DNA of 64,000 bases, from the IMG/VR virus record IMGVR_UViG_3300027973_002292, positions 63,649 through 127,648 of that record. The stretch is one strand, 5' to 3'. Below, in pieces: positions 1 to 64,000 of the stretch. Numbering within the stretch: position 1 is the stretch's first letter; the number at the start of each line of letters is the position of its first letter. Position numbers and translations under genes: made by a program. The notes beneath the pieces are model-generated. The model searched no databases, was not told the origin of the DNA, and worked only from the letters and a program-made list of their open reading frames with translations. Source of the DNA: a virus.

Positions 1-1
1 A

Positions 2-448
2 TTTAGAACTGACGAGTCCGCTGTTATCGATTACGTTTTGCACACAATATCTAACAGATCGTGTCCCAGAGGTATTCCTGGAGATGTCTCTTTAGACAAT
101 AGACAATTTTGGACTAAACAAAGACCTTTCGGATGCTGCTATCCAAGATTCTATTTTGTTAAATTAATACCTAAAGTATCTGCAGATACAGTAATGTATT
201 CAGATCACTATACTCAGATGGAGTATTATCTTAGAGCAATGTGTAATGGATTTGTGAACAACAGCACAGAGATAGCTCCTCAAGAAATTCAAAAAATAAT
301 TTCAGAAAATGAAACAGGTATTGATTATGTTGGGGGTTATGACTCTGCGGTTGGGGATTATTTATTTGAAGACCTCATGAGAAAATCTTATGATATTTCG
401 ACTAGTAATTACATACCAATACCGCCAAGTTCTAGTACGAAACAATAA
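2..448 (+). CDS. 3' end of a hypothetical (probably virion) protein, truncated by the window start
   Basis: Frame is open from position 2 to TAA 446-448. It is followed after 1 nt by the next ATG, like the other genes of this operon. Confidence 0.75.
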   Translation, partial: FRTDESAVIDYVLHTISNRSCPRGIPGDVSLDNRQFWTKQRPFGCCYPRFYFVKLIPKVSADTVMYSDHYTQMEYYLRAMCNGFVNNSTEIAPQEIQKIISENETGIDYVGGYDSAVGDYLFEDLMRKSYDISTSNYIPIPPSSSTKQ

Positions 449-449
449 T

Positions 450-3400
450 ATGAGCGCATTAACCGAAAATAAACAATTCCTTAGCGGAGTTTTGGCTGGT
501 GAAACTTTAGATTTTGACAAGGATGTTTTCGGGCTTTGGGTTAGTGTTTTTGAAAATGTTAATCACAGTGTTAATGGGTATTCATATCCTAAGCCAATAG
601 TACAAGATTTTACAGCGTTAGACTACGCGGTAGTAAATAAAAAATTATCAACATTCAATTACGATGGTGAATATTCTGATGTAAAGTTTTTTATCACTTC
701 TGGAAAAAAAGGATTTGAAGATTTTACAGAAATTGTTTCTGATATAACTGACACATTTGTTACTGGCTACAAGCCTTTAGTAATTATGCCAGATATGGAT
801 TTTGTTGGCAAAGTCTATAGAAAATACGAAATCACAGGATTAGTAAAGTCTTTGTATGGTAATGGTCAAATTCTAACCGTCTCTGGAGAAGACTGGACGG
901 CAACCAATATATCAGTTCAAGCTAACGGGACCGATTTGGAATACGGTTACTACGATCAACAATATTCGGGATACTCAAATGAGGTAACGGCTAGATACAA
1001 GTTTCTTTACGACAATCCAAATAATTCTATTGAACAAAATATTTCCACATTTGAGATGCCAACTCAAGTTGAAAATGGAGCAGATATAAGATACAGAATA
1101 TCAAGGAAAAGCGATCCGCTTGGATCTTATTTTTCTCCTATCACAACTGCAGATGGTAAAATAACAATAGATTATTCTATATATAAAGATGAAGTATCTG
1201 GATTTGCGGATTCTTTGGTTAACTATAATTTTAAGCAAACAGCAAAATTTGTATTTCCTCAAAGAGTATTTCAAAACTTAGAGCAAGGTCAGTCTGTTAT
1301 TAGACCAATAAACGATTCTTCAATAACTGGCGTTCAGTTGTCTAGAATAGTTGATAAGAATGATTTAGATTATTTTAGTTTTAAACTATTAACAACTGGA
1401 AATTATTCTGAAATATACAAAGTATCTTTTAATTTAGATAGATTTTCTTCTATAGTGAAGCAAGATGTTCAAGGCTATGTTTTAACTGGAATTCAAATAG
1501 AAGACGGATCACCAAAAACAGTTATTGATATAGCAATAAATTCAGGAGTTTACCCGAGAGTAATTCAATCTACAAAATATAATTCTGATGAGCTGTTAAA
1601 TCTAGTAAATTCAGATGAGCTAATATACAATGAGGAAAAGGCTCAAGAAAACGCTGCTAATATTGATTATGGTGATGAAGATAAGTTTGCGCTTAATTTA
1701 AGGCAAGACGTAGAAAATAGACAAAAAATTATAAATAGCCTTCTTACAGATGATCCTTTGGCTGGGCTAGAAGACTCAACAGACACTACCATCTCAAGAA
1801 GAACCGTAGACGATTTGGAGATAGAAGACTTAAACTCTGAAAATGAAAACATTATATTACAGAAATTTATTCTGCCCATTTTCCCTTTACCAAAGGAAGC
1901 CGTTGATAAGGATTATTTTTCTAATTATATAAACTCTGGAGAAGAGTATGTAGCTAACCCATTGGTTTCTTATAATTTAAATACTAATTATCTTTTCTAT
2001 GGAAATCAATATGGTCAATTAGGATACTACATAGAAGAAACTGAGAACGGAACAACAAGAACAGTAATAAATTCAACTTGCAATGGTGTATTTATAAAAG
2101 AAACGGGAGTTTGCATTGGAGATTCTGCTACTTTCGCTAACATGCCGTATGTTGATGAGGTTTATCTTTTAAATGGCCAAGCTACAAATATTCCTAGTAA
2201 CGGAATAATATCAAAACAAAACTTTATTGATAATGATACTTGGTCTTCTGCTATTAATTATTATTATAATAAAAATTATTTATTGTCATGCGCTATCTTC
2301 CCGACAGATTCTGAAGAAGGGCGGCAGACTGCTTTAAAGAACGCTTTAAGCACAGCTTTGGGAAGAGTTGGCGTTGGGATGGGAGAGTTCGCTGTGGCCG
2401 GCAAAGATGAAGACGCTTTAATTTATGTCGAGAGAGAAATTTACGTTGAAAGTTACGACTCCGATCAGATCGGTTTATTTAATAATGTTATCAATCCGAT
2501 AGTTGGGGTAACTGGAGATTTTGAATTACAAACAGAGGGCAAAGAAAAACTTTACGCGGTTCAAACTTTTGATACCAGTTTTGCGGCAAGCAGTAAGATG
2601 TCTAGGTATTTCTTTAATGCAAAAGATTATCAAGAGAATGTTGTTTTTAATTCTTTTTATCCTTGCAAAGATAATGCTGGAAATCAAATATTAAGTTACG
2701 CAACTGGAGAAAATTATGGGACAGTTTATTCTAAAGACATCTCTTTAGATCAGTCTCAAATCTATAGGTTAGAGTATGTAACTGGAGACGCTTTTACTTA
2801 TCAAAAACTCTCCTCATACTCCGCTTGGAATGGATTAAATAATGCAAGCATTACTATAACTAATCAAGATGAAAAAAACTATGGCTACCATTTGTATGGA
2901 TATAATTCTGCGACTGATGAGCTTACGTTTACAAAAGCAAATGTGAAAAGCGCCGACACGGCAAGCGTTGGTCAAACGAATGCCGTAGTTTTAAAATTTA
3001 ATAAAAAAGGATTTGGTCAAAAAACTTACGTTAAACAAGACAACGTTAATGCTTTCCGAGCGATAGATAGCACCGTAGTTAATTCTAGCTTTGAAATGGT
3101 AGATCAAGCTAAAGTCTTTTTTAATTTACAAAAATACGATTACGAAGCAAAAATTACGACAAGCGATGACAATGAATCTATTCCTTGGTATACAAATAAA
3201 CAAAATCCAATAAATGACGATAACTATGGTCAAGACGATGCTTTTGGATTAGTTATACCTAGATTTTTTCAAGACTCTTCAGAAGAAGCTAAGGCTTTAG
3301 CGGAGAGTTTAATGTTTTTTCCTAATGGCCCTTCTACTTCAAAAAATTACGAAGGGGTGCCAATTGATTCTAGTAGTATTAATTCTTTTGCAGATGGAGC

Positions 3401-6400
3401 TTTGAATAATACTTTAAAAATAAAAGAAGCTAACTCTTCTTTTGTATTGGAGAATGACTTTGTTTTAAACTTTACTAATAGTGGAAAGCTTACTAAAGAA
3501 GAAGGCTTAAAAGACGTAAAAGATTTCTCTTTATCCAGAAGACTTAAGATAACAAAAATAAAATACAATTTTTATGTTAAGGATTTGATTTTAATTGGTG
3601 ACGCTGGCTTCCCTTACTCTATTGAATTAAATACCGGATGGGAATATAAATTACAATACAGATTAAAGAACGGCGAATGGAAAGAAATGGAAACAGTTTC
3701 TGAATTAGGAAATAAAAAAATTCAAGCTATCTCATCATTTTTAGATCCATATTTTTATAAATTAGAAGACTTATCTACCCCAAATTATTTGTCGATGGTT
3801 GGGTTTGTTTCTAACATCAGCAGATTTTTGGACGATAACGATTACGAGTTTAGAATATTCAAATACCAGAAGCTCATATCTCCATCCGAATCTATCGACA
3901 TTTATCGCAAAACAAATTTCTTGCCGATTCAAGTTAATTTAACATGGGATAGTCAATCTCAATACTACAACATATATCAAGTAGATTACGATGGCAATTC
4001 TAAATTAATAGGAACTGAAATAAATAGCAAAACTACAAGTTATGTTATTCCAAGCGTAAAGCAAGAAGCTTTCAATAAGGGATTAAAAAATTATCCAGTA
4101 AATGGAGTTGGTTATTATAATATTATCGCTTCTGGAGCCTTGCCTCTCACAAACGAAGCGTTAGTTAACGTTTCGGATGTTTTTAATGGGTCTAAAATTG
4201 GAAACGAAGATGGCGGTCAGCTTCAAGTTAGTGTTATACAAAATGTAAATTCCAGCTCAGGATTCAATCCTGTATCTAATGTTACATATTCTCCATTAAT
4301 AAATTTCAATAATCCAGAAGCTAAGATTGCAGATTTTAGCATCAACTCGAATTACAATGGATATTATTTTGTATCAGATAGTAAGAATGCTACAATAACT
4401 AATGCTTTTAATAATCTAGAGTTTTACGTGGCAAATACTGGAGTTTCTCAATGTGTTTTAACTGATACAAATTCTACTACAACAAATATTCCGTCTAATA
4501 ATGTAGCTATCGTAGCTGATTATCCAACTAAATCAGTTTCGGCTTTATCTGCTTTACCGGTTAGTCAGGCCGATTTGCTATCTGGAGAAATTTTATATCT
4601 AACTGCTGGAGCTAGTATAAATGCAAGCGACTTCTCTGGTTCTAGCAGCGTGTCTTTCTCGGCTACTATAATTAATAACTCTAGTTCTTCTATATCAATA
4701 CAGTATGGGGCGGCAAGCATTTCTATACCAGCCAATAAAACAAATAAACTAAATTTTAATAACGGATGGAATGGCTCAACTTACTCTCCAACCATAACAT
4801 TATCGATACCTTATGACAATGTTCAAACTCAAGCTTCTTACATATCTAGTAATGATAGTCTTGTTAATTTGAATTACGAATTGCTTGAGTTGCAAGCGAA
4901 AAATTATTCAAATCTTCCAGTTTATAATCTTTCTAACGATAAGTTGTCTGTTAACGGAGACATAGATTTAGATGGCGATTCTTTTTACTTCGTTAATTGG
5001 AACGGCGGAGAGGCTTCTCCTACCGCTCCGACAGCCACAAAGAAAAAATACTTTGATTATATAAAAATATTTATCAAAGGGGCAGAGACCGAATCTGACA
5101 GTCTTTTCGTTTTAAAAGACGATACAGAAATTAATATTTCTAATTTTAGACCGACCTCCACCACAGCTCAAGATAAAATTTATTTTTTTATTAAAGACAA
5201 CTCTGTAGAGAGAGCTTTAAATATTAAAATTATCAATGGCGCTGACGAGATCGTTTTGCCAAGAGGCTCGCAAGATTTTAAATTAACGATTAAGAAAACA
5301 AGTCTTGATGGTATTAATTATTCAATTCTTTATCCATCTAATGATTTCTCTACTGTAATTACAGACACAAGAGAGCAGATGATCGTCATCAAAACTAATA
5401 ATACTATTATAGATATTGGTTATATTGAATCAGCTTTGAAGTCTAATGCTTTTGTTTATTTTGTTAATAAATCTCTTAGCCAAGTTTCGTTTAAAAAGAA
5501 TTTCGAAAATAAAGACGTTTTCACTTTAGGGGTTGGAAAAGTAGCAAAAGCTGTGTTACAAAAAGGCAGCGGAAGAGCTCTGATTTCAGAAATAATAAAT
5601 CCATTAAATCATTTTAGTTTTGCTATAAACCCTGCTACTCATCTAGCTGATCTATCTGGTATAAATATATTAAATCTTAAATTTTGCGGAACAGAAATCT
5701 CTATTCCATCTGTTAGTTCTTTTGTTGGCGAAAACACCTTCTTGCTTTGCAAGAATAGATTTTTGCAAAATCGAATAGATCAAGTTTCTGTTGCTGGATA
5801 TGATTTGATTAATGAAAATTTAATAAAAGATAACTCTAGAGTTCTTAGACTATATAAGAATAATAACACAGATAAAGTTCCAACTATAGACAGGCTAGAA
5901 GTAGACAACACGAATCAAACAAAATTCTTTAAAGAATCGTCTTCTTCATCTAACTTATACACTGATAACGACTTGGTAAAGCATGAATTTAATGTGTTTT
6001 ATATTAAAGACGCAGATTTAGAAGATTTTACGATTTCAGATTTTTACTCAAGAGAAGATAAGAGATACAGTGGCAAAATATTAACTAGCACTCCTAGAAA
6101 ATTAACAGTGCATTCTTTTGATGAGATATATCCAAAAAGAACGCTGCCTAAAAGCATGAGTTTCAATTTTGATTTTGATGCAGGGGACACTCCAGATGGA
6201 TCGTTGTCGATTAAAGCGCTTCAAATGACTGAAAAGGCAGACTCTATTGTTATCAACTCTATTTCAGAAGATAATGGATTAAAAAAACTATCAGAGCTAG
6301 AAGCTTCGCATTTGTGCGTAAATTTCGCTTATAGCTCAATATTGGTGCAAACTGAGGCTGTGACTTTATATAAGAATAGAATTCTAGACGACAACCTAAC

Positions 6401-9400
6401 TTTCTTTCCAATATATAATAATTCAGAGTTTTTTATAAGCCCATTTCAAGAACAGGCAAGCGTCTATTATCAAAGTGGATCTTCGTATTTTTATGATGTT
6501 GTTTTTGCAACTAATGTTAGTCAAATAGTTTTACCTCAGCCGTTCCCCACTGCTACTAGACCATTTTCTGATTCTAATAAATATATATTTAATAATTTAA
6601 GCTCTAAGCCAATAGACATTAAATTAATATCTACAAATTCGATAATTACTACTTTAAATCCAAATTCTAAAATTACGATTTCAATAAGCGCAGGGGCTTG
6701 GTTTGTTGCGGCTTACAGTAGTTCAACAGATGGCTCATTAGAAAATCCAAATCAGCCGCTCCAAATAGTTTTTCAAAATCAAAATTTAGAAATAGATGCG
6801 TACCATCCTTTCAAAAACCTTTGGGGCGGTGATGGTTATTCTAAAGGATCGTCTGAAATAGTTTCCTTCATCTTGAGCGCATTTTTACCAGATGCTGATG
6901 GAGTAGAAAAAACTGCTGCTATATTAAATGATTCTAAATCTTATGCTATAGTAGACTCTTCTGACGACTTAAGTGTTAACGTTAATACAAATGGTGTAAC
7001 AGCAGGAACCGAGACTATTTTTTGTTTTGGAAGAAGAGGTCCAAAGATAACATTAACAGATTCAGATCTTTATGTTTTGAATGATTTTTATTTGTATTTT
7101 TCATGCAGCGCTGCTAACAAAGTAGAATTTATAACTTTAGGACAAATTTGGGGTCAAAAATTCATAAATTCAAAACCAACCAATCCAATTTATGTAGAAA
7201 GAAATAAATTAGATATTGGCTCGTTGTTCGAAGGTCGAGAATCAAGAATAGATATATCAAATCTAAAAAATGTTACTATGTTTCCGTTTTATAAAGAAAC
7301 ATCGTCTTTTTATCTTCCAAACTTATCAACGAATATAACTGTAGGCGGTCAAGTAAGTAGCGTTGGGCTGCTGCTTAGTGGTAAAAAATTTGTATTTATA
7401 AATCTTGTAATAAATGACGCAGCGTATCCAAATCAAATATATAACTACTCTACATCAACTAACACTAATTTAACATCATTAAATTCTGTAGCTGTGTTTT
7501 CTGTAGTTTTAACTGGCAACACTTACGGGTGGGTAAAGGAAACTAATGCAAATAACATTCCGGTAGTCCAAGACTGTTATCCGCTTTTGAATAATATAAG
7601 TGGAGTTACAGACGAAAATTGCGCTAACATTACAGATGGAAATGAGTTTATATATTTATCGAATATGAACGCTTTCGAGATAAATATAAATAGTTTTAAG
7701 AAAAAACAATTTCAAAATTTCTATCTTTATAACTCTTGTAGCTATCCAATTAGATTGATAAAAGATGGATCTGTCCGGGCTAGCTTATCTTCTTCTTTGG
7801 GTTATTTAAATAAAGTGTCTTTTGATGGAGCATCATTCAATATAACAAGTTTACAATATAATGGAAGCACAGATTTTGTTGAAACTCAATTGCTTCAAAT
7901 AAAAAATGAAGATCAAATTAAAGAAACAGCAACCTCAACATTTCCGAGTCCATCTAAAGACGCTTATTTAAAAATAAACTACTACGTTTCAAATGCATCT
8001 AATAAGTATTTTTCATTATTCAAATCTAAATTAGAAGGAGATTCTTACGTTTGGGATGACATAGATACGTCTGATTTGAAGACAGTAACTGTTTACAACG
8101 CGATCTTAGATGTAAAAGATTTAGAAGATTATGATTCTGACTCTAAATTGTTTGTTTACGGCTCTTCGATAAGAAACGAAAGTAATTATGTTTTTGACGA
8201 TTACGTTTTGAATGTTAAAAATGTCTCAGAAAGGACATCTTCGTTTTTTATTTTTAATAATACAATTAGACCTCTCCATATAATTTTAGAGGGAGCGTTT
8301 GTTGTTTTGCTTCCAACTAGAATGGTCGAAATATACAAAACAACGTCTGGTATAATTTTTAAATACTGCGAGAGCCATCAAAAAGGTAAGTTTTATATTT
8401 CTTACAGAAATTCAAATAAAAATTACATTCAAGATAAAAATACAAAATTATTTATAGATGCAATTAGAGACGTAACTATAAGCTCTGGGGCTTCGTTTGC
8501 TGATGATCAACTGCCTGCTAAAGATAAAAATTGTTTGCTGAGTTTAGTTGCGACGAATGCTGAAATTTGTTATATTGATAAATATTATATTGTAGGCGAG
8601 AGTTTTGGCGGCCAAACTTCTGAGCTGTCTTCTTATTTGTATACTGGTTCTGTTTATGATCTATTAAATATAGGATACTTTACAGATATAAACGCCAATA
8701 AAAAAATAGTAATGCTAAAACCATTTTACAAGATAACAGTGGCTGGGCATTATATTTTTTCTAATAGTAATAATTCTATAGACTTAGCTGTAGCATCAGG
8801 GGAATCGTTCTTGGTAAATAATACCACTAAAAATATTTTTGTTAATAGATCCGGTGGAAGCCTTACATTATATAGAAATACAGTTCTTGTTGTAAACTCA
8901 AACGCGTACAGATACTTAAAGAAAGCTAAAAGTAGAGACGAGTTCTATTCGGTGTTTAATCCTAAAACAATTATATCTACTCAAAGAGAAATCAGCCAAG
9001 TATTAGATATCAAACAGCAACAAGAGATTTTACCTATTAATAATTTAGATTTTGTCGAGCAGCTGTCTTATCTGACATTATACTCAAAGGCCGGCCAAGA
9101 AGAAACTGTTTACTTAAACTTACAAGACTATTATTATGGTCAAGATATTCCATCTGATTGCGCTACCAATATGATAGCTTATGAAATTGGAACAGGGCAT
9201 GAGACTATCTATAAGTTTTTATTCTTTGACCCAGTTGACAATTACTATACGTTACCAGGGATCACAGAAGGAGTAGAGTATGTTGTAGATATTAATGAAG
9301 GTTTATTTTACAATTTAAGCTTGGGAGAAAATATAGCTAACGCTAACTTTGGTTCTGTTAAGTATATGAATAAAAAATACTTTAATGGGCAAACATTTAT

Positions 9401-10178
9401 AGGAGGGAAGTCTTTTTGGTACGAAGTTGATTTCCCGAATTATGTTAGAGTCTATAAAGTAGTAAGAGAAATTCCTAATGGCTTCAAGGTGTCTTATGAG
9501 CCAATAAATGAATTAGGGGTAGCAAACTCTGAAATAATAGAAGGGGAAAATTTAGATCCATTAGGCAAGTTTAAAGAACTAATCTTTTCTACAATAAGTA
9601 ATTCATTATCTACTAAACGAGATACTCCAGCAGCCTTATGCTGGATTCCTGAAAATCAAAACGCATTCTGGTTAGATAAAAATTTTAATAAAGACATTTG
9701 GCAGGTAATGTCTGTGGATCCAAATTCTATAATTAAAATAACTCAAACAGAAAACTCACAAACTAAAGAGCTTTGTTTCGTAAAATGCACTATGAAAAAG
9801 AACGGATTAAGATCTCCAGTTTCTAATTATCATTATGATTTTTATTCAGCATTGCAATCAAAAACTCAAATGAGTGACACCGGAGAAGTTTCTATGGGAT
9901 TTGATTATAATTTAACAGCAACTCAAAGAGGAAAATTAAGAGCAAAAATAGCGGCAGAATATGGAAAACAAGATTTTATTTATTCCGATGGCCCTTTTGA
10001 GTTCGGAACTGTTGGGAGAGAGGATTTGTTGCAAACATCTTCAATCACCCCAAGTCAAGTAAAACAATCTAATTTTGAAGTAACTATTGTTGTGGAAAAA
10101 ATTAAATCTAAACCAGAAGTATCTATAGAAGATTTTTCTTTTGACCCCACGGTTCAGCTACTAAACGAAAACATATAA
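450..10178 (+). CDS. Giant (3242 aa) beta-rich probable virion/tail-baseplate protein
   Basis: 9.7-kb ORF. Start placed at ATG 450 (TAA-T-ATG coupling) rather than 390. N/S/Y/F-rich with degenerate internal repeats and no enzyme motif recognised. Structural role is inferred. Confidence 0.6.
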   Translation: MSALTENKQFLSGVLAGETLDFDKDVFGLWVSVFENVNHSVNGYSYPKPIVQDFTALDYAVVNKKLSTFNYDGEYSDVKFFITSGKKGFEDFTEIVSDITDTFVTGYKPLVIMPDMDFVGKVYRKYEITGLVKSLYGNGQILTVSGEDWTATNISVQANGTDLEYGYYDQQYSGYSNEVTARYKFLYDNPNNSIEQNISTFEMPTQVENGADIRYRISRKSDPLGSYFSPITTADGKITIDYSIYKDEVSGFADSLVNYNFKQTAKFVFPQRVFQNLEQGQSVIRPINDSSITGVQLSRIVDKNDLDYFSFKLLTTGNYSEIYKVSFNLDRFSSIVKQDVQGYVLTGIQIEDGSPKTVIDIAINSGVYPRVIQSTKYNSDELLNLVNSDELIYNEEKAQENAANIDYGDEDKFALNLRQDVENRQKIINSLLTDDPLAGLEDSTDTTISRRTVDDLEIEDLNSENENIILQKFILPIFPLPKEAVDKDYFSNYINSGEEYVANPLVSYNLNTNYLFYGNQYGQLGYYIEETENGTTRTVINSTCNGVFIKETGVCIGDSATFANMPYVDEVYLLNGQATNIPSNGIISKQNFIDNDTWSSAINYYYNKNYLLSCAIFPTDSEEGRQTALKNALSTALGRVGVGMGEFAVAGKDEDALIYVEREIYVESYDSDQIGLFNNVINPIVGVTGDFELQTEGKEKLYAVQTFDTSFAASSKMSRYFFNAKDYQENVVFNSFYPCKDNAGNQILSYATGENYGTVYSKDISLDQSQIYRLEYVTGDAFTYQKLSSYSAWNGLNNASITITNQDEKNYGYHLYGYNSATDELTFTKANVKSADTASVGQTNAVVLKFNKKGFGQKTYVKQDNVNAFRAIDSTVVNSSFEMVDQAKVFFNLQKYDYEAKITTSDDNESIPWYTNKQNPINDDNYGQDDAFGLVIPRFFQDSSEEAKALAESLMFFPNGPSTSKNYEGVPIDSSSINSFADGALNNTLKIKEANSSFVLENDFVLNFTNSGKLTKEEGLKDVKDFSLSRRLKITKIKYNFYVKDLILIGDAGFPYSIELNTGWEYKLQYRLKNGEWKEMETVSELGNKKIQAISSFLDPYFYKLEDLSTPNYLSMVGFVSNISRFLDDNDYEFRIFKYQKLISPSESIDIYRKTNFLPIQVNLTWDSQSQYYNIYQVDYDGNSKLIGTEINSKTTSYVIPSVKQEAFNKGLKNYPVNGVGYYNIIASGALPLTNEALVNVSDVFNGSKIGNEDGGQLQVSVIQNVNSSSGFNPVSNVTYSPLINFNNPEAKIADFSINSNYNGYYFVSDSKNATITNAFNNLEFYVANTGVSQCVLTDTNSTTTNIPSNNVAIVADYPTKSVSALSALPVSQADLLSGEILYLTAGASINASDFSGSSSVSFSATIINNSSSSISIQYGAASISIPANKTNKLNFNNGWNGSTYSPTITLSIPYDNVQTQASYISSNDSLVNLNYELLELQAKNYSNLPVYNLSNDKLSVNGDIDLDGDSFYFVNWNGGEASPTAPTATKKKYFDYIKIFIKGAETESDSLFVLKDDTEINISNFRPTSTTAQDKIYFFIKDNSVERALNIKIINGADEIVLPRGSQDFKLTIKKTSLDGINYSILYPSNDFSTVITDTREQMIVIKTNNTIIDIGYIESALKSNAFVYFVNKSLSQVSFKKNFENKDVFTLGVGKVAKAVLQKGSGRALISEIINPLNHFSFAINPATHLADLSGINILNLKFCGTEISIPSVSSFVGENTFLLCKNRFLQNRIDQVSVAGYDLINENLIKDNSRVLRLYKNNNTDKVPTIDRLEVDNTNQTKFFKESSSSSNLYTDNDLVKHEFNVFYIKDADLEDFTISDFYSREDKRYSGKILTSTPRKLTVHSFDEIYPKRTLPKSMSFNFDFDAGDTPDGSLSIKALQMTEKADSIVINSISEDNGLKKLSELEASHLCVNFAYSSILVQTEAVTLYKNRILDDNLTFFPIYNNSEFFISPFQEQASVYYQSGSSYFYDVVFATNVSQIVLPQPFPTATRPFSDSNKYIFNNLSSKPIDIKLISTNSIITTLNPNSKITISISAGAWFVAAYSSSTDGSLENPNQPLQIVFQNQNLEIDAYHPFKNLWGGDGYSKGSSEIVSFILSAFLPDADGVEKTAAILNDSKSYAIVDSSDDLSVNVNTNGVTAGTETIFCFGRRGPKITLTDSDLYVLNDFYLYFSCSAANKVEFITLGQIWGQKFINSKPTNPIYVERNKLDIGSLFEGRESRIDISNLKNVTMFPFYKETSSFYLPNLSTNITVGGQVSSVGLLLSGKKFVFINLVINDAAYPNQIYNYSTSTNTNLTSLNSVAVFSVVLTGNTYGWVKETNANNIPVVQDCYPLLNNISGVTDENCANITDGNEFIYLSNMNAFEININSFKKKQFQNFYLYNSCSYPIRLIKDGSVRASLSSSLGYLNKVSFDGASFNITSLQYNGSTDFVETQLLQIKNEDQIKETATSTFPSPSKDAYLKINYYVSNASNKYFSLFKSKLEGDSYVWDDIDTSDLKTVTVYNAILDVKDLEDYDSDSKLFVYGSSIRNESNYVFDDYVLNVKNVSERTSSFFIFNNTIRPLHIILEGAFVVLLPTRMVEIYKTTSGIIFKYCESHQKGKFYISYRNSNKNYIQDKNTKLFIDAIRDVTISSGASFADDQLPAKDKNCLLSLVATNAEICYIDKYYIVGESFGGQTSELSSYLYTGSVYDLLNIGYFTDINANKKIVMLKPFYKITVAGHYIFSNSNNSIDLAVASGESFLVNNTTKNIFVNRSGGSLTLYRNTVLVVNSNAYRYLKKAKSRDEFYSVFNPKTIISTQREISQVLDIKQQQEILPINNLDFVEQLSYLTLYSKAGQEETVYLNLQDYYYGQDIPSDCATNMIAYEIGTGHETIYKFLFFDPVDNYYTLPGITEGVEYVVDINEGLFYNLSLGENIANANFGSVKYMNKKYFNGQTFIGGKSFWYEVDFPNYVRVYKVVREIPNGFKVSYEPINELGVANSEIIEGENLDPLGKFKELIFSTISNSLSTKRDTPAALCWIPENQNAFWLDKNFNKDIWQVMSVDPNSIIKITQTENSQTKELCFVKCTMKKNGLRSPVSNYHYDFYSALQSKTQMSDTGEVSMGFDYNLTATQRGKLRAKIAAEYGKQDFIYSDGPFEFGTVGREDLLQTSSITPSQVKQSNFEVTIVVEKIKSKPEVSIEDFSFDPTVQLLNENI

Positions 10179-10179
10179 T

Positions 10180-12894
10180 ATGAGCAGTAAATTATTTTTT
10201 GTTAATATCTTCGATGGAATAAATTCTTTAAGCGTGACCCCAATCGCCGAGAGGAATACTAATATAGACCTTGAAATAAAAACAGCTTATATTAAAGACA
10301 TATACAACACAGACGAGTTCAATTCAACCAACATGTTGAATAATAGTGATATTAAAAACTTTTACTATAATATCATTTTGGAGTCTTTAAATTTAAATAG
10401 TGAGGCTCAAACAAATCAAGCTTTTAAAAATAATTTACGGCAATTAAAATCAGATTTCAAAGACCTTTATATATTATCTAGATATAGAAATTCTAGTAAA
10501 AAAAGTTGCGTTTCTATATCAAGCACTGGGGTTATAAATACGAGTGATTTGATAGGAAACTTTAAAATTTATAATGTAGGAAAAGAGTCTTTAGACACCA
10601 TAACGTTTGGTGTAGATGGTTCAAATACGTTTTCAGACGACAGGGCTAATAGTGTTTACGCAGAAGTAAGAGAGTATGATGGTATTTTTATTTCTAAATC
10701 ATTCATTCAGTTAACTGACGTAACAAGAGAGGCTTATCCTTGGGACTATGATGGGTCTAGTTATTCTGATATTAGTGAAAAAATATTAACTAGTTTTTAT
10801 AAATGTAAGGTTTATGTTTATATAGTCAAGAATTTTGACTTCTCTATAAATCAATATTATTACTCAACTTACATTTTAATTCTAAGGAACGTTTCTAATG
10901 AGAGTCAATACGCTCAAGATTTTACTTCTGCAATATCATCATTTGCGACAGCGTCTTCGCTTCAGTTAAACAAGATCTTTTATCCATTTTCAGTTATCGT
11001 AGATAGCGAGACAATAGAAAAGGGTCAGCTTGTCGATGGAAACCTGTCTAATTTATCTTTTGATTTTCCAAGTATATGTTTAGGAACTAATGGAAAAATT
11101 AATACTGATACAAGCTCAGATACTTTAGCTTTAGATACAATGGCTTGCGATCTTGGCGGAAATATAATGATTCAGTATTCTGGAGGGCCAGTAATCAAGC
11201 TTAGAGACGACCAGTTGTGTTCTGGAAATATTAATGTTGCGTTCGTTAGAGTGGACAACATGAATTCAAATGAGGTTTTTTTATATAAGGATTTACCTAA
11301 TTTAACAAACTTTTTGAATGTTTATGCTTTTAATTTTTCTTATGTTAAATACATAAAAGAAGACGGAACTACAGAAGTTCTAGTTGGCTCTGCGTCAATT
11401 AAGACGTCTACTAATAGATATGTAAATCAAACACTAAAGACTTCGAATTATTTTGCTTACAATTTCGACTCTTCTTATGGGAGTCAATCGTTTACTTTCT
11501 CTTATAAATTTGAAGCAGATAACGCTGCTAATATAACAAACTATTTAATAGATTTTAGGCCATCAATTAGAGTTCCTGTTGTTAGATTAAATCTTTTAGA
11601 TGATGATAAGGTCCAAGTGGTTTCTGATTACGCGACTTCTTTGATATACTATTTTGAAGGGGAGAATCCCGCCACTCAATCAATAACAGATTCTGCTAAT
11701 GGAGTAAATCAAATATCTACTATTTCTACAGTAGGAAAATATGGAACGCTGCGTGTTGAAGTTAGGAATTTTTTTTATGATTTAGATACTGAAGAGTCTG
11801 GTCTTTTTGCTGCATCATCTTCTATAGACGTAAAGAAAAATATTACTATAGATAGCTTGCAATTTAGATTGTATAGAGGAATAGCTGCGTCAGTTTTTTA
11901 TGACTCTAACGGTGAAGCATTAAATGAAATTTCTGGAAATAATTTTTCTCAAGGAGATTCTTTAAGTTATTATTACTATAGAGCCTCAACAACAACCACT
12001 GATTTTAGATTTAGGCTTAATTATACTTTTAGCGACACTTTATATATTAGAGTAGGATCTTACGATGCGGTAGAGTTGGTTTCTTCAGATTTTTATATAT
12101 TAACTATAGATGAACTGTATGCTGCGTTAGACGAGAAAGGAAAAACGAATGTAACAATAGTTTTAAAAGACGGAACAGAGTTTATATTTCCATTCTATTT
12201 TAAAACGACTTATACAACAACACCAACTGTTTCGAGCGTAACAATAGGTTCGGTTGTATTTTCTGATGCTTCGTCAGCTTCAGTCACTTTTTCATATTCA
12301 TACTCTCAAGCAGAGCAAATACTTTATGAAATAATAAATCAAAGTGGAAAGGTTATAGATTCTCTGTCTACTAAAACTGATTACTCTACAAGCGCAGAGA
12401 GCAAAACAATAACCGTTGATTATTTAACTGTATCTGAAGCATCGTCAATAACTATAAGAGTCACGGCAAGTAGCTTATCGGCTTCTTCTGGCGTGGAAAC
12501 TATTATGAAAGCTACGCTTACAAGCTCTTCGTACACTTTTCCATTAAGACTAAACAATGATGATCCTGCTGTTGTTAAGTTTTATAACGATCTAGCTCTT
12601 ACGACTCTTGCGGAAAAATTAAAAAAAGGTCAAAAAATTTACGCTAAGTTACAATTAAAAAATACAGGTGGATCTGTAATCAATCCTGCGGATTACTATA
12701 AATACATACAAGTTGATCCCAATTCTTTGACTTTTGAAATAGCTGGATTTTCAGATATAAATACTCTAGCAAATGGTGTAACATTCTCTAGGGTGAATAG
12801 TCACGTTTATTCTCTCATCGTTTCGGCAGATACAGATTTTTCAGAAAATGAAATAACTGTAAATGTAAACTATATACCTCTATATCAAATTTAA
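10180..12894 (+). CDS. 904-aa probable virion structural protein (beta-sandwich-like)
   Basis: Long ORF coupled by TAA-T-ATG to the previous gene. S/T/Y-rich beta-strand pattern. Function inferred from context. Confidence 0.55.
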   Translation: MSSKLFFVNIFDGINSLSVTPIAERNTNIDLEIKTAYIKDIYNTDEFNSTNMLNNSDIKNFYYNIILESLNLNSEAQTNQAFKNNLRQLKSDFKDLYILSRYRNSSKKSCVSISSTGVINTSDLIGNFKIYNVGKESLDTITFGVDGSNTFSDDRANSVYAEVREYDGIFISKSFIQLTDVTREAYPWDYDGSSYSDISEKILTSFYKCKVYVYIVKNFDFSINQYYYSTYILILRNVSNESQYAQDFTSAISSFATASSLQLNKIFYPFSVIVDSETIEKGQLVDGNLSNLSFDFPSICLGTNGKINTDTSSDTLALDTMACDLGGNIMIQYSGGPVIKLRDDQLCSGNINVAFVRVDNMNSNEVFLYKDLPNLTNFLNVYAFNFSYVKYIKEDGTTEVLVGSASIKTSTNRYVNQTLKTSNYFAYNFDSSYGSQSFTFSYKFEADNAANITNYLIDFRPSIRVPVVRLNLLDDDKVQVVSDYATSLIYYFEGENPATQSITDSANGVNQISTISTVGKYGTLRVEVRNFFYDLDTEESGLFAASSSIDVKKNITIDSLQFRLYRGIAASVFYDSNGEALNEISGNNFSQGDSLSYYYYRASTTTTDFRFRLNYTFSDTLYIRVGSYDAVELVSSDFYILTIDELYAALDEKGKTNVTIVLKDGTEFIFPFYFKTTYTTTPTVSSVTIGSVVFSDASSASVTFSYSYSQAEQILYEIINQSGKVIDSLSTKTDYSTSAESKTITVDYLTVSEASSITIRVTASSLSASSGVETIMKATLTSSSYTFPLRLNNDDPAVVKFYNDLALTTLAEKLKKGQKIYAKLQLKNTGGSVINPADYYKYIQVDPNSLTFEIAGFSDINTLANGVTFSRVNSHVYSLIVSADTDFSENEITVNVNYIPLYQI

Positions 12895-12896
12895 TT

Positions 12897-15800
12897 ATGC
12901 CAATAGCCCAAGGAACAATTCCTATATCTCAAGATGGCAGCGATCAGGGATCAACTTCTGATCCTATAGTTAAATTGCTTTTAAATGTAGACCTTAGCGA
13001 GGCTTCTGCTTTAAGTGAGATTATGGTTTATTGGGAGGTAAAAAATGCTATTAAAATTGAACTAATAGTCCAAAAGGTACAAAAAAATCTAACTTATGAA
13101 AAATACGATGATATAGGTTCACCTTCTGTTTACAATGTTACTGAATTATCTGAGTCGGGATATAAAGTAGTCTTAGATAGAGTGTATTCTACAAAAATTT
13201 CAATTAGTGCTACAAATTCAATAGGAACTGAAACAACTTGCGCTCCTCAAATAATATACAATTCCAAAAGTAATAGCCCAAAAGTTGGCGCTATTTATAA
13301 TTCAGCATCTGGATTTTCTATAGAAAGAGAAGCCAACACTTTTAATGTTGTAAAAGGAAAAATTACTTTAGATAAGGTCGAAAATTTTGACATTAAGCTT
13401 GTAACTTCTATTCAGCTTTTATATAAAAACGAAATAGCTTCTAGCTGGACGCCAATAACTTTAGATAGAGGATCAGCGTCAGTAAATGAAATTATAGATA
13501 ACAATAAAGATGTTTCTGGATACTCTATTGTTTTTAACAAGATCAAAATTAATGTTCCATCTATAGGGTCTGTTATTTTCTTTTTAGTTAAAACTACAGC
13601 TACTGGACTTGGGGATTATTTTAGCAAAGAGACGTTTTTATTTTTTGATTCGTTAGATTTGGAAAACTCTGCAAATCCAAGCAGCACTGTTCCAGATTTA
13701 ACAATAAATCAAAAACAACCAGCAGCTTTGAGGTATGAAGTAAAATTAAAAATATCAGAAACTTACAAACAATCAGAAAACTCAACCTATGTCAAAGGCT
13801 CAGAATCCGGAGTTTACGAGAATTCTTTTTTACATTTATTTTCAGATTTTGAAAAATTCAAAGGAAAAACTTCTTCTCAGGAAGCTATTGCGAATCTTTT
13901 TGCCAATGGAGAATACTTCACTGGATTTTATTACGAAGCCACTTCAAAGAATTCTACTTCTAATAACTATAGAGGGTTGGTTTATCCAGCTTGCGTATCG
14001 GAAATATTACCGTGTATAAATATAACTAAAGACCAGTCTGGATTGAATGCTAGTGTTACTTTATTTTGGAAGATAATAGAAGATTTTTATGATTATAGTT
14101 TTTTAAATGATGAAATTAGGATTGCAACTACTGATCTACAAGTTTCAGTGCAATACTATGATGGGTCAGCATATCAAACTATTTTAGCAGCTACGCCTTT
14201 AAAAATAGGCAATAAGAATAACTATAATATTGATGAAGATAAATTTGTTTTAACACTTACAAGAAGTTCAATCAATCCGGCTTACTTGTCTCTATTTGAT
14301 AAAATTTCTAATTTAGATAATAAAAATGCAAATCTTAAAATTAAAATAGAAAAACACAACGTCACTTGCTATTCTCCTTTTAGATCGGTTGATTATTCTT
14401 TTAATAATTTGCTGCTTCCTCCTAGATGGAGTTATCTTGTTTATGATGAGTTTATAAGATCAAGTTCAAGAGATTATTCAACTAATACAATTTCTTTTAA
14501 TTTAGAAGATTACGCGTTAAGAGGAATTAGATTGCCAGATAGGGGATTCAGGGAATTTGATAAAATAGAAGGAATGAGTTATTTGGATGTTGATAATCAA
14601 GGAGGCTCGGCAATAGTAACTCAAACTGTAAAAGTTTTATATAAATTAACATCAGAAACAAAAGCTTTTTACACAGACCCAATTAGAGAAGGAACAATAA
14701 CTTATATTGATTTGCCGGTTAAGCCAGATGAGGTGTTTTTAATTGCTCCAAAAGTTCAGCTTCCAAACCCAAACATAGACTCAAATGGTAAGCTTGCAAA
14801 GGCGGAAGTTGTATTGAATGAGTATGGGAAAATATCTGGACTTAAAATAATAGATCCTGGTTATGGATATTCAATGTTTAAAACTGAAAACGATAAAAGA
14901 ATTCAAGTTTTTAGCGATTTAAATCCAATAGTAAAATCTTCTTATAAAATTTTATCAACAAAAAGAACTGAGATTCCTGAATTTTTAAAACCAGTTAATA
15001 ATTCTTTTAGCAGGCTAAAGGCTTCTTTATACGGAGGAAAACCACTAAGTCAAGTGGGCTCAAATAATGCGGTGCTAGACGATCAAGAGGCTAAGATACT
15101 GCAAGATTATTTAACAAGAAATAATATACAGCAGCAGAACGCAGCAGAACAAACAAATGAAAATTCTGGATCGGCTTCAACATATATAAATACAAATTTG
15201 AACCCAGAAGACGAAACGTCTATCCTTAAGTTAGATCCGTTTTGGTATCAAATCTCTAAACTATATGTCGACAAACACAATAATCCGTCAGAAAATGTTT
15301 CAATATACAATGAAGATACTGATGCCGCTGCTACAGAAATAGAAGACTCTAGTGTTTCAAGCTCTGTAAACAGCTCGTCGTCAGCAATAGAAGGCTCAGA
15401 TGCTACAGTATTAAATGAAAATTTCACATCTACTGTAAAGGACGGTCAAACGTTCTCTTTAAGCAATCTAGACATTTATACAGATGCGAGCCCTGCAGTC
15501 TCAATATACGACACTGCCGCAGCGCCTCCTAGCTTAACTCTGCTCCCTCTTGAGTCGAGAGCGGATGGAGCACCAGCATACGGAGCTCTTCCAAATATGC
15601 TGCCAAGAGCTAATAGCTTTTTCAATAGATTAGTTGATGCAATAAACAATCTTAATGAAGTAAGGTTAATCCTTCCTATGGTTTGGTCTATTGATTCTCA
15701 AACACGGTCTTCTGACTATTATTTACAAGATACTGAAGAAGACAAAAATAAGATTATTAATTTTAGTACAAGTGGATTTAAAAGCACCACTACTGGAAAT

Positions 15801-16382
15801 TACAGTTATTATTTACCAGTGAATTCTGCTATTGGCGCTTCGGCCATAAGATCAGTTGGAAGATCTTACTTGAAAACACAAGATTTGCCTCAAGGAATAA
15901 CTACTGGTCCGGGGGTTTATATTAAATCAAGTGAATATGCAAGTTCTATTAGCTTTACTCCAATGATCCATCCTTGGATGGAAAAAGCTTTGCAAAGCTA
16001 TTTTATAAGGGGTATCAATAAAAAATTCTTAGCTATAGAAACGAAGAGGATCTACTCCTGCTCTTCTTACGAGCCGTACCAAGAAAATGGAGTAGGGTTC
16101 ATTTCTTGCAATGGAGTGTTTGGGGTTGGGGACACTTATCCAAGATCTATACCTGCGAATACAAATGTTCCGGTAGACGTATCAAGCGAAACAAGAAATT
16201 TCAAATTCTTTTCGTATGGTACAGTATCGGAATCTCCGAGCGGAACAGCGTCAGCATTAGCTTTGCCAAATGGAATAAGAAACGGATATCAAGTTTTCTG
16301 CTCTGAAACTTGTGGAACTTTTACTAATACAACATTAGATTTTAAATATTCTCACTTATATCCTAGTACAATTAAAATATGA
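12897..16382 (+). CDS. 1161-aa probable virion/baseplate protein
   Basis: Contains AKAEVVLNEYGKISGLKIIDPGYGYS, resembling the A-x-A...G-x-I..I-x-I..PG-x-GY motif common in myophage baseplate/virion proteins. Confidence 0.55.
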   Translation: MPIAQGTIPISQDGSDQGSTSDPIVKLLLNVDLSEASALSEIMVYWEVKNAIKIELIVQKVQKNLTYEKYDDIGSPSVYNVTELSESGYKVVLDRVYSTKISISATNSIGTETTCAPQIIYNSKSNSPKVGAIYNSASGFSIEREANTFNVVKGKITLDKVENFDIKLVTSIQLLYKNEIASSWTPITLDRGSASVNEIIDNNKDVSGYSIVFNKIKINVPSIGSVIFFLVKTTATGLGDYFSKETFLFFDSLDLENSANPSSTVPDLTINQKQPAALRYEVKLKISETYKQSENSTYVKGSESGVYENSFLHLFSDFEKFKGKTSSQEAIANLFANGEYFTGFYYEATSKNSTSNNYRGLVYPACVSEILPCINITKDQSGLNASVTLFWKIIEDFYDYSFLNDEIRIATTDLQVSVQYYDGSAYQTILAATPLKIGNKNNYNIDEDKFVLTLTRSSINPAYLSLFDKISNLDNKNANLKIKIEKHNVTCYSPFRSVDYSFNNLLLPPRWSYLVYDEFIRSSSRDYSTNTISFNLEDYALRGIRLPDRGFREFDKIEGMSYLDVDNQGGSAIVTQTVKVLYKLTSETKAFYTDPIREGTITYIDLPVKPDEVFLIAPKVQLPNPNIDSNGKLAKAEVVLNEYGKISGLKIIDPGYGYSMFKTENDKRIQVFSDLNPIVKSSYKILSTKRTEIPEFLKPVNNSFSRLKASLYGGKPLSQVGSNNAVLDDQEAKILQDYLTRNNIQQQNAAEQTNENSGSASTYINTNLNPEDETSILKLDPFWYQISKLYVDKHNNPSENVSIYNEDTDAAATEIEDSSVSSSVNSSSSAIEGSDATVLNENFTSTVKDGQTFSLSNLDIYTDASPAVSIYDTAAAPPSLTLLPLESRADGAPAYGALPNMLPRANSFFNRLVDAINNLNEVRLILPMVWSIDSQTRSSDYYLQDTEEDKNKIINFSTSGFKSTTTGNYSYYLPVNSAIGASAIRSVGRSYLKTQDLPQGITTGPGVYIKSSEYASSISFTPMIHPWMEKALQSYFIRGINKKFLAIETKRIYSCSSYEPYQENGVGFISCNGVFGVGDTYPRSIPANTNVPVDVSSETRNFKFFSYGTVSESPSGTASALALPNGIRNGYQVFCSETCGTFTNTTLDFKYSHLYPSTIKI

Positions 16383-16648
16383 ATCAAAATGATCTTTCAT
16401 TTTCTAATTTAATGAAGGAAGGATTAAAAATTAGAAATAGCTTAGTCTCTTCGTCTAAAAAAGCAGCTTCAGCAATAATAAACAATGAAAAAATAACCTC
16501 TGATCCGAACAGTGCGGAAAAGAGGTTGTCGATTTGCAATAAATGCCCGAAACTTTGCAAGCAAAGCGGCAGATGCGAGCTGTGTGGGTGCTTTGTTACT
16601 ATTAAAGTAAAGCTAGATTTTGAAAGCTGCCCATCAGGAAAATGGTGA
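16379..16648 (+). CDS. Small Cys-rich metal-binding phage protein (DUF6171-like)
   Basis: R..ICxxC...CxxCGC....K......CPxGKW pattern. ATGA overlap with the upstream gene. Confidence 0.7.
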   Translation: MNQNDLSFSNLMKEGLKIRNSLVSSSKKAASAIINNEKITSDPNSAEKRLSICNKCPKLCKQSGRCELCGCFVTIKVKLDFESCPSGKW

Positions 16649-17353
16649 TTACTTTGCGGGAGTCTTTTTAATCCTGTCAATAAGTTCAAAAATCTTAGGC
16701 TTTGGAATCTCGGCTAAAGAAGTCATTTCATCGGCCTTGTCAATCTTATCCTTGACGAGGCGACGTTTTACATCGTCAAACGAGATGCCTTTCTCCTTCA
16801 TTAAGCTCGCTAAAGCAGCAGTGGGAGACAGCGGATTTTCAACACCAAGGTCTTCTGGCAAAGATTTAGCGCCAATCTCTTCTTGACTAACAATGTTGAT
16901 TTTCAAGAAGTTGCGAACGCATCTTACAAAAGCTCTGTTTTCCGCTATCGCAGCCAAATAATTGCGCGCAAAGCTTTGGGTGTTGTCTGGCGTTGCGTCT
17001 GCAAGAGATTGGAAAGACACCGCTTCGTTTGAAGTCTCGTAATTTCCTATCCAGTTTATATAACAACTTGCGATAACGTAATTTGGACCAGCCTCTGGCA
17101 CATCGTAAGAAACGCATGTGAATCCTCTGATTTGAGCAAGCTCTTTTATGCCGCCGAGGAGAATCAGCAAATCTTTGTCTTCTAACTTTGTGATATCTGT
17201 TTCTTGGGTGCGCTGCTTATTTGGCACAAGAAACTCTGGGCGAATCATCTTACGCCAATTAACATAACCGTCTTCATTAAAGACGTATGGAATAGGAGGG
17301 TTTTCTAGAAGACCAAACGTATTCCTTGAAAGGATTTTTGGAGGAGTACTCAT
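16649..17353 (-). CDS. Putative Rad52/Sak-like single-strand annealing protein
   Basis: LLxGxxELA and ADA...AIAENRAFVRCVR motif with a short helical C-terminal domain. Lies in the replication module with its own promoter. Confidence 0.5.
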   Translation of the reverse strand: MSTPPKILSRNTFGLLENPPIPYVFNEDGYVNWRKMIRPEFLVPNKQRTQETDITKLEDKDLLILLGGIKELAQIRGFTCVSYDVPEAGPNYVIASCYINWIGNYETSNEAVSFQSLADATPDNTQSFARNYLAAIAENRAFVRCVRNFLKINIVSQEEIGAKSLPEDLGVENPLSPTAALASLMKEKGISFDDVKRRLVKDKIDKADEMTSLAEIPKPKIFELIDRIKKTPAK

Positions 17354-17360
17354 CGTGTGC

Positions 17361-17389
17361 AGTATGCATCAGAATCGCTCTTTGGTCAA
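17361..17389 (-). promoter_or_regulatory. Sigma70-type promoter, leaderless
   Basis: TTGACC(17389-17384)-N17-CATACT(17366-17361)-N7-ATG(17353). Confidence 0.7.
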
Positions 17390-18529
17390 GAAATAAAATC
17401 CATCAGCTTCTTCTCGAAAAGAATCGTCTAGCTGCTCTGGCAAACTAAAGTCTGTATTTCTGATATCTTTTGAAGCTATATCGTGTTTTAAATGCCATCT
17501 ACTTGCGTAAGTTTTACCAGATTTAATTATTATTTTATTTGTTTTGTAGTAGACTTTAGACTTATCTAGACCGTCTAGAAAACTCAAGTTCAGCAAATTA
17601 AGTCTATTGATTTTTTTATAATGAAGATATTTGATTTTTTCTTGGCTCAAGTCTTCAGAGCTGAGATTAGTAATCAAATCATAATTAATATTTAAACTGT
17701 CTAAAGTAGCCAAAAATGAAGAGTCAGAATCTTTTTCGACCTTAAAAAAGAGTTTTTTTATTCTCTTCTTCATTGATAGAAGGATGTCTTTATTGATAGA
17801 TCTATTGGTAACAATAGAGCAAGAAGAGTTCTTTAGTTGGCCATATAAATTTTCTTCAGAGAAAAACTTATCCATTCTAACTATTATCTCGTTATTGATT
17901 TGGGTCTGAGGTATTTTAAAATTGCAATCAGGAATAAGATCTATTGAAGGGATAGCAAATACTTTACCAATACAAATAGTGTTATCAAAATTAAATTCTG
18001 AGCCGGGAAACATTCTCTTCAATATAAACGCCGCCACTTCTTCTGGCCTAATATTATTGATATAGTTTCCTAATGGATTTAAGAAACCTTTTCTTGGTTT
18101 TTCAGAATGAATGATTTGATCTTCTGAAGCTAGGCAATTATCTATAGAGTAATCGTATTTTAATAGACACTGATCTACTCCATACTCGGAGCAAATTAAA
18201 GAATAAAGCTTTGAGCTTCCGCAAAAAAATTTAGCTCGTTTTAATAAATAAGTTTTTTCATTTAAAGATACTGTTTTGTCTATTACAATATGATCGAATT
18301 GGAATTTTTTATCTTCTATGAATTGAATTATTTTGATATTTTTCGCCTCCATAAATGGAGTTATCAATTGAATAGTTCTATTCCAAAAAACATAATTAGA
18401 ATTTTCATCTTCATTCTGAGTGTTTAGAATAATATAATCTGAAAAGCCAAGCGGAAAAAACTTGTCGTAGATGTACGCTTTTTCAGGAGTTATGCCTGTT
18501 GTAGCTGAGAAGGATTTTAATAAATTCAT
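17369..18529 (-). CDS. Glycosyltransferase family 9-like protein
   Basis: N-terminal half resembles the GT9 C-terminal lobe (YxxWxxxIxLI; SLNExxYLLKRAKFFCGSS). Paired with the adjacent GT4 gene. Confidence 0.5.
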   Translation of the reverse strand: MNLLKSFSATTGITPEKAYIYDKFFPLGFSDYIILNTQNEDENSNYVFWNRTIQLITPFMEAKNIKIIQFIEDKKFQFDHIVIDKTVSLNEKTYLLKRAKFFCGSSKLYSLICSEYGVDQCLLKYDYSIDNCLASEDQIIHSEKPRKGFLNPLGNYINNIRPEEVAAFILKRMFPGSEFNFDNTICIGKVFAIPSIDLIPDCNFKIPQTQINNEIIVRMDKFFSEENLYGQLKNSSCSIVTNRSINKDILLSMKKRIKKLFFKVEKDSDSSFLATLDSLNINYDLITNLSSEDLSQEKIKYLHYKKINRLNLLNLSFLDGLDKSKVYYKTNKIIIKSGKTYASRWHLKHDIASKDIRNTDFSLPEQLDDSFREEADGFYFLTKERF

Positions 18530-20391
18530 TTGAGAAAAACTGAATGATTATTATTAAGGGAAAAATCGTCTAGAGAATAACATTCATAGAAATTATCCTT
18601 TAAAAATTCAAGATTTCTAAACTCTTTACCCTGAACTAAGATATCAGATACATCACTGTTACCCAAGAAGATTTCTGAGGCGTCTTTATTTGTGAATACA
18701 AAAATTAGCTTATTTGAATATTTGTTTTTAATTCCTCTTATAATTTTAGTTGCTAAGAATACGTTTTCTTTAGCGGAATTTATAACTACTAATATTCTGT
18801 CATCTTTTTTGGATTCTCCGAAAATATCTTCAAAAGTCGTAGGCTTGAATTTTGACAACTCTTGCTTTGCCGTAGTTCTAAAGAAAGATATAATTGTTTG
18901 TTTAGACATGCCGTTTTCTAGCTTATTGACCCAATGTAATAAGCCTTCGTCATCATGGCTAGTTTTTCTGCCTAAAATTTTATCGTAAAGAGCTTTTAGC
19001 CATAGCACCTTGTCTTGAATGTCTGGAATTTCGGCGTCTGGATTTACTGTTGGGGGTGGAGGCGGCTCATCTTTGTACTCAGCAAACGGGGCAGAGTCAA
19101 TGAATTTCTCAATTTTACCACCAATGCTTTCTGTAGAAAAATTATCTATTGCCCATTTTCTTGCTAGCCTTCCAATTTTATCCCTCTGGTCTAAAGGCAT
19201 ATCGTAAACTATCTGTAGTTTTTCAGATATTGATTGAGGGTTAGTAGAGGCTTTGATAAATTCTGTGCCGAACTCTCTATACTCGCTCCAATCTAACGCA
19301 TACGAATGAGCTTCTGGGCAGCACATTTCAGCGCCACAGCTATAATTAGTAACTAAAGTAATTAATCCTGCCAGTTTAGCTTCTTGAATAGGAATTTCTT
19401 GGCCACCACTTGTGAATGGATGACAATAAACATCCATACAATTGTAGATTTCATTTAATTGTTTTTCATTTACGCCATAAGAAACTCCAGTAGTGACGCT
19501 AGAACTATTAGTTTTGCAATAAGAGCAATTTAATTCAGGCCCAGCGAAATTTTTTATTTCATATCCTCTGCAAGCTTTGCAAACATAAGTGGTAAGAATA
19601 TCAGAATTGTCTACTTCAGATTCTTTGCAGAGTTTTAAAATATTCCATCCCTCTTGCCAATGAGTGTGCAAGAGCAGTTTGGCTTTTATTTTTGGATTCT
19701 TGTCTTTAAAGATTTTAAATCCCTGAAGCAAATTAGGAACAGATTTTCTTAGTTGATTTCTAAATACAAATCCGATAATAAACTCATCATTAGATATGTT
19801 ATTTTTTTGCCTTAAAGATTCTTTTTCCTCTGGTGGCAATGGTTTAAAATCTGAAACCTCAATGCATCCATGAACTGTTTTTACATGAGTATGCCCAAGC
19901 TCATGCATTCCTTTCTCCGCGAAATTAGACCATACCCAATAATTTTTGACATTTGGAGCTTCTTTAACTGCTGATGGCAATAAAGGTAATGAATCAAGAG
20001 TGGTCCAAATAGCTGAAGTTATATTATTAAACCAAGGCTTAGAAATTACAAAATCTACTCCCCAAAAATCTTGAGCAGTGATATAAACATCTGGTTTTTC
20101 TTCTTTAATTACCTTGTCTACTTCATAAGCTCCATAAGCGTAAAGGCGAGTTTTATCTGGAGAGCTATTGCAATCAATTTGTTCTTGGCCAGATACAGGA
20201 ACAACGCCAAGGCTTTTCCAAGGAGTTCTTTCTAATTCCGGATGAGCTTTTGATATCCCGCCAGCGATAGATACAATATCATATTTTCCAGTATTGAACA
20301 AATAAGAAAGAATGGCCTTGGTATTTCTACCAAAGCCAGTCTTAGACAATGCAAAGTCGCTGTGAAATACTAATTTCTTTTTTCTCACCAT
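18526..20391 (-). CDS. GT4 (GT-B) glycosyltransferase with CxxC-CxxC insert and DUF4214-like helical domain
   Basis: TGFG, RNQLRK and HPFTSGGQEIPIQEA motifs; CKAC...CSYC; LYDKILGR...DDEGLLHWVNKLENGMS. Confidence 0.8.
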   Translation of the reverse strand: MVRKKKLVFHSDFALSKTGFGRNTKAILSYLFNTGKYDIVSIAGGISKAHPELERTPWKSLGVVPVSGQEQIDCNSSPDKTRLYAYGAYEVDKVIKEEKPDVYITAQDFWGVDFVISKPWFNNITSAIWTTLDSLPLLPSAVKEAPNVKNYWVWSNFAEKGMHELGHTHVKTVHGCIEVSDFKPLPPEEKESLRQKNNISNDEFIIGFVFRNQLRKSVPNLLQGFKIFKDKNPKIKAKLLLHTHWQEGWNILKLCKESEVDNSDILTTYVCKACRGYEIKNFAGPELNCSYCKTNSSSVTTGVSYGVNEKQLNEIYNCMDVYCHPFTSGGQEIPIQEAKLAGLITLVTNYSCGAEMCCPEAHSYALDWSEYREFGTEFIKASTNPQSISEKLQIVYDMPLDQRDKIGRLARKWAIDNFSTESIGGKIEKFIDSAPFAEYKDEPPPPPTVNPDAEIPDIQDKVLWLKALYDKILGRKTSHDDEGLLHWVNKLENGMSKQTIISFFRTTAKQELSKFKPTTFEDIFGESKKDDRILVVINSAKENVFLATKIIRGIKNKYSNKLIFVFTNKDASEIFLGNSDVSDILVQGKEFRNLEFLKDNFYECYSLDDFSLNNNHSVFLK

Positions 20392-20960
20392 AGATCTTCA
20401 TCCGACGATTCCTGCTTAGGAGCCTCCTCCTTTTTGGGGGTGGCTGCTTGAGGAATAGCGGCTGATCTATTATCTTGATCAAGCGAAGCCTTTTCAAAAC
20501 TTTTCGCAAGAGCAAAGCAGAAGAATGACTCAAGGCGAGTACCTTCTCCGAAAGTGAATCCTATCAAGAAAGAAGTCTTGTCTTGAGCGTTTTCCTTACT
20601 CTCCTTAGACACTGAGAAAGAATATCCTACTTGAGCCGTCTTACTTGGATCATCCTTAGTTGGGCGGACATAAGGTGAGAACTTGATTCTAGTTACTTGC
20701 TTAGCGGAGTCGTGAAACGCAGAGATCTCTCCATTGCGACGAACAGCAGAGATAATATCAGCAGCTTCCGTAAGGCTAAGCTTTATCGAGCACGAAGCCT
20801 TTGGGTTTTGAGAGTTGCCAGCGAAAGATCCACGCTTTGCCTGCTCGTCCCAACTAGCTTGTTTGATCATATTTACGAAAATACAGTCGTCCTTTGCAGA
20901 ATATTTGAAGGAGCAACCACAGCCGGTGTTCTTGGAATTTGGTTTGTAGAATTGAAGCAT
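20385..20960 (-). CDS. Putative ssDNA-binding protein (Whirly/PC4-like) with acidic tail
   Basis: QASWD...SIKLSLTEAADII resembles the Whirly YDW..KQVFSLSVTEIG segment. Acidic C-terminus ESSDEDLW. Directly downstream of the polymerase. Confidence 0.5.
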   Translation of the reverse strand: MLQFYKPNSKNTGCGCSFKYSAKDDCIFVNMIKQASWDEQAKRGSFAGNSQNPKASCSIKLSLTEAADIISAVRRNGEISAFHDSAKQVTRIKFSPYVRPTKDDPSKTAQVGYSFSVSKESKENAQDKTSFLIGFTFGEGTRLESFFCFALAKSFEKASLDQDNRSAAIPQAATPKKEEAPKQESSDEDLW

Positions 20961-20967
20961 ACGTTAT

Positions 20968-20996
20968 ATGATTGACTCTTTACTCTTGATTGTCAA
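20968..20996 (-). promoter_or_regulatory. Sigma70-type promoter, leaderless
   Basis: TTGACA(20996-20991)-N17-AATCAT(20973-20968)-N7-ATG(20960). The -10 element is a weak match. Confidence 0.5.
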
Positions 20997-23547
20997 GATT
21001 TTTTTCTTTTAATTCGGATAGCTTTGTGTAAATTTTTAAGGTCTGAATCCCAATGGTGTCGCCAAAAAGGCAGTCTTTCTTTTTTACACCTTTAACGATA
21101 ACGATATCGTCTTTTTCAGGTAGTCTATCGCTGTTTGATGACTTATTGAAATCAATCTTATCGTTGAAAGTCAAAACTGGAATGGTTCCAAATTCGTCAG
21201 AAACTATCATTTTAAATACTTTGGTTTTCTTCTCATTTTTAGATGTCCATTCAGAAGCATCGTCAACTTTGCCAACTATGTAAACCATCTGGTTTTCAGA
21301 AGAATCCATAGCTTGAGCAGTGGATATTAGATTTGGCATCTTTAAAGAAAAGATAGCATTCAAAGACTTGTCGTAACTATAGCCAAGTAATTTGTTTTCA
21401 TAATACCAATTAGCAAAACTTTCCGATTTATTATTTTGCTGATATATCTTTAAATAAGGATCGTATTTCTTTTTGATCGTTTCTAGACGAGTCTCTTTAA
21501 TGAGAAGCTTGCTGTTCTCGTTCTTTGTCTCTGACAGTTTTTTGATAGTCTTGAGAAGATCGTAGTCTTGGTCTGGGCCGTGCTCCATGCTTAAGACTTT
21601 CTCTTTGTCCGTAAGAAGGTTCCAAAGCTGAGCTTCAAGAACAACTCGGCTTCTGGAAGAAGAAAAGCCATCTAAAGCTCCAGCTTGAATCAAAGCAGAT
21701 AAAACGCCAATAGAAACTCCAACTTCCTTTGCTGCCTGAAACACTTCGAATTTATTAGATTGATCTGATTTGAAATTTTTCAGTTTGTGCATTGTCTTTT
21801 CAGAGATGCCTTTAATAGAAGATAATCCAAATCTAATATCATTTCCTTGAATAGAAAAATCAGTATCAGATTTTAATATATGAGGTCCAAGTAAAGTTAT
21901 TCCAAAGTGCCGAAGCTCTTTCTGGATCTTAGATATTTCTTCTAGAGGAGCCGGTTCATGCTTTGTCATCTCTAACAAAGCTAAGAAAAAATGCTGAGGA
22001 TACTTAAATTTAAGATAAACAGTACAAGCCGCCAGAGCTGCATAGCTCATGGAGTGCGATTTATTAAACGAATAATTGGCTGAATTTTCAAGAATGCGCC
22101 AAAGGATATCTCCGATTTCTGGGGCTAGATTGTTTTCTTTAATTTTTTCAGAGATCTTTTCTTGCCATTTTTTGACTTCTTCCACCTTCTTTTTGCCAAC
22201 GATTCGGCGTAACACTTCTGCTTCATCAAGAGTAAATCCAATCTTATTGGACATTTTCATCAACTGCTCCTGATACAATGCTACGCCGCCACTACCGCTT
22301 AGTACGGAATCAAAGAACTCATGGATACCTTCGTATTGATTGTTAGTTGTGAAATTAGCGTATTGATCTACGAACTCCAAAGCTCCGGGCCGAGCAAGAG
22401 CTAGAACGCCGCTTAGTTCTTCAAGGTTCCTTGGCTTTACTTTTTTGCAAACTTTGAAGTTGGTCTCTGCTTCAATTTGAAAACATCCATGAGGAGTTTT
22501 AAAGTCTTGAAGCTGTTGATAAATAAATGGATCGTTAAAATTAAGGTCATCGACTTTAATCCCAACTAGATTGCAAACGCGATCAACAATAGACACGCTT
22601 CTCAATCCAAGAAGATCTAATTTGACATTAGATATAGAAGCCCAATTCATGTCGTAGCTAGAGACCTGTTCTTTGTCTGAGGTAAGTTCAGTAGGGCAGC
22701 TTTGTTCTATCGGATAGTATGAAAGCATCATTCCAGAGGCATGAACGCTCTTATTCTTGATTAGGCTTCTAAGTTTTAAAGCAGTTTTGTAAGATCTTGG
22801 ATTATCGTCGCACCATTTCTTGAGTTGCTCAACCTCGCTATAAGCCTGTTTAAGATCCATAACTTGACCGAAAGTCTTTGGAATCAAAGAGCTAACTTCA
22901 TTCATTTCGGTCTCTGGCTTCTCGTCAATGATCTTTCCGCACTCTTTAATAAGCAATTTACCGCTTAGAGTTGTTAGGGTTAAAATCTTAGAGGTTCTGC
23001 CAGCAAATAACTGCTCCAAGAATTTAATCACCTTTGGGCGATTATAATAGCATATATCTATATCCACGTCGCACATCAGGGATCCATCAAGATATGTAAT
23101 GCCATCTACTACTTGCTTCTTGGCTCGGATCTTAGAAATGAAACGCTCAAAGAATAGTTCATATTTAATCGGATCTACCTTGGTGACCCCCAACAAATAA
23201 AGAATAAGACTACCAGCAGCAGAACCGCGCCCAAGGCCGAGAGGTATGGAATTTTCGTTACAGTAGTTAATAACAGTCCAAACCAGAAGAATATAGTCAA
23301 GAAATCCAAGTTCTTTAATGGTCTCAAGTTCATATTTTACTCTCTCTGAATATTTAGGAAAATCTTCTTTGGCTATATTTAGCTTTTTAAAATTAGACCT
23401 ACATACTTGCATCAAGAAATCATAATTGGAAGATTCCTCTTTAAGGCCATACTGCTTCTTAAGGCGGCTCTCAATATTGAATTCGGGAAGCCTTACGCCA
23501 TACAATGGCAGCTTCATATTTGAAAATTGCGAATCGAAGTCTTTCAT
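20980..23547 (-). CDS. dnaE: DNA polymerase III alpha subunit, catalytic core lacking the PHP domain
   Basis: GRGSAAGSL, FERF, DVDID, HASG, KLDLLGL, YQEQ, YSFNKSH and IRFGLSSIKG motifs plus a C-terminal OB fold. Confidence 0.95.
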   Translation of the reverse strand: MKDFDSQFSNMKLPLYGVRLPEFNIESRLKKQYGLKEESSNYDFLMQVCRSNFKKLNIAKEDFPKYSERVKYELETIKELGFLDYILLVWTVINYCNENSIPLGLGRGSAAGSLILYLLGVTKVDPIKYELFFERFISKIRAKKQVVDGITYLDGSLMCDVDIDICYYNRPKVIKFLEQLFAGRTSKILTLTTLSGKLLIKECGKIIDEKPETEMNEVSSLIPKTFGQVMDLKQAYSEVEQLKKWCDDNPRSYKTALKLRSLIKNKSVHASGMMLSYYPIEQSCPTELTSDKEQVSSYDMNWASISNVKLDLLGLRSVSIVDRVCNLVGIKVDDLNFNDPFIYQQLQDFKTPHGCFQIEAETNFKVCKKVKPRNLEELSGVLALARPGALEFVDQYANFTTNNQYEGIHEFFDSVLSGSGGVALYQEQLMKMSNKIGFTLDEAEVLRRIVGKKKVEEVKKWQEKISEKIKENNLAPEIGDILWRILENSANYSFNKSHSMSYAALAACTVYLKFKYPQHFFLALLEMTKHEPAPLEEISKIQKELRHFGITLLGPHILKSDTDFSIQGNDIRFGLSSIKGISEKTMHKLKNFKSDQSNKFEVFQAAKEVGVSIGVLSALIQAGALDGFSSSRSRVVLEAQLWNLLTDKEKVLSMEHGPDQDYDLLKTIKKLSETKNENSKLLIKETRLETIKKKYDPYLKIYQQNNKSESFANWYYENKLLGYSYDKSLNAIFSLKMPNLISTAQAMDSSENQMVYIVGKVDDASEWTSKNEKKTKVFKMIVSDEFGTIPVLTFNDKIDFNKSSNSDRLPEKDDIVIVKGVKKKDCLFGDTIGIQTLKIYTKLSELKEKNLDNQE

Positions 23548-24182
23548 ATTTCTGCTTGAAATTTAATTTTGTTCCAAACCTTGAGGTTAAGATCCAAATC
23601 TACGATAGCATTATGCAGATTTTCGTAATCGTGATCTATAGTGTAGTCTTTACCAAGAGCAGTGAGGTTGGTTTTAATTCCTTTTCGGTAAGTGTGCAAA
23701 AGCTTATATTGATATTCAATCAAAGATTCTTTTGGCATTTTTGGAATTCCATACTTGATTCCTTTAGCCAAGCAGTTGGTGTCTATAAATTTATTTACTA
23801 GATGTTTAATGTTTCTATTTTTAAGAAGATACATTTCCTTGATCAGATAAACGTCGAATCCAAGAATATTATGACCAACAATATAGTCGCTACGATCAAG
23901 CCAATCACTAATAGTACCAAAAACATCATCAAATTTCTTGCCAGTTGTTCTAATGAGTTCTTCTGGGTATCTTGTGATTCGTCTTGCATCTTCAGATATT
24001 TTAAGATTAGTATCCCATTTAATCAATAAATCTCGCTCATCTATTTTCTTGCCACCGATAGTATACAACATAGCTACCTGCCAAGGAAGATTTTGACAAA
24101 AATTTAAGCAAAGATTTAAAGTCTCGCAGTCTATAAAGACTATTTTTTTAGTCTTATCAAACCTCAATAGTTCATTTTCCAT
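23544..24182 (-). CDS. DEDDh 3'-5' exonuclease (DnaQ/epsilon-like proofreader)
   Basis: FIDCET (ExoI), VGHNILGFD (ExoII), LHNAIVD (ExoIII). Confidence 0.9.
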   Translation of the reverse strand: MENELLRFDKTKKIVFIDCETLNLCLNFCQNLPWQVAMLYTIGGKKIDERDLLIKWDTNLKISEDARRITRYPEELIRTTGKKFDDVFGTISDWLDRSDYIVGHNILGFDVYLIKEMYLLKNRNIKHLVNKFIDTNCLAKGIKYGIPKMPKESLIEYQYKLLHTYRKGIKTNLTALGKDYTIDHDYENLHNAIVDLDLNLKVWNKIKFQAEI

Positions 24183-24939
24183 ATTTTTCCTTGAATGATT
24201 CGGCGCTGAATTCGTTTGAAGAGCAGTGATCTAAATTAGGTTTATTTAAAGTTGTTCTTTCCGAGATGCATCGGAAGGTAAGGTAAGCCAAGAAATCTTC
24301 TTTGTTCTCATAATAGATAGACTGCGATCTGACCGCCGGAAGTCCATTCGAGGTGATTTCTTTAACTTTAGATTTAAGAATTTCATCAAATGGTAAATTG
24401 TTATCCTCTACAAAATAAGTAGGAGTGCAAAAACTAAAATCAGGAACGCATATGCTATAAGTTAAATTATTCTTAAAAACATAAGAATCGTAGAATGGGA
24501 CACAAAGCGATAAATTGCTCTTTTTCCATAGCCTACTTAAGTTCTTGCAATCTATTCTTGGGTAGTAATAAAAACCATTAATGCTTGCAAAAGTGGATAT
24601 TTTAATTAGATCGTAATATCCGTCATTGTTAGTTATAAAAATTATAACCTTATGCTCTTTATCTCTTGACTCGGCTGTCTTGTTATCTATATCATCGCAT
24701 ACAGTTAAACGAAGACCGAATCTTAAATTCAATTTAGCATCTTCGCAAGATTTGTAAGCTTCTAGAAAGCCAGAAATAGAATCGTCTACTAGGTATAAGT
24801 TTTCTAGATTTAACTTTTTTGCTATATCTATTATCGAACTCGGCTCGTCAAGCTCGCTTGAGCCAGCCTTGGCAAGCGTTAGGATAGACTTGCCAAGACT
24901 ATAATGGGATTTGAAAAGCGGCACAGCCGAATACTCCAT
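24172..24939 (-). CDS. Stand-alone PHP domain of DNA polymerase III alpha (metal ligands degenerate)
   Basis: SHYSLGKS, IIDIAKKLNL..LYLVDD, NNDGYYDLIKISTFA..GFYYYPRID match the DnaE N-terminus. Confidence 0.85.
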   Translation of the reverse strand: MEYSAVPLFKSHYSLGKSILTLAKAGSSELDEPSSIIDIAKKLNLENLYLVDDSISGFLEAYKSCEDAKLNLRFGLRLTVCDDIDNKTAESRDKEHKVIIFITNNDGYYDLIKISTFASINGFYYYPRIDCKNLSRLWKKSNLSLCVPFYDSYVFKNNLTYSICVPDFSFCTPTYFVEDNNLPFDEILKSKVKEITSNGLPAVRSQSIYYENKEDFLAYLTFRCISERTTLNKPNLDHCSSNEFSAESFKEKYGK

Positions 24940-24944
24940 GCGTC

Positions 24945-24972
24945 AGCATGGTCGCTCCGAACAGGAAGTCAA
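24945..24972 (-). promoter_or_regulatory. Sigma70-type promoter, leaderless
   Basis: TTGACT(24972-24967)-N16-CATGCT(24950-24945)-N5-ATG(24939). Confidence 0.65.
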
Positions 24973-25923
24973 TCAAAAAGTTGGGTCGACTTTTCTCCAG
25001 TAAGGGCAGCCTTTATATTCTGTTTTATTAATGAGAGATACCTTTGGGTCATTTAAAAGGTCTTCTCTTTTAAGCGAAGAACGAATAAATTTATCATTAA
25101 CATCTGTTCCTACGTAATAGGAAGCAGCAAGTCTGGATGGGCAAATCCATTTGCCTTGGACATCGCTTCCGCACATCCATTTTTTACTTGGAGAATTAGC
25201 GGCTAGATTTCCAACAGATTTCTTTTCGTCAAATTCAGTAATATATCCAGCAACATAAGATAAATACTCTTTAAATCCATTCAATTGCTCTTCAGTGGGC
25301 TTGGGGGCCTCTTGAATAGGTTGCTTTTTAAACTTTAAAAATATAAAGATAACATCAGGAATGTGTCCTTTAGTCTTAAAGACAGCCAAAGAATACATTA
25401 AATTTTGAAGATTAAAATCAATCTCTTGTTTAGAGAATTTTCCCTTGCTGGATTTGTAGTCGTAAATCTTATAATTATCGCCATCAAATTTGGCAAGCTT
25501 ATCTATAAAGCCATTGATGATGTAATTATCTTCCTCTAGTTTAAACTCAGACTCAGCTTCGACTAGAAGCGCTCCTTGGCAAAAGAAATCGCTTTGCAAG
25601 CCGGTCTGAATCATGTTGTAAATTAAATCTAGATTTTCTTCATCATTGACTTTTAGTTTTTTAGCGTTCTTTAAGATGAGTTTGTGGATTGCTGGGTTTT
25701 TTATTACTCCAGCTTTTCCTGAGCATAGGTCTTCAAAATACTTTTTATGCCTATCGGTAAGAAGAAGCTCAAAAATTAAATGACAGATAGTACCTCTAGA
25801 GGCTCCAGAATTAGAAATATCAGGATACTTAAGTATGTATTTAGAGTAGTATAGCCAACTGCAGCTTTCAATAGTCTTAATTTTGCTTGCGCTAAGCTTT
25901 ACTTTTTCTTTTATGGTGCTCAT
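24973..25923 (-). CDS. PD-(D/E)XK nuclease, Cas4/RecB-like
   Basis: LSASKI..C, RGTICH, GFIDKL, IYDYKSS, QNLMY and three C-terminal Cys. Start placed at ATG 25923 (ATGA overlap with primase). Confidence 0.85.
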   Translation of the reverse strand: MSTIKEKVKLSASKIKTIESCSWLYYSKYILKYPDISNSGASRGTICHLIFELLLTDRHKKYFEDLCSGKAGVIKNPAIHKLILKNAKKLKVNDEENLDLIYNMIQTGLQSDFFCQGALLVEAESEFKLEEDNYIINGFIDKLAKFDGDNYKIYDYKSSKGKFSKQEIDFNLQNLMYSLAVFKTKGHIPDVIFIFLKFKKQPIQEAPKPTEEQLNGFKEYLSYVAGYITEFDEKKSVGNLAANSPSKKWMCGSDVQGKWICPSRLAASYYVGTDVNDKFIRSSLKREDLLNDPKVSLINKTEYKGCPYWRKVDPTF

Positions 25924-26852
25924 ATTGTTTTGTGCCACTCCTGAATCTTACTCTTATCAAATAAATTTAAATCTCCAAAGTCTTTAGCTTCGGTTGGGAG
26001 GTTAATGGAGATTTGATTACGATCAAAGTAATTGAGGAGTTTGTTTTTTACCGATACTGCTGCTTCGTTGCCTGCCCCATTATTGTCAGAATCGTTGTTG
26101 AAAGCAATAATTATTTTGTCAGGATTTAGGGCTATTAAACTATAGATTATCTTAGGAGATATATTGAGGCCAAATGTAACGATGGAATTATTTATGCCAT
26201 TCTCTCTAAGAGCCAGCATGTCGCCAATGCTTTCTAATAGAATAACTTTTTTGCATTTTTTGATATCTTCGAGATTAACTTTGAGAGGGTAAACCCATTC
26301 TTTCTTATCTCCAATATGTTTCCATTTTGGGCGACCTTCTAAAGAAAATGGAGCGATATCTCTTCCGGAAAACCCTATGATATTATCTTTATTGTCAAAA
26401 ACTGGAAAGGTATATCTATTATACATCTTGCCGGTAGAAGCAACTCCACCATTAAATTGAGATAAAGTAGAAGAAGAGATCCCTCTGTTATTCCAATACT
26501 CATCGTTCTTGCTGAGTTTAAGAAGCAAAGACTTTTCAAAATATTGAATTTGCTTTGTTATAGCTCTAGGCTTTTCAATTTCTTCATTATTTATTGAAAT
26601 CCCTTTAGAGTCTATCCATTGCTTAGCTTCTTCTATAGACTTTAACTTTAAAGTAAGTCGAATCAGCTCTTCTAAAGAGCCGCTTTTGTTCTCTTTAAAG
26701 TCTACCCATTGTCCGGAGTTCTTCCATATTCTTAGTACGCTATCGTTATCGGAATCTCTATAGAGAGGTTTAGTTCTAAATTCTCTACCATTGTCCGTTA
26801 ATACGTATCCTATGTCTTGAAGAATCCTTCTAACAGATTCGCAGTCGTTCAT
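25920..26852 (-). CDS. DNA primase (DnaG-type TOPRIM)
   Basis: FPVFD...IIGFSGR, PKW, LLESIGDML, AFNND and KDFGD motifs. Adjacent to DnaB. Confidence 0.85.
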   Translation of the reverse strand: MNDCESVRRILQDIGYVLTDNGREFRTKPLYRDSDNDSVLRIWKNSGQWVDFKENKSGSLEELIRLTLKLKSIEEAKQWIDSKGISINNEEIEKPRAITKQIQYFEKSLLLKLSKNDEYWNNRGISSSTLSQFNGGVASTGKMYNRYTFPVFDNKDNIIGFSGRDIAPFSLEGRPKWKHIGDKKEWVYPLKVNLEDIKKCKKVILLESIGDMLALRENGINNSIVTFGLNISPKIIYSLIALNPDKIIIAFNNDSDNNGAGNEAAVSVKNKLLNYFDRNQISINLPTEAKDFGDLNLFDKSKIQEWHKTI

Positions 26853-28312
26853 AAAATTTCACCATCTCCTGAATCGTCTAACTCGGGCCTCAAAGCTCTA
26901 GCCGAAACAATGTCTTCTAGAGTTCCCTTCTCTTGCACATTGAAGTTTTGAATGTCAAAGCTTACATAATTTGCGGCGTATTTTATTTTCTTACCTTCTT
27001 TAATTCTTACCAAGTCGTGATGACCAGCAGAGTCTTTTCCTTGAAATCTTGTTGCGAGAGGAATAAGTTTATGAGAACCGAATTCTTCACCGTCACTAGC
27101 TATCTCTTCAACAGTTTTCCGGCGAAAGATGCCAACGAACGAAGCGAACCATTGCAAGCGATCAGATTGAGAAATCGCACTGCTATCATCGACTCCATTT
27201 TCTGCGCTACGATTTAACTGACAAGCTGTTAGAATGGGAATATTAAGCTCAGAGCAAAGCTCCTTCAAAGAATTGACCTTGTCTCCAATTAGTTGGTACT
27301 CTTGTTTGTTTTTGTCTGATTCTCCAGTTAACTTAATGTAATCGTAAATAACAACACACGGATTGCCTCGACCTACTTTTGAAAAGTACCATCTTTTAAT
27401 AATAGAAACAACTTCATGAATTGGTTTTCCAGAGACTTGAATATGATCTACTTGATTTTGAATCTTTAAGATTTCGCTCTTGTTTTCTTGGAAGAGTTTA
27501 TATAAGTTTGGGCTCTTTTTCCAATTGCCAGTTTCTAGATACCAGACTGGAATTTGAGTTATAGAAGAAGCTATTCGGAACTTCATGTCTAAAGTAGACA
27601 TTTCCGTATCTAAAACAAGAGCTTTGCAACCAGGATTAATTGAGGTTGTCTTGATTGCCAAATCGTTTAAGATTGTAGACTTACCGTGCTTGGGGCGACT
27701 AACCCAAGCATATAGATTTCCGGGTCTTATGCCGCCGTACAATCTATTAAAATTGGGATACGGGGTTTCTAATCCGGTTTCCTTAATTGGGTTATTGCCT
27801 CGCTCTTCAATTATTTCAATTGTATTTGAGGTGATGTCTTCGGGCTTGTTGCTATTGTGAGTGTATGGCGATATGTTTTTATTATAAATCTGATCGCTTT
27901 CACTAATGATCTCTTCAAGATCTTTGTCTGCGCAAGAGTGGGCGAATTTTTTTATTTCTTCCCCAGTCTCTTCGATTTCTCTTCTTACTCTAAACTTAAG
28001 AAGTTCTTTAGCAGAATCTATTAAGCCGCTTTTAGTAGTTGGTATAAGACAAATACTATTAACATAATTAAATATATCAACAGATTGATCTTTAAATGTG
28101 ATGCCTAGATTTTTGGCTTTTTGAGCTATTAGAACTTTATCAATAGTTTCGCCCTTGTTGTAGGTATCCTTATATACGCAAAAAATAGTATAATGAACAT
28201 CATTGACGAAATCGTTTTCGGTAATGAAACTTTCTATATCTGCGAAAGCGTCTTGGTGCTTTATTAACGCAGACAGTAGATACTTTTCTAGTTGTAAAGA
28301 GTAAATTGACAT
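26849..28312 (-). CDS. dnaB: Replicative DNA helicase, DnaB family
   Basis: RPKHGKST Walker A, DTEMS, IYDYIKL, CQLNR and an N-terminal DnaB domain. Confidence 0.93.
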   Translation of the reverse strand: MSIYSLQLEKYLLSALIKHQDAFADIESFITENDFVNDVHYTIFCVYKDTYNKGETIDKVLIAQKAKNLGITFKDQSVDIFNYVNSICLIPTTKSGLIDSAKELLKFRVRREIEETGEEIKKFAHSCADKDLEEIISESDQIYNKNISPYTHNSNKPEDITSNTIEIIEERGNNPIKETGLETPYPNFNRLYGGIRPGNLYAWVSRPKHGKSTILNDLAIKTTSINPGCKALVLDTEMSTLDMKFRIASSITQIPVWYLETGNWKKSPNLYKLFQENKSEILKIQNQVDHIQVSGKPIHEVVSIIKRWYFSKVGRGNPCVVIYDYIKLTGESDKNKQEYQLIGDKVNSLKELCSELNIPILTACQLNRSAENGVDDSSAISQSDRLQWFASFVGIFRRKTVEEIASDGEEFGSHKLIPLATRFQGKDSAGHHDLVRIKEGKKIKYAANYVSFDIQNFNVQEKGTLEDIVSARALRPELDDSGDGEIL

Positions 28313-28728
28313 TAGAGGCTTATGTTATGCTTTTCTTTAAAGAAGTTTTCGGTTAGAGAGTCTACTTCGTCGTGATATACTTCAATCAAAATAAATTTAT
28401 TTAAAACCAACCAATTTTCTTTTGCGACATCTCTTTTGATAGATTTTAAATAATTCAATCTTGAATCATTATGAAAAAATTTATTGTAAGAGGAATGCTG
28501 TGGACCGTGAACTTCCACAGCTATCTTGCGCGTTGCGTTGATTATGTCAACTTTTAATCGAGAGCCGAAGACGGGAAACTCTTCGTAGACTATATGGTTT
28601 TTCCAATAATCCTTTAGGAATTGCTTGGTTTTAAATTGTATTTTAGAGCGAGAATTAGCTTCCCAATCAATTAAGTATTCGGAAACATTCTTGCTTACAA
28701 CTTTACCATATACATTAAAAAGCTTCAT
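28312..28728 (-). CDS. DUF559/Vsr-like PD-(D/E)XK endonuclease
   Basis: EEFPV...LKVDI....IAVEVHGPQH...RDVAKENW...LIEV pattern. Confidence 0.7.
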   Translation of the reverse strand: MKLFNVYGKVVSKNVSEYLIDWEANSRSKIQFKTKQFLKDYWKNHIVYEEFPVFGSRLKVDIINATRKIAVEVHGPQHSSYNKFFHNDSRLNYLKSIKRDVAKENWLVLNKFILIEVYHDEVDSLTENFFKEKHNISL

Positions 28729-29837
28729 CTCTTCAAAACGCTAATGAACTTATCAAACAAATACTTAGTAATATCGGGATGTTCTTCTAAGAAGTTCTTT
28801 AGATTTGCCTCTCCTTGGTGCTGCTTGGGAAGATCAAGATTATTATCAGCAAGCTCCTTAACTAGATCGTCGGTTATGGTTATCCAAGCTCCTTTAGCGT
28901 GAGCAAATTCCCAAGCTAGAAGCTGGTCAACAATTTCATACTCAATCCAAACGCTTGAGCCATTTGTTCTGCCGTATTTAATTGGGTATCGGACTTCTCT
29001 TCCGGACTTCTCGTTTGGAGTCTTTTTAAATATAATCTTGCACCAATGGCCTACTGGATTGCCCTCGCCCTTAGTTCCAGCATAAATAGAATCTTTATTC
29101 CATCGCTGTTGGAACTCTAAAATCCAATCTGAGTAATGCAAAGCAGCGTTTCCGCCGCTGGCGTTAGTAACCTTTGGGTCGCCCTTTTCGTAAGGATTGA
29201 TCTTGATGGAAGATCTTACTTGAGAAATAAGGAAGCAGATGTGACCTCTTGAAGAAAAAGCCGCTGCCATCTTTCTGAGTAGATCAGAAGTAAGCAAAGC
29301 TGCTCCAGCAGTTTTATTAGCTTCAGTGGCTGATTTGGCCAAATCATTTCTTGGAACCAGAGCGTCTAAGCTATCAATCATGAAGAAATAAATATTTCCA
29401 TCATCATTGTTTTTAATAAGCTCTCGCATTGTATCAGTAACGAACTCGTAATCATTAGTGGGAATTACTCGCCACTTGTTGGGATCTGTGTTCACCCCAG
29501 ATCGATTAATCATGCTTTCGCTAAGTCGCCCTTCTGATTTAATGTAAATAATACAGCCTTTTTCAGGGTGTAGAATCTGGAAGTTACGAGCAAAACACAA
29601 AGCGTTGCTTGTTTTTCCTCCTTCCGTAATGCCTGATGATCGAATTATTCCAGGATGAATTCCTCCTCCCATTTCGATATCTAGAGTTAAACTTCCGCTG
29701 CTTACAACATAATCAATATTGTTATCATAAGCATAATGGTGATCTTTATTAGATTTTAATATGTTATCCAGAACCCTGAGTTTGTCGTTTGACTGTGGCT
29801 CTTCTGATTCTACGATTTCTTTCTTTTGTCTTGCCAT
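28725..29837 (-). CDS. recA: RecA/UvsX-family recombinase
   Basis: SSGSLTLD, GITEGGKTS (Walker A), IDSLDAL (Walker B), ISQVR and SGGNAALHY motifs. Confidence 0.9.
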   Translation of the reverse strand: MARQKKEIVESEEPQSNDKLRVLDNILKSNKDHHYAYDNNIDYVVSSGSLTLDIEMGGGIHPGIIRSSGITEGGKTSNALCFARNFQILHPEKGCIIYIKSEGRLSESMINRSGVNTDPNKWRVIPTNDYEFVTDTMRELIKNNDDGNIYFFMIDSLDALVPRNDLAKSATEANKTAGAALLTSDLLRKMAAAFSSRGHICFLISQVRSSIKINPYEKGDPKVTNASGGNAALHYSDWILEFQQRWNKDSIYAGTKGEGNPVGHWCKIIFKKTPNEKSGREVRYPIKYGRTNGSSVWIEYEIVDQLLAWEFAHAKGAWITITDDLVKELADNNLDLPKQHQGEANLKNFLEEHPDITKYLFDKFISVLKR

Positions 29838-29838
29838 A

Positions 29839-30195
29839 TTATTTATTGAATAAATTTAAAAACTCTTTGAGAGATTTTGGTTTTTTTACAACTTTCGTGG
29901 GAGGGGCTACTGGTTTATCTTCTAGTTCAATCTTCTGTTTTTCAAAAGAAAGAGACTGATATTTCCTGATATTATTAAGAAACTCTTTTCCATTGTCTCC
30001 AAGAAACCAAGTAAGAGAGATAAGCTTAGTTCTGCCTTTGAGGCTCATCAAGAAATCAAAATCATATTGTTTAATTAATTTGCTAGCAACGCGCATTTCA
30101 TTTGGCCAATTGCATTTACTTGGCTCGTTTAAAAAAGCCATAATTAATAATTGGTGATTACTTAATTTTCTAGGTTTTCTTAGACCTGGAGGCAC
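29839..30195 (-). CDS. Hypothetical basic protein
   Basis: 118-aa ORF with GTG start 5 nt after a promoter -10 element. First gene of the recA-dnaB operon. Confidence 0.7.
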   Translation of the reverse strand: MPPGLRKPRKLSNHQLLIMAFLNEPSKCNWPNEMRVASKLIKQYDFDFLMSLKGRTKLISLTWFLGDNGKEFLNNIRKYQSLSFEKQKIELEDKPVAPPTKVVKKPKSLKEFLNLFNK

Positions 30196-30200
30196 CTCCC

Positions 30201-30229
30201 AGTATGGACGGGCTTCAGGCTCCAGTCAA
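30201..30229 (-). promoter_or_regulatory. Sigma70-type promoter, leaderless
   Basis: TTGACT(30229-30224)-N17-CATACT(30206-30201)-N5-GTG(30195). Confidence 0.7.
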
Positions 30230-31276
30230 GAGCTGAATGTCGTTTTTGACCATTTTTTCGACGAGAGCGTTAAACGAGATTTTTGGCGACCATTTAAGCT
30301 CTTCTCTCGCTGGCTCAGAATTTCCGAGGAGAAGCTCAACTTCTGCCGGTCTATAAAATTTAGGATTTATTTTAATTAAAACAGACGAGGTGGGTTCGTT
30401 TTTCAAAGCGTATTCGGTCGTGACACTGTACTCTTCAGACAATCCTTGCCCGTGCCAAGCCCCTTCAATTCCGGCAATCTTAAATGCCTTCTCAATAAAC
30501 TCTCTAATAGAATGAGTCTCGTCGCTAGAAAGAACGTAGTCTTTCGGCTTTTCTTGATTTAGCATTTTCCATACGCCATCAACAAAGTCTTCAGAATCAG
30601 ACCAGTCCCTTTTAGAATCTACATTACCTAATTCAATTGGGTTGAATACTTGATTGTTGTCTATAGCTTTTTTAATCCTTGCCGCGCCTTTGGTGATTTT
30701 GCGAGTTACAAATTCTTCGCCTCTCTTTGTGCCTTCATGATTAAATAAAATACCATGAACAGCGTATAAACGATAAGACTCTCTATAGACCTTAACAATG
30801 TGTCTAGCTGAAGCTTTTGATGCGCCATATGGACTTCTTGGTTTTATTGGGTGTTTTATGTCTTGAGGAAAATATTCAACATCTCCGAATTCTTCGCTAG
30901 ATCCAGCAGAGTAGAATCTGCAATTTGGCTTTAGTTTTCTTATAGCCTCTAAGCACCGCAGGACTCCATTAGAGTTAACCTCAAATGTTTGCAGAGGCAT
31001 TTCCCAGCTACAGCCAACAAAGCTTTGCGCTCCAAAATTAATAAAATAATCTGGTTGAATTTCTTTAACTAAAGAGTCAATTGACACGCTATCAGACAAA
31101 TCTCCATACACAAATTTAAATCTTTCATTAGTGGAGAAGGAATTGCAATTAATAAAATTTGGATTAGAGCTTCTGCGCATCATGCCATAAATAAAATAAT
31201 CAGTGTTCTTTAGCAAATATTCAGCCATGTTAGCTCCGTCCTGCCCAAGAATGCCAGTGATTAGAATGTTTTTCAT
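30215..31276 (-). CDS. gmd: GDP-mannose 4,6-dehydratase
   Basis: ITGILGQDG, AQSFV, PRSPYGASK, LFNHEG..RGEEFVTRKIT and YRPAEVELLLG motifs. Start MKNILITG at 31276. Confidence 0.95.
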   Translation of the reverse strand: MKNILITGILGQDGANMAEYLLKNTDYFIYGMMRRSSNPNFINCNSFSTNERFKFVYGDLSDSVSIDSLVKEIQPDYFINFGAQSFVGCSWEMPLQTFEVNSNGVLRCLEAIRKLKPNCRFYSAGSSEEFGDVEYFPQDIKHPIKPRSPYGASKASARHIVKVYRESYRLYAVHGILFNHEGTKRGEEFVTRKITKGAARIKKAIDNNQVFNPIELGNVDSKRDWSDSEDFVDGVWKMLNQEKPKDYVLSSDETHSIREFIEKAFKIAGIEGAWHGQGLSEEYSVTTEYALKNEPTSSVLIKINPKFYRPAEVELLLGNSEPAREELKWSPKISFNALVEKMVKNDIQLLTGA

Positions 31277-31287
31277 ACTAATTATAA

Positions 31288-32196
31288 TCAAGCGGAATAA
31301 ATGTAACTAGAATATTTAGAGATGTTGTCAATAAGCCATCTTGGATGAGTCTTTGAAGATATCTCTACTATCTGAGTATTGTAATCAGAAAGGACTCTTT
31401 TCTCGGCTTCTAGCGGAGTCTTAATATCAAAGTAAGAAACTTCATGGCCGCCATCTCTTGAGTGAGCCCAGCTTTTGTATTTTTTCAAAGTTTTTTCTCC
31501 TTTTGTGTCATCTAAGAATGTGAAGTGCCATCCAGCGTCTTCTATTGGGTAATGAGTGCTGAGAGAGTAGTATCTGAGTTCTGTGTGTTTGATTTTATTT
31601 AAATTAGAAAATAAAGTCATGCATGCAACAGCGGTTTTTTTGCTATACAAATTTAATTTATAGACATACATATCTAAATCAAATCCAAATATAGGAGCGT
31701 AATCATAAGAAGTAGTTATATGTTTTTTTGCAAAATGACAGTAAAGATTGTATTTTTTGTTATCTGAAAAAGTTTCCTCAGCCTCAGAGAAGGCGTGTTC
31801 GTTTAATATTTCATCTGCGCAAGTAAAAAGAACAATATCAGAATCTTTTGGTTTTTGCTCAACTAAGACTGCTGTTAAATATTCCGCTTGAAGATTGTCT
31901 CTCATCCAATCGTTCAAAACTAGAGATGGCTGTTTTTGAATCGTTTTGTATATTTTTTTAGAAATTATATCTGGATAAATATCGTACAAATCAACAAAAG
32001 AATCGAATGATCTGTATATTATTTTTTCAGAATACTTTTTAAATCTTTCGTGATCGAAGAGTAGATCTTTTTTTACTCCGGTGTGAGTTTCTCCTGCTTC
32101 GACGATAATAAATTTATCTACGAAATTCCAATGCTGGTTTAATTTAATTTCAAGAAGATCGTTCTCTTGAAAAAACATTGATGCTTCAAATATCAT
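31288..32196 (-). CDS. Glycosyltransferase family 17-like
   Basis: FFQENDLLEIKL...VDKFIIVEA..THTG.KK, ADEI and GWHFTF motifs. Confidence 0.8.
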   Translation of the reverse strand: MIFEASMFFQENDLLEIKLNQHWNFVDKFIIVEAGETHTGVKKDLLFDHERFKKYSEKIIYRSFDSFVDLYDIYPDIISKKIYKTIQKQPSLVLNDWMRDNLQAEYLTAVLVEQKPKDSDIVLFTCADEILNEHAFSEAEETFSDNKKYNLYCHFAKKHITTSYDYAPIFGFDLDMYVYKLNLYSKKTAVACMTLFSNLNKIKHTELRYYSLSTHYPIEDAGWHFTFLDDTKGEKTLKKYKSWAHSRDGGHEVSYFDIKTPLEAEKRVLSDYNTQIVEISSKTHPRWLIDNISKYSSYIYSA

Positions 32197-32198
32197 AA

Positions 32199-33095
32199 TT
32201 ACACCTCATCTAATCCAACCCACTCAGGAGGAAACCATTTGTGGTTTAAAAGATTTGATCCAGCGTGGTTGGGTTCTAAAAAATAATTTGGACAAATAAT
32301 TTTTTTGTTTATATTTTTATTTAAAAATGAAGCCCAAAAACTAAAAGAACTATTAGAATTAATAATGCTATCGCAAAGAGAAAGGGTCGCCATGCCTTCT
32401 GCGCTAGACATGTTTTCTTTTGTATACATTATATCGTATTCGTTAGATAGTTGATCTAAGACTTCTGGGCATTGTTCAAAAAAATCTGCAAATATAAGAA
32501 AGCAATAATCTTCTTTAGAGAAAAAACTAAAAGCTTTACGATAGTAATCAATTCCTAATTTACTGTGGCCTCCAGTGCTATTAAATTTTTTGTATTCATT
32601 TCTGAATGATACCCCTACTATTTTTTTATTTGTTTTAGGTATATTTGAGCGGGCTAATTCTAGCAAATCATTATTAAATTCAAAAAGGTCCAAGACCTGA
32701 TCTTTATAAGGATACCATTGAGTGTACCTTTGAAACCATTGAAAATTTAAATTTGGAAAGCGCCCTAAAGCATTATTGTATTCTATCATATCAATAATTA
32801 TTTTAATTGGCGACATAGCTGCATTTACTTCGCACCACTTGTGGTCTTCAAAATTATCTATTGGTTCAAATATGTTTTTAATTTTTGGAAACGCATCTTC
32901 TATTTGAAATACGTTAACTTTACCTTTATTGAAGAAATCGAAGGCTTCACTTTTTTCGTTTTTTAAATATGCCGGAATTAATCCACATCCAAGATGAATG
33001 GCATAAAGGATTGCGTAATTTCCCATTTTAGCTCCGAGACCATCTCCAGATAGATATCTTCTTATAGCGTATCTTTTATTGCTGTTGGAATTCAT
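32199..33095 (-). CDS. Glycosyltransferase family 11-like (alpha-1,2-fucosyltransferase-like)
   Basis: GLGAKM..YA, YYRKA, IFAD and SNSSFSFWASFL motifs. The usual HxRRGD is replaced by SFRNEY. Confidence 0.75.
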   Translation of the reverse strand: MNSNSNKRYAIRRYLSGDGLGAKMGNYAILYAIHLGCGLIPAYLKNEKSEAFDFFNKGKVNVFQIEDAFPKIKNIFEPIDNFEDHKWCEVNAAMSPIKIIIDMIEYNNALGRFPNLNFQWFQRYTQWYPYKDQVLDLFEFNNDLLELARSNIPKTNKKIVGVSFRNEYKKFNSTGGHSKLGIDYYRKAFSFFSKEDYCFLIFADFFEQCPEVLDQLSNEYDIMYTKENMSSAEGMATLSLCDSIINSNSSFSFWASFLNKNINKKIICPNYFLEPNHAGSNLLNHKWFPPEWVGLDEV

Positions 33096-33862
33096 GATTT
33101 ATATAATTTATTGTAAACTAAGCGAATGCCTTTTTCTAACCCAAGGTATGGAATAGGTAGATTAAATTCTCCAATGTAATCTTTTCCAGAAGAATTATTT
33201 GACGATATAAGCACATTATGGTTTCCCAGTTTATTTATTATTTCAGCGATTTGATGCAAAGAATATTTTTCTTTATAAGAGCAGTTTATTTCTTTGGGAG
33301 GATTTTCTTGAGCTAAACAATATTTAACAATAGAAACTAAATCTTCCATGAAGAAGAAGTCCATTAATTTATTTTCGTATATTTGAATTGGTTCTTTCTT
33401 TATGTAACGGATTATATTGCCTTTTATGAATCTATTGTCGGCTTCGTTATGGTCAAAGCATCCAAAAATTCTAATGTTAGTAAATTTATCTTTGTACTTC
33501 ATGGAATCGGCTATGAGTCTTTTGCTTATTCCATATGACGTATTTAAAGCTAGAAGCTCAGCTCCTGAGCCGAAAGAAATAAATCTAGAAAAACTGGTAC
33601 TATTCTCAAGGAGATTGTAGTACATTTTTATATTTTGATCTATGGTATCGCCATCTTCAGGCTTTGTTCTTCTGCCGCCAGTTATTGCTGTATGTATTAC
33701 GACATCAAAAAACCCATGCTTATCAAAAAAATTATTGACTTCAAAAAGAGAAGTTATGTCTGCTTCTGATCTAGATAGGCAAACAATTGAATGATCTGCG
33801 CCTAAAGATTTAATTAAGGCTTTTGCTATATAACCATTTGATCCTGTAATTAAAATTCTCAT
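33092..33862 (-). CDS. NAD-dependent nucleotide-sugar epimerase/reductase
   Basis: ITGSNGYIA, GSGAE and YGISK (YxxxK) motifs. Confidence 0.85.
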   Translation of the reverse strand: MRILITGSNGYIAKALIKSLGADHSIVCLSRSEADITSLFEVNNFFDKHGFFDVVIHTAITGGRRTKPEDGDTIDQNIKMYYNLLENSTSFSRFISFGSGAELLALNTSYGISKRLIADSMKYKDKFTNIRIFGCFDHNEADNRFIKGNIIRYIKKEPIQIYENKLMDFFFMEDLVSIVKYCLAQENPPKEINCSYKEKYSLHQIAEIINKLGNHNVLISSNNSSGKDYIGEFNLPIPYLGLEKGIRLVYNKLYKS

Positions 33863-34806
33863 AAATATTTATCTATATATTTTACCATGCCGATATGAGT
33901 TGCTTCAATGTCGCTGGAAAGATTAGTCACTTCGGAAGATGGATAATAACGCCGGAATAACTCTGGAAGAATTTTTATTTTATTTGGTATTCCTCCAGTC
34001 AGCAGGATTTTTTGTTTTCCAGATTGAGCTATGTATTTTCTGTATTGCAAAACTAAGCTTTTCAATATCGAACCAGTTAAATTATTTGCAGAAAACTCAC
34101 CCTCGTTTATCTTTAGGATGCTGCCTCCTCCATTATATTCGTGAGCTTGTTTAAAAACATTCATATCTATCTGCAAACTAGAATTAATAACATCCTCAAA
34201 AGAGGTCTCATTTAATAACCGAAAGAAGTCAACTCCAAGAGGCTCAAAGAAATTCTTAAAAGTTAAGAGCGCTCTACCAGCAGGTATAAATTTATGTACT
34301 TTTACTTCTTGGTTATTCAAGTATATAACTTGAGACCCTGTGCCAATATTAATGCATAAATTTCGATCATTTAAAGGCAAAGATTCTATTACGCAATTGG
34401 TGTCGCCTAGGCAGCTATAAACAGATATGCCATTTATATGGCCTAGAATTTTTATTTCTTTTGAGCCGTTTTCCGAAAAATGAGAATGGACATGATAGTT
34501 TGGGCTATCTTTAAATAATCCGCTAATGACGCAAGATTGATTTTCTTTGTAAGGGTTATTCTTCCAAGAGTAGTATAATTGACCACGATAAGATCCTCCA
34601 AGTATAGAACAACAAAGTATTCTGTCGATTGGGGAATTTCTTTCTACAATAGATTTTAATATTTCTTCTATTTCAGGTGCTTTAAGTTGATGCTTTTTTT
34701 GAAATGGAGAGTCTATGGTTTCTAAATTCTTGACGCTTTTAGAAACAGAATCGTAAGATGCCACCTTGATAAAGGAAGCTCCAAAATCAATTAGCAAGTA
34801 TATCAT
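33859..34806 (-). CDS. FGGY/ASKHA-family sugar kinase
   Basis: IDFGASFIK, LGDT, INIGTGSQV and LLTGG motifs. Confidence 0.75.
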   Translation of the reverse strand: MIYLLIDFGASFIKVASYDSVSKSVKNLETIDSPFQKKHQLKAPEIEEILKSIVERNSPIDRILCCSILGGSYRGQLYYSWKNNPYKENQSCVISGLFKDSPNYHVHSHFSENGSKEIKILGHINGISVYSCLGDTNCVIESLPLNDRNLCINIGTGSQVIYLNNQEVKVHKFIPAGRALLTFKNFFEPLGVDFFRLLNETSFEDVINSSLQIDMNVFKQAHEYNGGGSILKINEGEFSANNLTGSILKSLVLQYRKYIAQSGKQKILLTGGIPNKIKILPELFRRYYPSSEVTNLSSDIEATHIGMVKYIDKYL

Positions 34807-35812
34807 GAACTTCGCGCTCTAAATCTTCGTCAATTTTAGAATCTACAAAAGTTGTATTGCCGGGAGGATCTACTACAACAAAAGATATTTGACCGCTTGA
34901 TATTTTTTTATCTGTTTTTAGGCTAGTTATTAATTTGGAAGAGTCTAAGTTTTTTATTTTCTTTAAACTAGTAAGCTCACCAACGAGTCTTGATATTTCA
35001 TTAGAATTGCTGAATAGTTTATTGATAATTTCTATTCCTAGAAGCACAGCTTCTCCGTGAGGTATGGCGTAATTTGTAGCGGCTTCTATGGCATGACCAA
35101 AAGAATGTCCATAATTTAATGATTTTCTTTCTAGATTTTCAAATTCATCAGCTTCTACAACAGCTTTTTTAATTACTAAAGAATGAAAAATAGCTTGCCT
35201 CAAAGAAAAAGCATTAAGATTTTCTACATAGTATTCTCCACCTATCAAGAACAGCTTAACAATCTCTCCATATCCTGAAATGATATCTTGGCGAGATAGG
35301 CTCTTTAGGAAATCAATATCTATAATTACGCTCTTCGGGGCAGAATATAAAGCTAGTTGATTTTTATATTCATTGAAATTAAGAGCGGTCTTTCCGCCGA
35401 TGCAACTATCGCATTGAGACAAAAGAGTGGTTGGCACGAATACCCAATCAATTCCTCTTTTAAAAATCTTAGAAGTAAATGCTGCAATGTCTTGAATAAT
35501 ACCGCCACCTATTGCGTACAAAGTCCAAGACTTATCAAATTTAAAATCCATCAACTTATCGCATACATTTAAAACCGTTTTTATATTTTTATTGTCTTCT
35601 ATGGATTCTACAGAAATTAAATATGGATGATTGATATTGTATAACGACTTTACCTTCTCGTCTATAAGAACAACGCTTTTTTCTGGGAATTGTTTTTTGA
35701 AAGAAGTGAAGTGAACAGAATATGGTCTTGGATGAGAGTTTATTTGCAGGTTGTCGAGCTCCTCATCAGAGCATTGGAAGGTTTTATTGTTGATTGAAAA
35801 AGAATGATTCAT
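34787..35812 (-). CDS. 3-dehydroquinate synthase-like sugar-phosphate cyclase
   Basis: GGGIIQD, PTTLLSQCDSCIGGKT, KNQL, LNYGHSFGHAIE and HGEAV motifs. Confidence 0.88.
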   Translation of the reverse strand: MNHSFSINNKTFQCSDEELDNLQINSHPRPYSVHFTSFKKQFPEKSVVLIDEKVKSLYNINHPYLISVESIEDNKNIKTVLNVCDKLMDFKFDKSWTLYAIGGGIIQDIAAFTSKIFKRGIDWVFVPTTLLSQCDSCIGGKTALNFNEYKNQLALYSAPKSVIIDIDFLKSLSRQDIISGYGEIVKLFLIGGEYYVENLNAFSLRQAIFHSLVIKKAVVEADEFENLERKSLNYGHSFGHAIEAATNYAIPHGEAVLLGIEIINKLFSNSNEISRLVGELTSLKKIKNLDSSKLITSLKTDKKISSGQISFVVVDPPGNTTFVDSKIDEDLEREVHDILAN

Positions 35813-36441
35813 AGGTGTTTTAACGAGTACCCAGAATCTATTAGCATGTTTTGGCCAGTAATTCCATGATTTTTATTTATTAAATAAGAGCACATATTGG
35901 CTATATGGATTGGTTCTGTAAGTCCTAGAGGAATATTTGATTGTAAGTCTTTTATTCTTGATTCTGAGTTGTTTTTTCTAGTCAAAGCAGTGTCAACAAA
36001 TCCTGGAGAAACAAGATTTACTTTAATAAGATTTTTGGCTTTTTCAAGCGCTATGGTTTTTACCGCTGCAAGCAAAGCATGTTTGGACATAGAGTATTGT
36101 ATTCTATTCTCTTTAACGCTCTCAGAATAGAAAGATCCAATAGCTATAATGTTTGCTCCACTATTAAATTCAAGTCTAGAACATAGATTTACAAAACTAA
36201 AAACATTAACATTAAATATTTTTAATAGATCAGAATCATTTAAAGAATCATGAGGGTTTAATAAGTTTATGCCGGCAGCGTGAATGAATCCATCTAAAAC
36301 AGGAATATTAGAAACGTTAAAATATGAAGACAAGTCCATCTCTTTAGAAGAGTAAGATATTACATTAACCCCTTCAGATTCTAGAGTTGATTTAATGGAT
36401 TTACCAATTACACCATTAGATCCAGTAATAAATACATTCAT
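35809..36441 (-). CDS. Short-chain dehydrogenase/reductase (FabG-like)
   Basis: TGSNGVIG, YSMSK, VNLVSPGFVDT and ITGQ motifs. Confidence 0.9.
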   Translation of the reverse strand: MNVFITGSNGVIGKSIKSTLESEGVNVISYSSKEMDLSSYFNVSNIPVLDGFIHAAGINLLNPHDSLNDSDLLKIFNVNVFSFVNLCSRLEFNSGANIIAIGSFYSESVKENRIQYSMSKHALLAAVKTIALEKAKNLIKVNLVSPGFVDTALTRKNNSESRIKDLQSNIPLGLTEPIHIANMCSYLINKNHGITGQNMLIDSGYSLKHL

Positions 36442-36442
36442 A

Positions 36443-38179
36443 TCAAAACGAATCAGAAATAAACATATCAGTCAAAGTGCCGGGAATAATCTTTCCGTTG
36501 GCGTCTATTCCCTTGTGAGTCACCTTTGGCTCATGGCGCTCTTTTGGATGGGTGAATACTTCTAGGAATACTGGACCAGAAAGATTCATCATCTTTCTAA
36601 GATTATTGTTTATTTGACTATTCTTAGAGATAGACAAATATGGTATTCCAAAAGCCTTGGCTATCTTTTTAAATTCAGGAACTGTAACGCCATTTGCTGG
36701 TCCGCTTGCGAACTCTTCGCCTTTAAAAAAAGACTCTTGAGATAACTTTATAGAAAGATATCCATCGTTATTTATAAGTATAATTTTTACAGGAAGATTG
36801 TATGCCTTCAGTGTTTGAAGCTCCTGCAAATTCATCATGATGCTTCCGTCTCCTTCAACGCAAATTACAGGCTTCCTATCGTTTGAGATACAAGCTCCAA
36901 TTGCTGCCGGCAAACCATAACCCATGCTTGCGCATCCTACATTTGTGAATAGTCTTTGATTTTTATTGAGCTTGTAAGTTTGTAAAGTAATAACGTGGGC
37001 TGTTCCGTTACTAGTCACAATTGGAGTTTCCTTAAATAAATTAGGGGCTTTACTAATTAAATAATAAAAACTTGCGTAATTTTTTAAATTTTTATGTTTT
37101 GGATGAAAGTTCTTTTGATTCTTTCTTATTGTCTTTACTGTTTTTTGCCATTTGGAGTAATTACCGTTTATATTTAAATCATTCAAACGGATCAAAGAGT
37201 CTTTCAGATCAGCAACTATTGATAGATTGATATTAAATTTATGTTTTTTAATTTCAAATTCATCAATATCAATAATTACTTTTTTAGATTTGGGAGAAAA
37301 CTCAGCTATATTATAGCCAGTCATCTTGAAAGGCATTCTCGTCCCCAAGCAGACAATAAGGTCAGCCTCTTGAACAATTTGATTTGAAGTCAACTGCCCA
37401 AGTATTCCAATCCTGCCACAGTAAAATTCATAAGAGTTATCGACAACATCAACTCCAGAATGCGGACCAGTAACGATTGGGATTCTGTTTTTCTTTAAGA
37501 ACGAATCTAACTCTGGGTAAGAATCAGAAAGTCTGACTCCATTTCCAGCTACAATTAGCGGCTTCTTAGAATTATTTAGAAGATTTATTAATTCTAATAG
37601 TTGATCATCCTTTGCTTTTTTAATCTCTGGGCTGATAAAATCTTTATAGCATTTTTCTATGTCGACATCACAACCCTGAATATCAAGTGGGATATCTATC
37701 CAAACTGGTCCGAGGCGTCCAGACATGGCTAGAGAATAGGCTTTGTTAAGCTCGTTTAATATAGACAATGGGTCTTCAATCATAACTGCGTATTTAACCA
37801 TTGGTTTGACAACGCTTATGATATCAAATTCTTGATCTCCAATTTGTCTGCAACCTGTTCCTCTAGAAAGCTGGCTTTTTTGAACTTGCCCTGAGATTAT
37901 TATAGATGGAATACTGTCTAGCCAAAGGCCAAGCAATCCGGTTATTGTGTTTGTTCCGCCGGGGCCTGTGGTGACTATATTGGCGGACATCTTGTTGTTC
38001 ATTCTAAAATAACCTTCGCTTGCCATTAGCGCAGATTGTTCGTGATGAACACAGAAGGTCGATAGGCTTGACTTTCTGAGAGAATCAATAAGATGAATGC
38101 ATCCTCCGCCAGAAACAGTGAATGCGGTATTTATTCCTTTATCCTCAAGGAATTTTATAACTACATCAGATAATTTCAT
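36443..38179 (-). CDS. Thiamine-diphosphate-dependent acetolactate-synthase-like enzyme (YerE-like in this context)
   Basis: HHEQ, TTGPGGTN, GPVWIDIPLD, SMGYGLPAAIG and GDGS...NN ThDP motif. Sits inside the sugar cluster. Confidence 0.9.
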   Translation of the reverse strand: MKLSDVVIKFLEDKGINTAFTVSGGGCIHLIDSLRKSSLSTFCVHHEQSALMASEGYFRMNNKMSANIVTTGPGGTNTITGLLGLWLDSIPSIIISGQVQKSQLSRGTGCRQIGDQEFDIISVVKPMVKYAVMIEDPLSILNELNKAYSLAMSGRLGPVWIDIPLDIQGCDVDIEKCYKDFISPEIKKAKDDQLLELINLLNNSKKPLIVAGNGVRLSDSYPELDSFLKKNRIPIVTGPHSGVDVVDNSYEFYCGRIGILGQLTSNQIVQEADLIVCLGTRMPFKMTGYNIAEFSPKSKKVIIDIDEFEIKKHKFNINLSIVADLKDSLIRLNDLNINGNYSKWQKTVKTIRKNQKNFHPKHKNLKNYASFYYLISKAPNLFKETPIVTSNGTAHVITLQTYKLNKNQRLFTNVGCASMGYGLPAAIGACISNDRKPVICVEGDGSIMMNLQELQTLKAYNLPVKIILINNDGYLSIKLSQESFFKGEEFASGPANGVTVPEFKKIAKAFGIPYLSISKNSQINNNLRKMMNLSGPVFLEVFTHPKERHEPKVTHKGIDANGKIIPGTLTDMFISDSF

Positions 38180-39216
38180 TATAGGATATCGTTTTTAGTT
38201 AACGGGCTGTCTTTCTTAAGATTCTTATTAAGAGTAAATTCTCCATCAAAATAATCTCTAGAAGACATATGCCCAATATCTTTTTGATATGGAATAGCGC
38301 TATAAAGATTGCTAATTAAAATTTTAGATCCTTTTTTCAAATCTTGCTTTAAATACAATCCTCTATAAAGACCCTCCAAATAAGCAGATTCTTTATCTTC
38401 GATGACTCTTCTGTTTTCTAGTGAGTTGCCACACATTGAAACAGCTTTGTTGAAAGCTTTAAACCATTCGTCAATCTGATGGGGTAAAGAGCAGTACGAA
38501 GACACTTCTTTTTGCTCATGATTTGATGGGTATGGAATATCAATATGCCTCTCCCAAGTTCTTGCTCCTTTAGCGTAAGAAATAAGCATTGAAGAGTGCC
38601 AGTCGTTGAATTCGTGCGTGGATAAACCAATTACTAAATTTGGATATTTGTTTTTTAAATAATTTATTTGATTAAGCTCAAGTTCGTCGTCTGAACTTGG
38701 ATACTTGGAAACGCAATGGTTAACGGCTATTGGGATGTTTCTATTTGTGAAAAATTTTACGACATCATCTATTTGCTTGTCATTTGCGCCGCCAGTAGAT
38801 ATTATTACTGGTTTTTTTATAGAAGCGATCTTATTCAACAAGATCCAATCGTTTATATCTGAACTAGCTATCTTAATGATTGGAAGATCTAATTGCGCGC
38901 ACCAATCTACTGAAATCTCATCGAAAGGTGTAGCCATTGGAATGCAGTCGTGTTTTTTAATATACTCAATTAGCTCTTTAAACTCTGCGAAAGAAAGCTT
39001 TGTTTTTGCGGTTTTTTGAATGTATCTGCTACTGCTGCTCTTAAAGTCTTTATGGATAAAATTATCAACGTCTCTAAATTGAAGTTTAATAGAAGCTTTT
39101 ACCCTGTTGTTTTTAACAACTTTGGCAAATTCTTTAACTATTTTTTTGCCTCTCTCTAGAGACCCCCAATGATTATTTGCTAACTCTAAAACAAATAGAT
39201 TTTCAAAAATTTTCAT
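38179..39216 (-). CDS. NeuB/SpsE-family PEP-dependent ulosonate synthase with SAF domain
   Basis: ELANNHWG, KLQFR, TPFD, KIASSD, ISTGG, HCVSKYP, GLSTHE and ERH motifs. Confidence 0.9.
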   Translation of the reverse strand: MKIFENLFVLELANNHWGSLERGKKIVKEFAKVVKNNRVKASIKLQFRDVDNFIHKDFKSSSSRYIQKTAKTKLSFAEFKELIEYIKKHDCIPMATPFDEISVDWCAQLDLPIIKIASSDINDWILLNKIASIKKPVIISTGGANDKQIDDVVKFFTNRNIPIAVNHCVSKYPSSDDELELNQINYLKNKYPNLVIGLSTHEFNDWHSSMLISYAKGARTWERHIDIPYPSNHEQKEVSSYCSLPHQIDEWFKAFNKAVSMCGNSLENRRVIEDKESAYLEGLYRGLYLKQDLKKGSKILISNLYSAIPYQKDIGHMSSRDYFDGEFTLNKNLKKDSPLTKNDIL

Positions 39217-39740
39217 TTCTTTTCGGCAAAAAGAGCCTTCATTGGATGGGCGTGAACAAGATTGATTGAGGCGATAATATTGTATCCCAACCTATTAAAC
39301 CTATTAACAAAAGAACTATGAAGATCATCGGTATGAGTTTCTAAAGCGTAAAACTTAACAGAAGAAAACATCTCGTCGCTAATTTCCTCAAAAAATTTCT
39401 CATTGAATTCAATGTCGCATTTTACTACTGTAGGTTTATAAGAGTTATAAATCTCTCGAATATCATCAGCGCTATTAATGCACTTATGAATTGGAGTCAC
39501 ATTCATTACTGGCTCAACATTTTTTTTAAGCCAAACAATCTCTTCTGGATCACAGTCGAATGCGTAAACGTGTTTGGCTCCTCTTGAGATTAAAAATTCT
39601 GGAGTAGTAAGCCAAGCAGAGTCTCTCTTCTCGACTTTTTCCCAGCGGCCACAACCGAGATCAAGAGCGATTTGATCTTTGCATTTCAAATATTCCCAGT
39701 GAAGTTCTGGATTCTCAACATTTACATCTTTAATAATCAT
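39213..39740 (-). CDS. SAM-dependent methyltransferase-like protein (FkbM-like)
   Basis: ALDLGCG, GAKHVYAFD, VVKCDIE and ETH motifs. Confidence 0.65.
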   Translation of the reverse strand: MIIKDVNVENPELHWEYLKCKDQIALDLGCGRWEKVEKRDSAWLTTPEFLISRGAKHVYAFDCDPEEIVWLKKNVEPVMNVTPIHKCINSADDIREIYNSYKPTVVKCDIEFNEKFFEEISDEMFSSVKFYALETHTDDLHSSFVNRFNRLGYNIIASINLVHAHPMKALFAEKK

Positions 39741-39744
39741 AATT

Positions 39745-40707
39745 TTACCAAAAGAAATTGTCTTTATAAAAACTAACTATTTGTTTAAGCTCTTCGTCGA
39801 AATTGCATTTTGGGCTCCATCCAAGAGATCTTAATTTATTATCGTTTAAAGCATACCTAACATCTTGCCCTTCTCTGGAGAGACTAAGATCTAAATATTT
39901 TTCTTTATAATCAACAGGTAAATAACCAAAATATTCAGATATCACTTTCTCTACAGTAACAATGTTACTCTGTTCAAAACCTCCAGCAATATTAAATATT
40001 TCATTCTTAACTTGGCTTTCAATGATTGCGATTACTCCGCTAGCGGTATCTTTAGCATGAAGCCAGTTTCGATATGGGGTGCCATTATTATGCAGGGGAA
40101 TTTTTCTATTTAAAGTCAAGCATTTACAAGCCTTTGGGATGAGCTTTTCAACATATTGGCCTATTCCATAGTTATTGGTTGGGCGAATGATAACATAGGG
40201 AATCTTATAAGTTCTAGCCCAAGCAAGGATAAGCTGATCTGCGGCGGCTTTAGTGGCTGAGTATGGATTGCTTGGCTTTAGCAAGTCTGTTTCAATGTGC
40301 TCTCCTTCAGTTATGTCGCCATAGACCTCATCGGTGCTAAAATGTAAAAAGGTGGGAATAATTATTCCTTCTTTTCTGTAAGTTTTTAAAAGCTCAAGAA
40401 TATTATATACTCCATTGATATTAGACTTTATGAAGTCGTCGCTTTTCCTGATAGAATTATCTACATGAGTTTCGGCTGCAACATTGATAAAGTAATCGCA
40501 ATCAACAAGCCTGTCTAAGTTGCATATATCTGTTTCTTTAAAGATAAACTTATCGCCATATTCGAAAAACTCATCAAGTAAGACATCTCTTGCTGCGTAA
40601 GTGATTTTATCTACTCCAATTACATAGTATCCTTTTTCCAGACACATCCTTGTGACGTAGGAGCCAATAAGGCCCAAGCAACCAGTGATATAAACTACCT
40701 TAGACAT
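39745..40707 (-). CDS. rfbB: dTDP-glucose 4,6-dehydratase family
   Basis: TGCLGLIG, DKITYA, AAETHVDNSI, STDEVYG, PYSATKA and R.GQDVRYA motifs. Confidence 0.92.
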   Translation of the reverse strand: MSKVVYITGCLGLIGSYVTRMCLEKGYYVIGVDKITYAARDVLLDEFFEYGDKFIFKETDICNLDRLVDCDYFINVAAETHVDNSIRKSDDFIKSNINGVYNILELLKTYRKEGIIIPTFLHFSTDEVYGDITEGEHIETDLLKPSNPYSATKAAADQLILAWARTYKIPYVIIRPTNNYGIGQYVEKLIPKACKCLTLNRKIPLHNNGTPYRNWLHAKDTASGVIAIIESQVKNEIFNIAGGFEQSNIVTVEKVISEYFGYLPVDYKEKYLDLSLSREGQDVRYALNDNKLRSLGWSPKCNFDEELKQIVSFYKDNFFW

Positions 40708-40718
40708 GATAAAATATA

Positions 40719-42029
40719 TTACAAATTGCTGATGAATAAGTCAAGTTTTTCTTCGATGTATTGTATTTGCTGAATTGAAATAACAGGGCTTGTTCCTAAA
40801 AAGAAAGTATCTGAGGTTATTTTTCTTGCTATAGGGAAATTTTTAATAACGTCTTCTTTATTAATATATCCTTCATAAGCTGGCTGCAACATTACGTTTC
40901 CGGCAAAATATGGTCTAGTTTGGATCTTGTTGGTTTCAAAGAAGTCTACGATCTGTTTTCTTTTGAATGGGGACGAGTCCTTTAATGTGATGGCAAAAGC
41001 AAACCAGCTTGGATCAGATTTTGAGGTAGCTATTGGAACATGAAAAAATTCTTCATATTTCTTAAATGCATTAGTTAGAAGGGAGTGGTTTTCTTTTCTT
41101 CTACTATGGATCTCAGGAAGCTTTTTAATTTGTTCAAGACCTATAGAAGCCTGAAGTTCTATTGGCTTTAAATTGTAGCCAATCTCATCATATACATATT
41201 TGTGGTCAAAGATCTCATCTGGTATAGATGGAAGCCAGTTATGGAATCTTTTATTGCAGGTTCCATTCTTAAGTAAATTAGCTTTCTTCCCTACGCAATA
41301 ACATCCGCGACCCCACTCTCGAAAGCTTCTGGCAACTACTTCTTGAAGTCTAGTATTGCAAGCCACGAATCCGCCTTCTCCCATAGTCATGTGATGAGCT
41401 GGATAAAAACTGCAACTAGAAAACTCACCGAAGCTTCCAAGAATTTGTCCGTCATATGTACTACCGAGCGCATCGCAGCAGTCCTCTAATAGAACTAGAT
41501 TGTTATCTTTAACAATTTGCATTAGGCGGTCCATATTAGGGGGGTTACCAAGAACATGTGCGAAAGTTATAATCTTTACTCCTTTTTTCGCTTGCTCTTC
41601 GACTTGATCAAGATTCAAGTTCAAAGTGTCCAAATCAATATCAACAAAAATTGGCTCAAAGCCTACTTGGAATATTGGATTGATAGTAGTAGGAAAACCG
41701 GCAATTGGAGTAATGACTTTTGTGCCTTTTGGAAAATTATAGAGTCTTTTAGATGTCATAGCAGACATCATGATTAAATTAGAACTGCTGCCGCTATTGG
41801 TTAGAATACCGTATTCTTTTCCAAGGTGTTTTGGAAATATATTTTCAAAAGACAAAGAGTCTTCTGACATAACAATCCATCCGCCAAGCAAAGATTTAAC
41901 TGCTGCGGTATACTCTGCTGAAGAAAAATAAGGTCCGCCATATTGAACCCAGTCTTTTCCTGCTTCCCATTTCTTTTTGGTAAGATTAGAGTCTGCGTAT
42001 TCTTTAATTAAATTTAAAATTTCTTGCAT
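40719..42029 (-). CDS. rfbH: NDP-4-keto-6-deoxyhexose 3-dehydrase (E1; RfbH/DdhC), DegT family
   Basis: NSGSSSN, FPTT, EDCCDALG, SFYPAHHMTMGEGG (His in place of the PLP Lys), WGRGCYC...C [2Fe-2S] ligands and GYNLK. Confidence 0.92.
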   Translation of the reverse strand: MQEILNLIKEYADSNLTKKKWEAGKDWVQYGGPYFSSAEYTAAVKSLLGGWIVMSEDSLSFENIFPKHLGKEYGILTNSGSSSNLIMMSAMTSKRLYNFPKGTKVITPIAGFPTTINPIFQVGFEPIFVDIDLDTLNLNLDQVEEQAKKGVKIITFAHVLGNPPNMDRLMQIVKDNNLVLLEDCCDALGSTYDGQILGSFGEFSSCSFYPAHHMTMGEGGFVACNTRLQEVVARSFREWGRGCYCVGKKANLLKNGTCNKRFHNWLPSIPDEIFDHKYVYDEIGYNLKPIELQASIGLEQIKKLPEIHSRRKENHSLLTNAFKKYEEFFHVPIATSKSDPSWFAFAITLKDSSPFKRKQIVDFFETNKIQTRPYFAGNVMLQPAYEGYINKEDVIKNFPIARKITSDTFFLGTSPVISIQQIQYIEEKLDLFISNL

Positions 42030-42030
42030 G

Positions 42031-42762
42031 TTATTCTTTTACGAGTTGAATTGCATTTAACGCCAAACGAATGCGAACTTCGTTTCTAGTTCCGGGCCAA
42101 TGCATTATAAAGTCTCCATCTGACCATTCTCCTCTTCTTTCTTGGTAGTCCATTTTTCTAGCGTGAAATGGTGTTGGGTACAAGTCGTAAAGATAAGAGT
42201 TTATAGTTTTTTGAGGGACTTCCTTTACAAAGTTTTTATACTCTTCTTTAATTTCTGGGCTGAAGAATTTTCCTTTGCATTCTTCAATAATTGCCGCTTG
42301 CTCTCCCCAAGCTATTGTACATCCATCCTTAAGTTTTATATTGTTGCTTCTGGCGTTTCCGTTTTCATCAACGTATTGATCGTGCTTGGAGATTATCTTT
42401 TCTAAGAAATCTATGCTTCTCTTATCGTTTTTAAAAAGCATTGAATCAACATTCCAATCCCAAACATCGCAGCCAAGAATGAAACAATAATTATCATCAA
42501 TTAAATCTTCTATTTTAATATTGTAATTGGTGATCATAGTATCTGATCCGCACCAATATACCCAATCATATTTTCCGGTCTCAAGGGTTCTCTTGATCAT
42601 AGCAAGTTTTTCAAAACCAAGATGAGAGATTGAAAAATTATCAGTTTGAACAATCAAATCATAGTTGCGCTTCTCGCAGTATTTTCTCTTGTTGTACTCT
42701 ACTGTGATAACAGCAAGCTCTTTGATGTTCTTTGTGTAGATATTTAAGATTGCTATTTTCAT
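42031..42762 (-). CDS. Glycosyltransferase family 34-like
   Basis: NKRKYC...Y, K..MI, YDWVYWCGSD.MITN, EQ, INSY and GDFIMHWPG motifs. Confidence 0.8.
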   Translation of the reverse strand: MKIAILNIYTKNIKELAVITVEYNKRKYCEKRNYDLIVQTDNFSISHLGFEKLAMIKRTLETGKYDWVYWCGSDTMITNYNIKIEDLIDDNYCFILGCDVWDWNVDSMLFKNDKRSIDFLEKIISKHDQYVDENGNARSNNIKLKDGCTIAWGEQAAIIEECKGKFFSPEIKEEYKNFVKEVPQKTINSYLYDLYPTPFHARKMDYQERRGEWSDGDFIMHWPGTRNEVRIRLALNAIQLVKE

Positions 42763-43440
42763 TTAAAAGTAAATTATCTTTTTGCTGTTAAAAATGTAAT
42801 TAGCGCACCTTTCTCCAGTTTCAACAAAACAATGTTTTCCGAGCCCAGTGGCAATAGATAAGGCTAGTGATTGGTTTCCAAGAAAGGTTTCGCAACCATT
42901 AATTACAGACGCAAAATCAGTGGAAGAGGTGCAATTGTAGAAATCTACTGGTTTCTTAAAAAGATAGCAAAACTCTTTCCATTCCTCTTCAAGGCCAATA
43001 AATAAACAATCATTTAAATTAACGTGCCTTAAGAAATCATGATAAAAATAATAATTCTTTTGATATCTAGGGGTTCTATTTATTATAATTTTTTTGCCAA
43101 AATCAGCCGTGTCTGCTTCTAGCCAAGGCTCTTGGACAGTTTTCCAATCTATGTCAAATTTTGATGAATGGTATTCTGTTAGATTTGTTCCGAATTGAAC
43201 TGATAAATTTTTCGGATGAGAGCCGTAATCAAAATCGTAAGGTTGATAATCAAAATCTTCTACAGACTTTATATAGCTTTGATTTTTGATAAAAGGCACT
43301 ATAAAATTTTTACTGTCTTCGTTAAATTTACAAACACCTTTCTTAGAGTCTATCAAGTAATTTTCTACGCCAAGTCTTTTGGCAAAATACAATGAATAAA
43401 TAAGATCACCAAGATCTATATGAGCGTAGAATGTCTTCAT
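42763..43440 (-). CDS. GT9-like glycosyltransferase-fold protein
   Basis: DLGDLIYSL...QSYI and ASVINGCETFLGNQS..SIA.GLG motifs. Confidence 0.6.
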   Translation of the reverse strand: MKTFYAHIDLGDLIYSLYFAKRLGVENYLIDSKKGVCKFNEDSKNFIVPFIKNQSYIKSVEDFDYQPYDFDYGSHPKNLSVQFGTNLTEYHSSKFDIDWKTVQEPWLEADTADFGKKIIINRTPRYQKNYYFYHDFLRHVNLNDCLFIGLEEEWKEFCYLFKKPVDFYNCTSSTDFASVINGCETFLGNQSLALSIATGLGKHCFVETGERCANYIFNSKKIIYF

Positions 43441-44225
43441 TAAGCTAAGTTTTCTTTAATAAAAGATACTACTTGATTGTGTTCAGCAATAATATCTTTG
43501 ACTTTCATAACTTTCATAAAGCCATCATTAACATATTGATCAATAAAGAACGCATCTCTTGTCTGGTCTGGGAAATCACCAATCAAACAAATAGTAGAAA
43601 TCTTTTGCATAGAAGACATTGTTTTGAAACAGCTGTCTAATCCAATCATTTTACTGCAATACTTAACTGTATTTAAACTATGTAGAATATTGTCAAAAGA
43701 AACAAACTTTACATTATCTGATTCTTCCAATCCATAATTAGAAAGCTCTTCCTTAGAGCCAAAAATTAGATAATTATTATCATTGTTGATGATTTCTTTA
43801 GTTATAGAGAGAGGAATAATTCTAGCTGGCAGATCAAAGCTTGCGTAAACAGAAAGAGCAAAGCCGCTTCTGAATGGGTGGATTGCAATGATATTCTTTT
43901 TCTCTTTAAAAGAATCAACTAGAGCCTCAGACGCATTGTTTGCTTCTTCTCCAAAATCAAAAGCTGAATAAAAAGCCCTTGGGGTTTCTTGAATATTCTT
44001 GGGAGAGTTTTCTCCTTGTTCCTTTACTATTGCGTCTACTTGCTCGTTGTGGCCAGCAAAATCGTCGAATGGGTAAAAACAAGTTTTATTAACTCCAAAA
44101 TGATCATAAAATTCTTTAGCTTTTTTAAAGTGAGAATGGATTATGTAGTCTTTGTGGGGATAAGCTCTAGCAAACCAAAGAGATTGCAAAAAATCTCCAA
44201 TTCCGCCGCGAATGTAAAATTTCAT
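43440..44225 (-). CDS. GT9-like glycosyltransferase
   Basis: GGIGDFL, IAIHP and IGLDS motifs. Confidence 0.65.
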   Translation of the reverse strand: MKFYIRGGIGDFLQSLWFARAYPHKDYIIHSHFKKAKEFYDHFGVNKTCFYPFDDFAGHNEQVDAIVKEQGENSPKNIQETPRAFYSAFDFGEEANNASEALVDSFKEKKNIIAIHPFRSGFALSVYASFDLPARIIPLSITKEIINNDNNYLIFGSKEELSNYGLEESDNVKFVSFDNILHSLNTVKYCSKMIGLDSCFKTMSSMQKISTICLIGDFPDQTRDAFFIDQYVNDGFMKVMKVKDIIAEHNQVVSFIKENLA

Positions 44226-44301
44226 ATAGTTAAAATATTTTAAAGCCTAGTTATGTAAATTTCCATAAAATTAGACCTTGGTTTTGTAATTTTTTATGTA
44301 A

Positions 44302-46275
44302 TTAGCGGATAGGGCAAGCTCCACTGCTGCATTCTCCAATGTCGAGCATTTCTGAGCTATTAATGGTTAAATGAGTGGTAGCTTTAACTTTTGACATAGC
44401 AGATAGATATGTCTCCTCATCAATTTCTTGATATGGAGCTTGTTTAAAGCCGTGATTCTTAAACAATAAGAAGCTAACACTCTTAATATTATGTTCGTAG
44501 TTGTCCTTCAGCCAAGCTTTCAATGGCTCAAGTTCTTCTGGTTTATAATAAGCGGTAACAGAAACAGCGTTGTCTGACCATTCAGTTTGCAGTTTTTTAA
44601 CCATATCTAGTTGCTTTAGCACATCCATGTCTTTAGCCAAAATAGAGCCATCAGGAGTCTTGCATGGGAAATAAACAACCACAGTGTCTCGGTTTTCGGT
44701 TCCGTCAAAGTTAATTAGAAACTCAACATGATAGCCCATATCCTTGCAGATTTGAACTAGAGCGTCTGAGCTGGACATTCGAACTGTGCGCATGTAATAC
44801 TCGCTAAACGCTGGGTGAACTCCGGGGGTTGCCCCGCCAAGAAGGCTTAGCGTTCCAGAGGGTTTAATAGTCGTGAGCTTAATGCTTTCAGGCCAACCAC
44901 GAAGCTTGCTCCAAGACCTATCAAAAGAACGCAAAGCAACATAGCAATCGTCAAGCCAATCAAGCTTATGTAAAGACTGGCAAATACCAGTAATGCCAAG
45001 ACCGAGCCGCATATTCTTGTGAACAATTTTATTGGTTTCTTCATGAATAAATGGCAAAGAGGCAATAGCCTTTTGGGTCTTGTAAAGAAGAGTAGCACAA
45101 TCAATCAGCTCTTCTTTTGAAGTAATGTTATTTAGATAAAGTTCGCTAAGATTACAGCATTCATAGTTAGAAAGACTAATCTCGGCGCAAGGATTTGTCA
45201 TTTCGCAATTGTCCGTATCTGTTGGATACATTGAGTTGTCTGACATAGGACCGTCCTTAACGCGTCCGAACTTCTGAGACAATGGCAAATTAAAGAAACC
45301 ATAAGGCTCTCCATTAGCGTAACCACTATCTTTATTTATTTCATATCCATTCTTCCAAATTTCTTCAAGCACATGGTCGTAGCTATCTGCGTAGATAGTA
45401 TTGTTGCTCATAGCTCTCCAGTTTGGCACATTACCAGTGCCCCAATTTTTGGCGCGAAGATAAAGAATATCATCAGGATCGCCTAAAGCTATCTCAGCAG
45501 ACCTTCTAACGTTACCAGCAACAACAACACTACCAATAATGTTGCAGATATCAAGAACATCAATTGAACGAAGTTTTTTATTTTCTCTTGACTGAAAGAT
45601 CTTTGTAATCTTATCGATTCCGTCAATAAGGACTTGTGGGCCAGAAGCTTTTCCGCCAAAGCCCTTGATTGGTTCTCCGTATCCTCTGATAAGAATAGTG
45701 GAGTACGAAAAAGATTTGCCTGTAACATAAAAAGCATCCAATACTTTTGAAAGCAAATTAACCCACCCTTCACGTTTATCAGGAACAATGTGATCAGCGT
45801 CTTTAGATCCTTCATGAATAACCTTTACACTTTTCTTAATCTTAGGTAACTCATGTACGTCTTCTCTGCGAATACTGTACCCGACTCCTCCTCCAAGCAT
45901 CAAGTTCTCAAATAGAAACAAAAATGCATTGGGTTCTCTCATCGCTACTGCCCAGCAATTAAGCAAACTATTTGCACCGAATCTATCTACAGTAGAAGTC
46001 CCAAGCTGCCAAAGCATGCGCCCAGCAAAATTGCATTTTAGATTAAAAACATAATCATAAATTCTCTCTGCTTCAGATTCCGTATAACCAGCGCCGATCT
46101 TTTGAGCGCCGTTAATGCACCTCTCTACGGTTTCGTGCCATTCTTCAGAGCTTCCATCTTCCTTAAGGCGCGAATAAGTTCTTTTATATACTATATATCC
46201 GAGTCCGTTGAATCCCCAATTTGGCTGCTTGTTTTTATATTTATTTACAAAATCCTTGGAAAGAGTCGAGATCAT
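44302..46275 (-). CDS. nrdJ: Class II (adenosylcobalamin-dependent) ribonucleotide reductase, monomeric RTPR type
   Basis: RTYSR, GNVRRSA, TNPCAEI, TIKPSGT and C-terminal CSSGACPIR. Start set at ATG 46275. Confidence 0.93.
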   Translation of the reverse strand: MISTLSKDFVNKYKNKQPNWGFNGLGYIVYKRTYSRLKEDGSSEEWHETVERCINGAQKIGAGYTESEAERIYDYVFNLKCNFAGRMLWQLGTSTVDRFGANSLLNCWAVAMREPNAFLFLFENLMLGGGVGYSIRREDVHELPKIKKSVKVIHEGSKDADHIVPDKREGWVNLLSKVLDAFYVTGKSFSYSTILIRGYGEPIKGFGGKASGPQVLIDGIDKITKIFQSRENKKLRSIDVLDICNIIGSVVVAGNVRRSAEIALGDPDDILYLRAKNWGTGNVPNWRAMSNNTIYADSYDHVLEEIWKNGYEINKDSGYANGEPYGFFNLPLSQKFGRVKDGPMSDNSMYPTDTDNCEMTNPCAEISLSNYECCNLSELYLNNITSKEELIDCATLLYKTQKAIASLPFIHEETNKIVHKNMRLGLGITGICQSLHKLDWLDDCYVALRSFDRSWSKLRGWPESIKLTTIKPSGTLSLLGGATPGVHPAFSEYYMRTVRMSSSDALVQICKDMGYHVEFLINFDGTENRDTVVVYFPCKTPDGSILAKDMDVLKQLDMVKKLQTEWSDNAVSVTAYYKPEELEPLKAWLKDNYEHNIKSVSFLLFKNHGFKQAPYQEIDEETYLSAMSKVKATTHLTINSSEMLDIGECSSGACPIR

Positions 46276-46288
46276 AAGGTAAGATGAG

Positions 46289-46294
46289 TTACAC
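46289..46294 (-). promoter_or_regulatory. GTGTAA motif (candidate phage-sigma promoter)
   Basis: GTGTAA-N13-ATG(46275) in a short intergenic gap. The same motif precedes three other genes. Confidence 0.45.
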
Positions 46295-46314
46295 AATAAC
46301 TCTGCTTTTTGGAT

Positions 46315-46686
46315 TTAGTCAAATTGAATTTTTGGCATTTCAGAAGCGTTTATTCTTTCCTTGTGTTTCATGCCTCTTCTTTTCTTGGAATATGCGGCTT
46401 CAGCCTTCTCTCGTACCGGGTCAACTCCAGTAACTCTTGATCTTTTTTCGCTCATTTCTTTAGAGTAGTCCCAAATTTCTCCTAAAGTTCCTTTCATTTT
46501 TCCAGTCTTTTCTACAAATTGCTGGGAAGAACTGGGGTCAATTTGAGAGTCTATTGATGCATTAGGTATTGTAAACACTCTTTCATGCTTAATTCCGTTT
46601 TCAGTATAGGTGTGCTCCTCGCTCATGGCCTGAAGCACAGAAATTACTTTGTTGGTTTTTGGATTTTTAAAAAGATAAAGCGGCAT
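46315..46686 (-). CDS. FmdB-like small protein lacking the zinc-ribbon cysteines
   Basis: MPLYLF...ISVLQAMSE...ERVFT follows the FmdB MPxYxY...MS pattern. Confidence 0.55.
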   Translation of the reverse strand: MPLYLFKNPKTNKVISVLQAMSEEHTYTENGIKHERVFTIPNASIDSQIDPSSSQQFVEKTGKMKGTLGEIWDYSKEMSEKRSRVTGVDPVREKAEAAYSKKRRGMKHKERINASEMPKIQFD

Positions 46687-46687
46687 A

Positions 46688-47770
46688 TTAAATCATTGAT
46701 AATAATTGTTTAGCTAAGTCGGAATATTTAAATTGATCTTGAAGCTTTAAGCCTTCGTGATTAGTCTTGTCTTTCTCTACCCTAGAGATAGCTTGTTCGC
46801 ACCCGTTAATAAATTCATCTTCGTTAAAATCAAAAATTGATCCCTGATTAAAAGGTGTTCCTTTCGAAAAGAATTTGCCATCATAAACTTCAATCTTGCC
46901 TGATGGCTCAACTAGAACAGAGTTTTCAGAGTTTGCCCATTCTTTATAAGAAGTTGCGTTTAAAATAACAGCATGCTTTCCAATAGCTACTGATTGAAAC
47001 TCTGGAAGGCCCCATCCTTCTCCTCCGGACATTCCGAGGATAATGTCTCCAGAATTTAAATAGTCATTGTATACATAATTCTTGGGCATGAAGTTTAGAA
47101 ACGAAACATTAAAAACTTGCCTGTTATCAAGAAGGTCGCTGTAGATTAGCTTTAATTCATTCGGGTCTTGATAAAACATGTTATGCAAGGCGCACTGTAA
47201 AGAATACTTTTTGTTTCTTCCGAATTTTTTAATCCAAGCTTTTACTATTTTAGCGTGGTGTTTTCTTTTTTCAAATTTTCCACAAATATTAAAAGTGATT
47301 CTATCGTCATCAAAATAAACCTTATCTAGTTTCTTGAAATGCTTAGAGTCAAATCCAAGCTTAACTACCTCTGCTTCTAGCCCGTTTTTATTAAAGACCT
47401 CTTGAGAAAACTTAGAGCTTACGCAAATTTTGCTATGCTTTGCTATATTTACTTCTGCTTCAGTTAACTCGTCTGTTTCGTGAAAAGTTAACAAAACTTG
47501 CTTATCAGAATATGTTCTCCAAGAATCATTAATGTGCCAAAGTCTAATTATAGGAATGCTTCTGTTGTGCTTCGTGAATGATTTATTGTGGATATTGTTT
47601 ATCCAGCTAATAAACTCTGGTTCGAAATCATAAGCAGAATGGTCTATTGGATGATCAGACGCCTTAAACAAGCAAGGCTCAAGGCCCATCTTGAAAAATT
47701 CATATAGCAAATTATAACTAACTTGCCCAAAGCTAAGATTGTTTAGAGGAAGTTGAACTGAAAAATTCAT
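46688..47770 (-). CDS. GT4 glycosyltransferase
   Basis: GKFEKRK and SGGEGWGLPEFQSVAIGK motifs. Confidence 0.85.
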   Translation of the reverse strand: MNFSVQLPLNNLSFGQVSYNLLYEFFKMGLEPCLFKASDHPIDHSAYDFEPEFISWINNIHNKSFTKHNRSIPIIRLWHINDSWRTYSDKQVLLTFHETDELTEAEVNIAKHSKICVSSKFSQEVFNKNGLEAEVVKLGFDSKHFKKLDKVYFDDDRITFNICGKFEKRKHHAKIVKAWIKKFGRNKKYSLQCALHNMFYQDPNELKLIYSDLLDNRQVFNVSFLNFMPKNYVYNDYLNSGDIILGMSGGEGWGLPEFQSVAIGKHAVILNATSYKEWANSENSVLVEPSGKIEVYDGKFFSKGTPFNQGSIFDFNEDEFINGCEQAISRVEKDKTNHEGLKLQDQFKYSDLAKQLLSMI

Positions 47771-47800
47771 AAAAAAACCTACCTATTGTTATAGGTAGGT
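47771..47800 (-). terminator. Intrinsic terminator
   Basis: Perfect 10-bp stem ACCTACCTAT/ATAGGTAGGT (47777-47800) with a 4-nt loop, followed on the - strand by a U-run. Confidence 0.8.
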
Positions 47801-47831
47801 GAAAAAAAAATTCTATCTTTTTTAGTTCTTT

Positions 47832-48137
47832 TTAGAGAACGCCTTCGTCATCTAGAACCTCTTGCTTGGGCTTTGATTGGCCCTGAGAAGCTCCACTCTT
47901 CGCAGGAGCACCCGAAGCGGCTTCTTCAGTTTTCTTTTCGGACAGATAAATCCTGAAATCAGGAGCCTTATCTGTCTTCTTGTCCTTATTGGAGAAGACC
48001 ACTACGTCAATCTTTCCCTCTAGGGATGTTTGCATGTGACCGGTCATGTACTTTTGGCTCTTATCTTTACTTAATTTAAGCCACAAAGCACCGACCTCTC
48101 GGCGAGTCCAGTTACTTTCGTTTTTATTATCGCTCAT
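47832..48137 (-). CDS. DUF736-like small ssDNA-binding-type protein with acidic tail
   Basis: VGALW....KYMTG...N..K..DKAPDFRIY motif and C-terminal LDDEGVL. Confidence 0.65.
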   Translation of the reverse strand: MSDNKNESNWTRREVGALWLKLSKDKSQKYMTGHMQTSLEGKIDVVVFSNKDKKTDKAPDFRIYLSEKKTEEAASGAPAKSGASQGQSKPKQEVLDDEGVL

Positions 48138-48146
48138 TACTTGTAC

Positions 48147-48174
48147 AGTAAGGATTGCAAAACAAAAATGTCAA
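48147..48174 (-). promoter_or_regulatory. Sigma70-type promoter
   Basis: TTGACA(48174-48169)-N16-CTTACT(48152-48147)-N9-ATG(48137). Confidence 0.55.
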
Positions 48175-48776
48175 ACAAAATCACAAGAATTTTTGCTCTC
48201 AACTTTATTTTTCAAAAAAGATCTAGTCTTTTCGTGCAAGTTAATTGCGGTTTGAGTGCTTACTCCAAGTTTTTTTGCTATAGAATTCCAAGTTGCAAGC
48301 TTTTCTTCTCCCGAAAAATAACGAAGCTCATAAACTTTTTTGATTCTTTCGTCCTTAAAAGAAGAGAGCAATGAAAGTAAATAAGAATAAGTGTCGGTAT
48401 TCTTATCTTCAGTAATTAAGATGTCTTTGTTATTAAAGAAGTCGATTTTATTTTCTTCAGCTAACATATACTTCTTGTTAGAATTTATGTAGTTTAAGAA
48501 ATGATATTTAACGCAATTACAGAACCAAGTTGAAAACTTCGTTTTCTGCTCCGCATCGAAAGACTTTAGAGCTTTATAAAGAACAAAGTCTTTTTCGTAT
48601 TTGATATCGTCTTTATTCATGCCAGCCTTAATTAAGGTAGAGCAGTATTTCTGGGCGATTGAGTAGTAGAAGTTATCGTACAGCTTAGAAAGCTGTTCGA
48701 AACTATCGTTGCAGTTGTCTTGCTTAACCTTAGATATAAGATCAAGCTCAGTGTTATCGATTTTTACTTTTTCCAT
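48171..48776 (-). CDS. Phage-encoded sigma70-family RNA polymerase sigma factor
   Basis: Region 2 (LYKALKSFD..QKTKFSTWF) and region 4 HTH (ELRYF....TWNSIAKKLGVSTQTAINLH). Confidence 0.85.
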   Translation of the reverse strand: MEKVKIDNTELDLISKVKQDNCNDSFEQLSKLYDNFYYSIAQKYCSTLIKAGMNKDDIKYEKDFVLYKALKSFDAEQKTKFSTWFCNCVKYHFLNYINSNKKYMLAEENKIDFFNNKDILITEDKNTDTYSYLLSLLSSFKDERIKKVYELRYFSGEEKLATWNSIAKKLGVSTQTAINLHEKTRSFLKNKVESKNSCDFV

Positions 48777-48785
48777 GGTGTTCCT

Positions 48786-48824
48786 TTATTCTTCGGAAAC
48801 AGCCATCGCCTTTGAATTTTCCAT
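48786..48824 (-). other. Short upstream ORF 2, MENSKAMAVSEE
   Basis: ATG 48824 to TAA 48786. In frame with, and 9 nt before, the sigma ATG. Confidence 0.4.
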
Positions 48825-48958
48825 TGAGTTGGTTAAAGAAATAGCAGGTCAACTGAGAGTTTTATTCCTCAGTTTATTTAATCAAATCTCACCTACATCA
48901 GTCATCGCATCTCCGGCTTTAGATAGTCCGTTTAGCTAGTAACTGAGATTTGCTATTT

Positions 48959-49012
48959 CTATAGTTGTTTTGTGGGCGACTTATTTTTTGACACAGCCAT
49001 CGCCTTTTCCAT
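48959..49012 (-). other. Short upstream ORF 1, MEKAMAVSKNKSPTKQL
   Basis: ATG 49012 to TAG 48959. Shares KAMAVS with uORF2. Confidence 0.4.
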
Positions 49013-49206
49013 TTGAGAGGAATAAGTTTCTAGCAGTTTTATACAGTGGCCTTTTGGACGCCGCTTCTCCCGAACAAACGCTGAGATTTCTCTCAACCAC
49101 TGTAGTCTTTTTACGGGCTTGTTGTCTCTTACGAGTTTAAATAAAGATGCTATCTTTAAGTGAGCATGGTTTTGCTCAAGCTACCTCCCACGCAACTATT
49201 CAAAGA

Positions 49207-49234
49207 ACGATGGACCATTTCCCTTTAAAGTCAA
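49207..49234 (-). promoter_or_regulatory. Sigma70-type promoter driving the structured RNA
   Basis: TTGACT(49234-49229)-N16-CATCGT(49212-49207). Predicted start ~49200 coincides with the 5' strand of the outer helix. Confidence 0.65.
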
Positions 49235-49235
49235 A

Positions 49236-49643
49236 CTAATTCTTAAGATTTTCTTCCGAAACTTTAGACGCAATAAATATCAGATTTTTCAAGTCTTTTT
49301 CCGTGATGTTTTTTGGATCGCATTTATCGGAGTCATTCTTAAGATTTTCGCAGACTTTATTTATTACACTTGCAATTCCAGCCGCAAGAAGATAATTAAT
49401 CTCCAAATCTTGAGAAAACGCTTCCAAGGGTTTAAATAAAACCCAATGAGTTTCATTGTCTACTGTTGCGGACTTTACAATGCCAGACTTTTCCATTTCA
49501 GAAAGAGCACACAGCACTGCTGCCTTATCGTCGTTTTCCTTATCGGTTACTAGAACTATCTTTTTAAAGTCTCTTCTTAAATTTAATACTTGGTTTTCAT
49601 TAAAGAATTCGTTGAGGTTTAAATACGCATCTAAAATAGTCAT
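49236..49643 (-). CDS. Hypothetical protein (possible winged-helix)
   Basis: 135-aa ORF. CATACT lies 7 nt upstream of the ATG. Confidence 0.7.
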   Translation of the reverse strand: MTILDAYLNLNEFFNENQVLNLRRDFKKIVLVTDKENDDKAAVLCALSEMEKSGIVKSATVDNETHWVLFKPLEAFSQDLEINYLLAAGIASVINKVCENLKNDSDKCDPKNITEKDLKNLIFIASKVSEENLKN

Positions 49644-49719
49644 ATATACAAGTATGCCACTTAATAAAAAAAAGCAAACTTTAAATTGACTTTTATATTA
49701 AAATCTAGATAATTCTGTT
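49644..49719. promoter_or_regulatory. Divergent promoter pair
   Basis: (+) TTGACT(49686-49691)-N16-GATAAT-N6-GTG(49720). (-) weak -35 near 49672-49678, CATACT(49656-49651)-N7-ATG(49643). Confidence 0.6.
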
Positions 49720-50142
49720 GTGGATATTCACATCAAGTTGCTTAGCGAAAAAGCGGTGATCCCAACTAAAGCCACCGCGTTCTCTGCTGGATACGACCTA
49801 TACGCCGCTGAGGACGCAGAGGTTCCAAAGCTTTGCAGAAAGCTTATTAAAACTAATGTTAGCATGGCTATTCCAATCAACAATTACGGAAGAATTGCTC
49901 CAAGATCTGGATTGGCTTTTAAGAGCGGCATCGATGTGCTCGCTGGCGTTATTGACGCTGATTATAGGGGAGACATTGGAGTTATTCTTTATAACACTGA
50001 TCCTAATATTGACTTTAAAGTAAAGCAGGGGGACAAGATTGCCCAAATTGTTATTGAAAAATGTTACGATATTAACTGGGTAAAGTCTGAATCTTTAATC
50101 GAGACCAAGAGAGGAGGTCAGGGATATGGACATTCAGGCTAG
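49720..50142 (+). CDS. dut: Trimeric dUTPase
   Basis: AGYDL, IAPRSGLA, GVIDADYRG, GDKIAQ and RGGQGYGHSG (motifs I-V). Confidence 0.97.
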   Translation: MDIHIKLLSEKAVIPTKATAFSAGYDLYAAEDAEVPKLCRKLIKTNVSMAIPINNYGRIAPRSGLAFKSGIDVLAGVIDADYRGDIGVILYNTDPNIDFKVKQGDKIAQIVIEKCYDINWVKSESLIETKRGGQGYGHSG

Positions 50143-50470
50143 TCTTTGCTTAGCTTCAATGGCTACAGCTATCAGTTACGTTGTTTTTAATACCGAAGCT
50201 CTTCCTGAATACGGAAAACTTTTTAAGCTAAATCGTCTTTTAAAGCTTGAGGAGTATTTTTGTTTTAAACTTTCTAGAGAATCAAGTGTAAATTATTTTG
50301 ATTTTCTAAAGTCCAGAAACAATAATTTTATAACTAGACTGCTATCGTGCCCATATTGTTTTGGGTTTTGGTCCTGCTTGGCTATCAGTCTTGCGGGGCA
50401 GAATGCTTTGGTTATTTACGGATTTTATTTATTAATGTATAAAATTTTAATTTATGGAAAGAACGCTTGA
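50126..50470 (+). CDS. Small membrane protein with CPYC..FW motif (DUF1360-like)
   Basis: Hydrophobic segments and LLSCPYCFGFW. Confidence 0.6.
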   Translation: MDIQASLCLASMATAISYVVFNTEALPEYGKLFKLNRLLKLEEYFCFKLSRESSVNYFDFLKSRNNNFITRLLSCPYCFGFWSCLAISLAGQNALVIYGFYLLMYKILIYGKNA

Positions 50471-50765
50471 GATAAAAGATGTTTTTCAATTTTGCAAGCT
50501 TTTAGCCGCGCACCCAGAAGAAATTATAAAAAGTGAACAACTTCAAAAATTTCTCAATTTCTGCTATACATCAGTAGTAGATTGCGATTGCAAAAAGGAT
50601 AATAGGAGATTAAGCTTAGACCTAGAAAAAATCTACATGGACCAAATGCTATCTATGCCTCAAGACGTATTGGATACTTTAGGTAGAATTTTTAGTCAAA
50701 ATGAAAACTATACTTCTGTATTTTTATCTTTCTCAAAAAGCGATAATAAAATTAAACTGAAATGA
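50454..50765 (+). CDS. Hypothetical protein
   Basis: 103-aa ORF overlapping both neighbours in an operon. Confidence 0.65.
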   Translation: MERTLEIKDVFQFCKLLAAHPEEIIKSEQLQKFLNFCYTSVVDCDCKKDNRRLSLDLEKIYMDQMLSMPQDVLDTLGRIFSQNENYTSVFLSFSKSDNKIKLK

Positions 50766-50941
50766 ACGACGCAAAAATTCAAGCTAACAAAAGATTAATT
50801 GGAAAAACCATTAAGGTCTTAAACAGCAGTTTTGAATGGGTTGGTGAAGTTGTAAGCGTTAAAGACGAGAGCACTTTTCTCGTTTCTAACGGCGAAACTT
50901 TAATTGCTGTAGATATTTTTGATATAAGATCTGCAGATTAA
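50762..50941 (+). CDS. 59-aa small beta-barrel (Sm/SH3-like) protein, absent from the ORF track
   Basis: MNDAKIQANKRLIGKTIKVLNSSFEWVGEVVSVKDESTFLVSNGETLIAVDIFDIRSAD. ATGA overlap with the upstream gene; fills the gap exactly. Confidence 0.7.
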   Translation: MNDAKIQANKRLIGKTIKVLNSSFEWVGEVVSVKDESTFLVSNGETLIAVDIFDIRSAD

Positions 50942-50947
50942 GTGTAA
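50942..50947 (+). promoter_or_regulatory. GTGTAA motif (candidate phage-sigma promoter)
   Basis: GTGTAA-N10 (AT-rich)-ATG(50958). Confidence 0.5.
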
Positions 50948-50957
50948 TATTTTCTAT

Positions 50958-51158
50958 ATGCCTCTTCCTAAGCCAATTAAAAACGAAAAACAAAGCGAGT
51001 TTATATCAAAATGCATGGGCGACGCCATGATGAATGAGGATTTCCCTAATCAAAAACAAAGAGCCGCTGTTTGCTATGGTCAATTTAAGAAAAAATCCAA
51101 CGCTTCAGAGTCTCTTGATTGGGAAGACTGCTCTGATGAGTCTTTTATAATTTATTAA
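50958..51158 (+). CDS. Small conserved-type phage protein (MPLPKP..E...FI..CM......QR.AVC)
   Basis: 66-aa ORF with a pattern recurrent in phage genomes. Function unknown. Confidence 0.7.
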   Translation: MPLPKPIKNEKQSEFISKCMGDAMMNEDFPNQKQRAAVCYGQFKKKSNASESLDWEDCSDESFIIY

Positions 51159-51189
51159 AAAAAGAGGCGCATTTTATTGCGCCTTTGAT
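51157..51189. terminator. Intrinsic terminator between convergent genes
   Basis: AGGCGCA-TTTTAT-TGCGCCT (51165-51184). The A-run on the left gives a U-tract for the - strand. Confidence 0.75.
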
Positions 51190-51321
51190 TTACTTCTTGG
51201 TCGTCTTCTTACCTGCTGATCCAGCAGAACCACTAGAGCCCGCTGTAGGAGTGGGCGTTGTCTTCTTAGAAGCTGCCTTTGGGGCCGGCTTCTTAATTGA
51301 ATTCTTCTTTGCTTTTGCCAT
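51190..51321 (-). CDS. 43-aa Lys/Ala/Ser-rich histone-H1-like basic peptide, absent from the ORF track
   Basis: MAKAKKNSIKKPAPKAASKKTTPTPTAGSSGSAGSAGKKTTKK. Has its own promoter upstream and terminator downstream. Confidence 0.75.
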   Translation of the reverse strand: MAKAKKNSIKKPAPKAASKKTTPTPTAGSSGSAGSAGKKTTKK

Positions 51322-51397
51322 ACTCTTTATTGTAAAGAATGTTTTTAAAATTTCAAAAAAATCTTGACTTTATTTCATAAGAGACCTTATTTATTAA
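51322..51397. promoter_or_regulatory. Divergent promoter pair
   Basis: (-) TTGAAA(51356-51351)-N16-TACAAT(51334-51329)-N7-ATG(51321). (+) TTGACT(51364-51369)-N16-CTTATT-N6-ATG(51398). Confidence 0.6.
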
Positions 51398-52009
51398 ATG
51401 GGGATAGAAGATAAAATTATATGTCTTTGCTTAAATAAGCTTTGGCAACCCATCGGTGTAAAATCTGTCAGGGAAGCTTTCAACGAGCTTGTTAGCCCGA
51501 ACTGCTCTGCTTTAAACATCGTCTACAAACAAAACCCAGACGGGTCATTTGATTTTAATGAAGCTCAAGAAATTCAAACCTTGAAATGGCAAGACTGGAT
51601 TCAGCTTCCTATTAGAGATTGTGATTTTGAAATAAGAACAAGCAAGTTAATTATTAGAGTTCCAACAATTATTGTTTCTTCTAGATACTCTGGCGTTCCT
51701 ATAAAAAGATTTCGCCCAACTAAAAGCAACATCTGGCTTAGAGATAAAGGAATTTGCCAATACAGCGGCAAAAAATTAAAGCCAGAAGAGGCAAATATAG
51801 ATCATCCTTTTCCAAAATCTAGAGGAGGATTAAATACTTGGGAGAATATGGTATTGAGCCATAAAGAAATAAACTCTAAAAAGGGAAATAAAACCCCAGA
51901 AGAAGCTGGGCTCAAATTAATAAAAGAACCTAAAGAAATGAAGCCCGCTTTAGCCTATAATAACATAAAGTTTAATAATCATGTAGATTGGAATTTATTC
52001 ATTAAATGA
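51398..52009 (+). CDS. HNH endonuclease family protein
   Basis: NIWLRD...CQYSG, NIDHPFPKSRGG..TWENMV and INSKKGNKTP motifs. Confidence 0.9.
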   Translation: MGIEDKIICLCLNKLWQPIGVKSVREAFNELVSPNCSALNIVYKQNPDGSFDFNEAQEIQTLKWQDWIQLPIRDCDFEIRTSKLIIRVPTIIVSSRYSGVPIKRFRPTKSNIWLRDKGICQYSGKKLKPEEANIDHPFPKSRGGLNTWENMVLSHKEINSKKGNKTPEEAGLKLIKEPKEMKPALAYNNIKFNNHVDWNLFIK

Positions 52010-52728
52010 AAAAAATAATAGCAATATCTGGATTAGCTGGAGATGGTAAAGATTCTGTTTGTAAGATTCTTAAAAACTATTTCTCAAAACACAGTGAATA
52101 CAAGCTCAAAAGAATAGCTCTTGCAGATCAACTTAAAGTTGAATGCTATGAAGCTTGCATGGATCTTTTTAGAATTGATCCAATTAATTGCTCAAGAGAA
52201 GATAAAGAAAAGATCCGAGACTTTCTTGTATTTTATGGAAAGATTATGCGCTCAAAGAGCAAAGGGACGCACTGGACAAGCGAAGCTTTAAAAAGAATTG
52301 AAAAATTTAATTCTAGCAATGATATCTTTTGCATTCCAGATATCAGATACGCTTTCCACCCCGCAGACGAGTGCCAATGGGTCAAGAACAACGGCGGCAT
52401 CCATATCCATGTTCAAAAATTTACTGTAGATACAAATTTTGAGCTTGGCAAAGGCGTTTCTGTAGATATAAGGCTCTCTACCCCAATCAATAAAGAAGAG
52501 TTGCGCAATAATCCATCAGTTATTCTTTTTGCTGATTATGTAATTGAATGGCACGATTGCTCTCCAGAGCTTCCAGAGAACAACGCAGAGTGCGTAGATG
52601 CAGTAAATGAGATAGCGAAGAGAATTCTCGACTCATACATTAATAGCAAAAGTCTCGCTGAACCTCAAATTGAAAAGACCCCTAAAGCAACTTCAAAGAA
52701 AAAACCCTCAAAAAACCGGTGCATCTAA
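52006..52728 (+). CDS. Deoxynucleoside monophosphate kinase-like P-loop kinase
   Basis: ISGLAGDGKD, ALADQLK, KEKIR..L..YG...R and IPDIRY...E motifs. Confidence 0.75.
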   Translation: MKKIIAISGLAGDGKDSVCKILKNYFSKHSEYKLKRIALADQLKVECYEACMDLFRIDPINCSREDKEKIRDFLVFYGKIMRSKSKGTHWTSEALKRIEKFNSSNDIFCIPDIRYAFHPADECQWVKNNGGIHIHVQKFTVDTNFELGKGVSVDIRLSTPINKEELRNNPSVILFADYVIEWHDCSPELPENNAECVDAVNEIAKRILDSYINSKSLAEPQIEKTPKATSKKKPSKNRCI

Positions 52729-52760
52729 TGTTAAGCTAATCTTATTCTTATAAAATGATC

Positions 52761-52788
52761 TTGACTTTTTAATAAAACAAACCATGCT
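52761..52788 (+). promoter_or_regulatory. Sigma70-type promoter
   Basis: TTGACT(52761-52766)-N16-CATGCT(52783-52788)-N9-ATG(52798). Confidence 0.7.
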
Positions 52789-52797
52789 GTAGTTGCT

Positions 52798-52995
52798 ATG
52801 AGCAAGACATACACAGTAACAATTCAAAAGTCTGACGCTGGTCGCCTAACGGTAACTAATGTGCAACAAATGGTGCGAGTTAATCAACACCGCACTGACG
52901 CTAAGCGAATCGCTAACACCGCTTTTGGTTTCGCTAGCGAAACAGATGCCCAGACAATGACCATGACAAAGCGAGCTTCTCGTAAGGCTCGATAA
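52798..52995 (+). CDS. Hypothetical small basic protein (monocistronic)
   Basis: 65-aa ORF bracketed by a promoter and a strong terminator. Confidence 0.75.
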   Translation: MSKTYTVTIQKSDAGRLTVTNVQQMVRVNQHRTDAKRIANTAFGFASETDAQTMTMTKRASRKAR

Positions 52996-53007
52996 AACGA
53001 CAAGTAA

Positions 53008-53034
53008 GGGGGAGCGAAAGCTCCCCCATTTTTT
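53008..53034 (+). terminator. Intrinsic terminator
   Basis: GGGGGAGC-GAAA-GCTCCCCC followed by ATTTTTT. Confidence 0.9.
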
Positions 53035-53238
53035 ATGAAAAACACAGACCTCATTTCAAAATCTTGCGACTTTTACTCTGCTGAAGCAGATAAGCTTGTG
53101 GAGAAGCTAGCAAAATGCAAAACTCAAAAACAAATAGAAAAAACCCTGCTTGAACTTGATGCATTAAAAAAGAAAATCTCTTACGAGATTTCTCAAATAA
53201 ACAAGCTAGAAGAAGAAAGCGGAGAAGATTTTTTTTAA
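53035..53238 (+). CDS. Hypothetical coiled-coil protein
   Basis: 67-aa ORF. Its stop overlaps the convergent gene's stop (TTAA). Confidence 0.6.
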   Translation: MKNTDLISKSCDFYSAEADKLVEKLAKCKTQKQIEKTLLELDALKKKISYEISQINKLEEESGEDFF

Positions 53239-53756
53239 AACGCCGTGTATCCGTAAGTTCTGCTGTAGGTGAACGACGGATTATATTCTGGAAATTTGCC
53301 AGCAATGATATCGTCTCCAACAACTTGTTTCGGAGAAGACTTTTTAGCTCTGTAAGCATTTATTAGATACCTTAGTTCGTCCTCTTCTTGCTTCTTTTCG
53401 GCTGTGACGCTTTTAATGATTTGATTTTTGTCTACTCTTCTTACGCTTGTGTCTTGATCTTTGACCTCTATTACATCGTCTGAGCCCAAGTCTGTCAATT
53501 TTGATCTTATTATAACAGCGTATCTGTTTATCATATACATCTTTTTTAAGATAGCAGCGCCGTTTATATCTATTTCTTCGCTATTGTTGTCTCCATCGAC
53601 TATTTCGTAGCTATCGTTAATAGAAAAATTTCCAAAAACTAAACTATTTAGTCTTCCCACATTAGATCTAAGCCAATAAGATAAGGCAGCAATGCTTAAA
53701 TCACTCGGACTATTTAGGTCGAAGTAAATCTCTTGAGCTATGTCAACTACCTTCAT
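53235..53756 (-). CDS. Hypothetical protein, possibly virion neck/head-completion
   Basis: 173-aa helical ORF preceded by the GTGTAA motif. Function is a guess from context. Confidence 0.55.
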   Translation of the reverse strand: MKVVDIAQEIYFDLNSPSDLSIAALSYWLRSNVGRLNSLVFGNFSINDSYEIVDGDNNSEEIDINGAAILKKMYMINRYAVIIRSKLTDLGSDDVIEVKDQDTSVRRVDKNQIIKSVTAEKKQEEDELRYLINAYRAKKSSPKQVVGDDIIAGKFPEYNPSFTYSRTYGYTAF

Positions 53757-53765
53757 ATTTATTAA

Positions 53766-53771
53766 TTACAC
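53766..53771 (-). promoter_or_regulatory. GTGTAA motif (candidate phage-sigma promoter)
   Basis: GTGTAA-TTAATAAAT-ATG(53756), located just downstream of a terminator. Confidence 0.55.
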
Positions 53772-53790
53772 CTATAAATTCAATATCTAA

Positions 53791-53821
53791 AAACAAAAAA
53801 ACCCACGCCGCGAAGCGTGGG
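53791..53821 (-). terminator. Intrinsic terminator
   Basis: - strand CCCACGC-TTCGCG-GCGTGGG-TTTTTTTGTTT. Confidence 0.85.
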
Positions 53822-53841
53822 GTAGAGTAGTCTTTTTTTTG

Positions 53842-54042
53842 TTACTGGAGTCTATCTTGAGGAGGTAGAAGCTTTGCTAATACCTGAATGCAATTATCAA
53901 TAACCCCATGCTCCTGATACGTAAGGCGAGCTTGACGAGCAGCGAATACAAGATTCTGCAATGCTGCTTCTGGAGTCAGCGGGGGCTGTTGAGCTTGTTG
54001 AAGTGCTTCGGGTGACTGTGTTTGGTTAGCTTGATTTTCCAT
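53842..54042 (-). CDS. Hypothetical Gln-rich small protein
   Basis: 66-aa ORF followed by a terminator. Confidence 0.7.
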   Translation of the reverse strand: MENQANQTQSPEALQQAQQPPLTPEAALQNLVFAARQARLTYQEHGVIDNCIQVLAKLLPPQDRLQ

Positions 54043-54096
54043 AATGATTAATCTTAAAAAATTATACTCTCTTCTCTAAAAAAAATCTAAAAAATG

Positions 54097-54903
54097 TTAA
54101 AGATTAATAATCACAGGCACTTGATTGCTCGAAACAGATCCAATACTATTAGAGACAACTACAGAATAGATGCCTTCGTCTGATTGTTGTGCGTTTGCTA
54201 TGGAAACTGTATTTCCTGTAAAGCTTGGCAAAGTTACCGAGTTCTTTTTCCATTCGTAACTCAATGGGGCCACGCCTTGGGCGTTTACATAGATAGAAAG
54301 AGTTGACCCAACATTTATTGTTTGCGCCATTGGCTGATACAAGATCGTAGGAGGAGTAGCAGGACCAACTACAACTACCGCCGCAGAGCTTGTTACAGAC
54401 CCTCCGCTATTCGATACGGTAACGGTGTAAGATCCCGCGTCAGAATCGGCTACAGTTAATATGTTTAGCGATGCATCAGTTTTTCCTAGTAGAAGAGTTG
54501 CTCCCTTATACCATTGATAAGACATAGGATAATCTCCAGACACCATAACGTTTAGCGACAATTGATTGCCAAGAGGAATAGTTGCGCCTATTGGCTGAGT
54601 TACTATAGATGGAGGAACCGGAGGCTTTGGCTCTATCATTTCTAGATAAGGTACTCCAATATCAGTAGTTATTGAATCCGCAATATACTTATAATCTGAA
54701 ATCTCGGAACTCTCTGCTGACCAATCTTGCCATTGATCAAAGCTCATCCTTTTATAAGATCTATCAATTACTAGCCCGCTAGGATTAATAAAAGAAATAG
54801 AAAAATTCGGCCCAAGATGAGGGTCAAAGTCGTTGCTTTCGATTGTGATTTTTGCCAAATTCATGTTTGGCGTTGGGGTTGCTGTTAATACTATTGTTTT
54901 CAT
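54097..54903 (-). CDS. Protein with two tandem immunoglobulin I-set-like domains (probable virion surface protein)
   Basis: Two copies of P.I..QP......G..L...V...G..P.SY.W.K......L.I......D.G.Y.V.VSN..GSV.S. Confidence 0.85.
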   Translation of the reverse strand: MKTIVLTATPTPNMNLAKITIESNDFDPHLGPNFSISFINPSGLVIDRSYKRMSFDQWQDWSAESSEISDYKYIADSITTDIGVPYLEMIEPKPPVPPSIVTQPIGATIPLGNQLSLNVMVSGDYPMSYQWYKGATLLLGKTDASLNILTVADSDAGSYTVTVSNSGGSVTSSAAVVVVGPATPPTILYQPMAQTINVGSTLSIYVNAQGVAPLSYEWKKNSVTLPSFTGNTVSIANAQQSDEGIYSVVVSNSIGSVSSNQVPVIINL

Positions 54904-54912
54904 ATTTATTTG

Positions 54913-54918
54913 TTACAC
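54913..54918 (-). promoter_or_regulatory. GTGTAA motif (candidate phage-sigma promoter)
   Basis: GTGTAA-CAAATAAAT-ATG(54903). Confidence 0.55.
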
Positions 54919-54938
54919 TTAATTTAGCTTCAGAAATT

Positions 54939-57900
54939 TTATTTTGCTTCAAGAGCAGACATTCTTGCTATTAGATTTTCTATTTTTTGGTTTTGATTTT
55001 CTATTATAATTTGCTGTTCTTTAATAGCCTCGATTAAAAGAGGAGTTAATCTTGGGTAATCGATTGACCTTGCGTCTTGGCAATCTTCTGATAATTTCCA
55101 TAAGTCAACAACTTCAGGTACAATTTTTTCTACGTCTTGAGCTATTAGTCCAATAATTGGAACATTTAATTTATATCCGTCTCTTACGCTATTTACGAAT
55201 TCATTCCATTCATATTTTACTCCTTGGAGTTTCTTTATTTTTTCTAAAGAGTTTTCCAAAGGGGTTATGTTTTTCTTGAATCTTATGTCTGAAGAAGTCG
55301 GGAAAGCTGTGGCGTGAATGTTTCCGTTTACATCTAGTTTGTAACTTGGGCTGACTCCGATTCCTACATCTCCTCCGCTTAGTACTCTAATATGAGTTGT
55401 ACTGCTTCCGCCTGCTCCTAAATACAATGTACCACTAGTAGTGTAACAATAGACGTCGTTAGTACTACTTGCTCTTCTAATACCATGGCTTGAGCTATTA
55501 AAATAAAATGCTCCGGTTGAACCTGCGCTACTTCCTGAGTAAACAAATCCGTTAGAAGTTAGGCTTGCTACCGTATAATCATTTGATGTATTTAATGCGC
55601 CTGCTGAAGCAGCACTCCCACTACAAGAAGTAGAGCTGCCATTAATATTCATTGTTTGTCCGCTAATAAATGCAGCGACTTTATCTGCACTAGCGCTTCT
55701 ATGGTAATCGTTACCAAATTTTGCCATTATATAAGTAAGACCAGTAGAACCTGTGTCATCGGTTGAATTTACATAACTTCCTAAGAAATATCTTGTAGAT
55801 ATATCACCACCGCTATCTCTATAAACAATTGTATTTGCAGTGGCAGCGGTTGTAGGATTATTAAATCCACTGATTGAACCAGCAGTTCCTGTACATGAAG
55901 TTACTGTTTGTGATGCAATGTTACCAGTATGAATCATCTCCACCCAACTTCTTAAAGTTGGCCAAGCACTTCTCCAAAAAAACCTGTTATCTGCTTCTCC
56001 TGCACAGAGCATCTGGAAACCGTATGCATTTACATTATTTTGATGGTTATAATGAAAACCCTGAAACCCTACATAGTGACTTGAACTACCCGGTCCATTT
56101 GCTGGACTACCCCAACTATCAATAAAACCAGAACCCCAATTAGAAAATATGTAGTTACAATCGGTATTGCCATAACCCATTGTGCCATTACGATAATATG
56201 CTGAACCACCATATCTAGAAACATACGGTGAATTGACATGCATTGAATTCATGTCGTTGTACGACATGGTAAAAGTACTGAACTTGTTTAAGTTAGAAGT
56301 ACCTGCGGGATCTAAATAGTAAGTAGTATCGTCACGATCTCTGAACTGTGTAGCATCGACAGTGCCTACAGCAACAAGAGAAGAGCCATTAAAAGCTACA
56401 TAAGCACTACCCATTACTCCAGCAGCAGTACTTGTCGCACTTCCAAACCAAAATGCATTTGCGCCAAGTCCCAATGCTCCAGTAGTTCCAGTTAGTCCAA
56501 AACCACAACCGATATTAGACTGTCTAGTTAATCCATAATAACTATAATTTGAAGCACCCGCCGGTTCAGTAACACCTATTGTTCCATAAGTATCATACCC
56601 TGCACCGTTTCCAGCGATATTAATAGACGTACCAGAAACAGTGACAAATGTAGGACTGCTGCCAGTTGTTACATTTTGATTCATAGCCCATGCATAAGAT
56701 TGATTTGAGCTGTCTAATATGGTAGCTTGTGTCCCACCTCCTGGATTTCCTTTAAGACAATAAGCTGTTCCCGCTGACCACCAAAGCTGCCATCCATATC
56801 CATTTCTATGAAACCCGACCTGATCGCTGTTCATCATTAAGTTCGAGCCTGATTCAAACTCAATGCCATACCAACCATTTCTGGTTCCACCGATTCTCCA
56901 TGAACCGTAACTTGCGTTATTAGCGTATAATGAAGCGCTATTTGCATTACCGAATAAATTTGTTACTGTAAGTCCTCCGGTCATCGTCCCACCAGCCAAT
57001 GGCAAGGCATCGGTGATTCCAAATCCAGATAATGTAGTAGGCTTACTGGTGATACCTGACCACGCAACATTTGTAGCGGTTGCAGCATTACCAGCACAAG
57101 AAGCAGAAGAACCACCAATGCTTAAACTAGTAGCAGTACCTGTCAATCCTGTTCCCGGCCCAGTAAAAATTCCTTCTGCTAAAACATTTCCAGCAACATA
57201 AAGCCCCGATGTTGCACTGCTGCTATTAACATATTTACCGTATAGAGCTTTAGTTTGTACAGTTGCAGTTGGTGCATAAGTATAACTATAATATGGCGCA
57301 TTGACTAATGTTAACGATGTTCCTCCACTGTTTCCATCATGAAGAGTTGTATTTGCAACAACATTCCAAAAATAATAAATTGTTGCTCCTCTCAACCAAA
57401 CAATTAATTTGCTTGCTTCTGACATCTGTTGCCAATTAGCAACCAGTTGGGTTGTGTATCCGTGCATTTCAACATTTTCATATGAAGCGCCATACCCCCA
57501 ACCATTTGATTTACAAGAAAAACGAATGTTCAGTGTACTAAACGTATTGCCACCAGCAAATGTATAACCAGGCTCTTCGTATCCACCTCTTTCAATTACG
57601 AATTCAGAATACTGTAGAGCAGTTGCTCCTGAACCAATATTAAATATTACAGGATAATAGTTGTCTTTATTTCCACCCACTGTAAATGATGATCTTGATG
57701 CATCATCTAATCTTCTTGCATAAGTAGCACTAGCAGCATTACCCGTACAAGAAGCGGAGCTTCCACCGGCATTACCTGTGATACTTCCAGTAATAGTATT
57801 AGCAACAGTTAAGCTAAGTAGATTAGTAAGGCTAGCTGGGTTTAGATAATAACTGTTGTTGTCATTTAAATATAAATTACCAGAAACAGCTTTTTTAATA

Positions 57901-60494
57901 TCCCAACCAGCCCAAGCTCCATTCAAGAATCCGTAATCGCCATTACCACTACCATATAATTGAAACGCAAATTGATCCGCAGCGCCTCTCCCTAAAATAC
58001 CCGCATCTGAATTACCCGTGCCTTTTACTAGTAAGTTTCTATCGTTATATTTATAAATGGTTATGTTGGAATCAAAAGTCAATGAATTTACAATAGAATT
58101 ACCTGCTGGATTTATATAATAAGCTGAATTATTACTATCTTTAAATACAGCCCCCCAAATTTCTCCGGCGCTATATAATGTCTTATCATTTCTTACTCTT
58201 AAATAAGTTCCATCAGTCATGTACCAACCACCGCCCCAACCAAAACCTAATTCTTCGTCTGTTAAGAAAGTCGATGTTCCTCTGCCAAATACAATTGCGT
58301 CGTTATTTCCTAACAATTGAATAGAACCATTAACGAATAATCTATTGTTTGTATTTGAACCAACAACTCTGCTATTATCATTTATTGTATATGAGAAATC
58401 AGTTGTACCTATACCAACATTACCAGCACTATTTATTAACATTGAAGGCACATTTTGAACATATGCACCAACAGGCATTGTATAAAAATGCAATTCGCCT
58501 GCGGACCAATTTGCATCCACTCCTTGACCAGTTTTTTTTCCTATAATAGCAGCATAAGCAGTATTATAACTATTAGAATTGCTTTTATTACTAAATAGTA
58601 TTGCTGGTGAAAATGTATTATCCGTTGTGCTTTCGTTGTGTAAAGTTAATCCAATACTATTTGCTATTGTAGTGGCGTTACTGTTACCACTAGTAACTAA
58701 TGCCATAATTGGATCTCTACCATCATTTGCCCAATTAGTTCCATTACTTGTTAATAGTCTGCCACTTCTGTCTGTCCAATGAGTATTTCCAGCGTTTGTA
58801 TTAGTAAAACTATGAGGATAATCTGCGCCAGCATCTCCTCTAATTACTCCACTAACATCTAATTTAGCACCAGGAGTTTCTGTTCCTATACCAACATTAC
58901 CTGTATTGAACCATTGATTTGTAGTATTAAATTGCAATCTATTTACAGAAGCGTAATTAAATGATAATAAATTATCTGCTGCGTTATTAGTTAATACAAA
59001 ATTTCTAGTTGCATTTGATAAAGTAAATTGTGCAGCAGAAGCAGCGTATACTGTTAATAAGTGACTAGGACTACTTGTTCCAATACCAACATTACCATCT
59101 GCTTGAATTCGCATCTTTTCAGATAAAGATGTAGAAATAGTTTTGGTATAAAATGTGAGATCACCCGAACCTGAACCGGCGCTGTTTGTATAATAACCAG
59201 CAATTGTTGCAAATGTTTGACTATTGACTGAAAAACCGAGACCGAAGTTCAGAGAATTTACACCATCTGCACCTGACATTAAAAATTGAGCGCCAGTATT
59301 TGTAGCGTATGTTTGTAATTTGGCTCCAGGACTTGTTGTGCCTATACCAACATTGCCGCCGTTATTTAATATTGTGACTCTAGTATTCCAACCGTCACTC
59401 GCATTGTATGTATCAAATGCAAAATTTTTATTTGTAGATGTTTGTCTTATTGTAAGATTTCTACTATTTGAAACTCCAAGATAAAGTCCTCCCCCGCCTA
59501 TACTATCTGATTCTGATTGTATATGAACATTCCCAAGTACATGAAGTTTTTCAATTGGACTTGTAGTACCTATACCAACATTACCATTATTTAATATTGT
59601 TAATAAATCCGTACCAGATCCAAAGTTGCCTTTTTGAAAATTAAATGCTCTGGTTGAACCGGTATAAATGTTATTGAAGTATGTATCACCTACACTTGAA
59701 TCGTATGTGATTTTTAATCCTTCTCCAGTTGGACTGTTGTTATCAGTCAAAAGAATAGCCGCATCATTATCAGAATTAGTATTGTCAATTCTTAATGTAG
59801 TAGTAGCAGCGGAACTTTGTAAATGTAAAAGTGTGCCAGGACTTGTTGTACCTATACCAACATTACCAGAACTACCAACAAACATTTTAACACTATCAGT
59901 ACCTGCGGTAAAATACAAATCACCAGCTCCACTATTATCAGTGCTACGCATGCCTATTCTGGCACCATTACTTTCCCAAACCATGTATTGTAAAGTTCCG
60001 TATTTAGATTTACCAATCAATTGAGCGTTTGTTGCAGATCCAGTACCAGTACTACCATTTTCATATTTTATAAACCCACCAGCATCATTTGCCGTGGTTG
60101 TATAAACATGAAGAAGTTGAGCAGGACTTGATGTACCTATACCCAACCCAGAGCTGTTCAGTGTCATGCGAGTGCCGCCTGCGCCGTCATACCAGCTGAA
60201 CACTCCAAGTTGATTTATTTGATACTGTATCAAACTATTAACAAAAAAACGAATCGGCCTAGTAGCTACGCTTAAAAAATCAATATTACTATCGTCTGTC
60301 CCAATATAGGCTTGTTGCGTGGTTGCATTATTTGCGTAAAATCGAAGCGCAGTGGAATTATCGGCACGGCCACGAATTTTTATTCCAGTTCCACCTGTAT
60401 CGCATTGAACGTCAAGTGGAACAGTAGGGCTTATTGTGCCCACGCCAACATTTCCGCTTGAATTTTTATAAATGCTATAATATGTTATTCCCAT
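54939..60494 (-). CDS. Tail fibre with C-terminal intramolecular chaperone (peptidase S74) domain
   Basis: Nine GNVGIGTxxP-type repeats. C-terminal SDIRFKKNI...GLIAQDV...DY..L...LIEAIKEQ plus coiled coil. Confidence 0.9.
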   Translation of the reverse strand: MGITYYSIYKNSSGNVGVGTISPTVPLDVQCDTGGTGIKIRGRADNSTALRFYANNATTQQAYIGTDDSNIDFLSVATRPIRFFVNSLIQYQINQLGVFSWYDGAGGTRMTLNSSGLGIGTSSPAQLLHVYTTTANDAGGFIKYENGSTGTGSATNAQLIGKSKYGTLQYMVWESNGARIGMRSTDNSGAGDLYFTAGTDSVKMFVGSSGNVGIGTTSPGTLLHLQSSAATTTLRIDNTNSDNDAAILLTDNNSPTGEGLKITYDSSVGDTYFNNIYTGSTRAFNFQKGNFGSGTDLLTILNNGNVGIGTTSPIEKLHVLGNVHIQSESDSIGGGGLYLGVSNSRNLTIRQTSTNKNFAFDTYNASDGWNTRVTILNNGGNVGIGTTSPGAKLQTYATNTGAQFLMSGADGVNSLNFGLGFSVNSQTFATIAGYYTNSAGSGSGDLTFYTKTISTSLSEKMRIQADGNVGIGTSSPSHLLTVYAASAAQFTLSNATRNFVLTNNAADNLLSFNYASVNRLQFNTTNQWFNTGNVGIGTETPGAKLDVSGVIRGDAGADYPHSFTNTNAGNTHWTDRSGRLLTSNGTNWANDGRDPIMALVTSGNSNATTIANSIGLTLHNESTTDNTFSPAILFSNKSNSNSYNTAYAAIIGKKTGQGVDANWSAGELHFYTMPVGAYVQNVPSMLINSAGNVGIGTTDFSYTINDNSRVVGSNTNNRLFVNGSIQLLGNNDAIVFGRGTSTFLTDEELGFGWGGGWYMTDGTYLRVRNDKTLYSAGEIWGAVFKDSNNSAYYINPAGNSIVNSLTFDSNITIYKYNDRNLLVKGTGNSDAGILGRGAADQFAFQLYGSGNGDYGFLNGAWAGWDIKKAVSGNLYLNDNNSYYLNPASLTNLLSLTVANTITGSITGNAGGSSASCTGNAASATYARRLDDASRSSFTVGGNKDNYYPVIFNIGSGATALQYSEFVIERGGYEEPGYTFAGGNTFSTLNIRFSCKSNGWGYGASYENVEMHGYTTQLVANWQQMSEASKLIVWLRGATIYYFWNVVANTTLHDGNSGGTSLTLVNAPYYSYTYAPTATVQTKALYGKYVNSSSATSGLYVAGNVLAEGIFTGPGTGLTGTATSLSIGGSSASCAGNAATATNVAWSGITSKPTTLSGFGITDALPLAGGTMTGGLTVTNLFGNANSASLYANNASYGSWRIGGTRNGWYGIEFESGSNLMMNSDQVGFHRNGYGWQLWWSAGTAYCLKGNPGGGTQATILDSSNQSYAWAMNQNVTTGSSPTFVTVSGTSINIAGNGAGYDTYGTIGVTEPAGASNYSYYGLTRQSNIGCGFGLTGTTGALGLGANAFWFGSATSTAAGVMGSAYVAFNGSSLVAVGTVDATQFRDRDDTTYYLDPAGTSNLNKFSTFTMSYNDMNSMHVNSPYVSRYGGSAYYRNGTMGYGNTDCNYIFSNWGSGFIDSWGSPANGPGSSSHYVGFQGFHYNHQNNVNAYGFQMLCAGEADNRFFWRSAWPTLRSWVEMIHTGNIASQTVTSCTGTAGSISGFNNPTTAATANTIVYRDSGGDISTRYFLGSYVNSTDDTGSTGLTYIMAKFGNDYHRSASADKVAAFISGQTMNINGSSTSCSGSAASAGALNTSNDYTVASLTSNGFVYSGSSAGSTGAFYFNSSSHGIRRASSTNDVYCYTTSGTLYLGAGGSSTTHIRVLSGGDVGIGVSPSYKLDVNGNIHATAFPTSSDIRFKKNITPLENSLEKIKKLQGVKYEWNEFVNSVRDGYKLNVPIIGLIAQDVEKIVPEVVDLWKLSEDCQDARSIDYPRLTPLLIEAIKEQQIIIENQNQKIENLIARMSALEAK

Positions 60495-60500
60495 ATGATT

Positions 60501-63500
60501 TTAAGATCTTTTTATTATTCTAACTGAGAAAGAAGAAGTATTTACATTAAAGTTACTAATTTTTAATCTAACTTGATAACTTGAAGCTGATCCAGTCGGA
60601 CAAGAGTCTGATTCTGTTGAACCAGTTAGCCAAACAACATCTATCACATTCGCAGACAAGCTAGATCCACTAGTATAAACTTCTCTAGCTAATGGAGCTA
60701 ATTGATTGCTGTAAATGTATTGAGTCACAGCAGAACCGTTCCATCCAATACCATTATAAATAAAGATATGAATTGGATCTCTATAACCCGCTCCTGCTGA
60801 ATTTGGATTTGCAGATCCTACAACTTCTAATACAGTAAATGTATCTGCTGTTATTCCAGTGTCTATTGTTGCGCCGCCTGTGGTGTATAATTTTCCAAGG
60901 AGTCCTTCTGTTTGAATATTTCCTACTACATCTAATTTTGCGGCGGGGCTAGTTGTACCTACGCCAACATTGCCTGTATTTGTAAGATTAAGTAGATCAC
61001 CTACAGAGTTTTGATTTGTGTAGAATCTTAACGTAGCATCGCTTCCTGATGGCATGTACATCCACCATTTGCTAGTGCCACTTGTTTGGAATTGTATGCC
61101 GCCTTCATAATTGGTTCTATTGACCATTAGATAAGCATGTTGATTTGCAGTGCCATTTAATGTTAATTGTGGATAAGTGGTTCCAATAGTAGATGTACCA
61201 CCCGCAGCGAAATTACCATTAACTTCTAATTTATAAGCAGGACTTGTTGTGCCTATACCAACATTACCAGTTCCTTTTATAACCATTAATTGAGAACCGT
61301 CCGCATAAAAAACGTGACTATAATTAGATCTTCCTAATATATAGTCAAGTTGATCACCTGAAACTCCCAATCCCATAGAATATGTACCGTCAGTCCAAAC
61401 TCTCAATTTGGGATTTGAACCTGCTGCACTACTATAAGTACCACCCAAACTTAATATTTCTGGAGTGGCTGTTGAAGTTGAGGTTAAATTACCCAATTGA
61501 AGTCTATAAACAGGATTTGTTGTACCTATACCAACATTACCAGAAGTAGCAATCGTCATGAATTCAGTAGTACCACTATTACTAAAGAATCTTAATGGTC
61601 CACCCGCACCACCATAACCAATATACATGCCATCAGCTTGAGCAGAAGTGCTTCTTAAAACTCTGATGTTTCCATATATATCATAACTTAATCCACCAAA
61701 AATATCTGCTCCTGTGCTTATAACATTAGTACCTCTTACAGACACAGCTCCATATACATCTAATTTAGTAGCAGGACTTGTTGTACCAATACCAACGTTG
61801 TTAGCGTTGGTAATTGACATCGCGGATGTAACTGAAGAACCAGTAAAAAATTCTAAAGTATTTTGCCCACTTGAACCATCGTTTCCGATTTCAGCCCAGT
61901 TATTATCTGAGTCATTAGAAATTGCAAGTCTGGCATTAGTTCCTGCTATATGAAGTTTTTGTTGTGGACTCGTTCTCCCGATACCAACATTACCATTTTG
62001 TTGAAATCTAACTCTTTCAGTTCCACCCGGAGCAAATATAAATTTATTACCAGTACCAGAACCGTAACTTGATACAAATGTTAATGTATTATCACCAGAA
62101 GAATCATGATAAATTTTTGAATTTTGACTGCTAGCAGCATTTCCTAATTGTATACCACCATTATAAGCCGCATTTCCACCAGCTGTTGACTGGAATATTG
62201 CGGTTATAGTTGCATCATCTATTCCTTTAACTTCAAATTTAGCACCAGGACTTATTGTCCCTATACCAACATTATTAGATGAATTTATTGTAATTGATGG
62301 AGCACCAGATCCATATCCCAAATGAAGTTTACCAGTTGAATTTTGTTTAATTATGGCATCACCCGCAACTGTACCTGTAAAGAAATGACCAGACGCGCCA
62401 GCTATTCCAAATTCAAGTTCACTGGCAGTTCTTCCAATATATTGATATACATATTGACCCGCATTATTACTTAATATTCCTATTCCAGGACTATCAGGAG
62501 CAATAATTTGTAATTTAGCACCAGGACTTGTTGTTCCTATACCAACGTTGCCAGCGCTTGTAATACGCATTCTTTCATTTGATCCATTTGTATAGAATTT
62601 GTATGAACCCCCACCACCCCCTAAATAAAAATTAAAATCTGGTCTTGTCGATCCCGAATTTCTATTTATATATTCTATATATCCACCATTTAAACTTGCT
62701 TCTCCAGGTCCAAATTCAAAATTTTCATTTGATCCGTTTGATACGACTAACTTTGTTAATGGACTACTTATACCTATACCAACATTACCATCATTGAGTA
62801 TGCGAACTTTTTCGCTACTATTTACTGACAATGCCATTGGATAGTTATTAACAGTACCAAAGTAAGCTACGCCAGACGATGGATTAACTTGAGCAATAGT
62901 TGTGCCATCACTTACCGCTAGTTTTGTTGTTGGACTTGTTGTACCTATACCTAGATTACCGTTTATATCAATACGCATTCTTTCACTTGCAAGCGCAGCA
63001 GCTTGTTGACCAACGTAAAATGCCATACCATTGGTTCTATCAGAAGCAATTGTACCCACAAAATAATTTAAATCTGTAAATTGTAATTGTGTGCCTTGCG
63101 CATTGTTTCCACTATTAACAACTCTCAATATTGCTTTACCTGTACCAGCTGTATTTGTGTTCCATGTACGAACCAATTGATCACCAGCATTACTTGACTG
63201 TACATCCAAAATACCACCCGGACTACTTGTGCCTATACCTAAATTACCATCGGCATTAAGATACATTCTATCAGCGCTATTCGTTCTGAATGTAAGCACT
63301 CCTGAGTTTCCATAAATTTGCGGATCAGATACGCCAAAAATAATTCTATTACCATCTGATATTTTAAAATTACCATTATACAGCTCTATTTTTGCACTTG
63401 GACTTGTTGTGCCTATACCAATATTTGTACCATTATCAAAAACAATACTATTAGTTATAGTAGAAGATGAATTAAACTTAACTAAATAATTGGTAGTACC

Positions 63501-64000
63501 AGAAACAGTTACGCTTGAACCTGAAGATCCTGAGGTTCCGGCAGAGCCAGATGTTCCGCTAGTTCCTGATGAACCGCTTGTACCGGCAGAGCCAGATGTT
63601 CCGCTGGTTCCTGATGAACCGCTTGTACCGGCAGAGCCAGATGTTCCGCTAGTTCCTGATGAACCGCTTGTACCGGCAGAGCCAGATGTTCCGCTGGTTC
63701 CTGATGAACCGCTTGTACCGGCAGAGCCAGATGTTCCGCTGGTTCCTGATGAACCGCTTGTACCAGAAGACCCTGAAGTTCCGGCAGAGCCAGATGTTCC
63801 GCTAGTTCCTGACGAGCCGCTGGTTCCTGACGAACCAGATGATCCGGAAGTTCCGCTAGTACCTGAAGAACCACTTGTACCAGAAGACCCTGAAGTTCCG
63901 GCAGAGCCAGATGTTCCGCTAGTTCCTGACGAGCCGCTGGTTCCTGACGAACCAGATGATCCGGAAGTTCCGCTAGTACCTGAAGAACCACTTGTACCAG
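60501..64000 (-). CDS. Tail fibre-like protein, 5'-truncated by the window end
   Basis: Frame stays open upstream of the track's GTG at 63299 (…GTSGSSGSSVTVSGTTNYLVKF…GTNIGIGTTSP…). Eleven GIGT-type repeats and an N-proximal (G-x-S/A)n tract. Confidence 0.88.
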   Translation of the reverse strand, partial: GTSGSSGTSGTSGSSGSSGTSGSSGTSGTSGSAGTSGSSGTSGSSGTSGTSGSSGSSGTSGSSGTSGTSGSAGTSGSSGTSGSSGTSGTSGSAGTSGSSGTSGTSGSAGTSGSSGTSGTSGSAGTSGSSGTSGTSGSAGTSGSSGTSGTSGSAGTSGSSGSSVTVSGTTNYLVKFNSSSTITNSIVFDNGTNIGIGTTSPSAKIELYNGNFKISDGNRIIFGVSDPQIYGNSGVLTFRTNSADRMYLNADGNLGIGTSSPGGILDVQSSNAGDQLVRTWNTNTAGTGKAILRVVNSGNNAQGTQLQFTDLNYFVGTIASDRTNGMAFYVGQQAAALASERMRIDINGNLGIGTTSPTTKLAVSDGTTIAQVNPSSGVAYFGTVNNYPMALSVNSSEKVRILNDGNVGIGISSPLTKLVVSNGSNENFEFGPGEASLNGGYIEYINRNSGSTRPDFNFYLGGGGGSYKFYTNGSNERMRITSAGNVGIGTTSPGAKLQIIAPDSPGIGILSNNAGQYVYQYIGRTASELEFGIAGASGHFFTGTVAGDAIIKQNSTGKLHLGYGSGAPSITINSSNNVGIGTISPGAKFEVKGIDDATITAIFQSTAGGNAAYNGGIQLGNAASSQNSKIYHDSSGDNTLTFVSSYGSGTGNKFIFAPGGTERVRFQQNGNVGIGRTSPQQKLHIAGTNARLAISNDSDNNWAEIGNDGSSGQNTLEFFTGSSVTSAMSITNANNVGIGTTSPATKLDVYGAVSVRGTNVISTGADIFGGLSYDIYGNIRVLRSTSAQADGMYIGYGGAGGPLRFFSNSGTTEFMTIATSGNVGIGTTNPVYRLQLGNLTSTSTATPEILSLGGTYSSAAGSNPKLRVWTDGTYSMGLGVSGDQLDYILGRSNYSHVFYADGSQLMVIKGTGNVGIGTTSPAYKLEVNGNFAAGGTSTIGTTYPQLTLNGTANQHAYLMVNRTNYEGGIQFQTSGTSKWWMYMPSGSDATLRFYTNQNSVGDLLNLTNTGNVGVGTTSPAAKLDVVGNIQTEGLLGKLYTTGGATIDTGITADTFTVLEVVGSANPNSAGAGYRDPIHIFIYNGIGWNGSAVTQYIYSNQLAPLAREVYTSGSSLSANVIDVVWLTGSTESDSCPTGSASSYQVRLKISNFNVNTSSFSVRIIKRS
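63519..64000 (-). repeat. Coding tandem repeat (Gly-Thr/Ser-Ser)n with 9-, 45- and 117-nt periodicities
   Basis: Five 45-nt units starting at 63538, 63583, 63628, 63673 and 63718. 117-nt units start at 63757, 63874 and 63991 (partial). Confidence 0.95.

Follow-up and report, generated by a model that had tools for sequence, protein, structure and literature searches.

What does a phage encode in a long non-coding gap ahead of a sigma-like gene? The window analysed here, a 64,000-nt stretch of the 127.6-kb IMG/VR record IMGVR_UViG_3300027973_002292, contains such an intergenic gap (48777-49235) between ORF-X and a sigma-like gene on the same strand. The initial annotation had described the gap, counted there as ~430 nt, as lacking a long ORF, and indeed the largest ORFs in it reach no more than 45 aa. 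It had also proposed that the minus strand carries an undescribed structured RNA, most simply a leader gating sigma factor synthesis. Few large structured RNAs have strong comparative support, and hardly any of them has been assigned a function.

The sigma-like product matched Pfam Sigma70_r2 (E 7.5e-5) at 22.9 bits, slightly below the 24-bit cut-off, and PHROG sigma-factor families at E 5.8e-10, and had no match among 50,697 GenBank phage records. ORF-X was modelled by AlphaFold2 with a pLDDT of 83.5. Foldseek gave weak matches only, to winged-helix proteins (E 0.014-0.1), most of which are DNA-binding proteins, and profile searches assigned no PHROG or Pfam family.

An uncatalogued family of structured phage RNA

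Searching with nhmmer located the RNA in 194 of 329 fetched loci, which yielded 116 distinct sequences (101 full-length; ~380-450 nt across the family). All came from freshwater and marine phage contigs. When four family members were compared by blastn with the 50,697 GenBank phage records, no match was obtained. The group of uncultured phages that the RNA marks is widespread in fresh and marine waters and has no cultured member in GenBank. No host or prophage copy was found: a pattern scan of 185,579 prokaryote genomes returned five stretches, and nhmmer upheld none of them.

The whole window gave no match at gathering score to the 4227 models of Rfam 15, including GOLLD, ROOL, OLE, raiA, HEARO, RNase P, tmRNA, T-box, group I/II introns and riboswitches. 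In E-value mode, the region 48600-49400 gave only four matches, with E values of 4.2-9.9 and scores of 12-18 bits against gathering scores of 40-197. ARAGORN detected no tRNA or tmRNA gene in the window. The RNA lies between complete ORFs and matched no intron model at E ≤10, unlike a self-splicing group I or II intron. These searches agree with the initial annotation, which had recognised no tRNA, tmRNA, RNase P, T-box or intron signatures. A full-text literature search found no published description of this RNA, and a term search of the accessible text of the preprint 10.64898/2026.10.21.760802 gave no trace of it. In the accessible portion of PMC10690425, the RNAs predicted from IMG/VR span just 29-151 nt and sigma is unmentioned; its supplementary tables may contain fragments of the present RNA.

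The minus strand folded at -128.2 kcal/mol, clearly below its shuffles (-102.1 +/- 6.2; z = -4.19; none of 100 as good), and the plus strand gave z = -3.24. Since the alignment of all clades together was too gappy for RNAalifold (-10.3 kcal/mol), covariation was evaluated on an alignment (A6) of 39 distinct sequences from the broad clade of the window. In A6, 95.4% of cells pair, compared with 86.0 +/- 0.3% in shuffles (0/500), and compensatory (both-side) changes were found in 45 of 103 pairs (34.5 +/- 2.1 in shuffles; 0/500) and in 395 cells (114 +/- 10 in shuffles). Pairing fell to 36.6-48.4% in slid controls. The number of further pair types was no better than in shuffles (109 versus 111.6; 426/500). 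No curated family matches the RNA, its fold is supported by covariation, and it represents a genuine, so far uncatalogued family of structured phage RNA with two domains. It shares a length above 300 nt, many covarying helices and unpaired nucleotides that are conserved with the large, ornate orphan RNAs, and like them has no assigned function.

Two domains joined by a covarying pairing

All helices listed by the initial annotation were found in the sequence of the minus strand (Table 1).

Table 1. Features of the RNA locus, in window positions; both-side changes and pairing cells refer to the comparative alignments.
Feature	Position	Strand	Basis or remark
ORF-X, 135-aa protein, N-terminal part winged-helix-like	49236-49643	-	AlphaFold2 and Foldseek
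-35 box TTGACT of the predicted sigma-70-type promoter	49229-49234	-	Conserved over clades
Weak -10 box CATCGT, 16 nt past the -35 box	49207-49212	-	Predicts a start near 49200
Whole RNA, two domains and tail, ~424 nt	48777-49200	-	Ends at the sigma start codon; nhmmer family and covariation test
P1, AUAGUUG with CAACUAU, closes domain 1	49193-49199 with 48961-48967	-	Both-side changes in 8/8 pairs
P1b, GUGGG with CCCAC	49187-49191 with 48972-48976	-	Both-side changes in 3/4 pairs
GCUU with AAGC, rivals the stem of a small UUC/GAA hairpin	49178-49181 with 49063-49066	-	Comparative
Hairpin GAGCA-AAACCA-UGCUC	49162-49177 (initially 49161-49178)	-	100% of cells pair
Hairpin UAAAGAU...AUCUUUA	49142-49158	-	Both-side changes in 5/6 pairs
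Hairpin CUC-GUAA-GAG, GNRA loop	49126-49135	-	Both-side changes in 2/3 pairs
Strongly conserved stretch ACAACAAGCCCGUAAAAAGAC, mainly unpaired	49105-49125	-	Near-invariant in A6
8-bp helix UACAGUGG/CCACUGUA	49097-49104 with 49042-49049	-	Both-side changes in 5/7 pairs
Hairpin UGAGA-GAAA-UCUCA, GNRA loop	49082-49095	-	Both-side changes in 3/5 pairs; 100% of cells pair
Helix GCGUU...GGCGU around invariant UUCGGGAGAA	49058-49081	-	100% of cells pair; both-side change in 1 pair
Arm 1, CUGCUA-GAAA-CUU, hairpin UUCC..GGAA, AAG-GCGA-UGGCUG; 3' strand is tag 1	48994-49036	-	RNAalifold and RNAfold
Tag 1, AAAGGCGAUGGCUGU	48993-49007	-	Exact twin of 48799-48813
Inter-domain pairing AGUC with GACU, joins domain 1 to domain 2	48978-48981 with 48900-48903	-	Covarying 4-bp pairing
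Domain 2 core, long stem 48944-48953 with 48883-48891 (initially 48944-48950 with 48885-48891)	48883-48953	-	Both-side changes in 10/13 pairs
Hairpin AACUGAGG...CUCUCAGUU (48868-48874 with 48851-48857)	48851-48874	-	Both-side changes in 6/8 pairs
Y strand CUGCUAUUUCUU, 5' strand of arm 2; in the window's clade alternatively with 48951-48960	48836-48847	-	A6
Tag 2, AAAGGCGAUGGCUGU	48799-48813	-	Exact twin of tag 1
Predicted tail hairpin, CGAUGGCUGUUUCC (48795-48808) with GGAACACCAUG (48774-48784), the sigma ribosome-binding site and start codon	48774-48808	-	RNAalifold
Sigma-like gene, 201 aa	48171-48776	-	Pfam Sigma70_r2 and PHROG sigma-factor families

In domain 1, the GCUU:AAGC pairing is replaced by GCC:GGC, ACC:GGU or GCGC:GCGC in variants (90.1% of cells pair; both-side changes in two of four pairs), and one A-U pair of the hairpin at 49162-49177 reads G-C in 12 of the 39 sequences. 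The helix UACAGUGG/CCACUGUA surrounds the GAAA hairpin and a CGGGAG element. Within the ACAACAAGCCCGUAAAAAGAC stretch, GCCCGU..AAAG.C is retained in the most distant clades. The long stem of domain 2 surrounds the conserved GCUAAACGGACU..CUAAAGCCGGAGAUGCGAUGACUGA.

Both adjacent domains described initially exist, but they are joined by a covarying 4-bp pairing and thus not independent of each other. This pairing is invariant inside A6, and its variation becomes visible over all 116 rows: AGUC:GACU in 96, AGUU:AACU in 5, AGUU:GACU in 1, A(A/G)CC:GGUU in 5 and AACC:GGAU, with one mismatch, in 2, the remaining 7 being gapped. The 10-bp helix 48951-48960/48837-48846, which had been taken as the closure of domain 2, is perfect in the window but is not kept in that role in relatives, where a 5-bp core remains, 62.8% of cells pair and no both-side change occurs. 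This helix is specific to the window's clade.

A long helix between the 5' and 3' ends (49196-49225/48793-48817), enclosing the whole RNA, appeared in the minimum-energy fold and seemed compensated in the window's clade. It was dropped as a general feature, as it starts upstream of the predicted transcription start and is absent from the remaining families; its energies are specific to the window's clade (-20.8 versus -7.9 +/- 2.5 for the close relative L004) and to L116 (-14.1 versus -9.8 +/- 1.8). It might concern read-through transcripts.

Predicted promoter and transcription

The predicted promoter lies just ahead of the first paired base. Of the TTGACT-N16-CATCGT promoter proposed initially, the sequence is present and the -35 box is conserved, reading TTGAC(T/A) or TTGCTT in all clades with a variable spacer, but the -10 box of the window is weak, agreeing with the consensus at three of six positions and failing a consensus scan. 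Other clades have good -10 boxes at equal spacing, reading TATACT, TAGACT or TAAAAC. A loose TTGnn-N16-18-nAnnnT pattern was found upstream of 97 of the 101 full-length sequences, a count made without a shuffle control. A terminator scan flagged nothing between the RNA and the sigma ATG, in accordance with the initial reading, and the sole terminator-like site flagged within the RNA is the GAAA hairpin.

Metatranscriptome contigs from four lake and freshwater studies cover 48611-49545 at depths of 2.4-6.1 and cross the promoter. They weakly support transcription and could represent read-through transcripts or DNA carry-over; the uncovered parts of the examined region 48300-49700 (48300-48610 and 49546-49700) are uninformative. 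Taken as sequence evidence, the promoter suggests that the RNA is transcribed from its own sigma-70-type start and heads an early or middle operon in these uncultured aquatic phages.

Twin tags in two similar arms

The initial annotation had left unweighed a short purine-rich sequence, here called the tag, that occurs twice in the RNA. The tag is 12-18 nt long and its two copies lie ~200 nt apart, identical within a genome and different between clades, forming about 25 tag families. Among direct repeats spaced 120-330 nt apart, the longest had a median length of 15 nt; it was 12 nt or longer in 82 of 101 sequences, compared with 1 of 101 shuffles. Mutual information gave each of the six variable tag-1 columns its tag-2 twin as best partner.

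Each tag forms the 3' strand of an arm. Both arms open with a 5' strand rich in pyrimidines, continue through a small hairpin and an A-rich linker, and finish with the tag. Arm 1 is part of domain 1; arm 2 comes after domain 2, with 2-70 nt between its end and the next start codon. Arm 1 was derived by RNAalifold on the 39 sequences and by RNAfold on representatives of the 25 tag families. On A6, 86.7-100% of cells pair in the arm 1 helices and 98.9% in the pairing of Y with tag 2, with one-sided changes only in both arms. On an alignment fitted to a covariance model of arm 2 only, the pairing of Y with tag 2 gains modest covariation support: 84.8% of cells pair against 82.5% (11/500), and both-side changes occur in 7 pairs against 2.9 (0/500) and in 10 cells against 6.5 (27/500). 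Tag 1 with Y showed no excess of pairing (88.2% versus 88.1% in shuffles; 238/500). Swapping tags between families had no cost, either for the 5' box with tag 1 (-5.16 versus -4.94 +/- 0.29; 1133/5000) or for Y with tag 2 (-8.06 versus -8.15 +/- 0.38; 2941/5000).

Scans for complementarity, column-binned scans, cognate/non-cognate energy scans and mutual information found no third RNA partner for the tags. Strand Y appeared as a candidate partner in 6-7 of 10 families in the column-binned scan and in 6 of 25 in the energy scan, with no specificity upon permutation. The idea that the tag serves as a motif in other parts of the phage, for instance in late promoters, was rejected, as the 127.6-kb record contains no further copy with up to two mismatches. 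None of the tag 9-mers and 10-mers tested recurred at a third site, save three chance 9-mers. Two short sequences held identical over ~25 versions, with no third partner detected, are an unusual evolutionary signature. It suggests an exchange of strands, an RNA-protein particle with twin sites, or pairing of RNA with DNA. Any of these, if true, would add to knowledge of the timing of phage gene expression.

It is extremely improbable that the tags encode twin short leader peptides whose translation exerts control as in attenuation. Both tags of the window do fall within short ATG-started frames (MEKAMAVSKN and MENSKAMAVSEE), but the upstream ATG (CAAAUGG) is confined to the nearest relatives of the window, most of the 39 sequences reading CAAAGG or CAAGGG, and many tag families, for example GGAUAAGCAGUCA, GCUAGGAGUCAU and GCUGGUAGCACA, have no ATG at all. 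Since the sequence after the tag differs between the copies, there is no conserved peptide.

The tags might instead act through DNA: tag 1 of the nascent RNA would pair with the template at the tag 2 site, or the reverse, anchoring an R-loop that primes replication or blocks transcription, or the tags would be iteron-like sites for ORF-X. Identity without a complementary RNA partner is expected if the RNA pairs with the DNA of the other copy. The purine-rich tags, a point of divergent transcription ~450 bp away, the adjoining nucleotide-metabolism genes (dUTPase, a dCMP-deaminase-like gene, a nucleotide kinase and ribonucleotide reductase), and the weak resemblance of the ORF-X fold to iteron-binding and operator-binding winged-helix proteins would also fit. 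ColE1 RNA II, a replication primer, is a long, promoter-driven structured RNA whose upstream segment resembles a downstream one, allowing pairing with the template DNA. By analogy, the present RNA is likewise long, structured and preceded by a predicted promoter, with an upstream tag resembling a downstream one; it differs in that GC skew gives no sign of an origin, no antisense RNA gene is present and protein genes follow directly. The cumulative GC skew of the 127.6-kb record tracks gene direction without turning at the RNA locus (112.4-112.9 kb in record coordinates); as a search for a replication origin, the skew was uninformative. There are also just two repeats, ~200 bp apart, and their positions within the two related RNA arms correspond structurally, which indicates a role of the tags at the RNA level. 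We consider an action through DNA very unlikely.

Control of the downstream start site

The first downstream ORF is sigma-like in 41 of 87 loci, kinase-like in 22 and other in 24, and a sigma-like ORF lies within 3.5 kb downstream in 48 of the 55 loci long enough to judge. The RNA thus heads an operon that usually contains sigma and is not tied to sigma itself. Of the initial proposal that a leader gates sigma synthesis, the gating is plausible in this phage, where the predicted tail hairpin covers the sigma start, but it is no general rule. Timing of the early-to-late switch, also proposed initially, is conjectural. The role of the RNA is directly testable, given its ~100 distinct natural variants, its predicted promoter and its constant position as the leading element of such an operon.

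Tag 2 is followed by the next start codon after 14-86 nt in 20 of the 21 tag families with a readable ORF. In the window's clade, RNAalifold predicted the tail hairpin from four distinct sequences with one compensatory pair, and in L004 the cognate energy of tag 2 with the start site was -20.1 kcal/mol, compared with -8.0 +/- 2.9 for tags of other clades. Over all families, the tag-2 region paired with its own translation start at -7.41 kcal/mol on average versus -6.43 +/- 0.46 when permuted (99/5000). The pairing is clear in some clades only, and most clades have their own ribosome-binding site nearer to the start codon.

We give about an even chance to the reading that the RNA is a cis-acting leader that gates the start site downstream of it. 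Tag 2 of this phage would sit either with strand Y in arm 2 or with the sigma ribosome-binding site and start codon, the latter blocking initiation. Y may alternatively be captured by 48951-48960 or by tag 1, and the outcome of large-scale tertiary folding, or whatever binds the RNA, would decide which set of pairings forms. Like riboswitch and T-box leaders, the RNA is a same-strand 5' leader with neither a gene nor a terminator before the start codon of the next gene; a 3' strand able to mask the ribosome-binding site and the start codon is present in the window's clade, and three strands are mutually exclusive. In such switches, an 'anti-anti' strand resembles the masked strand, both fitting the same partner, and the resemblance of tag 1 to tag 2 parallels this arrangement. 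The RNA differs from riboswitches in being three to four times the typical aptamer size and in matching no riboswitch or T-box model. Moreover, its masking hairpin is clear in some clades only, and its arm helices are without compensatory proof on A6.

A more elaborate reading is that the twin arms form a four-strand exchange device. The two 5' strands and the identical tags would swap partners like a migrating four-way junction, and the start site of the phage's regulatory operon would thereby respond either to how a 400-nt sensor is folded or to a single co-evolving factor bound by both arms. In the broad clade of the window, both 5' boxes are also identical, a G/A position switching in both in the same 9 of 39 sequences, and therefore either tag can pair with either 5' strand. 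Such a device, which we regard as unlikely, would if true define a new class among large phage riboregulators: selection, and not pairing with a third strand, would keep a regulatory sequence in two copies.

Alternatively, the RNA may be a stand-alone stable RNA or RNA-protein particle acting in trans in the manner of GOLLD and ROOL and merely transcribed ahead of the operon, its arms being twin binding sites for one co-evolving factor (ORF-X, another phage or host protein, or a second RNA copy in an oligomer). This reading, possible but doubtful in our estimate, fits the high conserved tertiary complexity of the RNA, with many invariant unpaired stretches, GNRA loops and the inter-domain pairing, as well as the persistence of tag identity though no RNA partner was found. 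The variable identity of the following gene also fits, as does the same-strand ORF of at least 90 aa that, in 69 of 84 loci, ends no more than 160 nt upstream of the RNA; in this phage it has a winged-helix-like N-terminal part. GOLLD and ROOL are linked to phages and lake metagenomes. Like the present RNA, GOLLD, ROOL and OLE are function-orphan RNAs of hundreds of nucleotides with many conserved helices and unpaired stretches, and they came from comparative genomics of largely environmental sequence. The accessible portion of PMC12286853, which gives the name 'Lake- and Lactobacillales-Derived', reports homo-oligomeric assembly of GOLLD, ROOL and OLE. The present RNA differs from these in having no Rfam match, in its smaller size (~420 nt), and in being always promoter-proximal and directly before an ORF, with twin tags. 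A terminator or other defined 3' end is lacking, arm 2 always adjoins a start codon, and the matches of ORF-X, at best E 0.014, are mostly to proteins that bind DNA, all of which weigh against a trans-acting RNA.

Translational operators that imitate the primary RNA site of a protein offer a further parallel: in the thrS operator, the operators of ribosomal proteins L20 and S15, and T4 gene 32, a protein binding the first copy of a motif can thereby repress at the second copy. As in the present RNA, the motif occurs twice, once in structured RNA and once beside the start codon. The gene beside arm 2, in contrast, differs between clades, and simple autoregulation by the downstream product is therefore unlikely.

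The conserved tertiary fold of 400 nt far exceeds the needs of a start-site hairpin, an observation that speaks against a leader.

Structure, novelty and distribution of the RNA

The gap between ORF-X and the sigma-like gene contains no ORF longer than 45 aa, in line with the initial annotation, and all of the helices proposed there are present in the window sequence. Folding of the minus strand gave -128.2 kcal/mol against -102.1 ± 6.2 kcal/mol for dinucleotide shuffles (z = -4.19), and none of 100 shuffles was as good; the plus strand gave z = -3.24. The RNAalifold consensus of A6, an alignment of 39 distinct sequences from the window's broad clade, comprised 103 pairs in 19 helices. It was revealed that 95.4% of the cells were paired (86.0 ± 0.3% in shuffles), and both sides had changed in 45 pairs (34.5 ± 2.1) and in 395 cells (114 ± 10), values reached by none of 500 shuffles. 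Slid controls of the consensus were 36.6-48.4% paired. Further pair types on A6 showed no excess over shuffles (109 vs 111.6). Strong backing was obtained for P1, the helix closing domain 1 (8/8 pairs), the adjacent P1b, three hairpins, the 8-bp helix of domain 1, the domain-2 stem (10/13) and the last hairpin (6/8). The perfect 10-bp helix 48951-48960/48837-48846, proposed to close domain 2, exists in the window, but across the relatives 62.8% of its cells pair, conservation is limited to a 5-bp core and two-sided changes are absent.

GCUU (49178-49181) covaries with AAGC (49063-49066). The two domains are linked by AGUC (48978-48981) and GACU (48900-48903), which are invariant within A6. Among 116 distinct rows the link reads AGUC:GACU in 96, AGUU:AACU in 5, AGUU:GACU in 1 and A(A/G)CC:GGUU in 5; the remaining rows contain AACC:GGAU with one mismatch (2) or are gapped (7). 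Thus, three of the four pairs show compensatory change.

Rfam gave no match at the gathering score in the whole window; in E-value mode four matches had E of 4-10. ARAGORN detected neither a tRNA nor a tmRNA. GOLLD and ROOL are large RNAs with a phage link, and ColE1 RNA II, T-box leaders and the thrS and L20 operators serve as comparison systems. No description of the RNA was found by full-text searches of the literature. An IMG/VR screen lists RNA candidates of 29-151 nt, and sigma does not occur in its main text (PMC10690425). It is close to certain that the RNA represents a real, uncatalogued structured RNA family.

A search with the sigma protein retrieved 5 IMG/VR loci and an alignment of sigma homologues 80 further loci, and a degenerate DNA pattern of the conserved core retrieved 52 viral and 107 metagenome stretches. 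The same pattern gave 5 stretches in prokaryote genomes, none of which was upheld by nhmmer. Iterated nhmmer on 329 loci converged at 194 matches, corresponding to 116 distinct sequences (101 full length), which come from lakes, rivers and the ocean as judged from contig names and run labels. No match to four family members or to the sigma protein was found in 50,697 GenBank phage records. The metagenome sequence L260:1492-1910 resembles the L096 clade in its 5' part and the L106 clade in its 3' part, resulting in mismatched P1 strands; the cause is either recombination or a chimeric assembly.

Twin tags and their arms

The sequence AAAGGCGAUGGCUGU occurs twice in the RNA, as tag 1 and tag 2, and no further copy is present in the 127.6-kb record. 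When each of the 101 full-length sequences was scanned for its longest direct repeat with a spacing of 120-330 nt, the median repeat measured 15 nt. Repeats of 9 nt or more were present in 96 sequences and repeats of 12 nt or more in 82, compared with 1/101 for the latter length in shuffles. The tags are 188-243 nt apart (median 199). About 25 versions were found, e.g. GGCGAUGGUAG, GGCAAAUGGUGGA, GGAUAAGCAGUCA, GCUAGGAGUCAU and GCUGGUAGCACA, and in some clades the agreement is limited to the first 8-11 nt. Mutual information in a 40-sequence alignment identified the tag-2 twin as the best partner of all six variable tag-1 columns. No third RNA partner of the tags was found. A stand-alone RNA or RNA-protein particle, in which the tags would be twin binding sites, is possible though on the unlikely side, and RNA-DNA pairing or iteron-like sites would be quite improbable. 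That the tags encode leader peptides is hardly credible, since ATG is absent from most sequences and no conserved peptide was found.

Each arm consists of a 5' box, (GAAA-)CUU, a small hairpin, an A-rich linker, AAG and the tag as 3' strand. A G/A position of the 5' boxes switches in both boxes together, in 9 of the 39 sequences. The arm helices were paired in 86.7-100% of cells on A6, with one-sided changes alone; they thus pair well without compensatory proof. A model-fitted alignment gave modest support to arm 2 (26 rows, one probably spurious). Tag 1 with Y, the 5' strand of arm 2, was paired at the shuffle level (88.2%), and permutation of arm strands between families was not significant. 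With tags and 5' boxes both present as twins, partner exchange among the four strands may be possible. In L143-type loci, the largest marine and freshwater clade (e.g. L179:324-413, minus strand), tag 2 is followed by a conserved GAAGAUUGUUA that is able to base-pair with the tag's 3' half (AGCAGUC with GAUUGUU), and arm 2 contains an additional GAAAGCC...GGCUUUC hairpin.

Genes around the RNA

Features around the RNA in the window
Feature	Position	Strand	Remark
Ribonucleotide reductase	44302-46296	-	664 aa
DUF736 protein	47832-48137	-	motif ELGALWKK; 3' of sigma gene
Sigma-like gene	48171-48776	-	201 aa; downstream border of RNA gap
Tag 2	48799-48813	-	3' strand of arm 2
Tag 1	48993-49007	-	3' strand of arm 1
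RNA gap	48777-49235		
ORF-X	49236-49643	-	135 aa; upstream border of RNA gap
TTGACT-16-GATAAT promoter-like site	49686-49713	+	ahead of dUTPase gene, pointing away from RNA
dUTPase gene	49720-50142		

The parent virus record (127,648 bases) is classed linear and 84% complete. The sigma-like ORF matched Pfam Sigma70_r2 slightly below the 24-bit cut-off (22.9 bits, E 7.5e-5) and PHROG sigma families (E 5.8e-10). The proposed link between the RNA and a sigma gene was partly borne out: of 87 loci, 41 have a sigma-like ORF in the first downstream position, 22 a P-loop-kinase-like ORF and 24 an ORF of another kind. Among the 55 loci long enough to judge, 48 carry a sigma-like ORF no more than 3.5 kb downstream. 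A DUF736 gene likewise comes after the sigma gene in the loci with ORFs listed. The best GenBank phage matches of the ribonucleotide reductase, Maribacter phage Panino (49.3% identity) and a spring-water Caudoviricetes contig (48.8%), may weakly hint at relatives, not at the host.

ORF-X matched no Pfam or PHROG family. Its predicted model (pLDDT 83.5) weakly resembles a winged helix in the N-terminal part (best Foldseek E 0.014), and in 69 of 84 loci the RNA is preceded by a same-strand ORF of at least 90 aa whose end is no more than 160 nt away. ORF-X is a candidate partner or regulator of the RNA. Gene direction is reversed right of ~49700, the dUTPase gene included, and the promoter-like site there faces away, so that transcription diverges ~450 bp from the RNA locus.

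Promoter, expression and the downstream start codon

In every clade, P1 is preceded on its 5' side by TTGAC(T/A) or TTGCTT, 16-17 variable bases and a TAnnnT-like hexamer; a loose form of this pattern occurs in 97 of 101 full-length sequences. The window promoter has the conserved -35 type, but its -10, CATCGT, is poor and fails the consensus scan. Transcription had been proposed to start at the first paired base, and the promoter spacing would predict the same position. Metatranscriptome contigs from lake water or freshwater (four runs, four studies) span 48611-49545 at depth 2.4-6.1, which shows presence in RNA libraries alone, not start, end or strand, with DNA carry-over possible; four of them cross the promoter. 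In the window's clade alone, 49196-49225 (promoter spacer and -10 region) and 48793-48817 (tag 2 region) are complementary over ~22 bp on the minus strand. The same complementarity in L004, a close relative, gave -20.8 vs -7.9 ± 2.5 kcal/mol, and the L004 helix includes an insertion that has its counterpart in the other pairing strand. Such pairing would be relevant only to read-through transcripts from ORF-X.

Downstream distances were examined in 25 family representatives, four of which had too little downstream sequence. Of the 21 families with a readable ORF, 20 have the next start codon 14-86 nt from the first base of tag 2; the outlying distance of 223 nt was based on a doubtful TTG. In the window's clade, CGAUGGCUGUUUCC is predicted to pair with the sigma ribosome-binding site and start codon. 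Across families, the cognate tag-2/start-site energy was -7.41 vs -6.43 ± 0.46 when permuted (99/5000), a weak indication of a general signal. No terminator-like site occurs from the RNA to the sigma ATG, as the initial annotation had stated. We favour a cis-acting leader, with evenly balanced confidence, because arm 2 always adjoins a start codon, no terminator intervenes and, in the window's phage, tag 2 is able to cover the start site of sigma.

In L290:1982-2051, tag 2 (GCUAGGAGUCA) includes AGGAG as a ribosome-binding site, with the ATG of the following ORF 6 nt further on, and the tag is thus itself the start region in that family.

Follow-up and report, generated by a model that had tools for sequence, protein, structure and literature searches.

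The 15-mer that occurs twice ahead of the sigma-factor gene analysed here is, judged by its conservation across lineages, a pair of co-evolving RNA strands and not coding sequence. It lies in a 64,000-nt stretch of viral DNA (the window), the second half of a 127,648-base virus record. Comparative and folding evidence showed that its first copy (T1) is the 3' strand of a conserved helix formed with an upstream segment, S1, inside domain 1 of a leader RNA, and the second (T2) was shown to be an exact copy at the 3' end of the conserved RNA, behind S2, a near-copy of S1. Since T1 and T2, and less closely S1 and S2, remain alike although the sequence drifts between lineages, we infer that T2 is able to replace T1 in pairing; we put at about even the chance that it does so in an attenuator-like strand exchange governing the sigma operon. 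The moment at which host RNA polymerase turns to phage genes is set by phage-encoded sigma factors, and for uncultured aquatic phages little is known of what controls the expression of these factors themselves. The leader described below is a large RNA without an Rfam match that seems to be the gate of sigma-gene expression.

The repeated motif and its leader

The repeat was found in a 459-nt gap (48777-49235, minus strand) between a 135-aa ORF and the 201-aa sigma-70-family gene (Table 1). The product of the latter matched Pfam Sigma70_r2 with an E-value of 7.5e-5 and 22.9 bits, slightly below the 24-bit cut-off, and PHROG 351 'RNA polymerase sigma factor' with an E-value of 5.8e-10; 193 relatives of the sigma protein were retrieved at E <= 1e-3. 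A blastn search of positions 48100-49700 against the phage GenBank collection gave no match, and neither Pfam nor PHROG profiles assigned the products of conserved neighbour genes to an RNA-binding family. As the initial annotation had reported, the exact 15-mer AAAGGCGATGGCTGT (RNA AAAGGCGAUGGCUGU) is present on the minus strand at 49007-48993 and 48813-48799; the repeat in full is an 18-nt pair (94%, 15 nt exact) with a start-to-start distance of 194 nt. An exact direct repeat of at least 15 nt arose in 1 of 5000 mononucleotide shuffles of the gap. Across the 127,648-base record the 10-mer core AAGGCGATGG matched without mismatch only at these two sites; three more matches were obtained with one mismatch, and the reversed-pattern control gave 9+3 matches. 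A regulon or late-promoter reading is out, the motif being found only in the leader of the 127.6-kb record, and CTCAANGGAAAA with at most one mismatch occurred in the window at chance level (4 found vs 3.2 expected).

The surroundings of the two copies are likewise as first described. The flank ahead of copy 1 reads CTCAAATGGAAAA (49017-49005), that ahead of copy 2 CTCAATGGAAAA (48828-48817), with six additional bases in copy 2 between GGAAAA and AAAGG, a difference that keeps the frame in the window; two short ORFs are present, the sigma ORF begins with ATGGAAAAA (a AUGGAAAA start), and the Shine-Dalgarno (SD)-like AAAGGAA precedes its ATG. In most homologues the 5' flank of copy 2 reads CUCAAGGAAAAG. 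The remark that most genes here lack an SD sequence also held: an SD-like tetramer at -18 to -4 was found in 6 of 45 ATG-started, non-overlapping ORFs of at least 100 aa, the sigma gene being among the six. A third, degenerate T-like element within domain 2 varies independently of the twin (GCAAGGA, GCGAAGA, GCGACGA and GCGCUGA in other leaders).

Table 1. Features in and around the sigma-gene leader, with positions in the window
Feature	Position	Strand	Basis or remark
Candidate leader promoter, TTGACT (49234-49229), 16 nt, CATCGT (49212-49207)	49207..49234	-	inferred
Leader RNA, structured, ~430 nt, two domains, upstream of the sigma gene	48777..49200	-	folding and RNAalifold
S1, CUGCUA-GAAA-CUU, 5' partner strand of copy 1	49024..49036	-	ensemble pairing and module fold
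Small hairpin UUCC / UCUCAAAU / GGAA between S1 and copy 1	49007..49022	-	fold prediction
uORF1 of the initial annotation, MEKAMAVSKNKSPTKQL	48959..49012	-	ATG 49012-49010, TAG 48961-48959; lineage-specific AUG gain
T1, motif copy 1, AAAGGCGAUGGCUGU	48993..49007	-	3' strand of the S1:T1 helix, domain 1
Third, degenerate T-like element, GCGAUGACUGA, within domain 2	48898..48908	-	
S2, CUGCUA-UUU-CUU, near-copy of S1, 3' edge of domain 2	48836..48847	-	complementary to both T copies
5' flank of copy 2, CUCAAUGGAAAA, containing the AUG of uORF2	48817..48828	-	
uORF2 of the initial annotation, MENSKAMAVSEE	48786..48824	-	ATG 48824-48822, TAA 48788-48786
T2, motif copy 2, AAAGGCGAUGGCUGU	48799..48813	-	final conserved RNA element; sigma AUG 22 nt on
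UUUCC (48799-48795) and SD-like AAAGGAA (48787-48781)	48781..48799	-	read from sequence
Sigma-70-family factor gene, 201 aa	48171..48776	-	Pfam and PHROG profile matches

The gap folds with an MFE z-score of -4.26, none of 100 shuffles being equally stable. RNAalifold on 29 leaders predicted 80 pairs, 42 of them with compensatory changes, which is a conserved fold by the criterion applied to riboswitches. The helix P1 that closes domain 1 (approximately 49199-49187 with 48976-48961) shows compensatory changes across these leaders, and uORF1, described earlier as running over this helix, indeed ends at its 3' edge. Several hairpins of the 29-leader fold, as we read it, carry GAAA, GGGA or GUAA loops. 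The CUCAA loop and the AUG of uORF1 belong to the small hairpin that separates S1 from copy 1; its pairs 242-244 with 254-256 are predicted across the 29 leaders with a pairing probability of about 0.6, and in the rows its stem reads CCC/GGG in L045 and L051 vs CC/GG in the others. In the homologue alignment the gap is better conserved than the flanking coding DNA, and some indels are not multiples of three. An Rfam 15 scan of the 64-kb window returned no family at the gathering threshold; at E <= 10 the region 48600-49400 had four matches only, with 12-18 bits vs cut-offs of 40-197. In those parts of the literature that were accessible, queried also with four sequence blocks of the leader, no description of this RNA was found.

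A promoter probably lies at TTGACT, from which transcription would start near 49200, at the 5' strand of P1. TTGACT is unchanged in 29 of 29 aligned leaders and is followed 16-17 nt on, as we read the rows, by a hexamer xAxxxT and is otherwise variable. A consensus promoter scan called no promoter-like site in the window, the TTGACT site included, and called TTGACA-17-TATTAT at the equivalent place of L136. RNA-library contigs (four libraries, four studies) span parts of the leader and extend into it from the upstream gene, a hint, with DNA carry-over possible, that the leader is transcribed.

Conservation of the twin across lineages

Homologous leaders were collected from the sigma relatives in three sets: 5 IMG/VR loci, 40 metagenome loci (36 with enough upstream DNA, that of L014, L028, L048 and L050 being too short) and 80 further IMG/VR loci. 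The leader signature was present in 38 of 41 loci examined, which together with the window gave 29 distinct leaders. L036, L038 and L043 are without the simple promoter and hairpin signature and were read separately; L141, L143, L146 and L149 were dropped as chance matches in coding DNA, and L157 as too short.

Among direct repeats with a spacing of 150-260 nt, the longest exact one fell at the T1 and T2 positions in 36 of 36 distinct leaders, with a length of 8-18 nt and a distance of 191-210 nt. Its length was reached by none of 200 shuffles in 24 of the 36; the repeats of L036, L038 and L043 are just 8-9 nt long and individually not significant. Both copies carry the core AAGG-C-R-AUGG in all 29 leaders of the main family, and column by column the copies have almost the same profile. 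The repeat itself differs by lineage, with the versions AAAGGCGATGGCTGT, AAGGCGATGGTAG, AAGGCGATGGTGGAA, AAGGCAATGGTGG, AAAGGCAAATGGTGGA and AAAGGTGATGGTGG, and with AAAGGCTGACAGTCAA in L148. In L160 it reads AAAAGACTAGTGGTC, which has exactly two exact matches, 197 nt apart, in the 48.1-kb record behind L145. L136, whose sigma protein is only 35% identical and whose leader is homologous, has GGAAGGAAGAAGTTAAA at the same two places, and L156 has GGAAGGAAGAAGTTAAA with one additional A.

A tree was built from the leader without the twin columns. On this tree, C/U at the fifth position from the end changes in both copies, G changes to A (GGCG to GGCA) in both copies on the same branches, and an A was inserted in both copies of L024, L027 and L031. 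L042 carries C to U (GGCG to GGUG) in both copies, together with CUCAA to AUCAA and AAAA to AAA, and UGGUGG and UGGUAG alternate in both copies (GGCUG vs GGUAG or GGUGG). The partner strands show the same behaviour: CUGCUA was replaced, in S1 and S2 alike, by CUACUA in two separate clades and by AUGCUA in L045, L049 and L051. The nucleotide motif is thus conserved and its two copies co-evolve, in agreement with the tandem RNA motif that the initial annotation had offered as one of its readings.

The sequence 3' of T2 varies with the lineage. In the window's group it consists of UUUCC and the SD sequence, and in other groups an additional hairpin is found. L136 has a complementary CUUCUUCUU, and a terminator was called by software immediately ahead of the sigma ATG. 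In L148 a tRNA-Gly gene lies 14 nt on, after which come a P-loop kinase-like gene, a 111-aa ORF and the sigma gene (45% identical), and the leader of L160 heads a kinase-like gene resembling that of L148. No terminator or SD-sequestering helix was evident in groups C-I. Since T2 stays equal to T1 while the downstream sequence differs by lineage, T2 is to be regarded as the 3' end of the conserved RNA and not as part of a variable platform.

Predicted pairing of the copies with S1 and S2

S1 reads CUGCUA-GAAA-CUU and was called invariant among the 29 leaders, in which S2 reads CUGCUA-UUK-CUU. Averaged over these leaders, the pairing probability was about 0.4-0.45 for S1:T1, 0.45-0.49 for S2:T2 and 0.1 for T1:S2. 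In the window the S1:T1 module folds with an MFE of -11.2 kcal/mol (z -2.56). The paired cells amounted to 85.5% and 100% in the two parts of S1:T1 vs 36-60% in slid controls, to 87.6% in S2:T2, to 88.8% in the two local helices together (36-60% slid) and to 90.2% in the cross helix T1:S2 (32-60% slid). The local helices did not stand out convincingly from their shuffle control, in which 35 of 500 shuffles reached the paired percentage and 117 of 500 the covariation score; the figures for T1:S2 were similar. L024, L027 and L031, in which the single-nucleotide insertion is misaligned, contribute three 'other' cells to several of the S:T pair counts.

No strict double-sided change was found in any S:T pair of the main family, in which most S:T columns are invariant and therefore uninformative on pairing. 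One S:T position runs through G-C, G-U and A-U; six leaders of two clades have the A in both S1 and S2, and in all six a U stands opposite. It is the comparison of four divergent lineages that lends S1:T1 compensatory support: an outer helix, a CUU:AAG step and a hairpin inside them fold with different sequences in the window, L148, L160 and L136, with double-sided differences such as C-G vs U-A and A-U vs G-C. These compensations were read by eye from the folds, as the T side of the module 1 alignment of the divergent lineages is not aligned structurally.

The S2:T2 module is thermodynamically unremarkable, with -7.3 kcal/mol (z -0.03) in the window and z-scores of +0.63 in L148 and -0.39 in L160; in the MFE structure of L160, T2 is paired with another segment. 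The GCUAU of S2 also matches an invariant AUAGC at 48956-48952, and this pairing could close domain 2 and leave T2 unpaired. A G to A change has cost T2 a central C-G pair in L029 and likewise in L045, L049 and L051. In L156, as we read it, S1 has lost two pairs to T, and T1 still equals T2. Folding of the window with T1:S2 forced gave -103.7 kcal/mol, with the local state forced -100.8 kcal/mol, and the MFE was -108.4 kcal/mol. Among 26 leaders (L024, L027 and L031 being left out for the misaligned insertion) the forced local state equals the MFE in seven and the forced T1:S2 state in two; forced T1:S2 is better than the local state in the window's group, and in many leaders the states lie within a few kcal/mol of each other.

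When 16 loci were scanned for duplexes with a third complementary partner, the S2 region, in six loci, was the only consistent site. Several further pairings were considered and rejected. RNAalifold proposed that copy 2 pairs with the promoter -35 segment UUGACUUU; this was set aside, the segment being invariant as a promoter element and located upstream of the inferred start. Read-through RNA may contain the -35 segment, and RNA-library contigs bridge the end of the upstream gene into the leader. Four more ideas were dropped by eye as amounting to just 3-5 bp or as unconserved: that AUGG pairs with the AAACCA loop in the GAGCA/UGCUC hairpin, that there is pairing with the GCC of AAGCCCGU (3 bp), a likeness to an 11-nt receptor, and k-turns in the internal loop.

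A proposed strand exchange, alternative explanations and related systems

In the strand exchange that we favour, a ~430-nt RNA would be transcribed from a host-type promoter at the head of the sigma-factor operon, and T2 would take the place of T1 in pairing with S1 or S2, so that four segments exchange between S1:T1 with S2:T2 on the one side and T1:S2 and/or S1:T2 on the other. The cross helices cross P1, so P1 would have to open or a pseudoknot to form. The exchange would couple the fold of the large RNA to the downstream output, which may be the sigma ribosome site in the window phage and the terminator in L136; an effect on access to the SD sequence is presumed. The window offers a 5-bp possibility in this respect, as UUUCC at 48799-48795 could pair with the SD sequence or with GGAAAA at 48822-48817; in the rows we read UUUUCC/GGAAAA in L004 and L049 and UUUCC/GGAAA in the rest of groups A and B. 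A wider proposal, which we hold tentatively and consider less probable than the exchange of strands as such, is that a new class of ~430-nt phage RNAs contains a conformational switch whose exchangeable strands are T1 and T2, and that such an RNA senses some state of the infected cell or a phage product and sets expression of the phage's own sigma operon, with translation control as the output in some lineages and termination or antitermination in others.

Concerted change of the two copies would be equally expected if both, with their CUCAA-GGAAAA flanks, bound one trans-acting factor with which they co-evolve and so stay alike, either an RNA-binding protein of phage or host, which might be a dimer, or the 30S subunit, drawn by SD-like purine runs to standby or decoy sites. 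All versions of the repeat are purine-rich and SD-like (AAGG, AAGGA, GGAGGAAGG) in a genome with SD-like sequence at only 6 of 45 genes, the true sigma ribosome-binding site of L030 and L046 is AUCAAGGAAAAAGUUUAUG, resembling the CUCAAGGAAAAGUUAU flank, and T2 looks weakly paired. However, the motif is found nowhere else in the genome, so that it is no regulon operator, and T1 is predicted to pair with S1 in four lineages. RNA-RNA pairing can easily follow the near-complete turnover of the sequence, as between L136 and the window, which a protein or the invariant 16S rRNA tail could hardly do; nor was a candidate protein found, the conserved neighbours having no RNA-binding family match. We regard a trans-acting factor as unlikely, though as the main rival of the strand exchange.

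The AUG inside the motif (AAGG-CR-AUGG), present in both copies of 29 of 29 main-family leaders, raises the question whether it starts a short uORF whose translation, and not its peptide, opens the structure and couples ribosomes to the sigma gene. AAGGA lies 7 nt upstream of this AUG in copy 1, and the ORF from copy 2 stops no more than about 45 nt from the sigma AUG or shares the sigma frame. However, the closest AAGG of copy 2 is just 2-3 nt from the AUG, and what follows the start is unconserved: the ORFs have 4-34 codons at copy 1 and, at copy 2, 2-31 codons in 26 leaders, being fused in frame to sigma in the other three (L045, L049, L051); all three frames are used, and unless fused to sigma the stops range from -44 to +43 relative to its AUG. 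No conserved peptide, regulatory codons or fixed stop of a leader ORF was found in the homologous leaders, and a start is conserved, as the inner AUG, within the main family only. By our reading of the repeats, the twin has no such AUG in L136/L156, L148 or L160, and L038 lacks it in copy 2 and L043 in copy 1; neighbouring positions outside the AUG are equally conserved, and a tRNA gene follows T2 in L148. We consider this explanation quite improbable.

A feature of the DNA, namely two operators for a DNA-binding protein or repeats that promote loss of the intervening 194 bp, would also suit exact direct repeats whose length is 15-18 bp and whose spacing stays near 200 bp. The repeats are, however, non-palindromic and are placed some 190 and 390 nt downstream from the candidate promoter, and the complementarity of T to S1 and S2 and the compensatory S1:T1 changes would be left unexplained, which makes a role at the DNA level very improbable. 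Among the contigs of four RNA-library runs none links the two copies directly, an observation on contigs only, in which uncovered parts are uninformative. The sole joint listed, from 49041 to 49105 (one contig, side 29), reflects a stretch that is replaced in a relative.

To the twin KAMAVS leader peptides or translated relay uORFs of the initial annotation, starting at AUGs 49012 and 48824, we attach next to no probability: both ORFs exist in the window with their frame-keeping 6-nt difference, but the two AUGs are present in just 3 of the 29 distinct leaders (the window, L001 and L012), the others reading CAAA-GGAAAAGG or CAAGGAAAAG, and the overlap of the uORF2 UAA with the SD sequence and its frame relation to sigma are lost by a 1-nt indel in L001, whose sigma protein is 91% identical. 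The leader alignment, proposed at the outset as the test of a conserved peptide, showed homologues losing both AUGs and frames.

Attenuators of the trp type have four leader segments that form the mutually exclusive helices 1:2, 2:3 and 3:4. The present leader resembles them in its position between promoter and gene, in look-alike strands that could share a partner in mutually exclusive helices, in the terminator called in L136 and in the possible SD-sequestering UUUCC:GGAA of the window. Unlike them, it has no conserved leader peptide or regulatory codons, large and ornate domains of about 200 nt each, which covary, lie between its segments, and its strands are exact, lineage-specific copies over 10-18 nt. 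In riboswitch expression platforms a switching sequence is shared between an aptamer helix and the platform, and the leader shares with riboswitches a covarying structured domain upstream of a gene and a strand with two possible pairings; it differs from them in having no Rfam riboswitch match and a lineage-dependent downstream 'platform', a tRNA gene in L148. Its size of ~430 nt is far above that of the riboswitch aptamers known to us, and the genes downstream are regulatory (sigma), with no metabolic hint to a ligand.

The flank CAAGGA or AAGGAUG resembles what we take to be the GGA-motif sites of CsrA/RsmA, and AUGG(C/U) resembles what is presumably the UGGN of T-boxes. Unlike in CsrA sites, the GGA of copy 1 lies in a predicted stem and not in a loop, the leader has no T-box match in Rfam, and, at variance with both systems, the motif changes completely in L136, L148 and L160. 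In being large, ornate and found in contigs of uncultured lake phages, the leader is reminiscent of the phage-linked orphan RNAs GOLLD and ROOL and also of HEARO, OLE and raiA, from which it is set apart by the absence of a match to the Rfam models and by its fixed place behind a promoter and ahead of a sigma operon. GOLLD and others are reported as RNA-only complexes by cryo-EM in the accessible part of a preprint (10.1101/2024.12.08.627333). By analogy, exchangeable identical strands could equally serve intermolecular pairing.

The ORFs of this leader call for caution, as RNA motifs in a conserved leader can give rise to short ORFs as a by-product. The pair of strands that changes in lock-step provides a concrete, mutable handle for probing the function of the RNA, and a lineage-specific exact repeat about 200 nt apart is a signature by which more members can be sought. 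If the wider switch proposal is true, strand identity would be a built-in means of holding two folds near-isoenergetic.

Motif-like and hairpin elements within the leader

A terminator scan matched a conserved hairpin with a GAAA loop inside domain 1 of the large structured RNA that leads the phage sigma gene. Since its stem covaries across 29 leaders, a structural role is more likely than one as a terminator. Domain 2 contains a third, degenerate copy of the 15-nt motif whose twin copies are T1 and T2, with AGCUAAAC on its 5' side, a sequence similar to S1 and S2, the look-alike partner strands of the twin. Unlike the twin, this third copy varies freely among the leaders. In the homologous loci L045, L049 and L051, T2 reads GCGAUGACUG.

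Positions of features in the window and in homologous loci
Feature	Locus	Position	Strand	Sequence or location
135-aa ORF	window	49236-49643	-	upstream of leader
Region upstream of 135-aa ORF	window	49644-49670	-	CATACT-like hexamer
GAAA-loop hairpin	window	49080-49097	-	GUUGAGAGAAAUCUCAGC plus GUUUGUUCGG
Third, degenerate motif copy	window	48898-48908	-	GCGAUGACUGA
101-aa ORF	window	47832-48137	-	3' of sigma
tRNA-Gly(GCC) region	L148	1281-1385		following T2
Intrinsic terminator	L136	1462-1486		GCGTTCTGCGAACGC plus TAATTTTTTA; between T2 and sigma ATG
101-aa ORF	L136	2142-2447		3' of sigma

Transcript coverage and start signals

In four studies, metatranscriptome contigs bridge the inferred promoter, joining the upstream ORF to the leader (window 48929-49545), so that some RNA, or carried-over DNA, contains TTGACTTT, the segment that RNAalifold pairs with T2. 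In the whole window, an SD-like sequence was found for only 6 of 45 ORFs. Several genes, the 135-aa ORF among them, carry a CATACT-like hexamer about 7 nt 5' of the ATG, a pattern that suggests leaderless mRNAs.

Gene order around the leader in related phages

The divergent lineages differ in what follows T2. In L148, T2 forms the end of the large RNA and a tRNA-Gly(GCC) gene begins 14 nt beyond it, with a P-loop kinase-like gene, a 111-aa ORF and sigma next in order; given this tRNA, cleavage by RNase P could free the large RNA as a separate molecule. L136 has an intrinsic terminator between T2 and the sigma ATG, and its T2 has two possible partners, the upstream S2 or the downstream CUUCUUCUU.

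A P-loop kinase-like gene lies immediately 5' of the sigma homologues (35-44% identity) in loci L085-L135, e.g. L087 and L094 (upstream of 1501), where no leader signature was found within 900 nt. In L160 and L148 the leader stands 5' of a kinase gene of this type, so in the phages of L085-L135 it may be located farther upstream.

On the other side of sigma, the 101-aa ORF of the window weakly matches Pfam DUF736 (E 4.6e-5). If it is related to the 101-aa ORF of the distant L136, sigma would have a conserved partner in this ORF.
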